DNA from: a virus
Lineage: Duplodnaviria; Caudoviricetes
Reading direction: 5' to 3' (one strand)
Virus record (IMG/VR): IMGVR_UViG_3300031825_000016
Coordinates: 1-51,955 of that record
Length of the DNA stretch: 51,955 bases
Below, one piece after another: positions 1 to 51,955 of the stretch. Numbering within the stretch: the stretch's first letter is position 1; each line of letters starts with the position of its first letter. A program made the translations under genes and the position numbers. The notes below the pieces were generated by a model. It saw only the letters and a program-made list of their open reading frames with translations. It was not told the DNA's origin and did no database searches.

Positions 1-246
1 GCGCTAAGAGTCCGGTATATGGCTTGGTTTAACGGAGCAACGGAACTGGGGAGAAAAGCAATCACACAGCAAACTGGGAATTTGGTGTCTACTACTTATC
101 TATCACCCTTCGAGGCCAATGTAACTACTACCCATTTAGGGTGGTTTGGGGGCATTAAGTCCACGAGCGAAGCGGGTACGGGGGTCTTGGTAGACTATCA
201 AGCATATGCGAAAACCAAGACCTCGCTTGAGGCAATCCAGATAGAT
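1..246. repeat. Terminal direct repeat (copy 1), assembly overlap of a circular genome
   Basis: 1-246 equals 51710-51955 except C128 vs T51837. Confidence 0.97.
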
Positions 247-270
247 AAAACCGATACCAAAGGGTGGTGA
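1..270 (+). CDS. C-terminal end of the tail tip/hub protein that starts at 50213 and crosses the junction
   Basis: The frame from ATG 50213 runs without a stop into GCG CTA AGA GTC CGG TAT ATG GCT; the 83-aa ORF 19-270 is its tail. Confidence 0.9.
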   Translation, partial: ALRVRYMAWFNGATELGRKAITQQTGNLVSTTYLSPFEANVTTTHLGWFGGIKSTSEAGTGVLVDYQAYAKTKTSLEAIQIDKTDTKGW

Positions 271-274
271 TAAT

Positions 275-1183
275 TTGCCATACACTAAAACAAGCTGGGA
301 CGAGGCAACCGCAATAACTCCTGCTAGGCTAAACCAATTGGAGACTCAAGCCGAGACTGTTGAGGGAGACACCCGGACACCGAACCAGGCTGCAGCTCCA
401 GCACCATCGGGCACGCTGGCGAGTATCCTAAGCTACTTTGCAACGCGAATCAAGTCAATAACAGGTAGGGCCAACTGGTATGATGCTCCGGATATTACAT
501 TAGCAAGCCTTAACGCTCATACCTCAAGACACGTCCCGGGTGGGGATGATGCACTGCCAACAGCTGCCCCTTCAGGCGGCTTAGGTACGTCTAACGTAGT
601 AGGCGTAAGCACGAGTTTCGCCCGAGCGGATCATGGACACCTGGCCTTTGACACTACGGCACCTGTAGCAGAGGCTATCGGATCTACCGTTTCGGTGGGG
701 GCAGCAAGCACAGCGGCTAGGCGAGACCATCGCCACGCGATGCCTGGTGCTGCAGACTTGCTAACGGCGATTAAAACCGTAGACGGAGCAGGAAGTGGAC
801 TAGACGCTGATACGGTAGATGGTTATGCTGCGAGCGCAGGTACACCTGCTAACTCCATACCTGTACGTGATAGTGCTGGACAAATTCCAATGCCAAATGG
901 TTATCCAATAGTTGACGCCGCTGCTTACACAAAAATACTGTCTGGAACCACTGTTGCAACAACTGATTCCAGCGGCAACGCAGTAATTAACATAGGGTAT
1001 GCCTCGGCCTACAACATAGTAGTGTTATCGGTTATAAACGGGGATACGGCCGCTTCTGGCGGCGCTGTAATTATTGGTGGGATCGTTGGTGCGGCCACCA
1101 ATAATTTTACCGTAAACACAAACCATATCGGTGGCGGCATTCGTCTAAACTGGATGGCGCGGGTTGACTGGAACCATGGCTAA
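275..1183 (+). CDS. Tail fibre/adsorption-type structural protein
   Basis: N-terminal YTKTSW..AITPARLNQLE and DGAGSGLDADTVDG motifs typical of tail fibres; follows tail tip gene. Confidence 0.7.
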   Translation: MPYTKTSWDEATAITPARLNQLETQAETVEGDTRTPNQAAAPAPSGTLASILSYFATRIKSITGRANWYDAPDITLASLNAHTSRHVPGGDDALPTAAPSGGLGTSNVVGVSTSFARADHGHLAFDTTAPVAEAIGSTVSVGAASTAARRDHRHAMPGAADLLTAIKTVDGAGSGLDADTVDGYAASAGTPANSIPVRDSAGQIPMPNGYPIVDAAAYTKILSGTTVATTDSSGNAVINIGYASAYNIVVLSVINGDTAASGGAVIIGGIVGAATNNFTVNTNHIGGGIRLNWMARVDWNHG

Positions 1184-1201
1184 AAATGGGGAGGGGTAAA
1201 A

Positions 1202-1435
1202 GTGTCAGTTAATCTACAGGTAACTATATCAGTACCTGGTCCATGCAAAGTATGCAGACAAATCGAAGGTACATTATTCGTCACAGACGGAGTTAACTTT
1301 GTTTATCTGTGTCCAACGCATGCGCAACAGGTGAAAAGTGGTTCGGCCTTGTTTAGCACCCTTACAAATACCTCCTACGCTGGCTGGGATGACATCGAGA
1401 TCCGAACTAAGCTGGAGATACTGCTTCAAAATTAA
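1202..1435 (+). CDS. Small hypothetical protein with CxxC/CxxH (possible fibre chaperone)
   Basis: GGGGAGGGG RBS, GTG start, in tail operon. Confidence 0.55.
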   Translation: MSVNLQVTISVPGPCKVCRQIEGTLFVTDGVNFVYLCPTHAQQVKSGSALFSTLTNTSYAGWDDIEIRTKLEILLQN

Positions 1436-1474
1436 GCCGACCAGTTATTCGCAATAGCCAAGGAGGAGATCTAG

Positions 1475-1957
1475 TTGGCATACAATACCAAAAACATAAA
1501 ACGGGATCAGGGTAATATTGGAATCCCGCAATATTACGACTCCGTGATAGATGACTACGTACCAGCCGAGGGATCTGATGGCGCCATTCACGTTAAGCTA
1601 ATAAGCCAGCTTCCCGCAGGAGCGACTCATTTCATTGTGCCCGCCACAAGTTTGGCTAACGCAGCGGGGGTTGCAACGGTTGCCGCTGTAACGGGCAAGC
1701 AGCATCACGTCATGGGCTATTTGGTTTGTATTCGCGGAGCTTCAGCAGGCAATGACATCCTGGTCACTCTCAAAGATGACACTACCGTAAAGCTCACTGA
1801 CGTCATCGGCAACGCTTCCCCCTCCGGCTCTGCTGCAGAGAAGGTCAGCTCTATGCCTATCTTGATTGGTACGGCAAGTAAAGATCTTTCGCTGAATGTC
1901 GGAGCTGGCGGTTCTGGCGTGATCTCTGAACTCACAGTTTGGGGCTACACGTTATGA
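1475..1957 (+). CDS. Putative virion structural protein
   Basis: AAGGAGGAG RBS, TTG start; beta-rich composition; tail operon. Confidence 0.6.
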   Translation: MAYNTKNIKRDQGNIGIPQYYDSVIDDYVPAEGSDGAIHVKLISQLPAGATHFIVPATSLANAAGVATVAAVTGKQHHVMGYLVCIRGASAGNDILVTLKDDTTVKLTDVIGNASPSGSAAEKVSSMPILIGTASKDLSLNVGAGGSGVISELTVWGYTL

Positions 1958-2430
1958 AATCCAAGCACAGAAATTCGCGGAATGTATTTGCCCCGCTGGC
2001 GGCAGTTCCGGCTCGCTAACTACAACGGATACGGGGCAACCTTGGATAGTGAGAAACGGCTCATGGGCACGTGATGCTGACGGTTTCTATTTGTCTACAG
2101 GCGTTTCGTTACCCTGCTTATCGCAGGTGCGTCAATAGGCCTGCTTATACCCAATCCCATTTATATTGGGTATACCCATTGATACCGGAGTTTACGTCCG
2201 GCAGCGTTCCACAGCCACAGACCCGGAATCAGCCCACAGGCTTTACCATATATGGCCTGACTCGCCAGGCTACTCGACAGCACTTGCTGTCTAATCCTGA
2301 CTTTACCGACATGCTGTTGTCCCCCAGAGGCTTTCGCGTGAGGTTAGTCGGTTGTCTTACATCGCAACGCAGGAGCGATGATTTCTGTGAAATATATATG
2401 AAGCGCACAACGTGCGCACAAAGGGAGGAA
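1954..2430 (+). pseudogene. Possible decayed structural gene remnant
   Basis: ATG overlaps the upstream stop but closes after 21 codons; another frame reads SLTTTDTGQPWIVRNGSW; no frame is open throughout. Confidence 0.3.
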
Positions 2431-2436
2431 TAAATC

Positions 2437-2856
2437 ATGGCAACTACCGCAAAGTTATTTGGTCGCGCAATCGAAAAGGCGTTCAAGGGCGAAATCAACT
2501 GGGCCACTGGTGCAATTAAAGTCATGTTTACGTCCAGCGCATATGTCCCCGATCAGGACGCTCACCAATACAAATCCTCGGTAATCAACGAGATAACTGA
2601 CGCAGGCTACACGGTCCGGGGCTATGCCTTAGCCAATAAGGCGATCACTTACGATGCCGCGACCAATGTTACCAAGTTTGACGCCGACGACCAGAGCTTA
2701 CCCTCCCCGATTACTGCAGCCCGGGCAATCGTCTACCAAGATACCGGCAACGATGCCACCAGCCCACTAATCTGCTTCATCGACTTCGGGGTTGACACAA
2801 CCCTGAATATCCTACAATGGGATGCCGCGGGGATATTTACCCATACCGCAGCTTAA
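2437..2856 (+). CDS. Minor tail protein
   Basis: GGGAGG RBS; IKVMFTSSAYVPDQDAH...PLICFIDFG resembles small siphovirus minor tail proteins. Confidence 0.7.
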   Translation: MATTAKLFGRAIEKAFKGEINWATGAIKVMFTSSAYVPDQDAHQYKSSVINEITDAGYTVRGYALANKAITYDAATNVTKFDADDQSLPSPITAARAIVYQDTGNDATSPLICFIDFGVDTTLNILQWDAAGIFTHTAA

Positions 2857-2869
2857 GGGGGTGTAGACA

Positions 2870-5002
2870 TTGGGACTCTATAATACAATTCTAGCCATGG
2901 TGCCCCGCATTCCGGGAAGAACCACGGCTGTATTAGTAGACGAAGTAGATGCCAATCACCGAAACGGTACATTTGCCATCCCCTCAGGCGGCATAATCCT
3001 CCTGATGGATGAACACGACGCATCGGCTGGAGTAATGGCCATGACGGCTGCAGGAGCCACCTTTACGCGAGACACCACAGGTACCCCTGCGGCAGGGCAG
3101 TTTTACTACGACCCTGAACTCCGCAGAGTCATCTGTAACGCCACAGACGCGGGTAAAACGGTCAACAGCCTGCAGTATTATAGCCTGGGCGGGGTAGTGA
3201 GGGCCGCAACCCTGAACGACATCCTGGCCGCCGTACAGTCCATGGCCACCAATAAATCAGACGTCCTGCGGGTTGCCTCAAGCTTGAGCCTAACCGCTGC
3301 CAACGCCCCAGACTATGACCTCGCCATTGTAAACGATGGCACCAACCCCCCGACCTTTTATGTTAGCGACCGGGTAGACACATGGAATCAAACCGCAGGA
3401 AGCTCTGCCCCAGCAGCGGGCACGCTTGGGTTCACTGCCCAACCTGCGCTGGTTGCCAGTTCCGTAACTGGTGGTGGTTGGATTGTACAGTTTGCGTATC
3501 AAAACGATGGCAGTGCAAATCCGGTAACAATTGAACAGCAGCTTGTGTCAGGAGGGGCTTGGACGACCGTAACGCCAGTAGCAGCAGGAGCTGCTTGGAG
3601 AGTCACGGTAGCAGGGCAAGCACCCGGCAGCTATGCCCATAAGATTAGATTGTCGCAGGGTGCGTCCACCGTTACTAGTACAACAGCAGTTGTCGTCAAC
3701 CTCTCGGTTCCTGCGGCGACTGTCAATGTATCTAATGTAGCTATGTTAGCCGGGCAGGGAAGTATGAATGTTGCCGGGGTTGTTTCTGGAAGGGCCACCC
3801 AAGGCACCGTTACAAAACTCAGGTTTGTGTGCATGTTGGCTGCAGATGCAGACGAAGCTGCGGCTGTTACAGCAGGGCGGTACATAGACCTTGTCAGTCC
3901 GACTCTGGATGTCAATGGAAACTACTCAGCCAGCCTAAGTCCGTTGAGCATGGCGTACAGCGCGGCCTATACAGTTAAGGTGCAAGTGACTCAGTTAAGC
4001 GGTGACGGCATTACTTCGCAGGCTGGGAACTGGAGTGCAGGAGCGGCGATTTCCACACCTGCTGTGCCTGTAGTAACCGGGTTCGCCGTTACCCCCGGGA
4101 ACGCTCAAAACACCCTGTCTTGGAGCGCCTTGGGAACTGGGGAAACGGTTAATATTTACAGGTCTCTTACAGCAGGAGTTAAAGGCTCATTGCTTTATAG
4201 TGGTCTAACAGGAACGTCTAAGGTAGATCCTAGCTTAACTAACGGTACAACGTATTATTACACCGCTACAAGAGTGGTGGGTAGTACGGAATCGGCTGAT
4301 TCTGCTCAAGTTAGCGAAATGCCATCGGCCAATCTTACAGCTGGCACAGTCGTTTCGCTCACTGGTGGCAATATGACAGCATTGATTGGTAGCGAAAATG
4401 TATCATATCCTGCCTATATTACCCAAACTGCCGCTAGTACATTTAGGTTAAATTCTAATGTTAAAAATGGTACTACAGAATACATGGAGCTTACTAATTT
4501 ATCGAGTGGTCTTGTATCGGGAGCATATCTTGTTGATATTGATATTTCTGCATTTAGTTCTACGGATCTTAGAGATTGTTATGCAATATCAATTCGAGAT
4601 AATACAGTGGCTCCAACAAATGGAGATACCTACAACCAAAATTCTGGTGCTAGGAAGATAATGCTCCTGATTCGTAAAAATGGATCAAACTATGAGGCTT
4701 CTATTGGAAAAATTAATGCTACTGGCACATTGAAACAATGGGCTCCAGGAACAAGTACCTGGGTGAATTGGGGTGCGTACCCAACAGTCATTACACTTCC
4801 AACACGATTTAAAGTAGCAAAAGATGTATCGAATAATTACACAGTGACTATAGGTTCTGTGGTAGCAACAATAACAAGTGATTTGCGTAACCAAAGTTCG
4901 TCAGATTATATTATTGTTGGAGATCCGATTTATGACACAAATGATACATCTAAGAATTATGGCAACTCGGATATGACCATTGATGTTTATCAAGTTAAGT
5001 AA
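2870..5002 (+). CDS. Large virion protein with fibronectin type III domain
   Basis: TPGNAQNTLSW...VNIYRS...DPSLTNGTTYYYTAT FN3 signature. Confidence 0.7.
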   Translation: MGLYNTILAMVPRIPGRTTAVLVDEVDANHRNGTFAIPSGGIILLMDEHDASAGVMAMTAAGATFTRDTTGTPAAGQFYYDPELRRVICNATDAGKTVNSLQYYSLGGVVRAATLNDILAAVQSMATNKSDVLRVASSLSLTAANAPDYDLAIVNDGTNPPTFYVSDRVDTWNQTAGSSAPAAGTLGFTAQPALVASSVTGGGWIVQFAYQNDGSANPVTIEQQLVSGGAWTTVTPVAAGAAWRVTVAGQAPGSYAHKIRLSQGASTVTSTTAVVVNLSVPAATVNVSNVAMLAGQGSMNVAGVVSGRATQGTVTKLRFVCMLAADADEAAAVTAGRYIDLVSPTLDVNGNYSASLSPLSMAYSAAYTVKVQVTQLSGDGITSQAGNWSAGAAISTPAVPVVTGFAVTPGNAQNTLSWSALGTGETVNIYRSLTAGVKGSLLYSGLTGTSKVDPSLTNGTTYYYTATRVVGSTESADSAQVSEMPSANLTAGTVVSLTGGNMTALIGSENVSYPAYITQTAASTFRLNSNVKNGTTEYMELTNLSSGLVSGAYLVDIDISAFSSTDLRDCYAISIRDNTVAPTNGDTYNQNSGARKIMLLIRKNGSNYEASIGKINATGTLKQWAPGTSTWVNWGAYPTVITLPTRFKVAKDVSNNYTVTIGSVVATITSDLRNQSSSDYIIVGDPIYDTNDTSKNYGNSDMTIDVYQVK

Positions 5003-5026
5003 GGGAGGAAATTAATGGAATTGTAG

Positions 5027-7894
5027 GTGATATTTATGTCATTTTTAAGAAAGACAAAAACAGTCATAAGTAATGGATCAAAAACAAACTTTCAGATGGG
5101 AAAACTCCGGTTGCATAAGGCAACCGGAGTTGATTCATCTGGTGGTACTAATGATTCCATTCAACATATTTATCTTGGAAACAATATAGATGACAATTTC
5201 TTTTGTGTTAGATTTTATGCACAGGACGGAATCACTCCATTAAAACACAGAAGGCTCAATGTGGCTTCCGGTGTCTCAGCGGATTTCATTGTTTTAATAC
5301 CTTCCATGCCCGCCGGTGGTCAGATTAGTATTTTTATTGATTATGCTATAAGCGGCTACTCGACCGAGAGTACAGACGAGACACTATTAAACATTAATGT
5401 AGATGGATTAAGATATTATCCTGAATTATATGATGCTCGAATAAATTGTGGGGAACCTAATATAAAATGGGATGCCACCGCAGGAAAGTTTAAACAATGG
5501 GGAGATGGCATACTTTATAACGCCAACGGTGGTGGCCCCTATGGAGCACCTTACAATGTATGGGTTGATGAATGGATAAGCCTTTTTTCCTCAGTTGATG
5601 GATTCACCTGGACTCTTGAAGGTGAAGTTGTACACCCAACAGATGGGGCACAGCGTCCTGGTATATATAGAGAAGATAACGGCACCGTTCACATGCTTGT
5701 TACTCCTTTCTATGACCCTACAAGACCTGGTGGAGGATTCGATTACTGGAGAAGTCCAAGCGGAAACCCAGGCACGTTTACATTAATACAAAAGAATGTA
5801 ATTTCCCCAGGTTCTACGGGTTCGTGGGATACAAATGCAGCAGGAAATGTTCACATTTATTATGAAAATAGTACATGGTACGTTCTTTATGAAGCTAGTA
5901 GCCCAAATAACAACTGGACAACAGGTATCGCTTCTGGCCCATCGTTAACACAATTAACTAAGTATAGCGGGAATCCAATATTATCAACGGCTAGTGGGCA
6001 ATCTTTTGGTGGCCCAGAAATGTATAAAATCAATGAGAAGTATTGTCTCTTTAGTCACGGATGGAAACCCGGAAATACTGCCGGTTCAACATTAGGTTTA
6101 TGGACTGCCGATAATATACTTGGACCATATAGTTGGCATTCTTGGCTGTTTCATAAACCTTTCCCCTATGGTTATGGTACGGGTGATTTATCCCAAGTAG
6201 GAGATGTAACCGTAACAGAAAAAGATGGAAAGACATATTTTTATTTTACTCAAAATATCAGCCAGTCAGTTCAGCCAGGAGAAACAGCTTTATCTCACAT
6301 GTCGCTGGTAACTTATGATGCACCATTATCTAGATTACTAGACCCTGTAATTACCACACACCGCAACGATGATCTTGTGGCTGAAGGTTGGGTGTTCGAT
6401 TCTGGGTATGGGGAGTATTCACCGGGGACTTGGAAAAGTGAAACAACTTATTTTCGAAAACGAACTATGAAAGATGCTACCCTGGCAGCACAAAGTCCTC
6501 CACACTATTATGTATCCGATATAATGCCCGTTGCTATTTGTGCTAAAACTGATTCTACGCATCAACTTAAAGTTAGAAAGCTAATAAATACCCCAAATGT
6601 TGAAAACACCTTTTATTCTTCTGCTAGGGCAGAACAAACTAATAAACGATTCATTCCTTTTCGGATTGATAAAGATAACACTGGCGGTATTTTAGCTGGT
6701 GTTGTCTTTGATTCTGATGGAAATTTGAAGTATTACAATGGTGCAGCATTAACCACAATCAAGGCTTATGTTGTAGGTACTTACTACAGTTTTAAGGCAA
6801 AGTGTCACACTTCTGGTTATGACCTGTATGTTGATGATTTTCAAACACCAGTGGCGACAAACATCCCTTATGCTTCAGCCTTTGCTCAACCTCAATACTT
6901 CTATGTTGAACAGGCTATGGGGGCAGAAGGGTATTTGGGATCACTCTATACTGTGCAGTATTCGGATGCGGCTACAGAGCCAACCTGGGGAGGAACAGGG
7001 ACTCCAAGCTCAACCCAAGCCGTCTACGACTCTTTAACCTACGACACAACGACCCTCGACCGCACCACGTCCCCCCTGGTGATACCACCAGCTGCATCCA
7101 CAGGCCAAGCATATGCTCCGACAGCCGCCAAGTCCGTAATGGTCCCTGTCGCTACCTCCGCAGGCCGAGCATTTGCACCCAAGGTAATATCCCCCGTTAC
7201 AGTCCCCGTGGCGACTTCGACAGGGCGGGCTTATGTCCCAGTGCCAGTAGGGGTTGTCAAAATACCCGTGGCCACCAGCACGGGACAGGCTAAAGCCCCA
7301 ACAGCTATTCGGATTGTGGCAGTACTAGCGGCAACCAGCACAGGCAGGGCAGTAGCGCCCATTGTAACGCTTCAGGTCAGCGTGATCCCTGCGGCGACAT
7401 CTACGGGGCGGGCAATACCACCAAGGTTGGTTGTGACGGTCAAGGTTCCCGCGGCGACGAGTACCGGCAGGGCTTACGCTCCCACGCTCAGCACCAAAGA
7501 CCACAAATCCCCGGTATTCAAATGGGTTGAGATGCCGGACAAATTGCAGTGGACAGAACTGCCAGACAAGCTTAAATGGGAGGTGATTGGCGAAATGATA
7601 TTCTATGTCGGCGATTACAAACCGGCTGAGATTAGAGTCAGTATGACAAGTGAATATCCGGACGAAACCTTCATATTGCTGAATGCTACTTACACCTGGA
7701 TTAAACCAGACGGAACCAAGGAAACCGGAACCGCAAGCATCGATGGTGATGTGCTTTATGTCTGGCTTAGGCCAACGCTCAAGGGGCATTTTCAGCCCTT
7801 GTTTTTTGAGGCAGAGGCTGTACTCAGCAAGAGCGGAACACAGAAAAGAGTATTCGGTCCAGTGCAAATCGACGTAAGAGAGGAGGCGGCATAA
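5027..7894 (+). CDS. Multidomain receptor-binding/tail protein: DUF2341-like N-terminus, glycoside-hydrolase-like beta-propeller, stalk repeats
   Basis: VRFYAQDGITPL..ADFIVLIPSMPAG; SVDGFTWT, GSWDT, KYSGNPIL propeller-like motifs; ATSTGRA repeats. Confidence 0.65.
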   Translation: MIFMSFLRKTKTVISNGSKTNFQMGKLRLHKATGVDSSGGTNDSIQHIYLGNNIDDNFFCVRFYAQDGITPLKHRRLNVASGVSADFIVLIPSMPAGGQISIFIDYAISGYSTESTDETLLNINVDGLRYYPELYDARINCGEPNIKWDATAGKFKQWGDGILYNANGGGPYGAPYNVWVDEWISLFSSVDGFTWTLEGEVVHPTDGAQRPGIYREDNGTVHMLVTPFYDPTRPGGGFDYWRSPSGNPGTFTLIQKNVISPGSTGSWDTNAAGNVHIYYENSTWYVLYEASSPNNNWTTGIASGPSLTQLTKYSGNPILSTASGQSFGGPEMYKINEKYCLFSHGWKPGNTAGSTLGLWTADNILGPYSWHSWLFHKPFPYGYGTGDLSQVGDVTVTEKDGKTYFYFTQNISQSVQPGETALSHMSLVTYDAPLSRLLDPVITTHRNDDLVAEGWVFDSGYGEYSPGTWKSETTYFRKRTMKDATLAAQSPPHYYVSDIMPVAICAKTDSTHQLKVRKLINTPNVENTFYSSARAEQTNKRFIPFRIDKDNTGGILAGVVFDSDGNLKYYNGAALTTIKAYVVGTYYSFKAKCHTSGYDLYVDDFQTPVATNIPYASAFAQPQYFYVEQAMGAEGYLGSLYTVQYSDAATEPTWGGTGTPSSTQAVYDSLTYDTTTLDRTTSPLVIPPAASTGQAYAPTAAKSVMVPVATSAGRAFAPKVISPVTVPVATSTGRAYVPVPVGVVKIPVATSTGQAKAPTAIRIVAVLAATSTGRAVAPIVTLQVSVIPAATSTGRAIPPRLVVTVKVPAATSTGRAYAPTLSTKDHKSPVFKWVEMPDKLQWTELPDKLKWEVIGEMIFYVGDYKPAEIRVSMTSEYPDETFILLNATYTWIKPDGTKETGTASIDGDVLYVWLRPTLKGHFQPLFFEAEAVLSKSGTQKRVFGPVQIDVREEAA
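7082..7483 (+). repeat. Seven ~20-aa protein repeats ([IV]PxATSTGRAxxP)
   Basis: Read from translation; DNA copies diverged. Confidence 0.85.
7595..7894 (+). CDS. In-frame embedded gene / internal start (99 aa, MIFYVGDYKPAEIRV...)
   Basis: GGAGGTGA at 7579-7586, 8 nt before in-frame ATG 7595. Confidence 0.5.
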   Translation: MIFYVGDYKPAEIRVSMTSEYPDETFILLNATYTWIKPDGTKETGTASIDGDVLYVWLRPTLKGHFQPLFFEAEAVLSKSGTQKRVFGPVQIDVREEAA

Positions 7895-7946
7895 ACTGGC
7901 TGACTAGGTTGGCCTTTGTTTCCATCTTCCCGCCTTCCGGCGATTA

Positions 7947-7955
7947 TGATACAAT
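7947..7955 (+). promoter_or_regulatory. Extended -10 sigma-A promoter
   Basis: TGaTACAAT, 6 nt upstream of a structured element. Confidence 0.5.
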
Positions 7956-7961
7956 GATCAA

Positions 7962-8094
7962 GCCAGGGACTAGACCGGGGGTAGCTCCCTCGGTGACAAA
8001 CGGTTGCCCGCCGGTCCCTGGTACTTTGGGCAGCCCCATGGGCAAGGGTGCTATTGCACCTAACAAAAGACTTCGCTTTATGCGGGGTCTTTTT
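7962..8094 (+). ncRNA. Candidate pseudoknotted small RNA
   Basis: P1 GCCAGGGACT/GGTCCCTGGT; inner hairpin ACCGGGGG/CCCTCGGT; pseudoknot GGTTGCCC/GGGCAGCC; own promoter and terminator. Confidence 0.6.
8065..8094 (+). terminator. Rho-independent terminator
   Basis: AAAAGACTTCGC-TTTAT-GCGGGGTCTTTTT. Confidence 0.75.
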
Positions 8095-8118
8095 GTATTA
8101 CAGAAAGTAGGTGTTTAG

Positions 8119-8340
8119 GTGAGTGATGAACTAATCAAAATCGCACGACTAGAAGAAAAGGTTGATACACTAGAGCGACTTTACACCGCTGTCCAGAATG
8201 CGTTTAACGCGCGATTTGAAAAGCTGGAAGCCAAGTTAGACGAAGCGTTAAAGCGTCCATCTTGGTCAGTGGTGACTGTTGTCACTCTGCTTACCACCGT
8301 CACAGGCGGCCTAGTGGTGTATGTGCTAACAAAACATTAA
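8119..8340 (+). CDS. XhlA/holin-like protein (coiled coil plus C-terminal TM helix)
   Basis: Directly before endolysin; single C-terminal hydrophobic helix. Confidence 0.65.
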   Translation: MSDELIKIARLEEKVDTLERLYTAVQNAFNARFEKLEAKLDEALKRPSWSVVTVVTLLTTVTGGLVVYVLTKH

Positions 8341-8353
8341 AGGAGATGTTTTT

Positions 8354-9124
8354 ATGTCAATCTGCATTGACCCCGGGCATTCAGGCTCTGACCCTGGCGC
8401 AGTAGCCAACGGCCTACAGGAAAAAGATTTAACCCTGGCGATAAGCAAAAAGGTATTAGCCAGGCTTGACAGTTCAGCCTTCCCCACTCATACAGATGAT
8501 TCCTTCGTGGATCTCGATGTTCGCGCAGTTATTGCAAATAATGCAAAAGCTCAATACTTCTGCTCAATCCACATTAATGCCGGTGGAGGTACAGGTTTTG
8601 AGTCCTATGTCTTCGACGGCCCACACTCCCCCGAGACTGATCGGATCCGCGACATAATTCATTCGCATGTTGCCAAGGTTTTCGCAGCTCACGGACTGCC
8701 CGACAGGGGCAAGAAATCTGCCAACTTTGCTGTACTGCGTGAAACCGCTATGCCGGCTTGCCTGTTGGAGTTGGGTTTTATCGACAGTACACTGGATTCC
8801 TCATACCTCAGAACTGATTCCTTCCAGAATGAGCTTGCAGATGCCATTGCAACAGGGTTGAATGAAGCACTAGGGCAAACACCCGCACCTGCTCCCCAGG
8901 CCGTCCCTGCGCCCCCTCCTGTGGTTCATGTGCCATATCCCGGTTCCCTTATCCTAATAGGAAGCAGGGGAAACGCCGTGAAGATGATTCAAAGGGTTGT
9001 AGGCGTTAGGGATGATGGGATATTTGGGCCTGTAACTGATGGCGCAGTAAGACGTTGGCAGGATGCCCACGGACTTATTCCCGATGGTCAAGTGGGCCCA
9101 TTAACTTGGGCAAAAATGTTTTAA
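8354..9124 (+). CDS. Endolysin: N-acetylmuramoyl-L-alanine amidase (Amidase_3) plus PG-binding domain
   Basis: IDPGHSGSDPGA, EKDLTL, SIHINA, LLELGF; C-terminal DGIFGPVT/DGQVGPLTW. Confidence 0.95.
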   Translation: MSICIDPGHSGSDPGAVANGLQEKDLTLAISKKVLARLDSSAFPTHTDDSFVDLDVRAVIANNAKAQYFCSIHINAGGGTGFESYVFDGPHSPETDRIRDIIHSHVAKVFAAHGLPDRGKKSANFAVLRETAMPACLLELGFIDSTLDSSYLRTDSFQNELADAIATGLNEALGQTPAPAPQAVPAPPPVVHVPYPGSLILIGSRGNAVKMIQRVVGVRDDGIFGPVTDGAVRRWQDAHGLIPDGQVGPLTWAKMF

Positions 9125-9145
9125 TTAAGAAAGGTGGAAAAACAA

Positions 9146-9502
9146 ATGGAACTCAAACACGATCTATTAACCAGTAAATACACAAAGGTTTACCATGAAC
9201 CTCCCGAAGAAATGAATTACAACGCTCCGCACTGCTTCTCTGTTTGCCGGGTTGAAGGTGACGAAAACCTTGCAGAGATCCATTTTCAAGAAGGTCCAAT
9301 AAAAGAATGTGGCGTGAATGGCGTCTGCAACGAGGACCTAATTGCAATGGTTATTACCCGCCTGGAGCATTTCCAAAAATCCCAGTTTTCCTGCCGAGAG
9401 AATGCCTTGGCAATTACCAAACTCGAAGAGGCGATGCTCTGGCTTCGCAAGCGTACCATGGGTCGTGAGAATCGCGGAGTCGAAGGAACTCATATTAAGT
9501 AA
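9146..9502 (+). CDS. tad1: Tad1/Acb2-family anti-defence sponge protein
   Basis: [47 protein letters not shown] match the Tad1 pattern as I recall it. Confidence 0.8.
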
Positions 9503-9516
9503 AGGAGAGTGATACC

Positions 9517-9846
9517 ATGTTAAACCGACTCAAAAACCCCGTTTTCCTGGCTGCGGCTATAGCCTTTCTTTATCAGTTCGCCAACTTCATTGCGAACCGT
9601 TACCTTGGGGTTGTGATTGATCCCAAGACTTGGCAGGAGTTTTTCAACCTGGTATTCTACATCATCATTGGTGCAGGGATTTATTCCAGCTACCAGTCTA
9701 ATTCCCCAACCTCTGCTGTTCCACCCGTAGTTCAACCGTTGATACCGCAGACCCCTAATATTAGTCCAACTACTCCATTTATTCCAGCGCATGGGCATGG
9801 GCCAGATTCGGCAGGGAGTCCAGCATTTGCTCGGCCTGAAGGATGA
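9517..9846 (+). CDS. Holin-like two-TM protein with Pro-rich tail
   Basis: MLNRLKNPVF holin-type start, two hydrophobic segments. Confidence 0.75.
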   Translation: MLNRLKNPVFLAAAIAFLYQFANFIANRYLGVVIDPKTWQEFFNLVFYIIIGAGIYSSYQSNSPTSAVPPVVQPLIPQTPNISPTTPFIPAHGHGPDSAGSPAFARPEG

Positions 9847-9958
9847 CGGTTTATTTGGCCCGGTTACCTGGGGGACTGTCATGCGGTTCCAAGCTGAGAA
9901 TGGCCTTGCCTCTGATGGGGTTGTGGGTCCAAATACGTGGGCGAGGTTGCTAGGCTAA
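9791..9958 (+). CDS. Peptidoglycan-binding domain in +1 frame of the holin tail (55 aa, absent from ORF track)
   Basis: VQHLLGLKDDGLFGPVTWGTVMRFQAENGLASDGVVGPNTWARLLG; no evident RBS. Confidence 0.7.
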   Translation: MGMGQIRQGVQHLLGLKDDGLFGPVTWGTVMRFQAENGLASDGVVGPNTWARLLG

Positions 9959-9980
9959 ATTCCCAAGCGCTTGGGAATTT
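9957..9980. repeat. 24-bp perfect palindrome, copy 1
   Basis: AAATTCCCAAGCGCTTGGGAATTT. Confidence 0.95.
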
Positions 9981-10000
9981 GAAGGAAGGAGTGGAGATCC

Positions 10001-10592
10001 TTGAAAACCAGATTCATAAAAGCGAGTTGGCACTCAAATCCGCATACAACGATATTGGGGCGAAGGATGCCAAGGCTACAGCGGCAATCACGAAGCTGAG
10101 AACGTATTCCGTTTTCCGACTATGATTGACATGAAAGATGCCAGTGCCAAGATGGACGAGCTTTACAAAGACCCAGAGAGTTGGCCGACTCACTGTAAGT
10201 ATTGCGGGGCTCCGGTAGCGGAAGATGATGCTAGAACATCCGCGGGTACTCTCCCAATCTTCGATAACGGTTGCGACCAGCTAGAGCCGGGGGATATGTA
10301 TTTTGCCCAAATGCACGAACCAGACGAGCCATGTTACTTCGCTGGCTGGGAGAATTGTGACGGTAAGCATCTTCACGTAGTTCTGCCTAACGGCGATCGC
10401 TGGGATGTCGATAGCAGGGCAAGTAACTGCACTATGCCAGAGGATAAGACCCACCGTTGCTGGGTTAGACACGGTGAGCCGCCAAATGTCCATGTAGACA
10501 AAAACGGAAACACTTGTCAGGCCGGTGCAGGATCCATTCTGTCGGGAGATTACCACGGATTCCTACACAATGGCGAATTAACGAGCTGTTAA
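10001..10592 (+). CDS. Cys/His-rich uncharacterised protein; 5' end apparently +1 frameshifted near 10019
   Basis: RBS then TTG 10001 (MKTRFIK); +1 frame is open from 10020 (KRVGTQIRIQRYWGEGC...) into ORF 10122-10592. Confidence 0.6.
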
Positions 10593-10606
10593 AGGAGTGT
10601 TTATTT

Positions 10607-11029
10607 ATGCCACAAGACTTTTTTACTTTAGGATCCCTGGCCACGTTCGCCGGGTTGGTGCTGGCGGTGTACCTTATCGTGCTGTTTAGCAAGTCCTTCC
10701 TTAAATACCTGGTGAGTCTGGTTAGTAAGACAATCTTAGACGGGGATCTCGGGGATTTCGTGATCCAGCTCTACGCCGCTGTAGTGGCCCTGCTGATAAT
10801 GCTGCTTGTTGTGCAGGTGCAGGGCGTAGGGTTGGCTTTAATTAACGCCGTGCTGGTGGCTTTGGCTGCTACAGGGCTGCACGAGACTATTAAACGACCT
10901 ATTGTAGCAGGGCAGAAGGCAAGTCTAGTAGACAGTGCTGCTGAGATTGCTACATCTAACGCATCTACCGTACCGACCTCCACAGAGACCGCTTCGCCGC
11001 CCGCGACTCCAGCGCAGACAAATCAATAG
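10607..11029 (+). CDS. Second holin-like multi-TM protein
   Basis: AAAGGAGTG RBS; MPQDFFTLGSLATFAG start; about three TM segments. Confidence 0.65.
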   Translation: MPQDFFTLGSLATFAGLVLAVYLIVLFSKSFLKYLVSLVSKTILDGDLGDFVIQLYAAVVALLIMLLVVQVQGVGLALINAVLVALAATGLHETIKRPIVAGQKASLVDSAAEIATSNASTVPTSTETASPPATPAQTNQ

Positions 11030-11047
11030 GCAACTGTATTAACCATG

Positions 11048-11078
11048 GCCTCTCCTTCGGGGGAGGCTTTTTTCTTTT
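11048..11078 (+). terminator. Rho-independent terminator ending the late operon
   Basis: GCCTCTCC-TTCG-GGGGAGGC then T-run. Confidence 0.9.
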
Positions 11079-11126
11079 GTCAAAGAACAGGTATATGTAA
11101 AGGGGAGATGTACGACTCCCTCGGTG

Positions 11127-11197
11127 TGGGATCCCGCGACTCCCAGGCTTGTCCCAGGAGTTTCGGCCTGCTCCCATCAGGCCATCGTCAGGCGGGG
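11127..11197 (-). ncRNA. Type I hammerhead ribozyme (extra U after the CUGANGA core)
   Basis: Minus strand CCCGC CUGACGA U GGCCUG AUGGGAG CAGGCC GAAA CUCCUGGG ACAAG CCUGGGAG UC^GCGGG; loop UGGGA can pair with downstream UCCCA. Confidence 0.9.
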
Positions 11198-11201
11198 TTT
11201 A

Positions 11202-11348
11202 TTACTCGTGCCAACCTTTTTTGCTTCCTGTTCTTCTACATAATTCATTTTCGTACCATTCCAACGGATAGCCGCCACGAGGGGCACATCCATTTTTATA
11301 TGTCCATATGGCACAACGTAAATCGTCATTGGTCCAATTCTCAAACAT
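11202..11348 (-). CDS. 48-aa hypothetical protein (MFENWTNDDLRCAIW...), absent from ORF track
   Basis: Purine-rich RBS GAAAGGAACGAGAGGT; stop 4 nt before the ribozyme. Confidence 0.65.
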   Translation of the reverse strand: MFENWTNDDLRCAIWTYKNGCAPRGGYPLEWYENELCRRTGSKKGWHE

Positions 11349-11374
11349 ACCTCTCGTTCCTTTCATCCTTTACA

Positions 11375-11399
11375 CCGGGATTAGCCGCCCGGCTCGGCT
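11375..11399 (-). ncRNA. Compact intergenic H-type pseudoknot
   Basis: AGCCG-AG-CCGGG-CGGCU-AAU-CCCGG, two perfect 5-bp interleaved stems. Confidence 0.7.
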
Positions 11400-11405
11400 T
11401 TGCGC

Positions 11406-11720
11406 TTATTCCGCAGTGTATGCTTGCCACTTCTTAGTAACTCTGCACTCAAGAATGTATCTACACTTTCCTTCGGAGTCATACACGAAGTACGGATGTT
11501 CTGTTCCAACACCTTTTAGGCTTTCCTTGATACTGTTCTTGTAGCGTTTGCCTTCTTCCAGGGCCTTGATGGCAGCGTCTACGTTCCCGGTTTTACGGGC
11601 TTCTGCTACCTGTCTTCCTCGTTCTTTTGCCCAGCGTTTCACGCTGATAAAGTAATCTGGATTAAGTCCTGTTCGAATACTCCAGCCAGTGGGGACATTT
11701 TTTCTAGTTAGCTTTTTCAT
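11406..11720 (-). CDS. Basic hypothetical protein
   Basis: AAAGGGAGG RBS; 104 aa. Confidence 0.7.
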   Translation of the reverse strand: MKKLTRKNVPTGWSIRTGLNPDYFISVKRWAKERGRQVAEARKTGNVDAAIKALEEGKRYKNSIKESLKGVGTEHPYFVYDSEGKCRYILECRVTKKWQAYTAE

Positions 11721-11852
11721 GACTTCGGCCTCCCTTTAATCATCCTGTAGTTATAATATACCATGCTTTAAAATGCTTTACAATAGGTAATTTCGGGTAT
11801 TGCAAAATATTTTATAATGCCGTAAAATGTAAAGCGTAGGGAGTGTGATTTT

Positions 11853-12020
11853 ATGGCAGGAAGACCACCTAAAGAAGACAAGAAAATAAGAGAGGCAATT
11901 TACTTTGAGCCAGAGCTATTGGCATGGCTTAAGGAAAATGCCTACAGGCAGAAGTGTACTGTAAGCGTAGTTGTAAATGTGCTAGTAGAAAAGGAGAGAA
12001 ATGCGGAGAACAAAAAATAA
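11853..12020 (+). CDS. Ribbon-helix-helix (CopG/Arc-like) regulator, 55 aa, absent from ORF track
   Basis: MAGRPPKEDKKIREAIYFEPELLAWLKE...TVSVVVNVLVE; RBS; TTGCAA-17-TAAAAT upstream. Confidence 0.7.
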   Translation: MAGRPPKEDKKIREAIYFEPELLAWLKENAYRQKCTVSVVVNVLVEKERNAENKK

Positions 12021-12083
12021 AGCTGGAGTGATCTCCAGCTCTCTAAGCAACGCTGCACAGTTTTCAATGTGCGAAAAGAGTAA

Positions 12084-12115
12084 CCCCCCAACCCTAATCG
12101 GCTGGGGGCTTTTTG
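12084..12115. terminator. Terminator between convergent genes
   Basis: C-rich/G-rich stem followed by TTTTT. Confidence 0.55.
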
Positions 12116-12119
12116 CGTC

Positions 12120-12698
12120 TTAATCTACTTTTAATTCAATATCTTTGCCAGTCATCCCGCCGCGGGCCTTAAGTTTAAAGCCTTTGGCATCGGGCGGAAC
12201 ATCGAATACTACTTCACCAGATACGGACAGACCCGGGTTAATTTGCTTCAAGAACAGGCCCTCTTTATTATCGGCCATTGCAGCACTCTGCGCTTCTGTT
12301 GATGCTGTGAACTCGCGTCCCTTGTCGTCTATAAGTTTAAATAGGCTTCCGTCCATCGTGATGGCATCCTTCTGATTATTAGTGACCGTCAGCTTGACGA
12401 TTTTAAATATTCCAGAAGCCTTTGCAGTCATAAATTGATTCTTGCCGTATGTGGGCGCTGTTGAGCTGCCGGTGACTTGAAATTTAACGCTTGAAACTTC
12501 GCCTTGGTTGGAAAGTTCTTTCTTGGCTTCAGGCTGTTTGGCAGGCTCTGACTTAGTTGTGCTGGGGGCGGTTGATTCCGATGTGGTGGACTTTGATCCG
12601 CCACTGCTATTTGCAGCTACAGCGATAACTGCGATCACCACAATAACCCAAAACCACCAGCGCTTCCAGACTGACTTTTTAACTTTTTCTCCACTCAC
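12120..12698 (-). CDS. Membrane-anchored DUF4352-like protein (possible superinfection exclusion)
   Basis: KKSVWKRWWFW plus TM; FKLIDDKGREF, INPGLSVSGEVVFDVP. Confidence 0.8.
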   Translation of the reverse strand: MSGEKVKKSVWKRWWFWVIVVIAVIAVAANSSGGSKSTTSESTAPSTTKSEPAKQPEAKKELSNQGEVSSVKFQVTGSSTAPTYGKNQFMTAKASGIFKIVKLTVTNNQKDAITMDGSLFKLIDDKGREFTASTEAQSAAMADNKEGLFLKQINPGLSVSGEVVFDVPPDAKGFKLKARGGMTGKDIELKVD

Positions 12699-12928
12699 TT
12701 GTTTCTACATCTCCTTTTTCTGAATTGTTTACAGTTTTACCATTTTCGCCAGCGATTGCCAAATTCCTGCTTTTGATCCCTCCCCCGGAACGTTCAGTGT
12801 CGCTGTCGCTCCCCTCACTCCCCCTTTCCTGTGGGCCAAATTCGTATGATAGCTAGAAAATTTGATGTTCACTCGTTCGTTAGAGCGAATGGCCCGGACT
12901 TGAGTCAACGAATAAGTCAGCGAACGGG

Positions 12929-13192
12929 TTACTTCCCAATTAGGCTATCGAGCCTTTGGTTGAATTTATCTACCTTTTCCACTGCGTTTTTAACCGGGGC
13001 CGTCTTTTGGTTTATCCAGACCTGGAGGTCATTGATGCCCTGCAAAAGCACTGATGCGCCCAGCAGTATGCCGACAAGCAAGGTCATCTTGGCCAGAGCC
13101 TTTCGGCCCATAGCATAACAGATTGTCTGGCCGATGAATACAGCGGCAATAGCCACCAGGATTTTGGCCGTAAACAGAACTATTCCGTTCAT
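12929..13192 (-). CDS. Small two-TM protein of the FtsK module
   Basis: Hydrophobic, operonic. Confidence 0.7.
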   Translation of the reverse strand: MNGIVLFTAKILVAIAAVFIGQTICYAMGRKALAKMTLLVGILLGASVLLQGINDLQVWINQKTAPVKNAVEKVDKFNQRLDSLIGK

Positions 13193-13196
13193 TCTA

Positions 13197-13415
13197 TCAC
13201 CGTCCCAACGACAGGACTTTGTTCAAGATGCCAACGGCAAAGGTGATTACAAAGCTGATTCCCAATAGGTCCGTCAGAATGCCTGTGTATCGGGCCACTT
13301 TGGGGTTAAATACGCCGGCTACTTGAATTAAAATCCAACTCACCAAAGCTAGAACCGGGAACATCAGGACTATGCTGCCCTCTCCGCCGAATAGCTTGTT
13401 GAACAATCCTGACAT
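13197..13415 (-). CDS. Small two-TM protein of the FtsK module
   Basis: Hydrophobic; start overlaps upstream stop. Confidence 0.7.
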   Translation of the reverse strand: MSGLFNKLFGGEGSIVLMFPVLALVSWILIQVAGVFNPKVARYTGILTDLLGISFVITFAVGILNKVLSLGR

Positions 13416-14098
13416 TATGTCTTCGCCTCCTTGATTATTTCAGACAGTAGTTTGACCTCGAAGCGTAAATTGCTCCAGTTTTCCTCATGGATGTGGCGGA
13501 GGACCTTCTGTCGGTAGTTTTCCGTTAGGCAAGTTATTATCACCTTGGGGAACCTGCCAACATGCCTCCACCACCAGTGACCGCCAAGGGTGGTTTCCTG
13601 ACTCTCGAAGAGCTTGTTGTATTTCCTTATCTTGTCAAACTCGCCATGATCTGTTTCCCGTTCCATCTCGATGAAGTACCACCAGATTTCATTTGCCAGC
13701 TTACTTTGGATACCCACCAGGGCGTCGCATTCGAGTATGCCAAAGTCTTTGTGGCGTTCCCAAAGGTAAATCCTCTGGCCTGTGGTAAGCTGTTTCTCGA
13801 ACCATACATAGTGCCAGTTAACATCTACCAGGTGTTCCAACTGGGCGGGTTGTTTGCCGTCGTAATAGATGCTGGTGCTGTGGATACTGAACCGAACTGG
13901 GGCCTTGAGCTTCTTGCGGCCTACCAGTGACGAGAGCCTTGCCTGTGCCTTGCGGAGTCCGGTAGGGAAGGGGAAGTATAGGGTAGCTATTTGCTCAGTC
14001 GTAAGGGCCTTGTGGCGGGCAATGGCGTCAAGGATCCGTTTGTCTCTTTCAGCTCCATAGCGGACCAGGTTAAGCCCGCTTAAATTCGGGGCGTTCAA
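13415..14098 (-). CDS. Replication-relaxation (Replic_Relax) family protein
   Basis: RDKRILDAIARHKALTTEQIATLYF, EHLVDVN, CDAL, FIEMER pattern. Confidence 0.85.
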   Translation of the reverse strand: MNAPNLSGLNLVRYGAERDKRILDAIARHKALTTEQIATLYFPFPTGLRKAQARLSSLVGRKKLKAPVRFSIHSTSIYYDGKQPAQLEHLVDVNWHYVWFEKQLTTGQRIYLWERHKDFGILECDALVGIQSKLANEIWWYFIEMERETDHGEFDKIRKYNKLFESQETTLGGHWWWRHVGRFPKVIITCLTENYRQKVLRHIHEENWSNLRFEVKLLSEIIKEAKT

Positions 14099-15197
14099 TG
14101 TTAATCACTCCTTTCGATTGAGGGAGGTTTGCAACTTCCCGCCTTGCCTGTTTGATGTCGAAGAACATTGTCTTGACTATTTGGCTGGCGCCGTGCTGCC
14201 ATACCGCCAGACCTGCTACGGGGGTTCCGTCGGCCTTGGTGGGGAGGTTGCAGGCCAAATCGTTACCAAGGGCCATGTCTGAGGTGAATCGGTCGTTTAC
14301 CTTGAAGCATAGGCGCCCATTGAATAGATGGCGCATTTCGGTGAAGGATTCGCTCTTGAATAGCTTTGAGCTGCTTCGCTGGGTGGCTGCTAGGACAAAG
14401 AGTCCGGAACTGCGGCCCAAGAACAGGAGTCGGTGCAGTGCTTCGATTCCTTCCTGGTCCTGAAAGTCCGCCAGTTCATCCAGAATGACGCAGATAACCG
14501 GCATGTTCTCAGGGTGGGGATATTCCTGAATTTTGACCGCTTCATATTTCTCCAGTTCCAACTGCCGGCGGTCCATTTCCTCGTTGAGCTGCTGGAGCAA
14601 CTTCCGGGCAGTCACTTTATCCTGGGCCACAATGGCATGATTCTTAAGGTAGTCGTGTTCCCGCTTCGCTGTGTTGATGATAAAGGTCGCATAGCCTGCC
14701 TGGATACTACTCCATGCCCATTGGTGGATGATGTTTGACTTACCGCCGCCGACAGTTCCCACGCAAAGGATGTGGTAGATCCCATCGCCCAGATCAATCA
14801 CCACGGTTTTGCCTTTGGCGTTGTGACCGATAGGTAGCGGGGCGAACATCTTGCCGTGGTCTGCCGGGTTAAAGGCAAAGGGGATTTTGTCGGGGTGTTC
14901 GTAGGTACAGACGTCCATCCATATGGTTTTGCCCTTGTGTCTGAGTTCTATGGTTCCACCAGTCTGTTCTTCAAAATAATTTAACTTGCCTTCGACGTCC
15001 TTGGCACTGATCCCGGCTGGTAGAGTAAGGGCGAAGAACCAACCGTAGTCTGTTTTCCTCTTTTCGATGATTAGCGGGGTCTGATTGTATTTGGTTTCGA
15101 AGTTTAATGCTTCAAAGGTGTTTAGAAGCCTACCCTGGACTGTGAAGTTGTTCAGCTTGTGGCGGAGTATGTCACCAAACGTGGGACCCTTACCCAC
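14070..15197 (-). CDS. FtsK/SpoIIIE-family ATPase lacking N-terminal TM domain
   Basis: HILCVGTVGGGKS, ELNEEMDRR-like helix, VILDELAD, GRSSG, AATQR. Confidence 0.9.
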   Translation of the reverse strand: MGKGPTFGDILRHKLNNFTVQGRLLNTFEALNFETKYNQTPLIIEKRKTDYGWFFALTLPAGISAKDVEGKLNYFEEQTGGTIELRHKGKTIWMDVCTYEHPDKIPFAFNPADHGKMFAPLPIGHNAKGKTVVIDLGDGIYHILCVGTVGGGKSNIIHQWAWSSIQAGYATFIINTAKREHDYLKNHAIVAQDKVTARKLLQQLNEEMDRRQLELEKYEAVKIQEYPHPENMPVICVILDELADFQDQEGIEALHRLLFLGRSSGLFVLAATQRSSSKLFKSESFTEMRHLFNGRLCFKVNDRFTSDMALGNDLACNLPTKADGTPVAGLAVWQHGASQIVKTMFFDIKQARREVANLPQSKGVINIERPEFKRA

Positions 15198-15252
15198 TGA
15201 TTGTCACCTCTCCTTCGTTCACTCGTGTGGGAGATTTTGATTGTTGTAATTC

Positions 15253-15272
15253 TTATGTCCCGTAGGCCATAA
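15253..15272. promoter_or_regulatory. Putative HTH operator upstream of the FtsK operon
   Basis: TTATGTCCCGTAGGCCATAA, related to 15819-15834. Confidence 0.5.
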
Positions 15273-15313
15273 TATGCATAGTCCCCATATTTTTACTCAA
15301 AATAAAAGCCCAT

Positions 15314-15502
15314 CTATTTGATGGGCCAGATATAATCAGTTGGATATCCGGTGGCTTTGGATATTTTCTGTGCGGTTTCAAGGTAAACCTTAACCTGTTC
15401 GTTAATGATCCGACTTATATCACCTTGGCTTATGCCTGTCATTCGGGCTAAGTCTTTTTGCTTCCAACCGTTCTTATCCATTATTTCCTGTAAACGATTC
15501 AT
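15314..15502 (-). CDS. XRE-family HTH regulator
   Basis: QKDLARMTGISQGDISRI. Confidence 0.85.
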   Translation of the reverse strand: MNRLQEIMDKNGWKQKDLARMTGISQGDISRIINEQVKVYLETAQKISKATGYPTDYIWPIK

Positions 15503-15547
15503 TCACATCACCAGGAAATATATTCCACAAACAACGGTGCAAATCCT

Positions 15548-15763
15548 CTAATTCTTAAAGTAATCCGGAAAGACATATTCTACCGGCTTTTTGAATGCCT
15601 TAGCTATTCTTGCGGCGGTTCTTAACTGTAGGTTGCCTGTGCCTGTGCGTTCATTTGCAATACGGTTTATCTGAGGTTGAGAGACTTGAGAGCGAAAGGA
15701 AAGCTCTTCTTGTGTCCAGTTGTATTGTTCGAGTAGTTCTTTAATACGATTCACCGAAACCAC
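15548..15763 (-). CDS. XRE-family HTH regulator
   Basis: TQEELSFRSQVSQPQINRIAN. Confidence 0.85.
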   Translation of the reverse strand: MVSVNRIKELLEQYNWTQEELSFRSQVSQPQINRIANERTGTGNLQLRTAARIAKAFKKPVEYVFPDYFKN

Positions 15764-15818
15764 CTATAATTAACGAATTAATAATAGCTTAATCATGGCA
15801 TTTTTTTACTTTCTTTCA

Positions 15819-15834
15819 ATGCCCGTACAGGCAT
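15819..15834. promoter_or_regulatory. Putative HTH operator between divergent HTH genes
   Basis: ATGCC-CGTACA-GGCAT. Confidence 0.55.
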
Positions 15835-15932
15835 AATTTGTCGCAGAAAGACACCTTAACTGTAGACTTTTTTCACCTTACTTCGACAAAGGTTTGCGAG
15901 TATCCTGAATATAGACATCTTGGAGCAACATA

Positions 15933-16130
15933 ATGATAACGGGCAAGAACATAATAAAATTGCGCCAGGCCAAAAACCTGACGCAAAAAGAATTAGCAGA
16001 AAGGGCCGATATAAGTTTAAGGTATCTTAAGAAAATTGAGGGTGGTCAATGTCCACGCCTGAAAACGTTAGTCAAGATTGCAAACGCACTTGAAGCTAAA
16101 ATTAACGACTTACTTGATGATGGAAAATAA
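15933..16130 (+). CDS. XRE-family HTH regulator
   Basis: LTQKELAERADISLRYLKKIEGG. Confidence 0.85.
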   Translation: MITGKNIIKLRQAKNLTQKELAERADISLRYLKKIEGGQCPRLKTLVKIANALEAKINDLLDDGK

Positions 16131-16161
16131 TTAGGCACTTCGACAAATTTCCCCTTACTTA

Positions 16162-16199
16162 TACAAACTTATGTTCTATAATACGAACATAAGTTTGTA
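16162..16199 (+). promoter_or_regulatory. Two Gram-positive LexA (SOS) boxes bracketing a TATAAT -10
   Basis: CAAACTTATGTTCT 16164-16177, TATAAT 16177-16182, CGAACATAAGTTTG 16184-16197; 15-bp perfect inverted arms. Confidence 0.8.
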
Positions 16200-16212
16200 A
16201 GGAGTGATTTTT

Positions 16213-16371
16213 GTGGGAAGGATCAGATTGCGAATTAAAATCGAGAAGAAGCGTAAGAGGATGCAAGACCTAAGCAATGCACTCGGCCTGACAGATCCGT
16301 CAGTGGTAAAGGTCAGCCAGCAGTTGGACGAGCTGCTGAATAATTATCGGCAACTAGGAAGGGTGGTGTAG
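16213..16371 (+). CDS. Spo0E-family aspartyl-phosphate phosphatase-like protein, 52 aa, absent from ORF track
   Basis: IEKKRKRM...GLTDPSVVKVSQQLDELLNNY with SQxLD motif; AAGGAGTG RBS. Confidence 0.85.
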   Translation: MGRIRLRIKIEKKRKRMQDLSNALGLTDPSVVKVSQQLDELLNNYRQLGRVV

Positions 16372-16375
16372 CACG

Positions 16376-16606
16376 GTGGAAGAGGAAAGCAGGGTAACTG
16401 AACTAAAGGTGAGCCGGGACGATGGCGTGACATGGCAAAGGCGAAAGGTTAATATGGAGGATCTCAGCGAATCAGGCCTGCACCCGGGTGAAATGTTTCA
16501 GTACCAGGGTGAACGGTACTTGGTTGGTATGAGGGATGGTGAATTGGGGGTGGAGAAGGTGGAGAGGCCGGGAGTTAAAAAGAAGCCGGCAAGTAGGCGT
16601 AAATAA
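16376..16606 (+). CDS. Hypothetical protein cotranscribed with the Spo0E-like gene
   Basis: Starts 4 nt after the upstream stop. Confidence 0.6.
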   Translation: MEEESRVTELKVSRDDGVTWQRRKVNMEDLSESGLHPGEMFQYQGERYLVGMRDGELGVEKVERPGVKKKPASRRK

Positions 16607-16765
16607 AGAAGGAAGTCCGCTCCCCAGCAAGAGACTCGGACTTCCCCGACACAAAACAACTCCGAAGAGCAGCTTTGTAATTCAATTATTCCAGATATTT
16701 GTTATTACGACAAGGGGTAAAATTTTCTTGAGATACAAAAGTAGAATAAGGAGATGTGGTTTGTA

Positions 16766-17044
16766 ATGACAGTTACTGAAGACATGCAACACGAACGGAT
16801 TTTTATGCTAACCAATGATAGCGTCACTACTATTCCTGAATACGGGCAAATGGAATCTAAGCTTCGAAGGCTTGGGCGGTTAATAATGGATGCTCTTGGC
16901 CCAGAACGATTGTTGTTTATTGAGTATGAACGGTTAATGTACTTAATGGAGGGATTGAATATAGAAAGCGCTTATGGAGCGGGTCTCACAGATGTACATG
17001 CCAACCAAAATGCCGACCAAATGATTTGCACCGCTTTAAAGTAA
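16766..17044 (+). CDS. Hypothetical protein
   Basis: AAGGAG RBS before ATG 16766; 3' end overlaps att arm sites. Confidence 0.55.
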   Translation: MTVTEDMQHERIFMLTNDSVTTIPEYGQMESKLRRLGRLIMDALGPERLLFIEYERLMYLMEGLNIESAYGAGLTDVHANQNADQMICTALK

Positions 17045-17275
17045 TTAAATCATCGCCTAATATTTGCGACAGCGCAACTTTATTGGCTAATGCAAACAGA
17101 TAGCAGACATGGGACATTAACGGCCTTCCGGTAAAGTTGCTTGCGTCGAAACAAATTACCTTGGGGTGGTAGAGGCCGCACGTTCAAGTCGTGTCGCTCC
17201 GACCAGTATTCATGCGGATCTTGAGATTTATGGTCGGCAAAGGAAAATTAATATGCCGACCAAATGCCAACCAAA
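16998..17275. mobile_element. attP region with integrase arm-type repeats ATGCC[AG]ACCAAA
   Basis: Direct pairs at 16998-17021 and 17253-17275 and inverted TGGTCGGCA 17231-17239 flank the tRNA core. Confidence 0.85.
17157..17205 (+). mobile_element. attP core: 3' part of tRNA-Pro(GGG)
   Basis: TACC-TTGGGGT-GGTA anticodon arm, GCACG-TTCAAGT-CGTGT T-arm, ends ACCA; 5' half absent. Confidence 0.9.
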
Positions 17276-17314
17276 AATAAAAGACCATGAAATCTCATGG
17301 TCTAAATCAATACC

Positions 17315-18445
17315 CTATTGTATCTGTTTTTGCTGGAGCTCAACAATCCTTTTGTTAATTTTCTCTTTCTTTTCAACTCCAAGGTGCTGATATGTCTCTT
17401 TTAAAACTCTAATATCGTGTCCTAGGCGCTCGGCTGCTAAATGATCTAGCACATCATTTTCATACAGCCAAGTCGCATGATAATGCCGAAGAAAGTGCAA
17501 ACGGGTCTTCGGTATTTTTTTTTCTCTAACCAGTTCGGCGAGGTAACTGGAATAACTGTCAGGGCGCATAGGGAAGATAAATTTATCTGCCTTATCCTTC
17601 TTATCAGTAATTTGAACTACCTGAGACTGAGACTCTTTTTTCTTCTTTTTCTTACGGAGCGTAAACCAATCCGGGTTGACCTGTTTTAATAGGTTCATCA
17701 GATAAGGCGCTGTTGCCACATCTCTTAGTCCGTTTTCTGACTTGGTCTTTTTGAGCTCATATTTGCCCTGATCGTTAATTACATAAGCTTCATCCACTCG
17801 AATCGTGCTGTTTTCAAAGTCCAAATCGTTCCACTTTAAGGCAAATATTTCCTCGCGCCGCAATCCACACCAGGCTGCCAGAAGGATAATAGGCTCATCC
17901 CTGGTGCCATTGACGGCATCGAGAATCTTTTTAAATGCTTCTTCATTTTTTGGCACAGTTGAATAATCAACTTTTTCTGCTTTGGGGAGCTTAAGATCAT
18001 TGAATGGGGACCTCTTTTTTAGCGCATCATAGAAAATCGGTCTTAGGCAAGACATAATTCGTCTTACACTCGTTGCTGATTGTTTAGCCAGTAAATCGTT
18101 CATCAGCTTCTTAAGATGCATTTCTCTTAAGTCTTTGAATTTCATTCGCTTAAAAAAGGGCTCATAGTAATTTTTGTGATAGCTCAAGTACAAAACATAA
18201 GTACTTGGGCTATATTTGTTTTTGTGAATTTCGAGCCAGGTTTTGATCCATTCGGAGATTCGATGATTATCAACGTTGGTTAAAGTTCCTTCTTCAATCA
18301 ATTGCTCTAACTCACGCACTGCTTTTTTAATTTCCTTTTCGCTGTGCTTGGTCACGTATTTGTTGATCTTCTTACCGTTTTCATCCCTCCCAACATAAAC
18401 CGTGGCTTGCCAGGTTCCATCTGCCCGTTTTCGAATGCTTGCCAT
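17315..18445 (-). CDS. int: Tyrosine integrase
   Basis: GLRREEI, KTKS, HFLRH, LGH, TYQH catalytic set; arm-binding N-terminus. Confidence 0.95.
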   Translation of the reverse strand: MASIRKRADGTWQATVYVGRDENGKKINKYVTKHSEKEIKKAVRELEQLIEEGTLTNVDNHRISEWIKTWLEIHKNKYSPSTYVLYLSYHKNYYEPFFKRMKFKDLREMHLKKLMNDLLAKQSATSVRRIMSCLRPIFYDALKKRSPFNDLKLPKAEKVDYSTVPKNEEAFKKILDAVNGTRDEPIILLAAWCGLRREEIFALKWNDLDFENSTIRVDEAYVINDQGKYELKKTKSENGLRDVATAPYLMNLLKQVNPDWFTLRKKKKKKESQSQVVQITDKKDKADKFIFPMRPDSYSSYLAELVREKKIPKTRLHFLRHYHATWLYENDVLDHLAAERLGHDIRVLKETYQHLGVEKKEKINKRIVELQQKQIQ

Positions 18446-18448
18446 TTA

Positions 18449-19096
18449 CTATCGCACCTCGCTGCTAAATCTTATTGCTTTTCCAATAATGGATATTTGT
18501 TTCATATCCTTCTTGGCAAAAACCAAATCTTTGTGGTTCGGGTTTTCGGCATGTAAGGTAATTGTGCCATCCCCTTTGTAAACCCGTTTTAGGGTAGCAT
18601 TCTCTCCATCTATCAAAACAGCAGCAATTTCCCCATTCTCGACGTCGGGCTGCTGGTGTATATATACGAGGTCACCATCGAGGATCCGAGCGTTCATCAT
18701 GGAATCGCCTTTTACACGGAGGCAAAAATCTGCCGGCATGTTCTCTGGAATAAAATCGTGACCTTCAACATTTTCTTGGGCCAGAATAGGAATGTCAGCA
18801 GCAATTACGCCAAGGATTGGGATTCGTTTAAAGGAAGGCATTTTGTCAACCTTTTCATATTTATCTCTTGTCCGGCACATTAAGAAATCTGTCGTAACGC
18901 CATAGAACTCGGCGATCTCTTCTACAAGTGAAAAGCTCTGAGGCCTATGGATGTTATTTTCATACTTTGAAACCATTGGCTTGCTTAGTGGCTTTGAATT
19001 CGGGAATTTCTTGTTCATCTCATGCGCGAATTCTTCTATCGTCATGTCATTCTCTTTACGAAGTCTAAATAACCGATCTCCAAATTGTTCCTTCAT
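18449..19096 (-). CDS. CI/LexA-like repressor (HTH plus S24 autopeptidase)
   Basis: HTH; VKGDSM and ATLKR catalytic motifs. Confidence 0.92.
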   Translation of the reverse strand: MKEQFGDRLFRLRKENDMTIEEFAHEMNKKFPNSKPLSKPMVSKYENNIHRPQSFSLVEEIAEFYGVTTDFLMCRTRDKYEKVDKMPSFKRIPILGVIAADIPILAQENVEGHDFIPENMPADFCLRVKGDSMMNARILDGDLVYIHQQPDVENGEIAAVLIDGENATLKRVYKGDGTITLHAENPNHKDLVFAKKDMKQISIIGKAIRFSSEVR

Positions 19097-19130
19097 TGGT
19101 CAACCCCTCGATTAAAATATATTTTAATTG

Positions 19131-19245
19131 ATTATAACCTATAATATTACGCAGTTGCAACTATTTTATGTCTATTGTCGTAAAAAAGTTGTTGACAACG
19201 CAACGAGCCAAATTTATACTTAAATTAAAGTTTCGACATCGCAAC
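19131..19245. promoter_or_regulatory. Lysis-lysogeny switch: divergent promoters and operators (consensus about GTTNCG-N4-CGCAAC)
   Basis: Rightward TTGACA 19192-17 bp-TATACT 19215; leftward TTGCAA-18-TATAAT; operators 19146-19161, 19189-19204, 19230-19245, plus one at 19489-19504. Confidence 0.8.
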
Positions 19246-19263
19246 AAAGGCGGAGGTGATAAG

Positions 19264-19497
19264 ATGCATACTAAAAATAGAAGGGCATTGAAACATTACC
19301 CATATAAGAAGTTCAAAAGCATTCTAGTTGAGCGTGATATTAAGCAAAAATACCTTGCGGAACTCTTGAATTTAAGCCCAGTTACCATTAATCAGAAAAT
19401 TAATGGCACCCTTGAGTTTACTTATTCCGAAATTGAAACCATATGTGATGATTTGGAAATCTCTACGGAGGTTTTTCGCGGCCAAAAAGTTTCGTAA
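19264..19497 (+). CDS. Cro-like HTH regulator
   Basis: GGAGGTGA RBS before ATG 19264; QKYLAELLNLSPVTINQKING. Confidence 0.85.
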   Translation: MHTKNRRALKHYPYKKFKSILVERDIKQKYLAELLNLSPVTINQKINGTLEFTYSEIETICDDLEISTEVFRGQKVS

Positions 19498-19583
19498 ACG
19501 CAACTTTTACTTGTCAAATCACTACATAAAAACAGCCCCAGGTCACAAACCAGGGGCTTTGGTATCAGGGAGGAGGTGACGCA

Positions 19584-19682
19584 ATGCAACAGCTGATCCA
19601 GCGCTACCGTGCCAGGCAGCGTGAGAAAAGGCTCAAGGCCCGCTGGGCAGAGTATTTCCGCTCTGGCGGGGTGATTAGGTAA
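19584..19682 (+). CDS. 32-aa basic peptide
   Basis: GGAGGAGGTG RBS; MQQLIQRYRARQREK... Confidence 0.55.
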   Translation: MQQLIQRYRARQREKRLKARWAEYFRSGGVIR

Positions 19683-19696
19683 AAGGAGGGAAATAG

Positions 19697-19900
19697 ATGC
19701 TCGAAAAACGCTGTAAGCACTGCGCCACGCGAAGCTTCTCAGCAGACACCCTTAGCCCATGGATCTGCCCTGGCTGCGGAGTAGATATCACCAGGGAGCC
19801 TGCACAAACACCCGACCAGCCTTGGGAGCCAACAGCCGAGGATTATCAGGCGGTGGACCGGGAGATAGCCGAGTTTGAGGAGGGGCTGAGAAAGGAGTGA
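19697..19900 (+). CDS. Zinc-ribbon protein
   Basis: CKHC...WICPGCG. Confidence 0.7.
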   Translation: MLEKRCKHCATRSFSADTLSPWICPGCGVDITREPAQTPDQPWEPTAEDYQAVDREIAEFEEGLRKE

Positions 19901-20099
19901 TGCCATGCGGAAAGCAGGCAAAACAAAAAGCCGCTAGTGGCTGACACCACTAAACGGCCGAAACAAAACTACTTACTAACATTATACCACGGGAAGGGGA
20001 TAACTATGAAACCTTTTTTGAGCTTTTCCGGGACGGTCAAGGAATTCCGGGTCTACCTCAAATTTCAGCGGATTTTAGCAAAAGCCCTGGAGCACTAAG

Positions 20100-20402
20100 A
20101 TGGGGTGCTTATTTGAAACGCAGATCAACTACCACGCTCTAACCGTCTCGATCTTTACCGGTTGCCCGGCAGAACTGGCCTTTGAAAAGCTTCAGGCCGA
20201 GCATCCGGATGAAGTAAGGCGCCGGATCACAGAGACGGAACTCAAGGACATGAGAGCAATGAGAGCCCGGGGGAAAACGATCGAGGAAATAGCAGATACC
20301 TTCGGAGTCACCTGGAATCAAGTCTACGGGAAGTTGAGGGCAAGAAGATACAAGGCGGGTGACAGCAAATGCAGGCATCATGCTTTTGCGGACAAGCTGT
20401 AG
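20100..20402 (+). CDS. HTH DNA-binding protein
   Basis: GKTIEEIADTFGVTWNQVY. Confidence 0.65.
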   Translation: MGCLFETQINYHALTVSIFTGCPAELAFEKLQAEHPDEVRRRITETELKDMRAMRARGKTIEEIADTFGVTWNQVYGKLRARRYKAGDSKCRHHAFADKL

Positions 20403-20550
20403 TCTTCGCCGGCCGGCGCACGGCGGGCCGGTGCCCACGATGTCAGGCCAGATGGTGGAAGGACAAAACAGGGGTATGGGCTGCCTGCAAGGCCGGGATT
20501 GACTCCACAGAGACAGTTTTCACGCCTAAGCCCAAGAAGGGGGTGCCGAG

Positions 20551-20913
20551 ATGATACCACTAAAAGTCTTTTCAAAACAACCCGGTAAGCCAGCCGAACC
20601 TAGAGTTATCCCAAATGATTTAAAATCGCTTCAGGACGTTGTTGATGGCCCTATTGAGATAGTGTCACTAGGTTCTGGTATCTTGTTGATCTGCAATGGG
20701 GAAGGAAAGCTGGCGGGCATGGACCTGAATTTTGTTTACCAGGGTGAAATGATTGTCGGGCCAGTGCTGTTTGCCCGGAGGGGCAGAAACGGAGAATTAA
20801 TAAGTCTGAATCATAGCGACATCACGTTTATTCGGAAGATTTGCGAGGTGAAATATGGTAGAAAAATTTTGCCCTGTTTGCGGAAAGAAAAGCTATTCCA
20901 GCAGCGAGTATAA
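20551..20913 (+). CDS. DUF3846-like protein
   Basis: LQDVVDGPIE, LICNGEGKL, IVGPVLF. Confidence 0.7.
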   Translation: MIPLKVFSKQPGKPAEPRVIPNDLKSLQDVVDGPIEIVSLGSGILLICNGEGKLAGMDLNFVYQGEMIVGPVLFARRGRNGELISLNHSDITFIRKICEVKYGRKILPCLRKEKLFQQRV

Positions 20914-21013
20914 TACCCCCTGGTTCTGCCCTGGTTGTGGGCTGGATATCTCCGGAGAGCCAGTTGCAGTCGCTACTATAAACGATCTTATGGAAGGCTC
21001 AGTACATGAATAA
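20855..21013 (+). CDS. Zinc-ribbon protein, paralogue of 19697-19900, absent from ORF track
   Basis: GAGGTG RBS; MVEKFCPVCGKKSYS...PWFCPGCGLDISGEP. Confidence 0.7.
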   Translation: MVEKFCPVCGKKSYSSSEYNTPWFCPGCGLDISGEPVAVATINDLMEGSVHE

Positions 21014-21404
21014 CCCAAATCATGGCGGGCTGTTTGCTCCCGGAGGCCCACAATTGGAAAGCCACATAGAGCCGACCCGAACCTTCGGGGCAAAGGTAGT
21101 AGATCTGGGGATTGAATTCAGCGACCCGCGTCCTGATCTGGACAGGCTTTACCACGATGGTGGGCTATGGGCCCAGCTGCTGGCCATATCTCACCGGAAA
21201 GACCCGATTCTAAGTGGAACGCTGCACGGCTTCCGCTGCCAGGGTACCAAGCTTGAAAAGGGATCAGGCGGCTATGTGATCCGGCCAGTGATTGGAGATG
21301 CGGCATGGCCAGACCAGAGAGCCTATGACAGGGACCGGGAACGATATCTGATACCGCATAGGGCCAGATTAACGGAATTGCTGGATGAATTGATTGACTG
21401 GTAA
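21006..21404 (+). CDS. Hypothetical phage protein
   Basis: Operonic ORF. Confidence 0.6.
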   Translation: MNNPNHGGLFAPGGPQLESHIEPTRTFGAKVVDLGIEFSDPRPDLDRLYHDGGLWAQLLAISHRKDPILSGTLHGFRCQGTKLEKGSGGYVIRPVIGDAAWPDQRAYDRDRERYLIPHRARLTELLDELIDW

Positions 21405-21414
21405 GGAGTGAAAT

Positions 21415-21609
21415 ATGTACAAGGTTGTGGACGCAATACCCGGGAACAGGGTGCTGAAGCAGACAAATTACCGCGACAAGGAGCTTAATAAGCGATCCGG
21501 CCAGTTTGACAGGCCGCTAATCCAAGTTGATATCGCGACTGGGTATGTGTCTGTTGATAGGCTGGAAGAGTCCCGAAACTGGAGGCGAGAAAGCCATGTC
21601 ACGAGTTGA
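21415..21609 (+). CDS. Hypothetical phage protein
   Basis: AAGGAGTG RBS. Confidence 0.6.
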   Translation: MYKVVDAIPGNRVLKQTNYRDKELNKRSGQFDRPLIQVDIATGYVSVDRLEESRNWRRESHVTS

Positions 21610-22423
21610 TTTGATACGGAGCATGAAAGAAGAAATTCAAACGCTTGAACAGTTTGACGCTGTCGGCAGTACAGCATACGTTGCCATGCGGTATGGCGTT
21701 GATCATGGAGATGCTCACCTGTACCGCAAAGAACTGGAAAAACGAGTCGTGAAAAGGGAGGAAGAAAACGTTATGAGGCATGTAACTGGCGAATCGCTTG
21801 CTGCTGGCAAGCTAAAAGCAGACAAAATGAGAGCTGAGATAACGACCATTGAACAATTCCTGGATATTGGAACAGTTGCCAATTTAGCTAAGAAGTATGA
21901 CGTTGCTGTTTCAACCGCCCATGCCTGGCACAAAAAACTGACTGCAGATGCGAAGGCCAAAAGGCAGAAAAAAACAGCGGCTGCTCCCATCGAGACTGAA
22001 GCTGTTACCGAAACCACCGGAACCGTACCTAAAACTGCGGAAAGTGTACCCGAGACTGCAGAAAGCGTAACGAAAACAGCTGAATCTGTTACTACCGAAA
22101 CTCTTGAGCAATTTTTCGACACGGAGCCAGAGCCAGAGCTGCCAAAGGCTAGCGTTATGATTGAAAAGCCCGTACAGATTAGACCCACCACTGCCAGGGA
22201 AGAACTGGCCCTTGAACTGCTCAATTGTGTGGAGATAATCGTGTCAAATAGGCATAAGTTCGACCAGGCCAGCAGGATCAAGGAACACTTTGAATCTATT
22301 CGCGAGGCTCACCAGAACGCAATCGATACCTCTGCTTCTCCGGCTGATGTATTTTTACACAAGCGGGATCTTGAGATCATCAAGCAAATCGAAGCTGGCC
22401 TATTGGCCGCACTGGTTGCTTAA
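21596..22423 (+). CDS. Protein with two HTH-like repeats and a TAESV linker repeat
   Basis: GGAGG RBS before ATG 21596; EIQTLEQF..VAMRYGV / EITTIEQF..LAKKYDV. Confidence 0.65.
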   Translation: MSRVDLIRSMKEEIQTLEQFDAVGSTAYVAMRYGVDHGDAHLYRKELEKRVVKREEENVMRHVTGESLAAGKLKADKMRAEITTIEQFLDIGTVANLAKKYDVAVSTAHAWHKKLTADAKAKRQKKTAAAPIETEAVTETTGTVPKTAESVPETAESVTKTAESVTTETLEQFFDTEPEPELPKASVMIEKPVQIRPTTAREELALELLNCVEIIVSNRHKFDQASRIKEHFESIREAHQNAIDTSASPADVFLHKRDLEIIKQIEAGLLAALVA

Positions 22424-22569
22424 GATGACATTCCTCAGACTGCTGTTCCCCGAATTCTTCGACCACCTTAAGGCCTGCGGAGGCTGTACTGCTGATACTC
22501 GCGACAACTGCCCTTTCGAGCTCACCTGCGGCTATGTTGAGAGACGCGCAAAGCTGAAAGGAGAACACT

Positions 22570-23010
22570 GTGGCCCGGTTTTTGATCATCTTGCTATTCC
22601 TGACGCTGTGCTCGTTGAGAATAGCAATACCAAAGACCTCGCACACGGCTGAGCCTCCGCCAGCCGTACATGGGCCCGTAGTGCCAGCGACTACGGTTAG
22701 CAGGGGAGAGTCAGAGGTGCGGGCAGAGCGCAGGGTAATGAGGGTATCAGCGTACACTCCGCATGATCCGGGGATGAATGGTAAAGGGATTACAGCCAGC
22801 GGGAGACGGGCTCGGGAAGGGGTTACGATTGCAGCCCCTTCCGAGATCCCATTAGGGACTAAGCTTTACATTCCGGCACTGGGGCATGAGTACATTGTCG
22901 AGGATCGGGGCGGGGCTATCAAGGGGGACAAGCTGGACTTGTTTTTCGAAAACAGGAAAGATGCGTTGAAGTTCGGGGTACAGCGCCTTGAAGTAGAGAT
23001 TAGGGAGTGA
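22570..23010 (+). CDS. 3D-domain cell-wall protein with signal peptide
   Basis: VSAYT, GITASG, VEDRGGAIKGDKLDLF. Confidence 0.9.
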   Translation: MARFLIILLFLTLCSLRIAIPKTSHTAEPPPAVHGPVVPATTVSRGESEVRAERRVMRVSAYTPHDPGMNGKGITASGRRAREGVTIAAPSEIPLGTKLYIPALGHEYIVEDRGGAIKGDKLDLFFENRKDALKFGVQRLEVEIRE

Positions 23011-23360
23011 TATTGGTGCAAAGAGCGTTAGATAAGCTAAAAGCCGAGATGGACTCGAGTAAAAATCCCTATGTGCAAGTAGTGGGTGCCTTCTTAGTGC
23101 AGCACCTGGGTAAAAACCATCAGGACGCCGAGAAAATTCTGGTTGCCGACAAGACTATCGCCAAGAGCCTTGATGCGATGAAGACGGAGGCTAGTAAGAA
23201 GAAGGTCGGGAATTGCGCTGTACTGACGGATGCCGAAGGATTCGGGGTTGTGCTGAAATACTTTGGGATTGAGGCCGCTGCAGATGTTCAAGTGCCGGCC
23301 GCACCAGTACCGAAACCTGCAGTTGAGTTTGATGTTAAACTCGAAGACTTCGGGCTGTAG
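23007..23360 (+). CDS. PcfK-like protein (family also labelled AcrIIA9-like)
   Basis: KTIAKSLDAMKTEASK..GNCAVLTDAEGF..VLKYF; upstream of PcfJ. Confidence 0.65.
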   Translation: MILVQRALDKLKAEMDSSKNPYVQVVGAFLVQHLGKNHQDAEKILVADKTIAKSLDAMKTEASKKKVGNCAVLTDAEGFGVVLKYFGIEAAADVQVPAAPVPKPAVEFDVKLEDFGL

Positions 23361-23373
23361 GGGGTGCGAGGGA

Positions 23374-23550
23374 ATGAACCGATGTGAGGACTGCGACAAG
23401 GTTTTATTCGAGCAAAGAATGCCCGTTACCGAAGTGTTTTGCCAGGCAAAGGGCAAAAGAAAGCTCAAGAGTTTAGCGCCTCGGGTGCAATTCAGCATGA
23501 AGGCCCCGGGATGGTGCCCGAATCCAAAAGGCGGTGGATCGGATGAATGA
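23374..23550 (+). CDS. Small Cys-containing protein
   Basis: CEDC...C...PGWCP. Confidence 0.55.
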   Translation: MNRCEDCDKVLFEQRMPVTEVFCQAKGKRKLKSLAPRVQFSMKAPGWCPNPKGGGSDE

Positions 23551-25105
23551 CCTACCTGATAAAGACTTCCTAGCCCACTTCCCTCCCAAGGTCAGCCAGG
23601 CCATGGTGGATTACGCCAGGGACGTTGCCTTTTCCTGGTCGCGGTACATCTTCACCAGACGCCAGGGGAAGCAGCAGTATGGTTACTGTACCCACTGCCA
23701 AAAGGAGTTCAAAACTGAAAAGCTAAAGCATAACGATAGAGTCAATTGTCCGGAGTGTGGGAGCAGCTGCCTGGTACGGTCCAGCGGGATAAGCCGTAAA
23801 AGGCTGATCGACGAAGCCTACTTTGTCTGGTACGACCGGTCCGGAGTAGACCCGAACACCATAGTCGCCACAGGGGTTTACGCAGTCCGGGACTACCGGG
23901 GCAATTATTACCGGGTTGAAATCCAGTTCGAGACTGCTGCCATGTACGTCTTCGAGCCGGGTAAGCCGAGGATGATTAAGCGGTCGGTATATTACTCCGA
24001 AGAAAAAGATTACTGCATGGTAGGCCGGTGGGAGAAGTGCAGATCAGTGTACTCAATCTTTAATCAAGGCCACATTGCAAATATTCCATCGACCTACACC
24101 CGAGACAGAATCAAAAAGCTCGTTCAGAGCACTCCATTCCAGTACAGTACCTGGGAGGAATACAACCACGAGGATATGACCAGATTCTTTGCCTTGTACG
24201 CCAAATCGCCCTGTATCGAGTATCTGACTAAATTGGGCATGACTGACCTGGTAGAGGCTAAGCTGAGAGGCTACAACACCATGGGGGCGATCAACTGGCG
24301 GGGGAAGACGCTGCTGAAGGTCCTGAAACTCAGCAAGCAGGAGTTCAACGAGATCCGGAAGCGGAAACTGCATGTCAGCTTTTTCTTACTTCACATCCTG
24401 CAGACCTCCCGGAAGCTGGGATGGGGGTTGAGTTTGGACGATGCTTTGGAAATTGAAGCTTGGGATTCTGGCTATGGCCATTATTTCAAGGACTTTGTAA
24501 AGCTGACAGTTTACGCTCCGGCAAAGAAAATCCTAGCTTATATGACCAAGCAGTACAAAAAGGACAAAAAGCAATATTACCAAAAAGCCAGTGTCCTCAT
24601 TACCTGGCGGGACTACATATCGGATGCCATAAAACTAGAGATGGATGTGACCTCAGAGCAGGTGCTATTCCCGAAAAGTGCCTGGAATGCTCATCAGAAC
24701 ACAATCAAACAGATACAAATCAAGGCGGATGAAGAGCTGAAACGCCAGGTCGCAGAGAGGAATGCCAAGCTAAAAAATTATCGGTTTAAATATAAAGGCC
24801 TGCTCATCCGGGCCGCGGCCACCGCTGATGAATTGATCGAAGAGGGTAAAGCACTGAACCATTGTGTCGGTGGATATGCGCGAAGACACGCCAATGGAGA
24901 ATGTACTATCTTGTTTATCCGCAAAGCTTCAGAACCTGACAAGCCTTTTTTTACGGTAGAAGTCAGAGGGGACCATATCGTGCAGATCCAAGGACATAGC
25001 AATAAACAGCAACCCACTGCGGATGTATGGGAGTTTGTCGAAGCCTTCAAGGCTCAGAAGCTGACCAAGAAAAAGCCCAAATCAAGAGTTAAGATCCCAG
25101 CGTAA
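23543..25105 (+). CDS. PcfJ-domain protein
   Basis: CTHC/CPECG N-terminus; WRDY, EGKALNHCVGGY, ILFIRK, PFFTVE. Confidence 0.9.
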   Translation: MNDLPDKDFLAHFPPKVSQAMVDYARDVAFSWSRYIFTRRQGKQQYGYCTHCQKEFKTEKLKHNDRVNCPECGSSCLVRSSGISRKRLIDEAYFVWYDRSGVDPNTIVATGVYAVRDYRGNYYRVEIQFETAAMYVFEPGKPRMIKRSVYYSEEKDYCMVGRWEKCRSVYSIFNQGHIANIPSTYTRDRIKKLVQSTPFQYSTWEEYNHEDMTRFFALYAKSPCIEYLTKLGMTDLVEAKLRGYNTMGAINWRGKTLLKVLKLSKQEFNEIRKRKLHVSFFLLHILQTSRKLGWGLSLDDALEIEAWDSGYGHYFKDFVKLTVYAPAKKILAYMTKQYKKDKKQYYQKASVLITWRDYISDAIKLEMDVTSEQVLFPKSAWNAHQNTIKQIQIKADEELKRQVAERNAKLKNYRFKYKGLLIRAAATADELIEEGKALNHCVGGYARRHANGECTILFIRKASEPDKPFFTVEVRGDHIVQIQGHSNKQQPTADVWEFVEAFKAQKLTKKKPKSRVKIPA

Positions 25106-25117
25106 GGAGGAAAGAGC

Positions 25118-26137
25118 ATGAGTGAACTTGCGGCAACCTACGGTGAAATAGCAACGCGCACCCCAGCCACCATAGCGATCGAGATAAACAGCATCAAGGA
25201 CCAGGCAAAGAGGATACTGCTGTCCAGCTCAATCGAAATCGGCCGCCGGCTGGTTGAAGCCAAAACAATGATTCCCCACGGCGAATGGGGGATCTGGCTG
25301 GAAAAGTCTGTGGACTACAGCCAAAGCACCGCCAACAATCTAATGAAAATATTCCAGGAATACGGAGCTGATCAAATCTCTATTTTCGGGGCAGAACCAA
25401 AATCCCAAGCGCTTGGGAATTTGAGCTACACCCAGGCGGTTGCCCTGCTGGGGATCCCGGCTGAAGAACGGGAACAGTTTGTCGAGGAGAACGATCTGGA
25501 CAGCATGACCACCCGGGAGTTGCAGCAGGCGATTAAAGACCGGGACCAGGCCATTAAGGAAAAGGTAGAAATTGAAAAGCGGCTTGATAACACGAGAGAA
25601 GTTAACGCTCAAATCAGTGAGACCCTCCAAAAGGAGCGACAGACAAAAGAAACCTTATCCGCGAGTTATGACAGGCTCGAGAAAACAAACCATGAGCATT
25701 ACGAAACCGCTAAACGTCTTAAAAAAGAGCTTGAAGATGCCAAAGCTTCCGGAAATACGAATCAGACAACTTTCCTTCAGGAGCAACTTGAACAGGCTGA
25801 AGGGGAGCTGGCTAACTCTCTTAAAAAGATTGAGGACCTTGAACGTCAGCTAAAGGAGCCGGTTGAAGTTACAACGGCCAGCGAGATCATTGAGAAAGTG
25901 CCGGAGGAAGTTGAACGCGAACTCGAGGCGCTGCGGGCAAAAACCCGGGAGCTTGAAGCTAAAGCCGAAAAGCCGCAGAGCCCGGCTGATCGAAAATTTA
26001 GGATGCAGTTTGAATTGCTCGGGAAGGTATTTGGTGATCTACTTGGATCCCTGGGAGATGTCGAGGATCCGGAAGCCCGGGAGAAATACAAACATGCTGT
26101 GCTTGGGCTGATTGGCAAGATGGAGGAACGGCTATGA
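25118..26137 (+). CDS. DUF3102-domain protein (HTH-like N-terminus, coiled coil)
   Basis: IEIGRRLVEAK..IPHGEWGIWLE..YSQSTANNLMKI. Confidence 0.85.
   Translation: MSELAATYGEIATRTPATIAIEINSIKDQAKRILLSSSIEIGRRLVEAKTMIPHGEWGIWLEKSVDYSQSTANNLMKIFQEYGADQISIFGAEPKSQALGNLSYTQAVALLGIPAEEREQFVEENDLDSMTTRELQQAIKDRDQAIKEKVEIEKRLDNTREVNAQISETLQKERQTKETLSASYDRLEKTNHEHYETAKRLKKELEDAKASGNTNQTTFLQEQLEQAEGELANSLKKIEDLERQLKEPVEVTTASEIIEKVPEEVERELEALRAKTRELEAKAEKPQSPADRKFRMQFELLGKVFGDLLGSLGDVEDPEAREKYKHAVLGLIGKMEERL
25399..25422. repeat. 24-bp palindrome, copy 2, inside the DUF3102 gene
   Basis: AAAATCCCAAGCGCTTGGGAATTT, encodes KSQALGNL. Confidence 0.95.
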
Positions 26138-26445
26138 TCGGAGGTTTCCTGAGCAAATTCAGCTTCAGCTTCCCGAAGACAATTTTCGTAAGTCAGAACC
26201 TTGGCTCAACTCAGCTGAATCACATCGCTGGCGAATTCGAAGAAGCTAACACCGCCTACAAAGATTATGTTATTGGCGCTGAAAACATTGACCATTTTGC
26301 CGAGGAGGTTATGGACCTATACCACAGCACGGAGACTATGCTCCGGATCCTCGAAGAGCGGTATCGCGTCAACCTGAAAAAGCTGCAGATGCAAATCGTC
26401 CAGAAGAACAATAAGCGCAACTATTACGATTCTATGAAAGGGTGA
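26134..26445 (+). CDS. MazG-like helical protein
   Basis: GEFEE...EEVMD...KNNKRNYY pattern. Confidence 0.5.
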   Translation: MIGGFLSKFSFSFPKTIFVSQNLGSTQLNHIAGEFEEANTAYKDYVIGAENIDHFAEEVMDLYHSTETMLRILEERYRVNLKKLQMQIVQKNNKRNYYDSMKG

Positions 26446-26450
26446 GTGGC

Positions 26451-36501: not shown

Positions 36502-36893
36502 AAACTGAATTCTTTATGGCTCTAGTGCCTCCAGAAACGACGCACCAGAATAAAGCAGTTCGAATTGTAAATGGCAAGCCTCTGTTCTATGAGCCGGCAG
36601 AACTTCAAGCAGCGCGATCTAAACTCCAGGCCCATCTGGCACAGCACATACCAGAGCAAAAGTATACAGGGGCTGTCAGGCTGGTAACCAAATGGTGCTT
36701 CCCGATTATTGGTAAGCATCAGGACGGTGAATATAAGACCACTAAGCCCGATACTGACAACATGGTCAAAATGCTAAAGGATGTCATGACGGACCTAGGA
36801 TATTGGACAGATGACGCAATTGTGGCCAGTGAGATTATTGAAAAGTTTTGGGCAAAGGTACCCGGGATCTATGTGGTCATTGAAGGTCTTTAG
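36498..36893 (+). CDS. rusA: RusA-family Holliday junction resolvase
   Basis: KPDTDNMVKMLKD...WTDD. Confidence 0.9.
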   Translation: MKTEFFMALVPPETTHQNKAVRIVNGKPLFYEPAELQAARSKLQAHLAQHIPEQKYTGAVRLVTKWCFPIIGKHQDGEYKTTKPDTDNMVKMLKDVMTDLGYWTDDAIVASEIIEKFWAKVPGIYVVIEGL

Positions 36894-36895
36894 TG

Positions 36896-36919
36896 AAAAT
36901 CCCAAGCGCTTGGGATTTT
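36896..36919. repeat. 24-bp perfect palindrome, copy 3
   Basis: AAAATCCCAAGCGCTTGGGATTTT. Confidence 0.95.
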
Positions 36920-36936
36920 GAAAAGGAGCGGTAAGC

Positions 36937-37047
36937 ATGAGTGACAATCAAGAGCAAAAGCAAGTACCGGCAGATCGGTGTCCGGACTGCGGAGCAAGGC
37001 TGGTAACTTATAACAAAACGCTGTTATGCCCTAACTGCGATTGCTGA
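36937..37047 (+). CDS. 36-aa zinc-ribbon peptide
   Basis: AAAGGAG RBS; CPDCG...CPNCD. Confidence 0.65.
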   Translation: MSDNQEQKQVPADRCPDCGARLVTYNKTLLCPNCDC

Positions 37048-37094
37048 GGCTAATGAAAAGGGCCAGGGTGGCCCGGTAAAAGGTGGGAGTCGAT

Positions 37095-37196
37095 ATGGAG
37101 GAGCAGGGAAATATTTTCGGAGGCTGCTTAGTTGCACTGGCGATTGAATTGGCAGCGGCTGCAGTGATAATTGGCGTGATTTGGCTAGTAGCTTGA
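37095..37196 (+). CDS. 33-aa single-TM peptide
   Basis: MEEQGNIFGGCLVALAIELAAAAVIIGVIWLVA. Confidence 0.5.
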   Translation: MEEQGNIFGGCLVALAIELAAAAVIIGVIWLVA

Positions 37197-37210
37197 AGGA
37201 GGTGGCAGAT

Positions 37211-37726
37211 TTGGACGAAATAATCTCAAAAGCGATTTTTGCCACGACAGAACGGTGGCTGTATAATCTTAGTAAATGGCGGGCCGAGATAGTTGTCCTA
37301 CAGGAGCAGCTGAATGACCATACTGGCAAGGTGACTGTAGGTTATACTCAGGGTGGATCCGGAGGAGGCGGAACTGGTGATGGTACATTCGCCAGGGCAA
37401 CAGTTGTGCTGGAGGCAGAGGGAGAGCTACCGAGGCTTTTAACTAAAGCTCTAGTGATTGAGGCTGCGTTAAAATCTTTGCCAGATTCGTGGAGGAGACT
37501 GGTTGACCTAAAGTATATAAGTGGCTGGGACAACTCTTTGGTATGGTGTAATATGTCCATAAGCGAAGCAGAGTTTTATAGAGACCGCCGGGATGCCATC
37601 GCGCAGCTAAATGAAATCCTTTGGAAGGATTGGCTATTTAGGCAAGACGTAGAAGGTAAGGTCGTCAAAATTCGAGAGAAAATAGCCCGGGAATTAGCAA
37701 GAGATGAGCAGGTAAAAAAGGGCTAA
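37211..37726 (+). CDS. ArpU/RinA-like late transcription activator
   Basis: AAGGAGGTG RBS, TTG 37211; LVDLKY..MSISEAEFYRDRRDAI; last early gene. Confidence 0.8.
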   Translation: MDEIISKAIFATTERWLYNLSKWRAEIVVLQEQLNDHTGKVTVGYTQGGSGGGGTGDGTFARATVVLEAEGELPRLLTKALVIEAALKSLPDSWRRLVDLKYISGWDNSLVWCNMSISEAEFYRDRRDAIAQLNEILWKDWLFRQDVEGKVVKIREKIARELARDEQVKKG

Positions 37727-37735
37727 AAAGTGCTT

Positions 37736-37801
37736 TGACAGAAAAATGATTGGATTTTGATAGGAATTTGACAGTACATCTTGACTTATAAGTAGTACAA
37801 T
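37736..37801 (+). promoter_or_regulatory. Late promoter with four 11-bp-phased TGA[CT][AT]G repeats
   Basis: TGACAG 37736, TGATTG 37747, TGATAG 37758, TGACAG 37769; TACAAT 37796. Confidence 0.7.
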
Positions 37802-37838
37802 AGAGCTAGAGGCGACAATTACAAACAAGCGAATTGCT

Positions 37839-37866
37839 AAGGCTGCCATTTATGGGCGGCTTTTTT
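37839..37866 (+). terminator. Terminator-like hairpin just after the late promoter
   Basis: GGCTGCC-ATTTATG-GGCGGCT then T-run. Confidence 0.65.
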
Positions 37867-37889
37867 GTTTACCCAAATGAGGTGATGCC

Positions 37890-38048
37890 ATGAATCACTG
37901 TGCTGGCTGTGTGCGTGAGCCTAAGTGTAAACGCAAGGATAAAAACAAGGGCGAGTGCAAGGATAAACAGAAGCATGAGGACACTGCCAAGTTCAGGGCC
38001 TATGACCATATGATGCGTCAGAACAAAGGCATTGAAGGGCCGACGTAG
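37890..38048 (+). CDS. 52-aa Cys-containing protein
   Basis: GAGGTG RBS; MNHCAGCVREPKC. Confidence 0.55.
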   Translation: MNHCAGCVREPKCKRKDKNKGECKDKQKHEDTAKFRAYDHMMRQNKGIEGPT

Positions 38049-38115
38049 ACGGGAGAGAATGACATGGTTGGACTATTACTAAGCATTGTGATCCTGCTTG
38101 TCTTGGCTGGAATAG

Positions 38116-38406
38116 ATGGCTAGAGAGTTTGCTAAGAAGTTTTACAAATCAAAGGCTTGGCAGAAGTGTAGAGATGCTTACTTCGATTCGAAGTTCGGGT
38201 TATGTGAACGGTGTCAAGGCGCAGGATTGATAGTCCATCACAAGGAGGCACTAACTCCTTTGAACATCAACGACCCGAACGTCACGTTGGACTGGGAGAA
38301 GATTGAACTGCTCTGTCAAGACTGTCATAACAAGGAGACCTTTGGGTCGGATGCTACGGCCGATGGGTTGACGTTCGATGCAGAAGGGAATCTTTTACAG
38401 CGATAG
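38116..38406 (+). CDS. Packaging-associated HNH endonuclease
   Basis: FYKSKAWQ, CERC, VHHK, LCQDCHNK; upstream of terminase. Confidence 0.9.
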   Translation: MAREFAKKFYKSKAWQKCRDAYFDSKFGLCERCQGAGLIVHHKEALTPLNINDPNVTLDWEKIELLCQDCHNKETFGSDATADGLTFDAEGNLLQR

Positions 38407-38412
38407 ATTGGA

Positions 38413-38667
38413 GTGTTAAACTTGGTAAATAAAAAGAGTTGGAAAGAGTTTAGAGAATCGGGATTGCTTTGGTGGGCGAACATGGTGCTGCATACTTTCG
38501 GATGGGCTATTGTCTTTGAGATGGATAAGGGTGAGGTCACGGATGTCTATCCTGCAAGAGTTAAGTTCAGAGGCTTCTCTGAGAAGAACAACACCGAAGG
38601 ATATCAGGCGGTGTCGAAGTACTTGAAAGACAATGCCAAAGAATTGGAAAAGGAGTCACTGGAGTAA
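38413..38667 (+). CDS. Hypothetical phage protein
   Basis: 84-aa ORF in late operon. Confidence 0.65.
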   Translation: MLNLVNKKSWKEFRESGLLWWANMVLHTFGWAIVFEMDKGEVTDVYPARVKFRGFSEKNNTEGYQAVSKYLKDNAKELEKESLE

Positions 38668-38784
38668 GCCATAGCCCCCCCCATTGTGTCAAAATCACAC
38701 ACAATTTAGGGACCGATGTGGGCAGCTCCAAAAAATACACAGGCCGCGCACATGACCCCCCTCCCCAAAAAGAGGTGATAACGC

Positions 38785-39177
38785 ATGGATGAAGATGCAC
38801 TGAAAAAGGAAAAGTTAGCCAAGAAAAAGCGGATATCCAAAGAGGAAAGAAGACTTCGGGGGAGTTATGGAAAGATACCCGAAGAGCTGATGAAAGTGGC
38901 TGATGGCCTTATTCGTCGTGCTGCTTACATGCGGGTAACACTCGAAGACTACGAAGCGGACTTGGATGACAAAGGCTATGTGGAAATGTTTAGCCAGTCC
39001 GAGCGAACGGATCCTTACGAAAGAGAGCGCCCAGTGGCCCGGCTCTACAATACCATGAACAAAAACTACCAAAGCATAATCAAGCAGTTAGCGGATATGC
39101 TGCCCAAGGAGGCGTTGGCGCCCGGGAAAAAGGGTGATGTAGATGACGGCTTCGACGACTTTGCCGGAAACAAATAG
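38785..39177 (+). CDS. terS: Terminase small subunit
   Basis: Position; YNTMNKNYQSIIKQL. Confidence 0.8.
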   Translation: MDEDALKKEKLAKKKRISKEERRLRGSYGKIPEELMKVADGLIRRAAYMRVTLEDYEADLDDKGYVEMFSQSERTDPYERERPVARLYNTMNKNYQSIIKQLADMLPKEALAPGKKGDVDDGFDDFAGNK

Positions 39178-40852
39178 CGTACAGCGCGATTGGTCAAACA
39201 ACCCCATTGTTGAATATTGGAACCAGATAATAACCGGGCAAGAAGTTGTCTCGCTAAAAGTCTACAAGGAATATAAAAAGCTTGTAAGCGATATCTTCAA
39301 TCCTCGGGATCAATGGGTTTATGACCCTAAAAAAGCCAGCCATGCCATTACCTTTATTGAAAAATACTGTAAGCACAGCAAAGGCAAATGGGGCGGAAAG
39401 CCTGTAATCCTGGAACTCTGGGAAAAAGCTTTAATCGCTGCTGCCTTTGGCTTTATAGATAAAAACACTGGACTTCGGAAATACACCGAGGTCCTTTTGA
39501 TTGTGGCTAGAAAGAACGGCAAGTCTACCCTGGCGGCCGCCGTTGGCCTGTATCTCCAGATTGCCGATGGTGAGCATGGGGCGGAAGTGTATGCAGTCGC
39601 AACTAAAAAAGACCAGGCTAAGATCATTTGGAAAGAAGCCAAGCGGATGGTCAGCAAGTCGCCTGTCCTTCGCAAGAGAATCAAGCCTCTGGTCGCTGAG
39701 TTAGTTGGTATTGGCAAGTATGCAGATTCGACCTTCATGCCCCTGGGCTCGGACAGCGATACCTTGGACGGCCTGAACGTTCACGGCGCACTGATGGACG
39801 AAATCCACGCCTGGAAGGACAAGAATCTTTATGACGTAATCTACGACGGCATGTCAGCCCGGGAACAGCCGATGCTCTTTGAAACCACAACAGCCGGCAC
39901 GGTCCGGGAGCTTGTCTATGATGAAAAGTACAGCTATGCCGCCAACGTCATCGAGGGCATAGAGGGATTCGAGGATGAAAGGCTGCTCCCGATAATCTAT
40001 GAACTGGATGACCGCAGCGAATGGACGGATCCTGCTTGCTGGAAGAAGGCCAACCCCGGGCTTGGGACCATAAAGGACCAGCAGAAGTTAGCCGAAAAAG
40101 TTGAGAAGGCAAAGCGGGTACCGGGACAGCTTAGCAATCTTCTGTGCAAGGACTTTAACATCCGGGACACTGTGGCTGGTAGCTGGCTGACCTTTGATGC
40201 AATTAATAACGAAGAGACCTTCACCATGGATGACATCCGGGATTGTTACGCCATCGGGGGCGCGGACTTATCTGCCACCACAGACTTAACCTGCGCGACA
40301 ATCTTGATTATGAAGCCCGGTAGCGAGAAAAAGTATGTCTTGCAAATGTACTTCCTTCCCGAGGAGCTTATTGAGCAACGAGCCAAGGAGGACAAGATCC
40401 CTTATGACAAATGGCGGGAGAGAGGGTTGCTTACAGCCTGTGAAGGGTTCCAGGTTAAATTTACAGACGTTACCGCGTGGTTCATGCAGATGGTTAATGA
40501 GTACGACATAAGGCCGCTATGGGTTTATTACGACAGAGCACTTGCGGGGTATTGGGTTGAAGATATGAAATCACAAGGTTTTGACATGATCAAATGTGCG
40601 CAAGGTGCCTTCACATTTAACCAGCCTATGCGATTAATGGAGGCAGACTTTAAAGCCAAGCTAATCAACTATAACAACAACCCGGTTCTGAAGTGGTGCC
40701 TTACAAATACCAGCGTAGAGCATGATAAGAACGATAATATCAGGCCTATAAAAGGCAGAAGTCAAAGACAAAGGGTTGATGGGACGTTCAGTTTGCTCGA
40801 TGCCTATGTGGGACTCTATGAAAAGATGGCTGATTACCAAGCCTTGATTTAA
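39143..40852 (+). CDS. terL: Terminase large subunit (HK97-like)
   Basis: VARKNGKS, MDEIH, TTAG, GADLS, RVDG; start may be TTG 39161. Confidence 0.95.
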   Translation: MTASTTLPETNSVQRDWSNNPIVEYWNQIITGQEVVSLKVYKEYKKLVSDIFNPRDQWVYDPKKASHAITFIEKYCKHSKGKWGGKPVILELWEKALIAAAFGFIDKNTGLRKYTEVLLIVARKNGKSTLAAAVGLYLQIADGEHGAEVYAVATKKDQAKIIWKEAKRMVSKSPVLRKRIKPLVAELVGIGKYADSTFMPLGSDSDTLDGLNVHGALMDEIHAWKDKNLYDVIYDGMSAREQPMLFETTTAGTVRELVYDEKYSYAANVIEGIEGFEDERLLPIIYELDDRSEWTDPACWKKANPGLGTIKDQQKLAEKVEKAKRVPGQLSNLLCKDFNIRDTVAGSWLTFDAINNEETFTMDDIRDCYAIGGADLSATTDLTCATILIMKPGSEKKYVLQMYFLPEELIEQRAKEDKIPYDKWRERGLLTACEGFQVKFTDVTAWFMQMVNEYDIRPLWVYYDRALAGYWVEDMKSQGFDMIKCAQGAFTFNQPMRLMEADFKAKLINYNNNPVLKWCLTNTSVEHDKNDNIRPIKGRSQRQRVDGTFSLLDAYVGLYEKMADYQALI

Positions 40853-40864
40853 GGGGGTGAGAAT

Positions 40865-42133
40865 TTGAGAGAAAAGCGCAGCCTTTTCCAAACTGTATTC
40901 GGTGTATTGCCGTGGGCGGGAAAACATTTTAGCCGCCTGCAGATGCTCAACGGATACTCCCCGACCTTCACGCCCTGGGGAGGAAAGCCCTATGAGGCGG
41001 ATGTTGTGCGGTCGGCTGTAGATGCCGTGGCCAGGAATGCAGCTAAGCTAAAGGCAAAGCATATTCGCCGCATCGGCAAGGACATAACTCCGATATCAGG
41101 GCAAGTAGAAAACTGTTTGCAGATCAGACCCAACCCGAACATGAATGCCTACGATTTTTTCTATAAGATGGTCACGACCCTGATGATTGACAACAATGCC
41201 TTTGCCTATCCGGTTTGGCAGGGGACACAACTTATTGCAATATGGCCTATTAACTGCACGATAGCTGAGTTCCTAGAGGACGATAGCGGGGAAATCTTTG
41301 TCAGGTTTTACTTCGGGGTGGGTAAACAAGCAATCCTGCCTTACAGCGAGGTCATTCACCTTAGGCGCCACTTCTATAAGGGGGATCTCACCGGCGAAAA
41401 CAACAATGCCATCAACAACACACTGGATGCGGTATTCACCTCAAACCAGGGCATAAGCCAGGCGATAAAATCCAGCGCAAATCTTCGAGGTATTATCAAG
41501 TACCAGGGCATGCTCAAGGACAAAGATATAACCGACAACCGGAACCGCTTTGTCAACGAGTTCATGACCGTCAATAATAACGGCGGCATAGCGGCCCTTG
41601 ATGCCAAGGCGGAATATAAAGAGCTTACGAATGACCCCAAGATAATCAATGCCCCCCAGATGAAGGAACTTCGGGATAACGTCTATCGCTACTTCGGAGT
41701 CAATGAAAAAATCATCATGGGTAACTACAACGAGGACGAATGGGATGCGTTTTATGAATCCACCATTGAGCCCCTGGCCGTGCAACTGTCCTTGGAATTC
41801 ACCTCGAAGCTATTTACCGAGCGAGAGCGGGGCCATGGGAACGAGATTGTATTTGAGTCGAACCGCTTGCAGTACGCCAGCATGAAGACCAAGGTCCTGA
41901 TGGTTGAAAAGATGGTGCCCATGGGCTTGTTGAGTACCAATGAGGCCCGGGAAATATTCAACCTCGCTCCGGTCGAGGGCGGGGAAAAGCGGATCATAAG
42001 CTTGAATTTTGTGGATGCCAACAAGGCTAATCAATACCAATTAGGAGAGGGGGACAATGGTAGTGGTGATGGAAACAACCAAGGAACTACGCCTACTGGA
42101 ACTGAGGGCGGTACAAACAGCACCGGACAGTAA
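40865..42133 (+). CDS. HK97-family portal protein
   Basis: RPNPNMNAYDF, VIHLR, NEARE. Confidence 0.93.
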   Translation: MREKRSLFQTVFGVLPWAGKHFSRLQMLNGYSPTFTPWGGKPYEADVVRSAVDAVARNAAKLKAKHIRRIGKDITPISGQVENCLQIRPNPNMNAYDFFYKMVTTLMIDNNAFAYPVWQGTQLIAIWPINCTIAEFLEDDSGEIFVRFYFGVGKQAILPYSEVIHLRRHFYKGDLTGENNNAINNTLDAVFTSNQGISQAIKSSANLRGIIKYQGMLKDKDITDNRNRFVNEFMTVNNNGGIAALDAKAEYKELTNDPKIINAPQMKELRDNVYRYFGVNEKIIMGNYNEDEWDAFYESTIEPLAVQLSLEFTSKLFTERERGHGNEIVFESNRLQYASMKTKVLMVEKMVPMGLLSTNEAREIFNLAPVEGGEKRIISLNFVDANKANQYQLGEGDNGSGDGNNQGTTPTGTEGGTNSTGQ

Positions 42134-42959
42134 TGAAATGATCGTCGAAGGAAGGGCGATCGTTTTTAATTCTCCGACCGTGCTATGGGAGTATGACGGA
42201 ATCAAATATTACGAGGTTGTGGACTCGAAGGCCCTGGACGGTTGCGACATGTCGGATGTTGTATTTAGGTACAACCATTCTGAGGACGTCATGATCATGG
42301 CCAGGACCAGAAAAGGATCTCTGCAGTTAATTAAAGATGACATCGGGCTTAATATCAAGGCCAAGCTATTCGACATTGCACCAGCCCGAGACCTATACAC
42401 CCTGATCAAAGAGGGTGCCATTGACCAAATGAGCTTTTCCTTCGTTGTTGCGGAGGACAGTTATAACCAGGACACCCGGACCAGAACCATCTTGAAGTTC
42501 AAAAAACTGTATGATGTGGCTGCCGTGGATACGGGAGCCTATCAGGATACATCCATTTCCGCAAGGAGTTGGGCAAAGGCGGAGGCCGAGCGCGAGCACA
42601 AGGCGATGGAGGTCGCCGAATTGCGGAAACGGGTTGCCGAAAGGCGTGCACATCCACTCAATAAGAGGCAGGCGGCGGATACTACCTGTCCACATACCTG
42701 TTGTGTGATGTGCAAACAAGCAGACTGCAATCAACGAATGGATTGCTGCCAAGCCTGCATGATGAATTGCCAAGAGATGTGCCAGGAATGCGAACAGACT
42801 TGCAAAATGGGATGTTGCACGATGTGCCAGGCCCAATGCCAAACAGTATGTGCGGCATGTAGTAAGACTGACTGCTCTATGCACCAGGTAATGAGTGAGC
42901 GCAAAGCGCTGGAGAGCGCCGAGATCAGAAAGAAACTCATTGCCAAAACCTATCTTTAA
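42069..42959 (+). CDS. HK97 prohead protease with Cys-rich insertion
   Basis: RYNH, MARTR, QMSFSF, AYQDT; start 42057 or 42069. Confidence 0.9.
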   Translation: METTKELRLLELRAVQTAPDSNEMIVEGRAIVFNSPTVLWEYDGIKYYEVVDSKALDGCDMSDVVFRYNHSEDVMIMARTRKGSLQLIKDDIGLNIKAKLFDIAPARDLYTLIKEGAIDQMSFSFVVAEDSYNQDTRTRTILKFKKLYDVAAVDTGAYQDTSISARSWAKAEAEREHKAMEVAELRKRVAERRAHPLNKRQAADTTCPHTCCVMCKQADCNQRMDCCQACMMNCQEMCQECEQTCKMGCCTMCQAQCQTVCAACSKTDCSMHQVMSERKALESAEIRKKLIAKTYL

Positions 42960-42978
42960 AAACGAAAGGGGTAAGACC

Positions 42979-44181
42979 ATGTACGAAAAGAGATTTACCG
43001 AAATTGCCGCCCGCAAGTTAGAGATCCGCGCCATGCTTGAGGGTAACGAGCAAGTTGATATGGACAAGATCACCAAGGAGCTCCAGGATCTTGAGGCTGA
43101 GGAAAAACAACTGCGAGCCCGGATTCAAAAAATCGAGGAACTGAGGGGTGGAACACCTGGTGCGGTACCGCCTGCAGGAACAGTACCCGGCACCACTCCT
43201 CCCGCTGGAGAATTCCGTTCTGTCGAAACCTTCGGGCAGCTCCCCGAGAATCGTGATGCCAAAACAAAGGAAGAGGCCGAGAAGCGCGGTAAGGCCCTCA
43301 AGGAAAATCGGTCCGTAACCATTGGCTCTTCCAGTGTCATCTCTCCCCGGCCCCAGGCCACCGATATTCGCCCCTACTTTAATCAGGTATCCAGCCTGAT
43401 TGACTTGGTGACCACCAGGACACTGCAAGGCGGCGAAAGCTTCAGGCAGCCATACCTTACCGGGTGGGGCACCGGAGATTATAAGACTGAGAGTACGGAC
43501 TACGCTGACTCCGATGTCACCTTCGACTATGCTGAAATGCTCAAGGCCAAAGTCACTGCCTACTCCGAAGATTCGGAAGAAGTTCTGAAATTACCATCCG
43601 CTGATTATGACGGTGAAGTTACCCGGGGCATAACCATCGCCTTGAGGAAGAAAATGACTCGCGAGATCTTGGTTGGTACCGGCGCAACGAATCACCTTGC
43701 TGGTATCTTCTCTGCCGCTGCCACCGCGATTGACGCCGCAACAGACATTGAGCTTATCGCCATCGATGAAACAACCCTGGACGACATCATCTATAGCTAT
43801 GGCGGCGACGAGAACGTCGAAGATGTTGCGGTCCTGGTCTTGAACAAGAAAGATCTGAAAGCCTTCGCAAAACTGCGTGATGCTGATGGCCAGCGGATCT
43901 ACAAGGTTGTCGCTAACGGCAACACCGGTACCATTGACGGAATTCCTTATGTCATCAACTCCGCTTGCAAGGCTGTAACCGATGTGTCTACGAACGCCGG
44001 GGAGTATGCCATGGCATACGGTCCCTTGTCCAATTACATGGTCACCCTCTTCGCAGACATCGATATCCAGCGGTCCACCGATTACAAATTCAAGCAGGGC
44101 ATGATCGCTCACAGGGGCTCCGTGTTCGCCGGCGGCAACGTGGTATCCAAGAACGGCTTCCTCCGTGTGAAGAAAGGTTAA
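42979..44181 (+). CDS. HK97-family major capsid protein
   Basis: GAAAGGGG RBS, ATG 42979; N-terminal coiled-coil delta domain; ILVGTG, TIDGIPY. Confidence 0.93.
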   Translation: MYEKRFTEIAARKLEIRAMLEGNEQVDMDKITKELQDLEAEEKQLRARIQKIEELRGGTPGAVPPAGTVPGTTPPAGEFRSVETFGQLPENRDAKTKEEAEKRGKALKENRSVTIGSSSVISPRPQATDIRPYFNQVSSLIDLVTTRTLQGGESFRQPYLTGWGTGDYKTESTDYADSDVTFDYAEMLKAKVTAYSEDSEEVLKLPSADYDGEVTRGITIALRKKMTREILVGTGATNHLAGIFSAAATAIDAATDIELIAIDETTLDDIIYSYGGDENVEDVAVLVLNKKDLKAFAKLRDADGQRIYKVVANGNTGTIDGIPYVINSACKAVTDVSTNAGEYAMAYGPLSNYMVTLFADIDIQRSTDYKFKQGMIAHRGSVFAGGNVVSKNGFLRVKKG

Positions 44182-44192
44182 GGTGATCGCAC

Positions 44193-45125
44193 ATGAGAGT
44201 TGGATTTAACCCGAAGGGCGGGAACATCAAAACCGATGTTCCCGGTCTCTCTATTGACCGGGCCTTCCTGGCTCATTACCAGGTAGCTGCAGCTGATGCC
44301 GTGGCAGTCAGCGCAAACGGCGTGGCAGTAGCCAACCTGGGCGCCGCTACTCAAAGCAAAACGACTGGAATAACTAATCCGGCTGTCCCCAGGGCCCTGA
44401 GTATCGTCGGAAACGTCGCAGGGATAACGGGCGACGTGGTTGTCACCGGCAAAAATTTTGCCCTTGAAACAATCAGTGAGACTTTGGCCCTAAACGGCGT
44501 AACCACCGTCCAGGGGAGCAAGGCTTTCAAAGAGGTAGACAGCATCGCCTTGCCGGTCCAGGTCCACACGCCGGTAGCCCAGGTTGAAACCGCGACAGCC
44601 GTCGGTACAATATCCACCGCTGGGAACGCTGCTGTAGTGGTAACCGCTGCAGGAATGACTGGTTCGCCCAAAACCATCTCAGTCGCTGTGGCCCTTAGCG
44701 ACAACGCATCTGCGATAGCCGGTAAAATCAGGACAGCTCTTGCTGCTGATGTTGATGTAGCAGCCTTGTTTGTAGTGAGTGGCGCAACGGACAAAGTAAT
44801 TCTGACCGCCAAAACCCCGGCGGCCAACGACGCCACGCTGAACATCTCCATTGACAATGGGACTTGTGCGGGCATTACTACGGCTGCCAGTTCCGCCGAT
44901 ACGACCGCAGGTGTGCCGTATGATATCGTGTCGGTCGGTTTCAATGACAAGCTGGGCCTACCCTATAAGCTGGCGCACAACACCGTTCGGGACGCCTTCC
45001 TGAACAACGTCAAGGAAGGTACAACTCCGACGGTAACGGTCAGCACTACAGCCATCGAGAGCAACACCATTGACCTGAACAGTGCCTTAGACGGCCATGT
45101 AGTAGACGTTTACCTATACGTCTAG
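44193..45125 (+). CDS. Head decoration/fibre-like structural protein
   Basis: Ala/Thr/Val-rich; between capsid and connector. Confidence 0.6.
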   Translation: MRVGFNPKGGNIKTDVPGLSIDRAFLAHYQVAAADAVAVSANGVAVANLGAATQSKTTGITNPAVPRALSIVGNVAGITGDVVVTGKNFALETISETLALNGVTTVQGSKAFKEVDSIALPVQVHTPVAQVETATAVGTISTAGNAAVVVTAAGMTGSPKTISVAVALSDNASAIAGKIRTALAADVDVAALFVVSGATDKVILTAKTPAANDATLNISIDNGTCAGITTAASSADTTAGVPYDIVSVGFNDKLGLPYKLAHNTVRDAFLNNVKEGTTPTVTVSTTAIESNTIDLNSALDGHVVDVYLYV

Positions 45126-45136
45126 GAGGAGAGGCC

Positions 45137-45643
45137 ATGGACTTGCTGCCATACGTTAAGCCGGCCCTGCGGATTACCGTGGACGCCTTTGACATTGAGA
45201 TTCAAGACTTGATAGACGCTGCCATGGCCGACCTCATTCTGGCCGGAGTGGCAGCAGACAAAGCGGTAGGGACGGACCCGTTGATAAAACGGGCCGTCAC
45301 CACTTACTGCAAGGCGAACTTTGGTTTTGACAATCCGGATGCCGACCGACTGCAGATGTCCTTCGACCTTCTTAAACGGCACCTAACCCTAGCGCAAGAC
45401 TATATCTGCCACGCCGTCACATTTATGGTCACGACTGGCGGGGTACCTGTTAAGGGTGCAAGCATTACCTTGAACGACGAAACCAAGGCATCTAATTCGC
45501 TTGGCGTTGCCGTGTTCAGTGTAATTGAATTGGAAGTAGACTTCGATTACATGATCACCAAGGACGGCTACATGGATTACAGTGGTTCGGTTTACGTCGA
45601 CGGGAATGAATCTGTGTTGGTGGTGATGGCCGATGTTGTTTAG
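45137..45643 (+). CDS. Head-tail connector (gp6-like) with C-terminal Ig-like extension
   Basis: VKPALRI..DIEIQDLIDAA..TYCKANFG; VKGASITL..TKDGY. Confidence 0.8.
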   Translation: MDLLPYVKPALRITVDAFDIEIQDLIDAAMADLILAGVAADKAVGTDPLIKRAVTTYCKANFGFDNPDADRLQMSFDLLKRHLTLAQDYICHAVTFMVTTGGVPVKGASITLNDETKASNSLGVAVFSVIELEVDFDYMITKDGYMDYSGSVYVDGNESVLVVMADVV

Positions 45644-45938
45644 GGATGTAGTCGACCTTATTGCAGTAAGTAATTCCGAAAATGGTATGGGCGATATTAC
45701 CGAAGGAAAATTCAGTCGGCAAGTTTTTGCAAATAGAAAGTCCATTGGGCGAAATGAATTTTATCAAGCATTTGCAGTTGGGTTAAGGCCTGAGCTCACC
45801 TTTGAGGTTCGCGTTGCCGAATATCAGGGTGAAAGGAAGCTCTCCTATTCCGGAAAAGAGTACAACATCATCCGGACATACGACAAGAACGGGGAAATAA
45901 TCGAGCTCATCTGCTCCGGCTTGGTAAACAAGGAGTGA
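45633..45938 (+). CDS. Head closure protein
   Basis: VFANRKSIGRNEFYQA...YNIIRTY. Confidence 0.85.
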   Translation: MLFRDVVDLIAVSNSENGMGDITEGKFSRQVFANRKSIGRNEFYQAFAVGLRPELTFEVRVAEYQGERKLSYSGKEYNIIRTYDKNGEIIELICSGLVNKE

Positions 45939-45942
45939 TCCT

Positions 45943-51955: not shown

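Follow-up and report, generated by a model that had tools for sequence, protein, structure and literature searches.

A strongly folded, non-coding element was found on the + strand of a temperate phage, between its tail-fiber and lysis genes; a promoter-like box stands exactly ahead of the first helix and an intrinsic terminator follows the last one, a description supported as far as sequence analysis reaches. The window, namely the whole stretch of DNA analyzed, was a complete virus record of IMG/VR (51,955 b). The feature is real, its strand and boundaries are well argued, and its function is what we infer from its position and fold. The interpretation we favor, held tentatively and at somewhat less than an even chance, is that of a self-contained unit in which an RNA of 133 nt would also constitute the leader of the operon that carries the lysis and accessory genes, with the terminator gating lysis.

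This siphovirus-type phage is temperate and has a Bacillota (Bacillus-like) host. Its large terminase shared 60% identity with the counterpart in Caldibacillus phage CBP1 and 59% with those of Bacillus phages, and its genome had a GC content of 48.2%. In the late gene order, the terminase to tail genes run from 38.8 kb to the end of the record and on to 7.9 kb, and the lysis genes come last. A late regulator resembling an activator (phrog_36, phrog_248) was also recognized. The genes that define this setting were as follows.

17315-18445, - strand: tyrosine integrase.
18449-19096, - strand: S24/HTH repressor.
5027-7894, + strand: tail-fiber-like gene (955 aa) upstream of the gap, with its stop codon at 7892-7894.

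The gap between the tail-fiber and lysis genes (7895-8118, 224 b) holds the folded element, which thus adjoins the fiber gene on one side and the lysis cassette on the other, just as an earlier sequence-only reading had placed it; the region immediately downstream (9.1-17 kb) is rich in accessory genes. The RNA predicted from this gap and its helices were assigned as follows.

7962-8094, + strand: predicted RNA of about 133 nt, from a start at G7962 to the end of the U-run, both ends being predicted; GC 58.6%.
7962-8022, + strand: 5' domain, in which P1 encloses P2 and an 18-nt junction (7995-8012), found in the MFE and centroid structures and as inverted repeat I2.
7962-7971/8013-8022, + strand: P1, 10 bp including two G.U pairs.
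7974-7981/7987-7994, + strand: P2, 8 bp including one G.U pair, with the loop UAGCU.
8002-8009/8028-8035, + strand: candidate H-type pseudoknot helix, 8 bp including one G.U pair.
8046-8051/8056-8061, + strand: small hairpin GGGUGC-UAUU-GCACCU, 6 bp, predicted by RNAfold.
8065-8094, + strand only: intrinsic terminator, with the stem 8065-8076/8082-8093, an A-tract, and the loop UUUAU.

All the helices that had been proposed from the letters alone, namely P1, P2, the pseudoknot, the small hairpin, and the terminator, were recovered at the positions given for them. On the + strand, the segment 7947-8094 was predicted by RNAfold to fold with -68.0 kcal/mol (z -4.40), and none of 200 dinucleotide shuffles was equally stable, whereas the - strand reached -55.4 kcal/mol (z -2.34), with 3/200 shuffles as good. 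This bias toward the + strand arises because the 8-9 G.U pairs, which are spread across P1, P2, the pseudoknot helix, the 8046-8061 hairpin, and the terminator, turn into A.C mismatches on the - strand; the proposal that G-U pairs point to the + strand was thereby borne out. In a scan of the genome with 140-nt windows on both strands (step 20, approximately 5,180 windows, energy regressed on composition), window 7961-8100 (+) ranked fifth, and all four higher windows belonged to one locus at 35.6-35.9 kb, the element being the second most structured locus of the 52-kb genome by this measure. The core (7962-8063) showed a GC content of 63.7% versus 48.2% for the genome, a value within the top 0.44% among windows of 102 nt. 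When assessed without the terminator, however, this core gave a z of only -2.64, with 3/200 shuffles as good.

The pseudoknot was judged both plausible and sterically feasible, and is regarded here as a candidate only. Its helix extends to 9 bp (8002-8010/8027-8035) when G8010.U8027 is added, with a duplex energy of -17.1 kcal/mol, and the connecting loops would be GC (8011-8012; GCC, 8010-8012, in the 8-bp form) and ACUU (8023-8026). Taken alone, the helix was nominally unusual: shuffles reached its energy in 87/5000 cases when both partners were shuffled and in 254/5000 cases when a longer tail was shuffled. Moreover, two 4-bp local hairpins compete with this helix, and in the absence of P1 the helix can exist as a simple hairpin (-63.5 versus -66.7 kcal/mol for the MFE). 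A pseudoknot-driven recoding of the fiber gene was considered and discarded, as the fiber stop codon lies 68 nt upstream and the frames are unconnected.

Upstream of the fold, the following promoter-like features were recognized.

7927-7955, + strand: putative sigma-A promoter, consisting of a -35-like TTCCCG, a 17-nt spacer, and an extended -10.
7927-7932, + strand: -35-like TTCCCG, read by eye, matching at 3/6 positions and thus poor.
7945-7955, + strand: TRTG-extended -10, TATGATACAAT, evaluated by counting the motif in the genome.

The box fits the TRTG-extended -10 consensus of Gram-positive sigma-A promoters, and an extended -10 had already been noted ahead of the fold by the sequence-only reading; it was indeed found there. 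The pattern TRTGnTAnAAT occurred once in the 51,955 b when both strands were counted, at this box, versus a chance expectation of 0.96, and TGNTAYAAT occurred four times versus 3.05 expected. The frequency of the box is hence at chance level, and what appears telling is its position: it occupies the folded strand of a non-coding gap just before P1, ending 7 nt before G7962, the first paired base of that helix. A consensus scan of 7500-8600, a method that requires two good hexamers, yielded no promoter, and none was seen in the 25 nt between the terminator and the first lysis gene.

The element is bounded by an intrinsic terminator on its downstream side and by a weak terminator-like structure on its upstream side, and the operon beyond it ends with a further terminator.

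7898-7921, + strand: weak terminator-like hairpin of 7 bp (two G.U pairs) followed by TTTGTTT, 3 nt after the fiber stop, detected by the terminator scan.
11047-11068, + strand: strong terminator closing the downstream unit, detected by the terminator scan; the next strong + strand terminator.

As the weak hairpin (7898-7914) lies upstream of the putative promoter, the unit is bracketed on both sides. The terminator that closes the predicted RNA has a G+C core of 8 bp (8069-8076/8082-8089) with two G.U pairs, and U5 corresponds to 8090-8094. Its assignment is based on RNAfold, inverted repeat I1, and reading of the sequence; the terminator pattern scan did not list it (8065-8093), a miss apparently due to the U-run being taken into the longest stem. 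When growing transcripts were folded, the 5' arm of the terminator stayed unpaired until the 3' arm was present, and forcing this 5' arm to pair upstream gave at best -54.4 versus -66.7 kcal/mol, a cost of about 12 kcal/mol. Neither the growing-transcript nor the constrained folds revealed a mutually exclusive antiterminator fold, and according to these models the terminator at 8094 is constitutive.

The genes that follow the terminator, 25 nt beyond its end, were assigned as follows.

8119-8340, + strand: 73-aa gene with a GTG start at 8119, the first gene of the operon, preceded by the Shine-Dalgarno sequence UAGGUG (8108-8113).
8354-9124, + strand: Amidase_3/PG_binding_1 endolysin.
9134-9502, + strand: Tad1-like gene (PF24729, E 9e-6; phrog_2428, E 1.4e-49).
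9517-9846, + strand: 109-aa protein, a possible holin by its membrane-protein look, judged by eye.
Up to 11029, + strand: further ORFs of the downstream unit.

In the 73-aa protein, a coiled coil at the N-terminus is combined with a single membrane helix at the C-terminus; the protein matched phrog_689 'holin' at E 2.7e-4 and Pfam XhlA only at E 2.8; no relatives were found among 5.8 billion proteins. A second contig also encodes this protein. The Tad1-like gene, which had been noticed about 1 kb from the fold, was confirmed by both profile matches given above. The closest relatives of the endolysin were those of Halobacillus, Paranoxybacillus, and Virgibacillus prophages (49-55% identity).

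In the leader-and-gate interpretation that we favor, the extended -10 promoter of the sigma-A type would start a + strand RNA at approximately G7962, and this RNA would fold at once into a closed 5' domain, with P1 around P2 and possibly a pseudoknot to the 3' tail, together with a second hairpin. The default product would be a stable RNA of about 133 nt having both ends in helices and stopping at the 8094 terminator. The lysis genes (8119-11029) would then be expressed only by polymerases passing this terminator, either by leakage or by the action of a phage- or host-made factor on the folded leader, and the element would set the amount and timing of their expression. We infer each of these steps, from promoter firing and accumulation of the RNA to gating of lysis by the terminator and a factor acting on the fold, from the arrangement of the signals. 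Because no promoter was seen in the 25 nt that precede the first lysis gene, the 133-nt RNA would at the same time be the 5' leader of the operon; and since the terminator is predicted to be constitutive and the scan of 7500-8600 called no promoter, expression of the lysis genes would need read-through. As no alternative fold competes with the terminator, such a gate would operate without riboswitch or classical-attenuator logic. The sequence-only reading had described a stand-alone, independently expressed RNA. The former attribute is doubtful, since the terminator ends 25 nt ahead of the lysis gene with no promoter seen between them and the RNA would therefore also lead the lysis operon.

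This interpretation is favored by the placement of the promoter-like box, such that the transcript would begin exactly with P1, and by that of the terminator, which stands directly before the Shine-Dalgarno sequence of the 8119 gene in a unit that ends at the 11047-11068 terminator, so that + strand transcription has to cross it to reach genes that the phage needs. The fold with its strand bias, the GC-rich core, the weak terminator upstream of the promoter, and the absence of coding features in the 69-aa ORF of the gap likewise count in its favor. The classical analogue is phage lambda, where the constitutive promoter pR' gives a short terminated RNA, 6S, ending at tR' before S-R-Rz, and the lysis genes are reached by read-through only. 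The lambda pR'-tR' region, however, heads the whole late operon and needs Q, whereas in the present phage the lysis cassette is the last block, downstream of the structural genes; none of the approximately 20 phage proteins scanned was Q-like, and the element showed no sequence likeness to any phage record. The closest documented layout is that of RCd22-AbiF in the lysis module of the C. difficile prophage phi027. There, a SigA promoter precedes an RNA of 132 nt that ends at a Rho-independent terminator, the next gene lacks a promoter of its own, and transcripts of the short and of the read-through kind both occur (PMC12373285). The two resemble each other in the sigma-A promoter and the short plus read-through products (both predicted in the present case), the RNA of about 130 nt, the terminator, the lack of a promoter ahead of the following gene, and the location in a prophage lysis module, and this shared layout also speaks for the leader-and-gate interpretation. 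In contrast, RCd22 is described as having two abiF motifs (RF03085) and preceding an Abi_2/AbiF toxin gene (PMC12373285), whereas the present element did not match abiF at E <= 10 and is followed by a 73-aa holin/XhlA-like gene without an Abi domain.

Several observations weigh against the leader-and-gate interpretation. No diverged homologue was found, and hence there is no sign that selection keeps the fold; the core without the terminator is modestly unusual (z as given above), the -35 is poor, and the TRTG count is that of chance. In addition, a terminator before a prophage endolysin is not special, as a Virgibacillus prophage also has one ahead of its endolysin gene, and no antiterminator protein was recognized among the approximately 20 phage proteins scanned, the late regulator resembling an activator. 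The leader-and-gate element therefore remains a candidate, described from a single sequence.

The search for RNA families and relatives was correspondingly extensive. A search of the whole window against Rfam 15 gave no match at the gathering score. With lax filters (E <= 10; 7000-9000 and 7940-8100), only generic sub-threshold matches driven by hairpins or the terminator were obtained, such as RNAI (20.7 bits versus 47) and Leu_leader (19.1 versus 50), and none of the abiF, ToxI-type, EAR, riboswitch, and ribozyme models matched in cmscan at E <= 10. Nucleotide searches with blastn (word 11) gave no credible homologue in 50,697 phage records and nothing in 72,556 plasmids; a match to a Microcystis phage over the stretch from the terminator to the Shine-Dalgarno sequence (query positions 180-219; 41 nt, 87.8%, E 1e-3) was taken as chance. 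Across 74 loci, the best blastn match was 18 nt (E 0.31) and nhmmer found nothing. An exact 20-mer gave 0 matches in IMG/VR, and two gapped 9-mers retrieved three loci there, none of which was matched by the covariance model R1. An exact 18-mer retrieved 47 loci from metagenome contigs, which were dismissed as chance, the longest alignment being 30 nt at 90%.

The model R1, built on the single sequence 7960-8063 and hence weak, was run on approximately 1.36 Mb of loci and on 458 genomes (three samples of 151, and 5), the genome searches being samples. It found nothing but itself in 99 sources (857 kb) and one match (10.2 bits, E 8.7) in 71 further sources (501 kb). Among the genomes, it matched 0/5, 0/151 of one order, and 1/151 of one phylum, the last at E 0.068, which is chance level. 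A match in 1/151 Paenibacillus-family genomes (E 0.0084) was rejected, since it lacked the 41-nt core and amounted to two plain hairpins. The suggestion of the sequence-only reading that chromosomal counterparts might be traced with a covariance model thus led to none that was credible in the 458 sampled genomes.

Two public DNA runs contain the element, one of which may be the source sample. The copy in the other, a groundwater metagenome run of a different study, was identical, with 0 differences over 7845-8800; a third DNA run covers the record up to 7919 only, and a fourth gave no coverage. Because no diverged relative was found and the only other copy is identical, there is no covariation evidence for the fold. 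Nor did the neighboring genes lead to relatives. The fiber had none in the phage records or in 401 sampled genomes, and its relatives among 5.8 billion proteins reached only 36-38% identity, while the upstream 710-aa protein had only an Ig-like domain in common with other contigs. The loci of endolysin relatives (9 viral, 64 genomic) and those of Tad1-like relatives (65) showed different neighbors and were without such an RNA. In a survey of the gaps upstream of related endolysins (38 loci, of which 37 were reported, one record being duplicated), the two structured gaps inspected were ordinary terminators or hairpins. By all the sequence and model criteria tried, the element thus appears to lie outside every described RNA family, as a single-member example; in its presumed working it would resemble the promoter-RNA-terminator leaders that are known ahead of phage lysis or Abi genes.

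For the fold itself, three roles were considered, namely those of a handle for a factor or polymerase, of trans action, and of RNA stabilization. The second of these underlies an explanation that we rate as unlikely, though ahead of the other rivals: the element would be a purely trans-acting sRNA whose target would be an mRNA or a protein of the host or the phage. It would be made by the prophage or in the early phase of infection, and its proximity to the lysis genes would be incidental. Such an RNA would be a moron, a cassette of its own promoter, gene, and terminator inserted among the late genes. A promoter, flanking terminators, and helices capping both the 5' and the 3' end are typical of an independent sRNA gene, and the accessory-gene-rich region just downstream (9.1-17 kb) would suit such an insertion. 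On the other hand, no target stood out in the phage: when three exposed segments were compared with the start regions of 272 ORFs, none exceeded the shuffles, which were as good as the best duplex in 5/60, 24/60, and 11/60 cases. This explanation also does not account for expression of the lysis genes that lie behind the terminator.

A further explanation is a passive structure at the operon end, in which the folds and the two terminators would end and stabilize the structural mRNA and lower read-through into the lysis genes, the box being a chance occurrence and no RNA starting from 7962; we consider this rather improbable. The chance-level count of the TRTG box and the weak -35 speak for this explanation, much of the statistical weight of the fold comes from the terminator, related prophages also place terminators before the endolysin, and no conservation extends beyond this one phage. 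Nothing in a 3' UTR, however, calls for a GC island of 100 nt that follows a first terminator and contains nested helices and perhaps a pseudoknot, and the -10 box would have to stand at exactly 7 nt from the first paired base by coincidence.

Less probable again, and partly nested in the leader-and-gate interpretation, is an RNA antiterminator working in cis, of the type represented by HK022 put, Bacillus EAR, and plasmid conAn2, in which the folded RNA would stay with the polymerase, with or without a protein partner, and carry it past 8094 and later terminators. Of these, put consists of two stem-loops without a pseudoknot. The element shares with put, EAR, and conAn2 (PMC8191782; PMC9378689) the placement of a structured RNA just upstream of an intrinsic terminator in a mobile element, and in the present case that terminator shields essential genes. 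RNA antiterminators are known in mobile elements of Gram-positive hosts, and conAn2, a much larger RNA that pairs with the ConAn1 protein, is described as acting best on a nearby terminator (PMC8191782). No Rfam family of this kind matched, and there was no model or sequence match to any of the three, conAn2 and put being RNAs that may have no Rfam model. Furthermore, a terminator right behind the element would be pointless if the RNA acted alone, and no partner protein was identified. We regard as similarly improbable the bolder proposal that the fold is a new cis handle, gripping either RNA polymerase or a partner made by the phage, which would turn the terminator into a timed gate by a new pseudoknotted architecture akin to put, EAR, and conAn2, so that a Bacillota phage would time its lysis by means of its own leader RNA. 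In a variant of this proposal, the terminated 133-nt RNA would also restrain the XhlA-like protein, in the manner of a type III TA system.

A ligand-sensing riboswitch controlling the lysis cassette seems very improbable. A P1-closed junction and a pseudoknot followed by a terminator form a common riboswitch outline, and a c-di-GMP riboswitch is reportedly on record in a phage lysis module. Against this, no Rfam riboswitch class matched at E <= 10, no fold competes with the terminator, and an independent hairpin is situated between the 'aptamer' and the terminator.

The sequence-only reading had also suggested an antitoxin decoy mimicking a type III (ToxI-like) or AbiF-type RNA antitoxin of the host, and we hold this proposal to be hardly credible. 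The type III TA RNAs (ToxI, CptI, and TenpI) consist of units of about 34-45 nt repeated in tandem, which an endoribonuclease toxin processes. The element is like them in having a promoter (predicted here), a pseudoknotted RNA (a candidate here), a terminator, and a downstream gene, and differs in being a single, non-repeated fold with no endoribonuclease toxin nearby. Phage RNA mimics of ToxI do exist (PMC3475682), and an anti-defense gene, the Tad1-like one, lies in the same operon. Yet no tandem repeats (TRF score >= 30, 0 rows in 7800-8200) or direct repeats (seed 6, 0 families in 7895-8118) were detected, and the Rfam comparison, which the sequence-only reading had proposed for abiF and ToxI-type motifs among others, gave no such match at E <= 10. 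Likewise, the neighbors are not toxins: the toxin and Abi models of PADLOC matched none of the nine neighboring proteins scanned, with 0 matches for the six downstream proteins and the 69-aa ORF and two weak, unrelated ones for 12120-12698, and neither Pfam nor PADLOC revealed an Abi_2/AbiF gene downstream. The three 151-genome samples and the 5 further genomes searched with R1 also yielded no credible chromosomal counterpart that a decoy could mimic.

One open reading frame spans the gap.

7909-8118, + strand: 69-aa ORF with a TTG start, open through the gap, its stop TAG abutting the GTG at 8119.

Conservation of this ORF as a protein, which the sequence-only reading had named as an outcome that would speak against an RNA, was not observed: the comparison with 1.84 billion cluster representatives returned one low-complexity match (E 4.8e-4) within a 5837-aa protein, and Pfam, PHROG, and PADLOC gave no match. 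Its Pro/Gly-rich make-up results from the G+C stems that underlie it. That the ORF is a real gene and the folds incidental is scarcely tenable: in its favor are only the frame open across the gap and the TAG abutting GTG 8119, while it has a TTG start, no Shine-Dalgarno sequence before any of three start candidates inspected by eye, and no family match, and an open frame this long in one of three frames is not rare.

Should the leader-and-gate interpretation hold, lysis timing in this phage would depend on an RNA leader and a terminator and not solely on holin accumulation, and the gate would also decide when the Tad1-like anti-defense gene is made. To our knowledge, RNA-level gates before lysis genes are known from very few phages, two examples being lambda 6S/tR' and RCd22-AbiF. 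If one more fold, unrelated to these, occupied the pre-lysis slot, this would suggest that structured RNAs have been recruited to it repeatedly.

The start region of the first lysis gene showed one further relationship to the fold. By eye, CACCUAA (8057-8063), comprising the 3' arm of the small hairpin and the adjoining AA, was found to be complementary to the Shine-Dalgarno sequence UAGGUG (8108-8113) and also to UUAGGUG across the GTG start (8115-8121). Pairing of CACCUAA with the start region of the 8119 gene could thus mask translation in read-through transcripts.

Inside the predicted folded RNA at 7962-8094 (+), the inverted repeat I3, found in the repeat search of 7895-8118, provides an alternative 9-nt pairing, 7973-7981/8008-8016, with 89% complementarity. 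This pairing joins the 5′ arm of the P2 hairpin to the junction and the beginning of the 3′ arm of P1, and when it forms, neither P2 nor the inner P1 pairs can. It may represent a second conformer of the RNA or be a by-product of the G/C runs. For a candidate hammerhead ribozyme at 11127-11197, Rfam gave no match at the gathering score, nor at E ≤ 1 with lax filters.

A promoter-then-terminator layout is shared by the 7962-8094 unit and the region directly 3′ of the phrog_36/phrog_248 activator gene (37181-37726), in which the following elements were located:

in 37735-37863, + strand: three TTGAC(A/T) boxes plus one TACAAT box
37839-37863, + strand: a good terminator, 3′ of these boxes

The region at 37735-37863 is possibly a late-promoter region. 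Past its terminator, the gene order runs from a small ORF through an HNH gene to the terminase genes.

As assessed by the genome-wide scan with 140-nt windows on both strands, the top locus for RNA structure was 35601-35943 (+). The entire intergenic gap between the primase/AAA_25 and PhageMetallopep genes folded at -131.7 kcal/mol (z -9.27), and it carries the elements below, in 5′ to 3′ order:

in 35601-35943, + strand: four or more boxes of the GGTTGCAGAAAAC type, partnered by inverted TTCTGCA
in 35601-35943, + strand: CCTATAAT, 3′ of the boxes and 5′ of the long hairpin
~35815-35895, + strand: a near-perfect long hairpin

An iteron-bearing origin is one possible reading of this gap, a promoter under heavy regulation another.

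Within the lysis and accessory operon, one further ORF was found:

9791-9958, + strand: 55-aa ORF overlapping the end of the 109-aa ORF

Its product resembles the peptidoglycan-binding C-terminus of endolysins (phrog_2649, E 2.8e-10) and is a duplicate of the C-terminal domain of the endolysin encoded at 8354-9124; the ORF could be a remnant or encode a cell-wall-binding module in its own right.

The final ORF, 50213-51955, is open at the 3′ end of the record, and tail genes resume at position 275. Despite its "linear" class, the record looks circularly permuted within the tail module.
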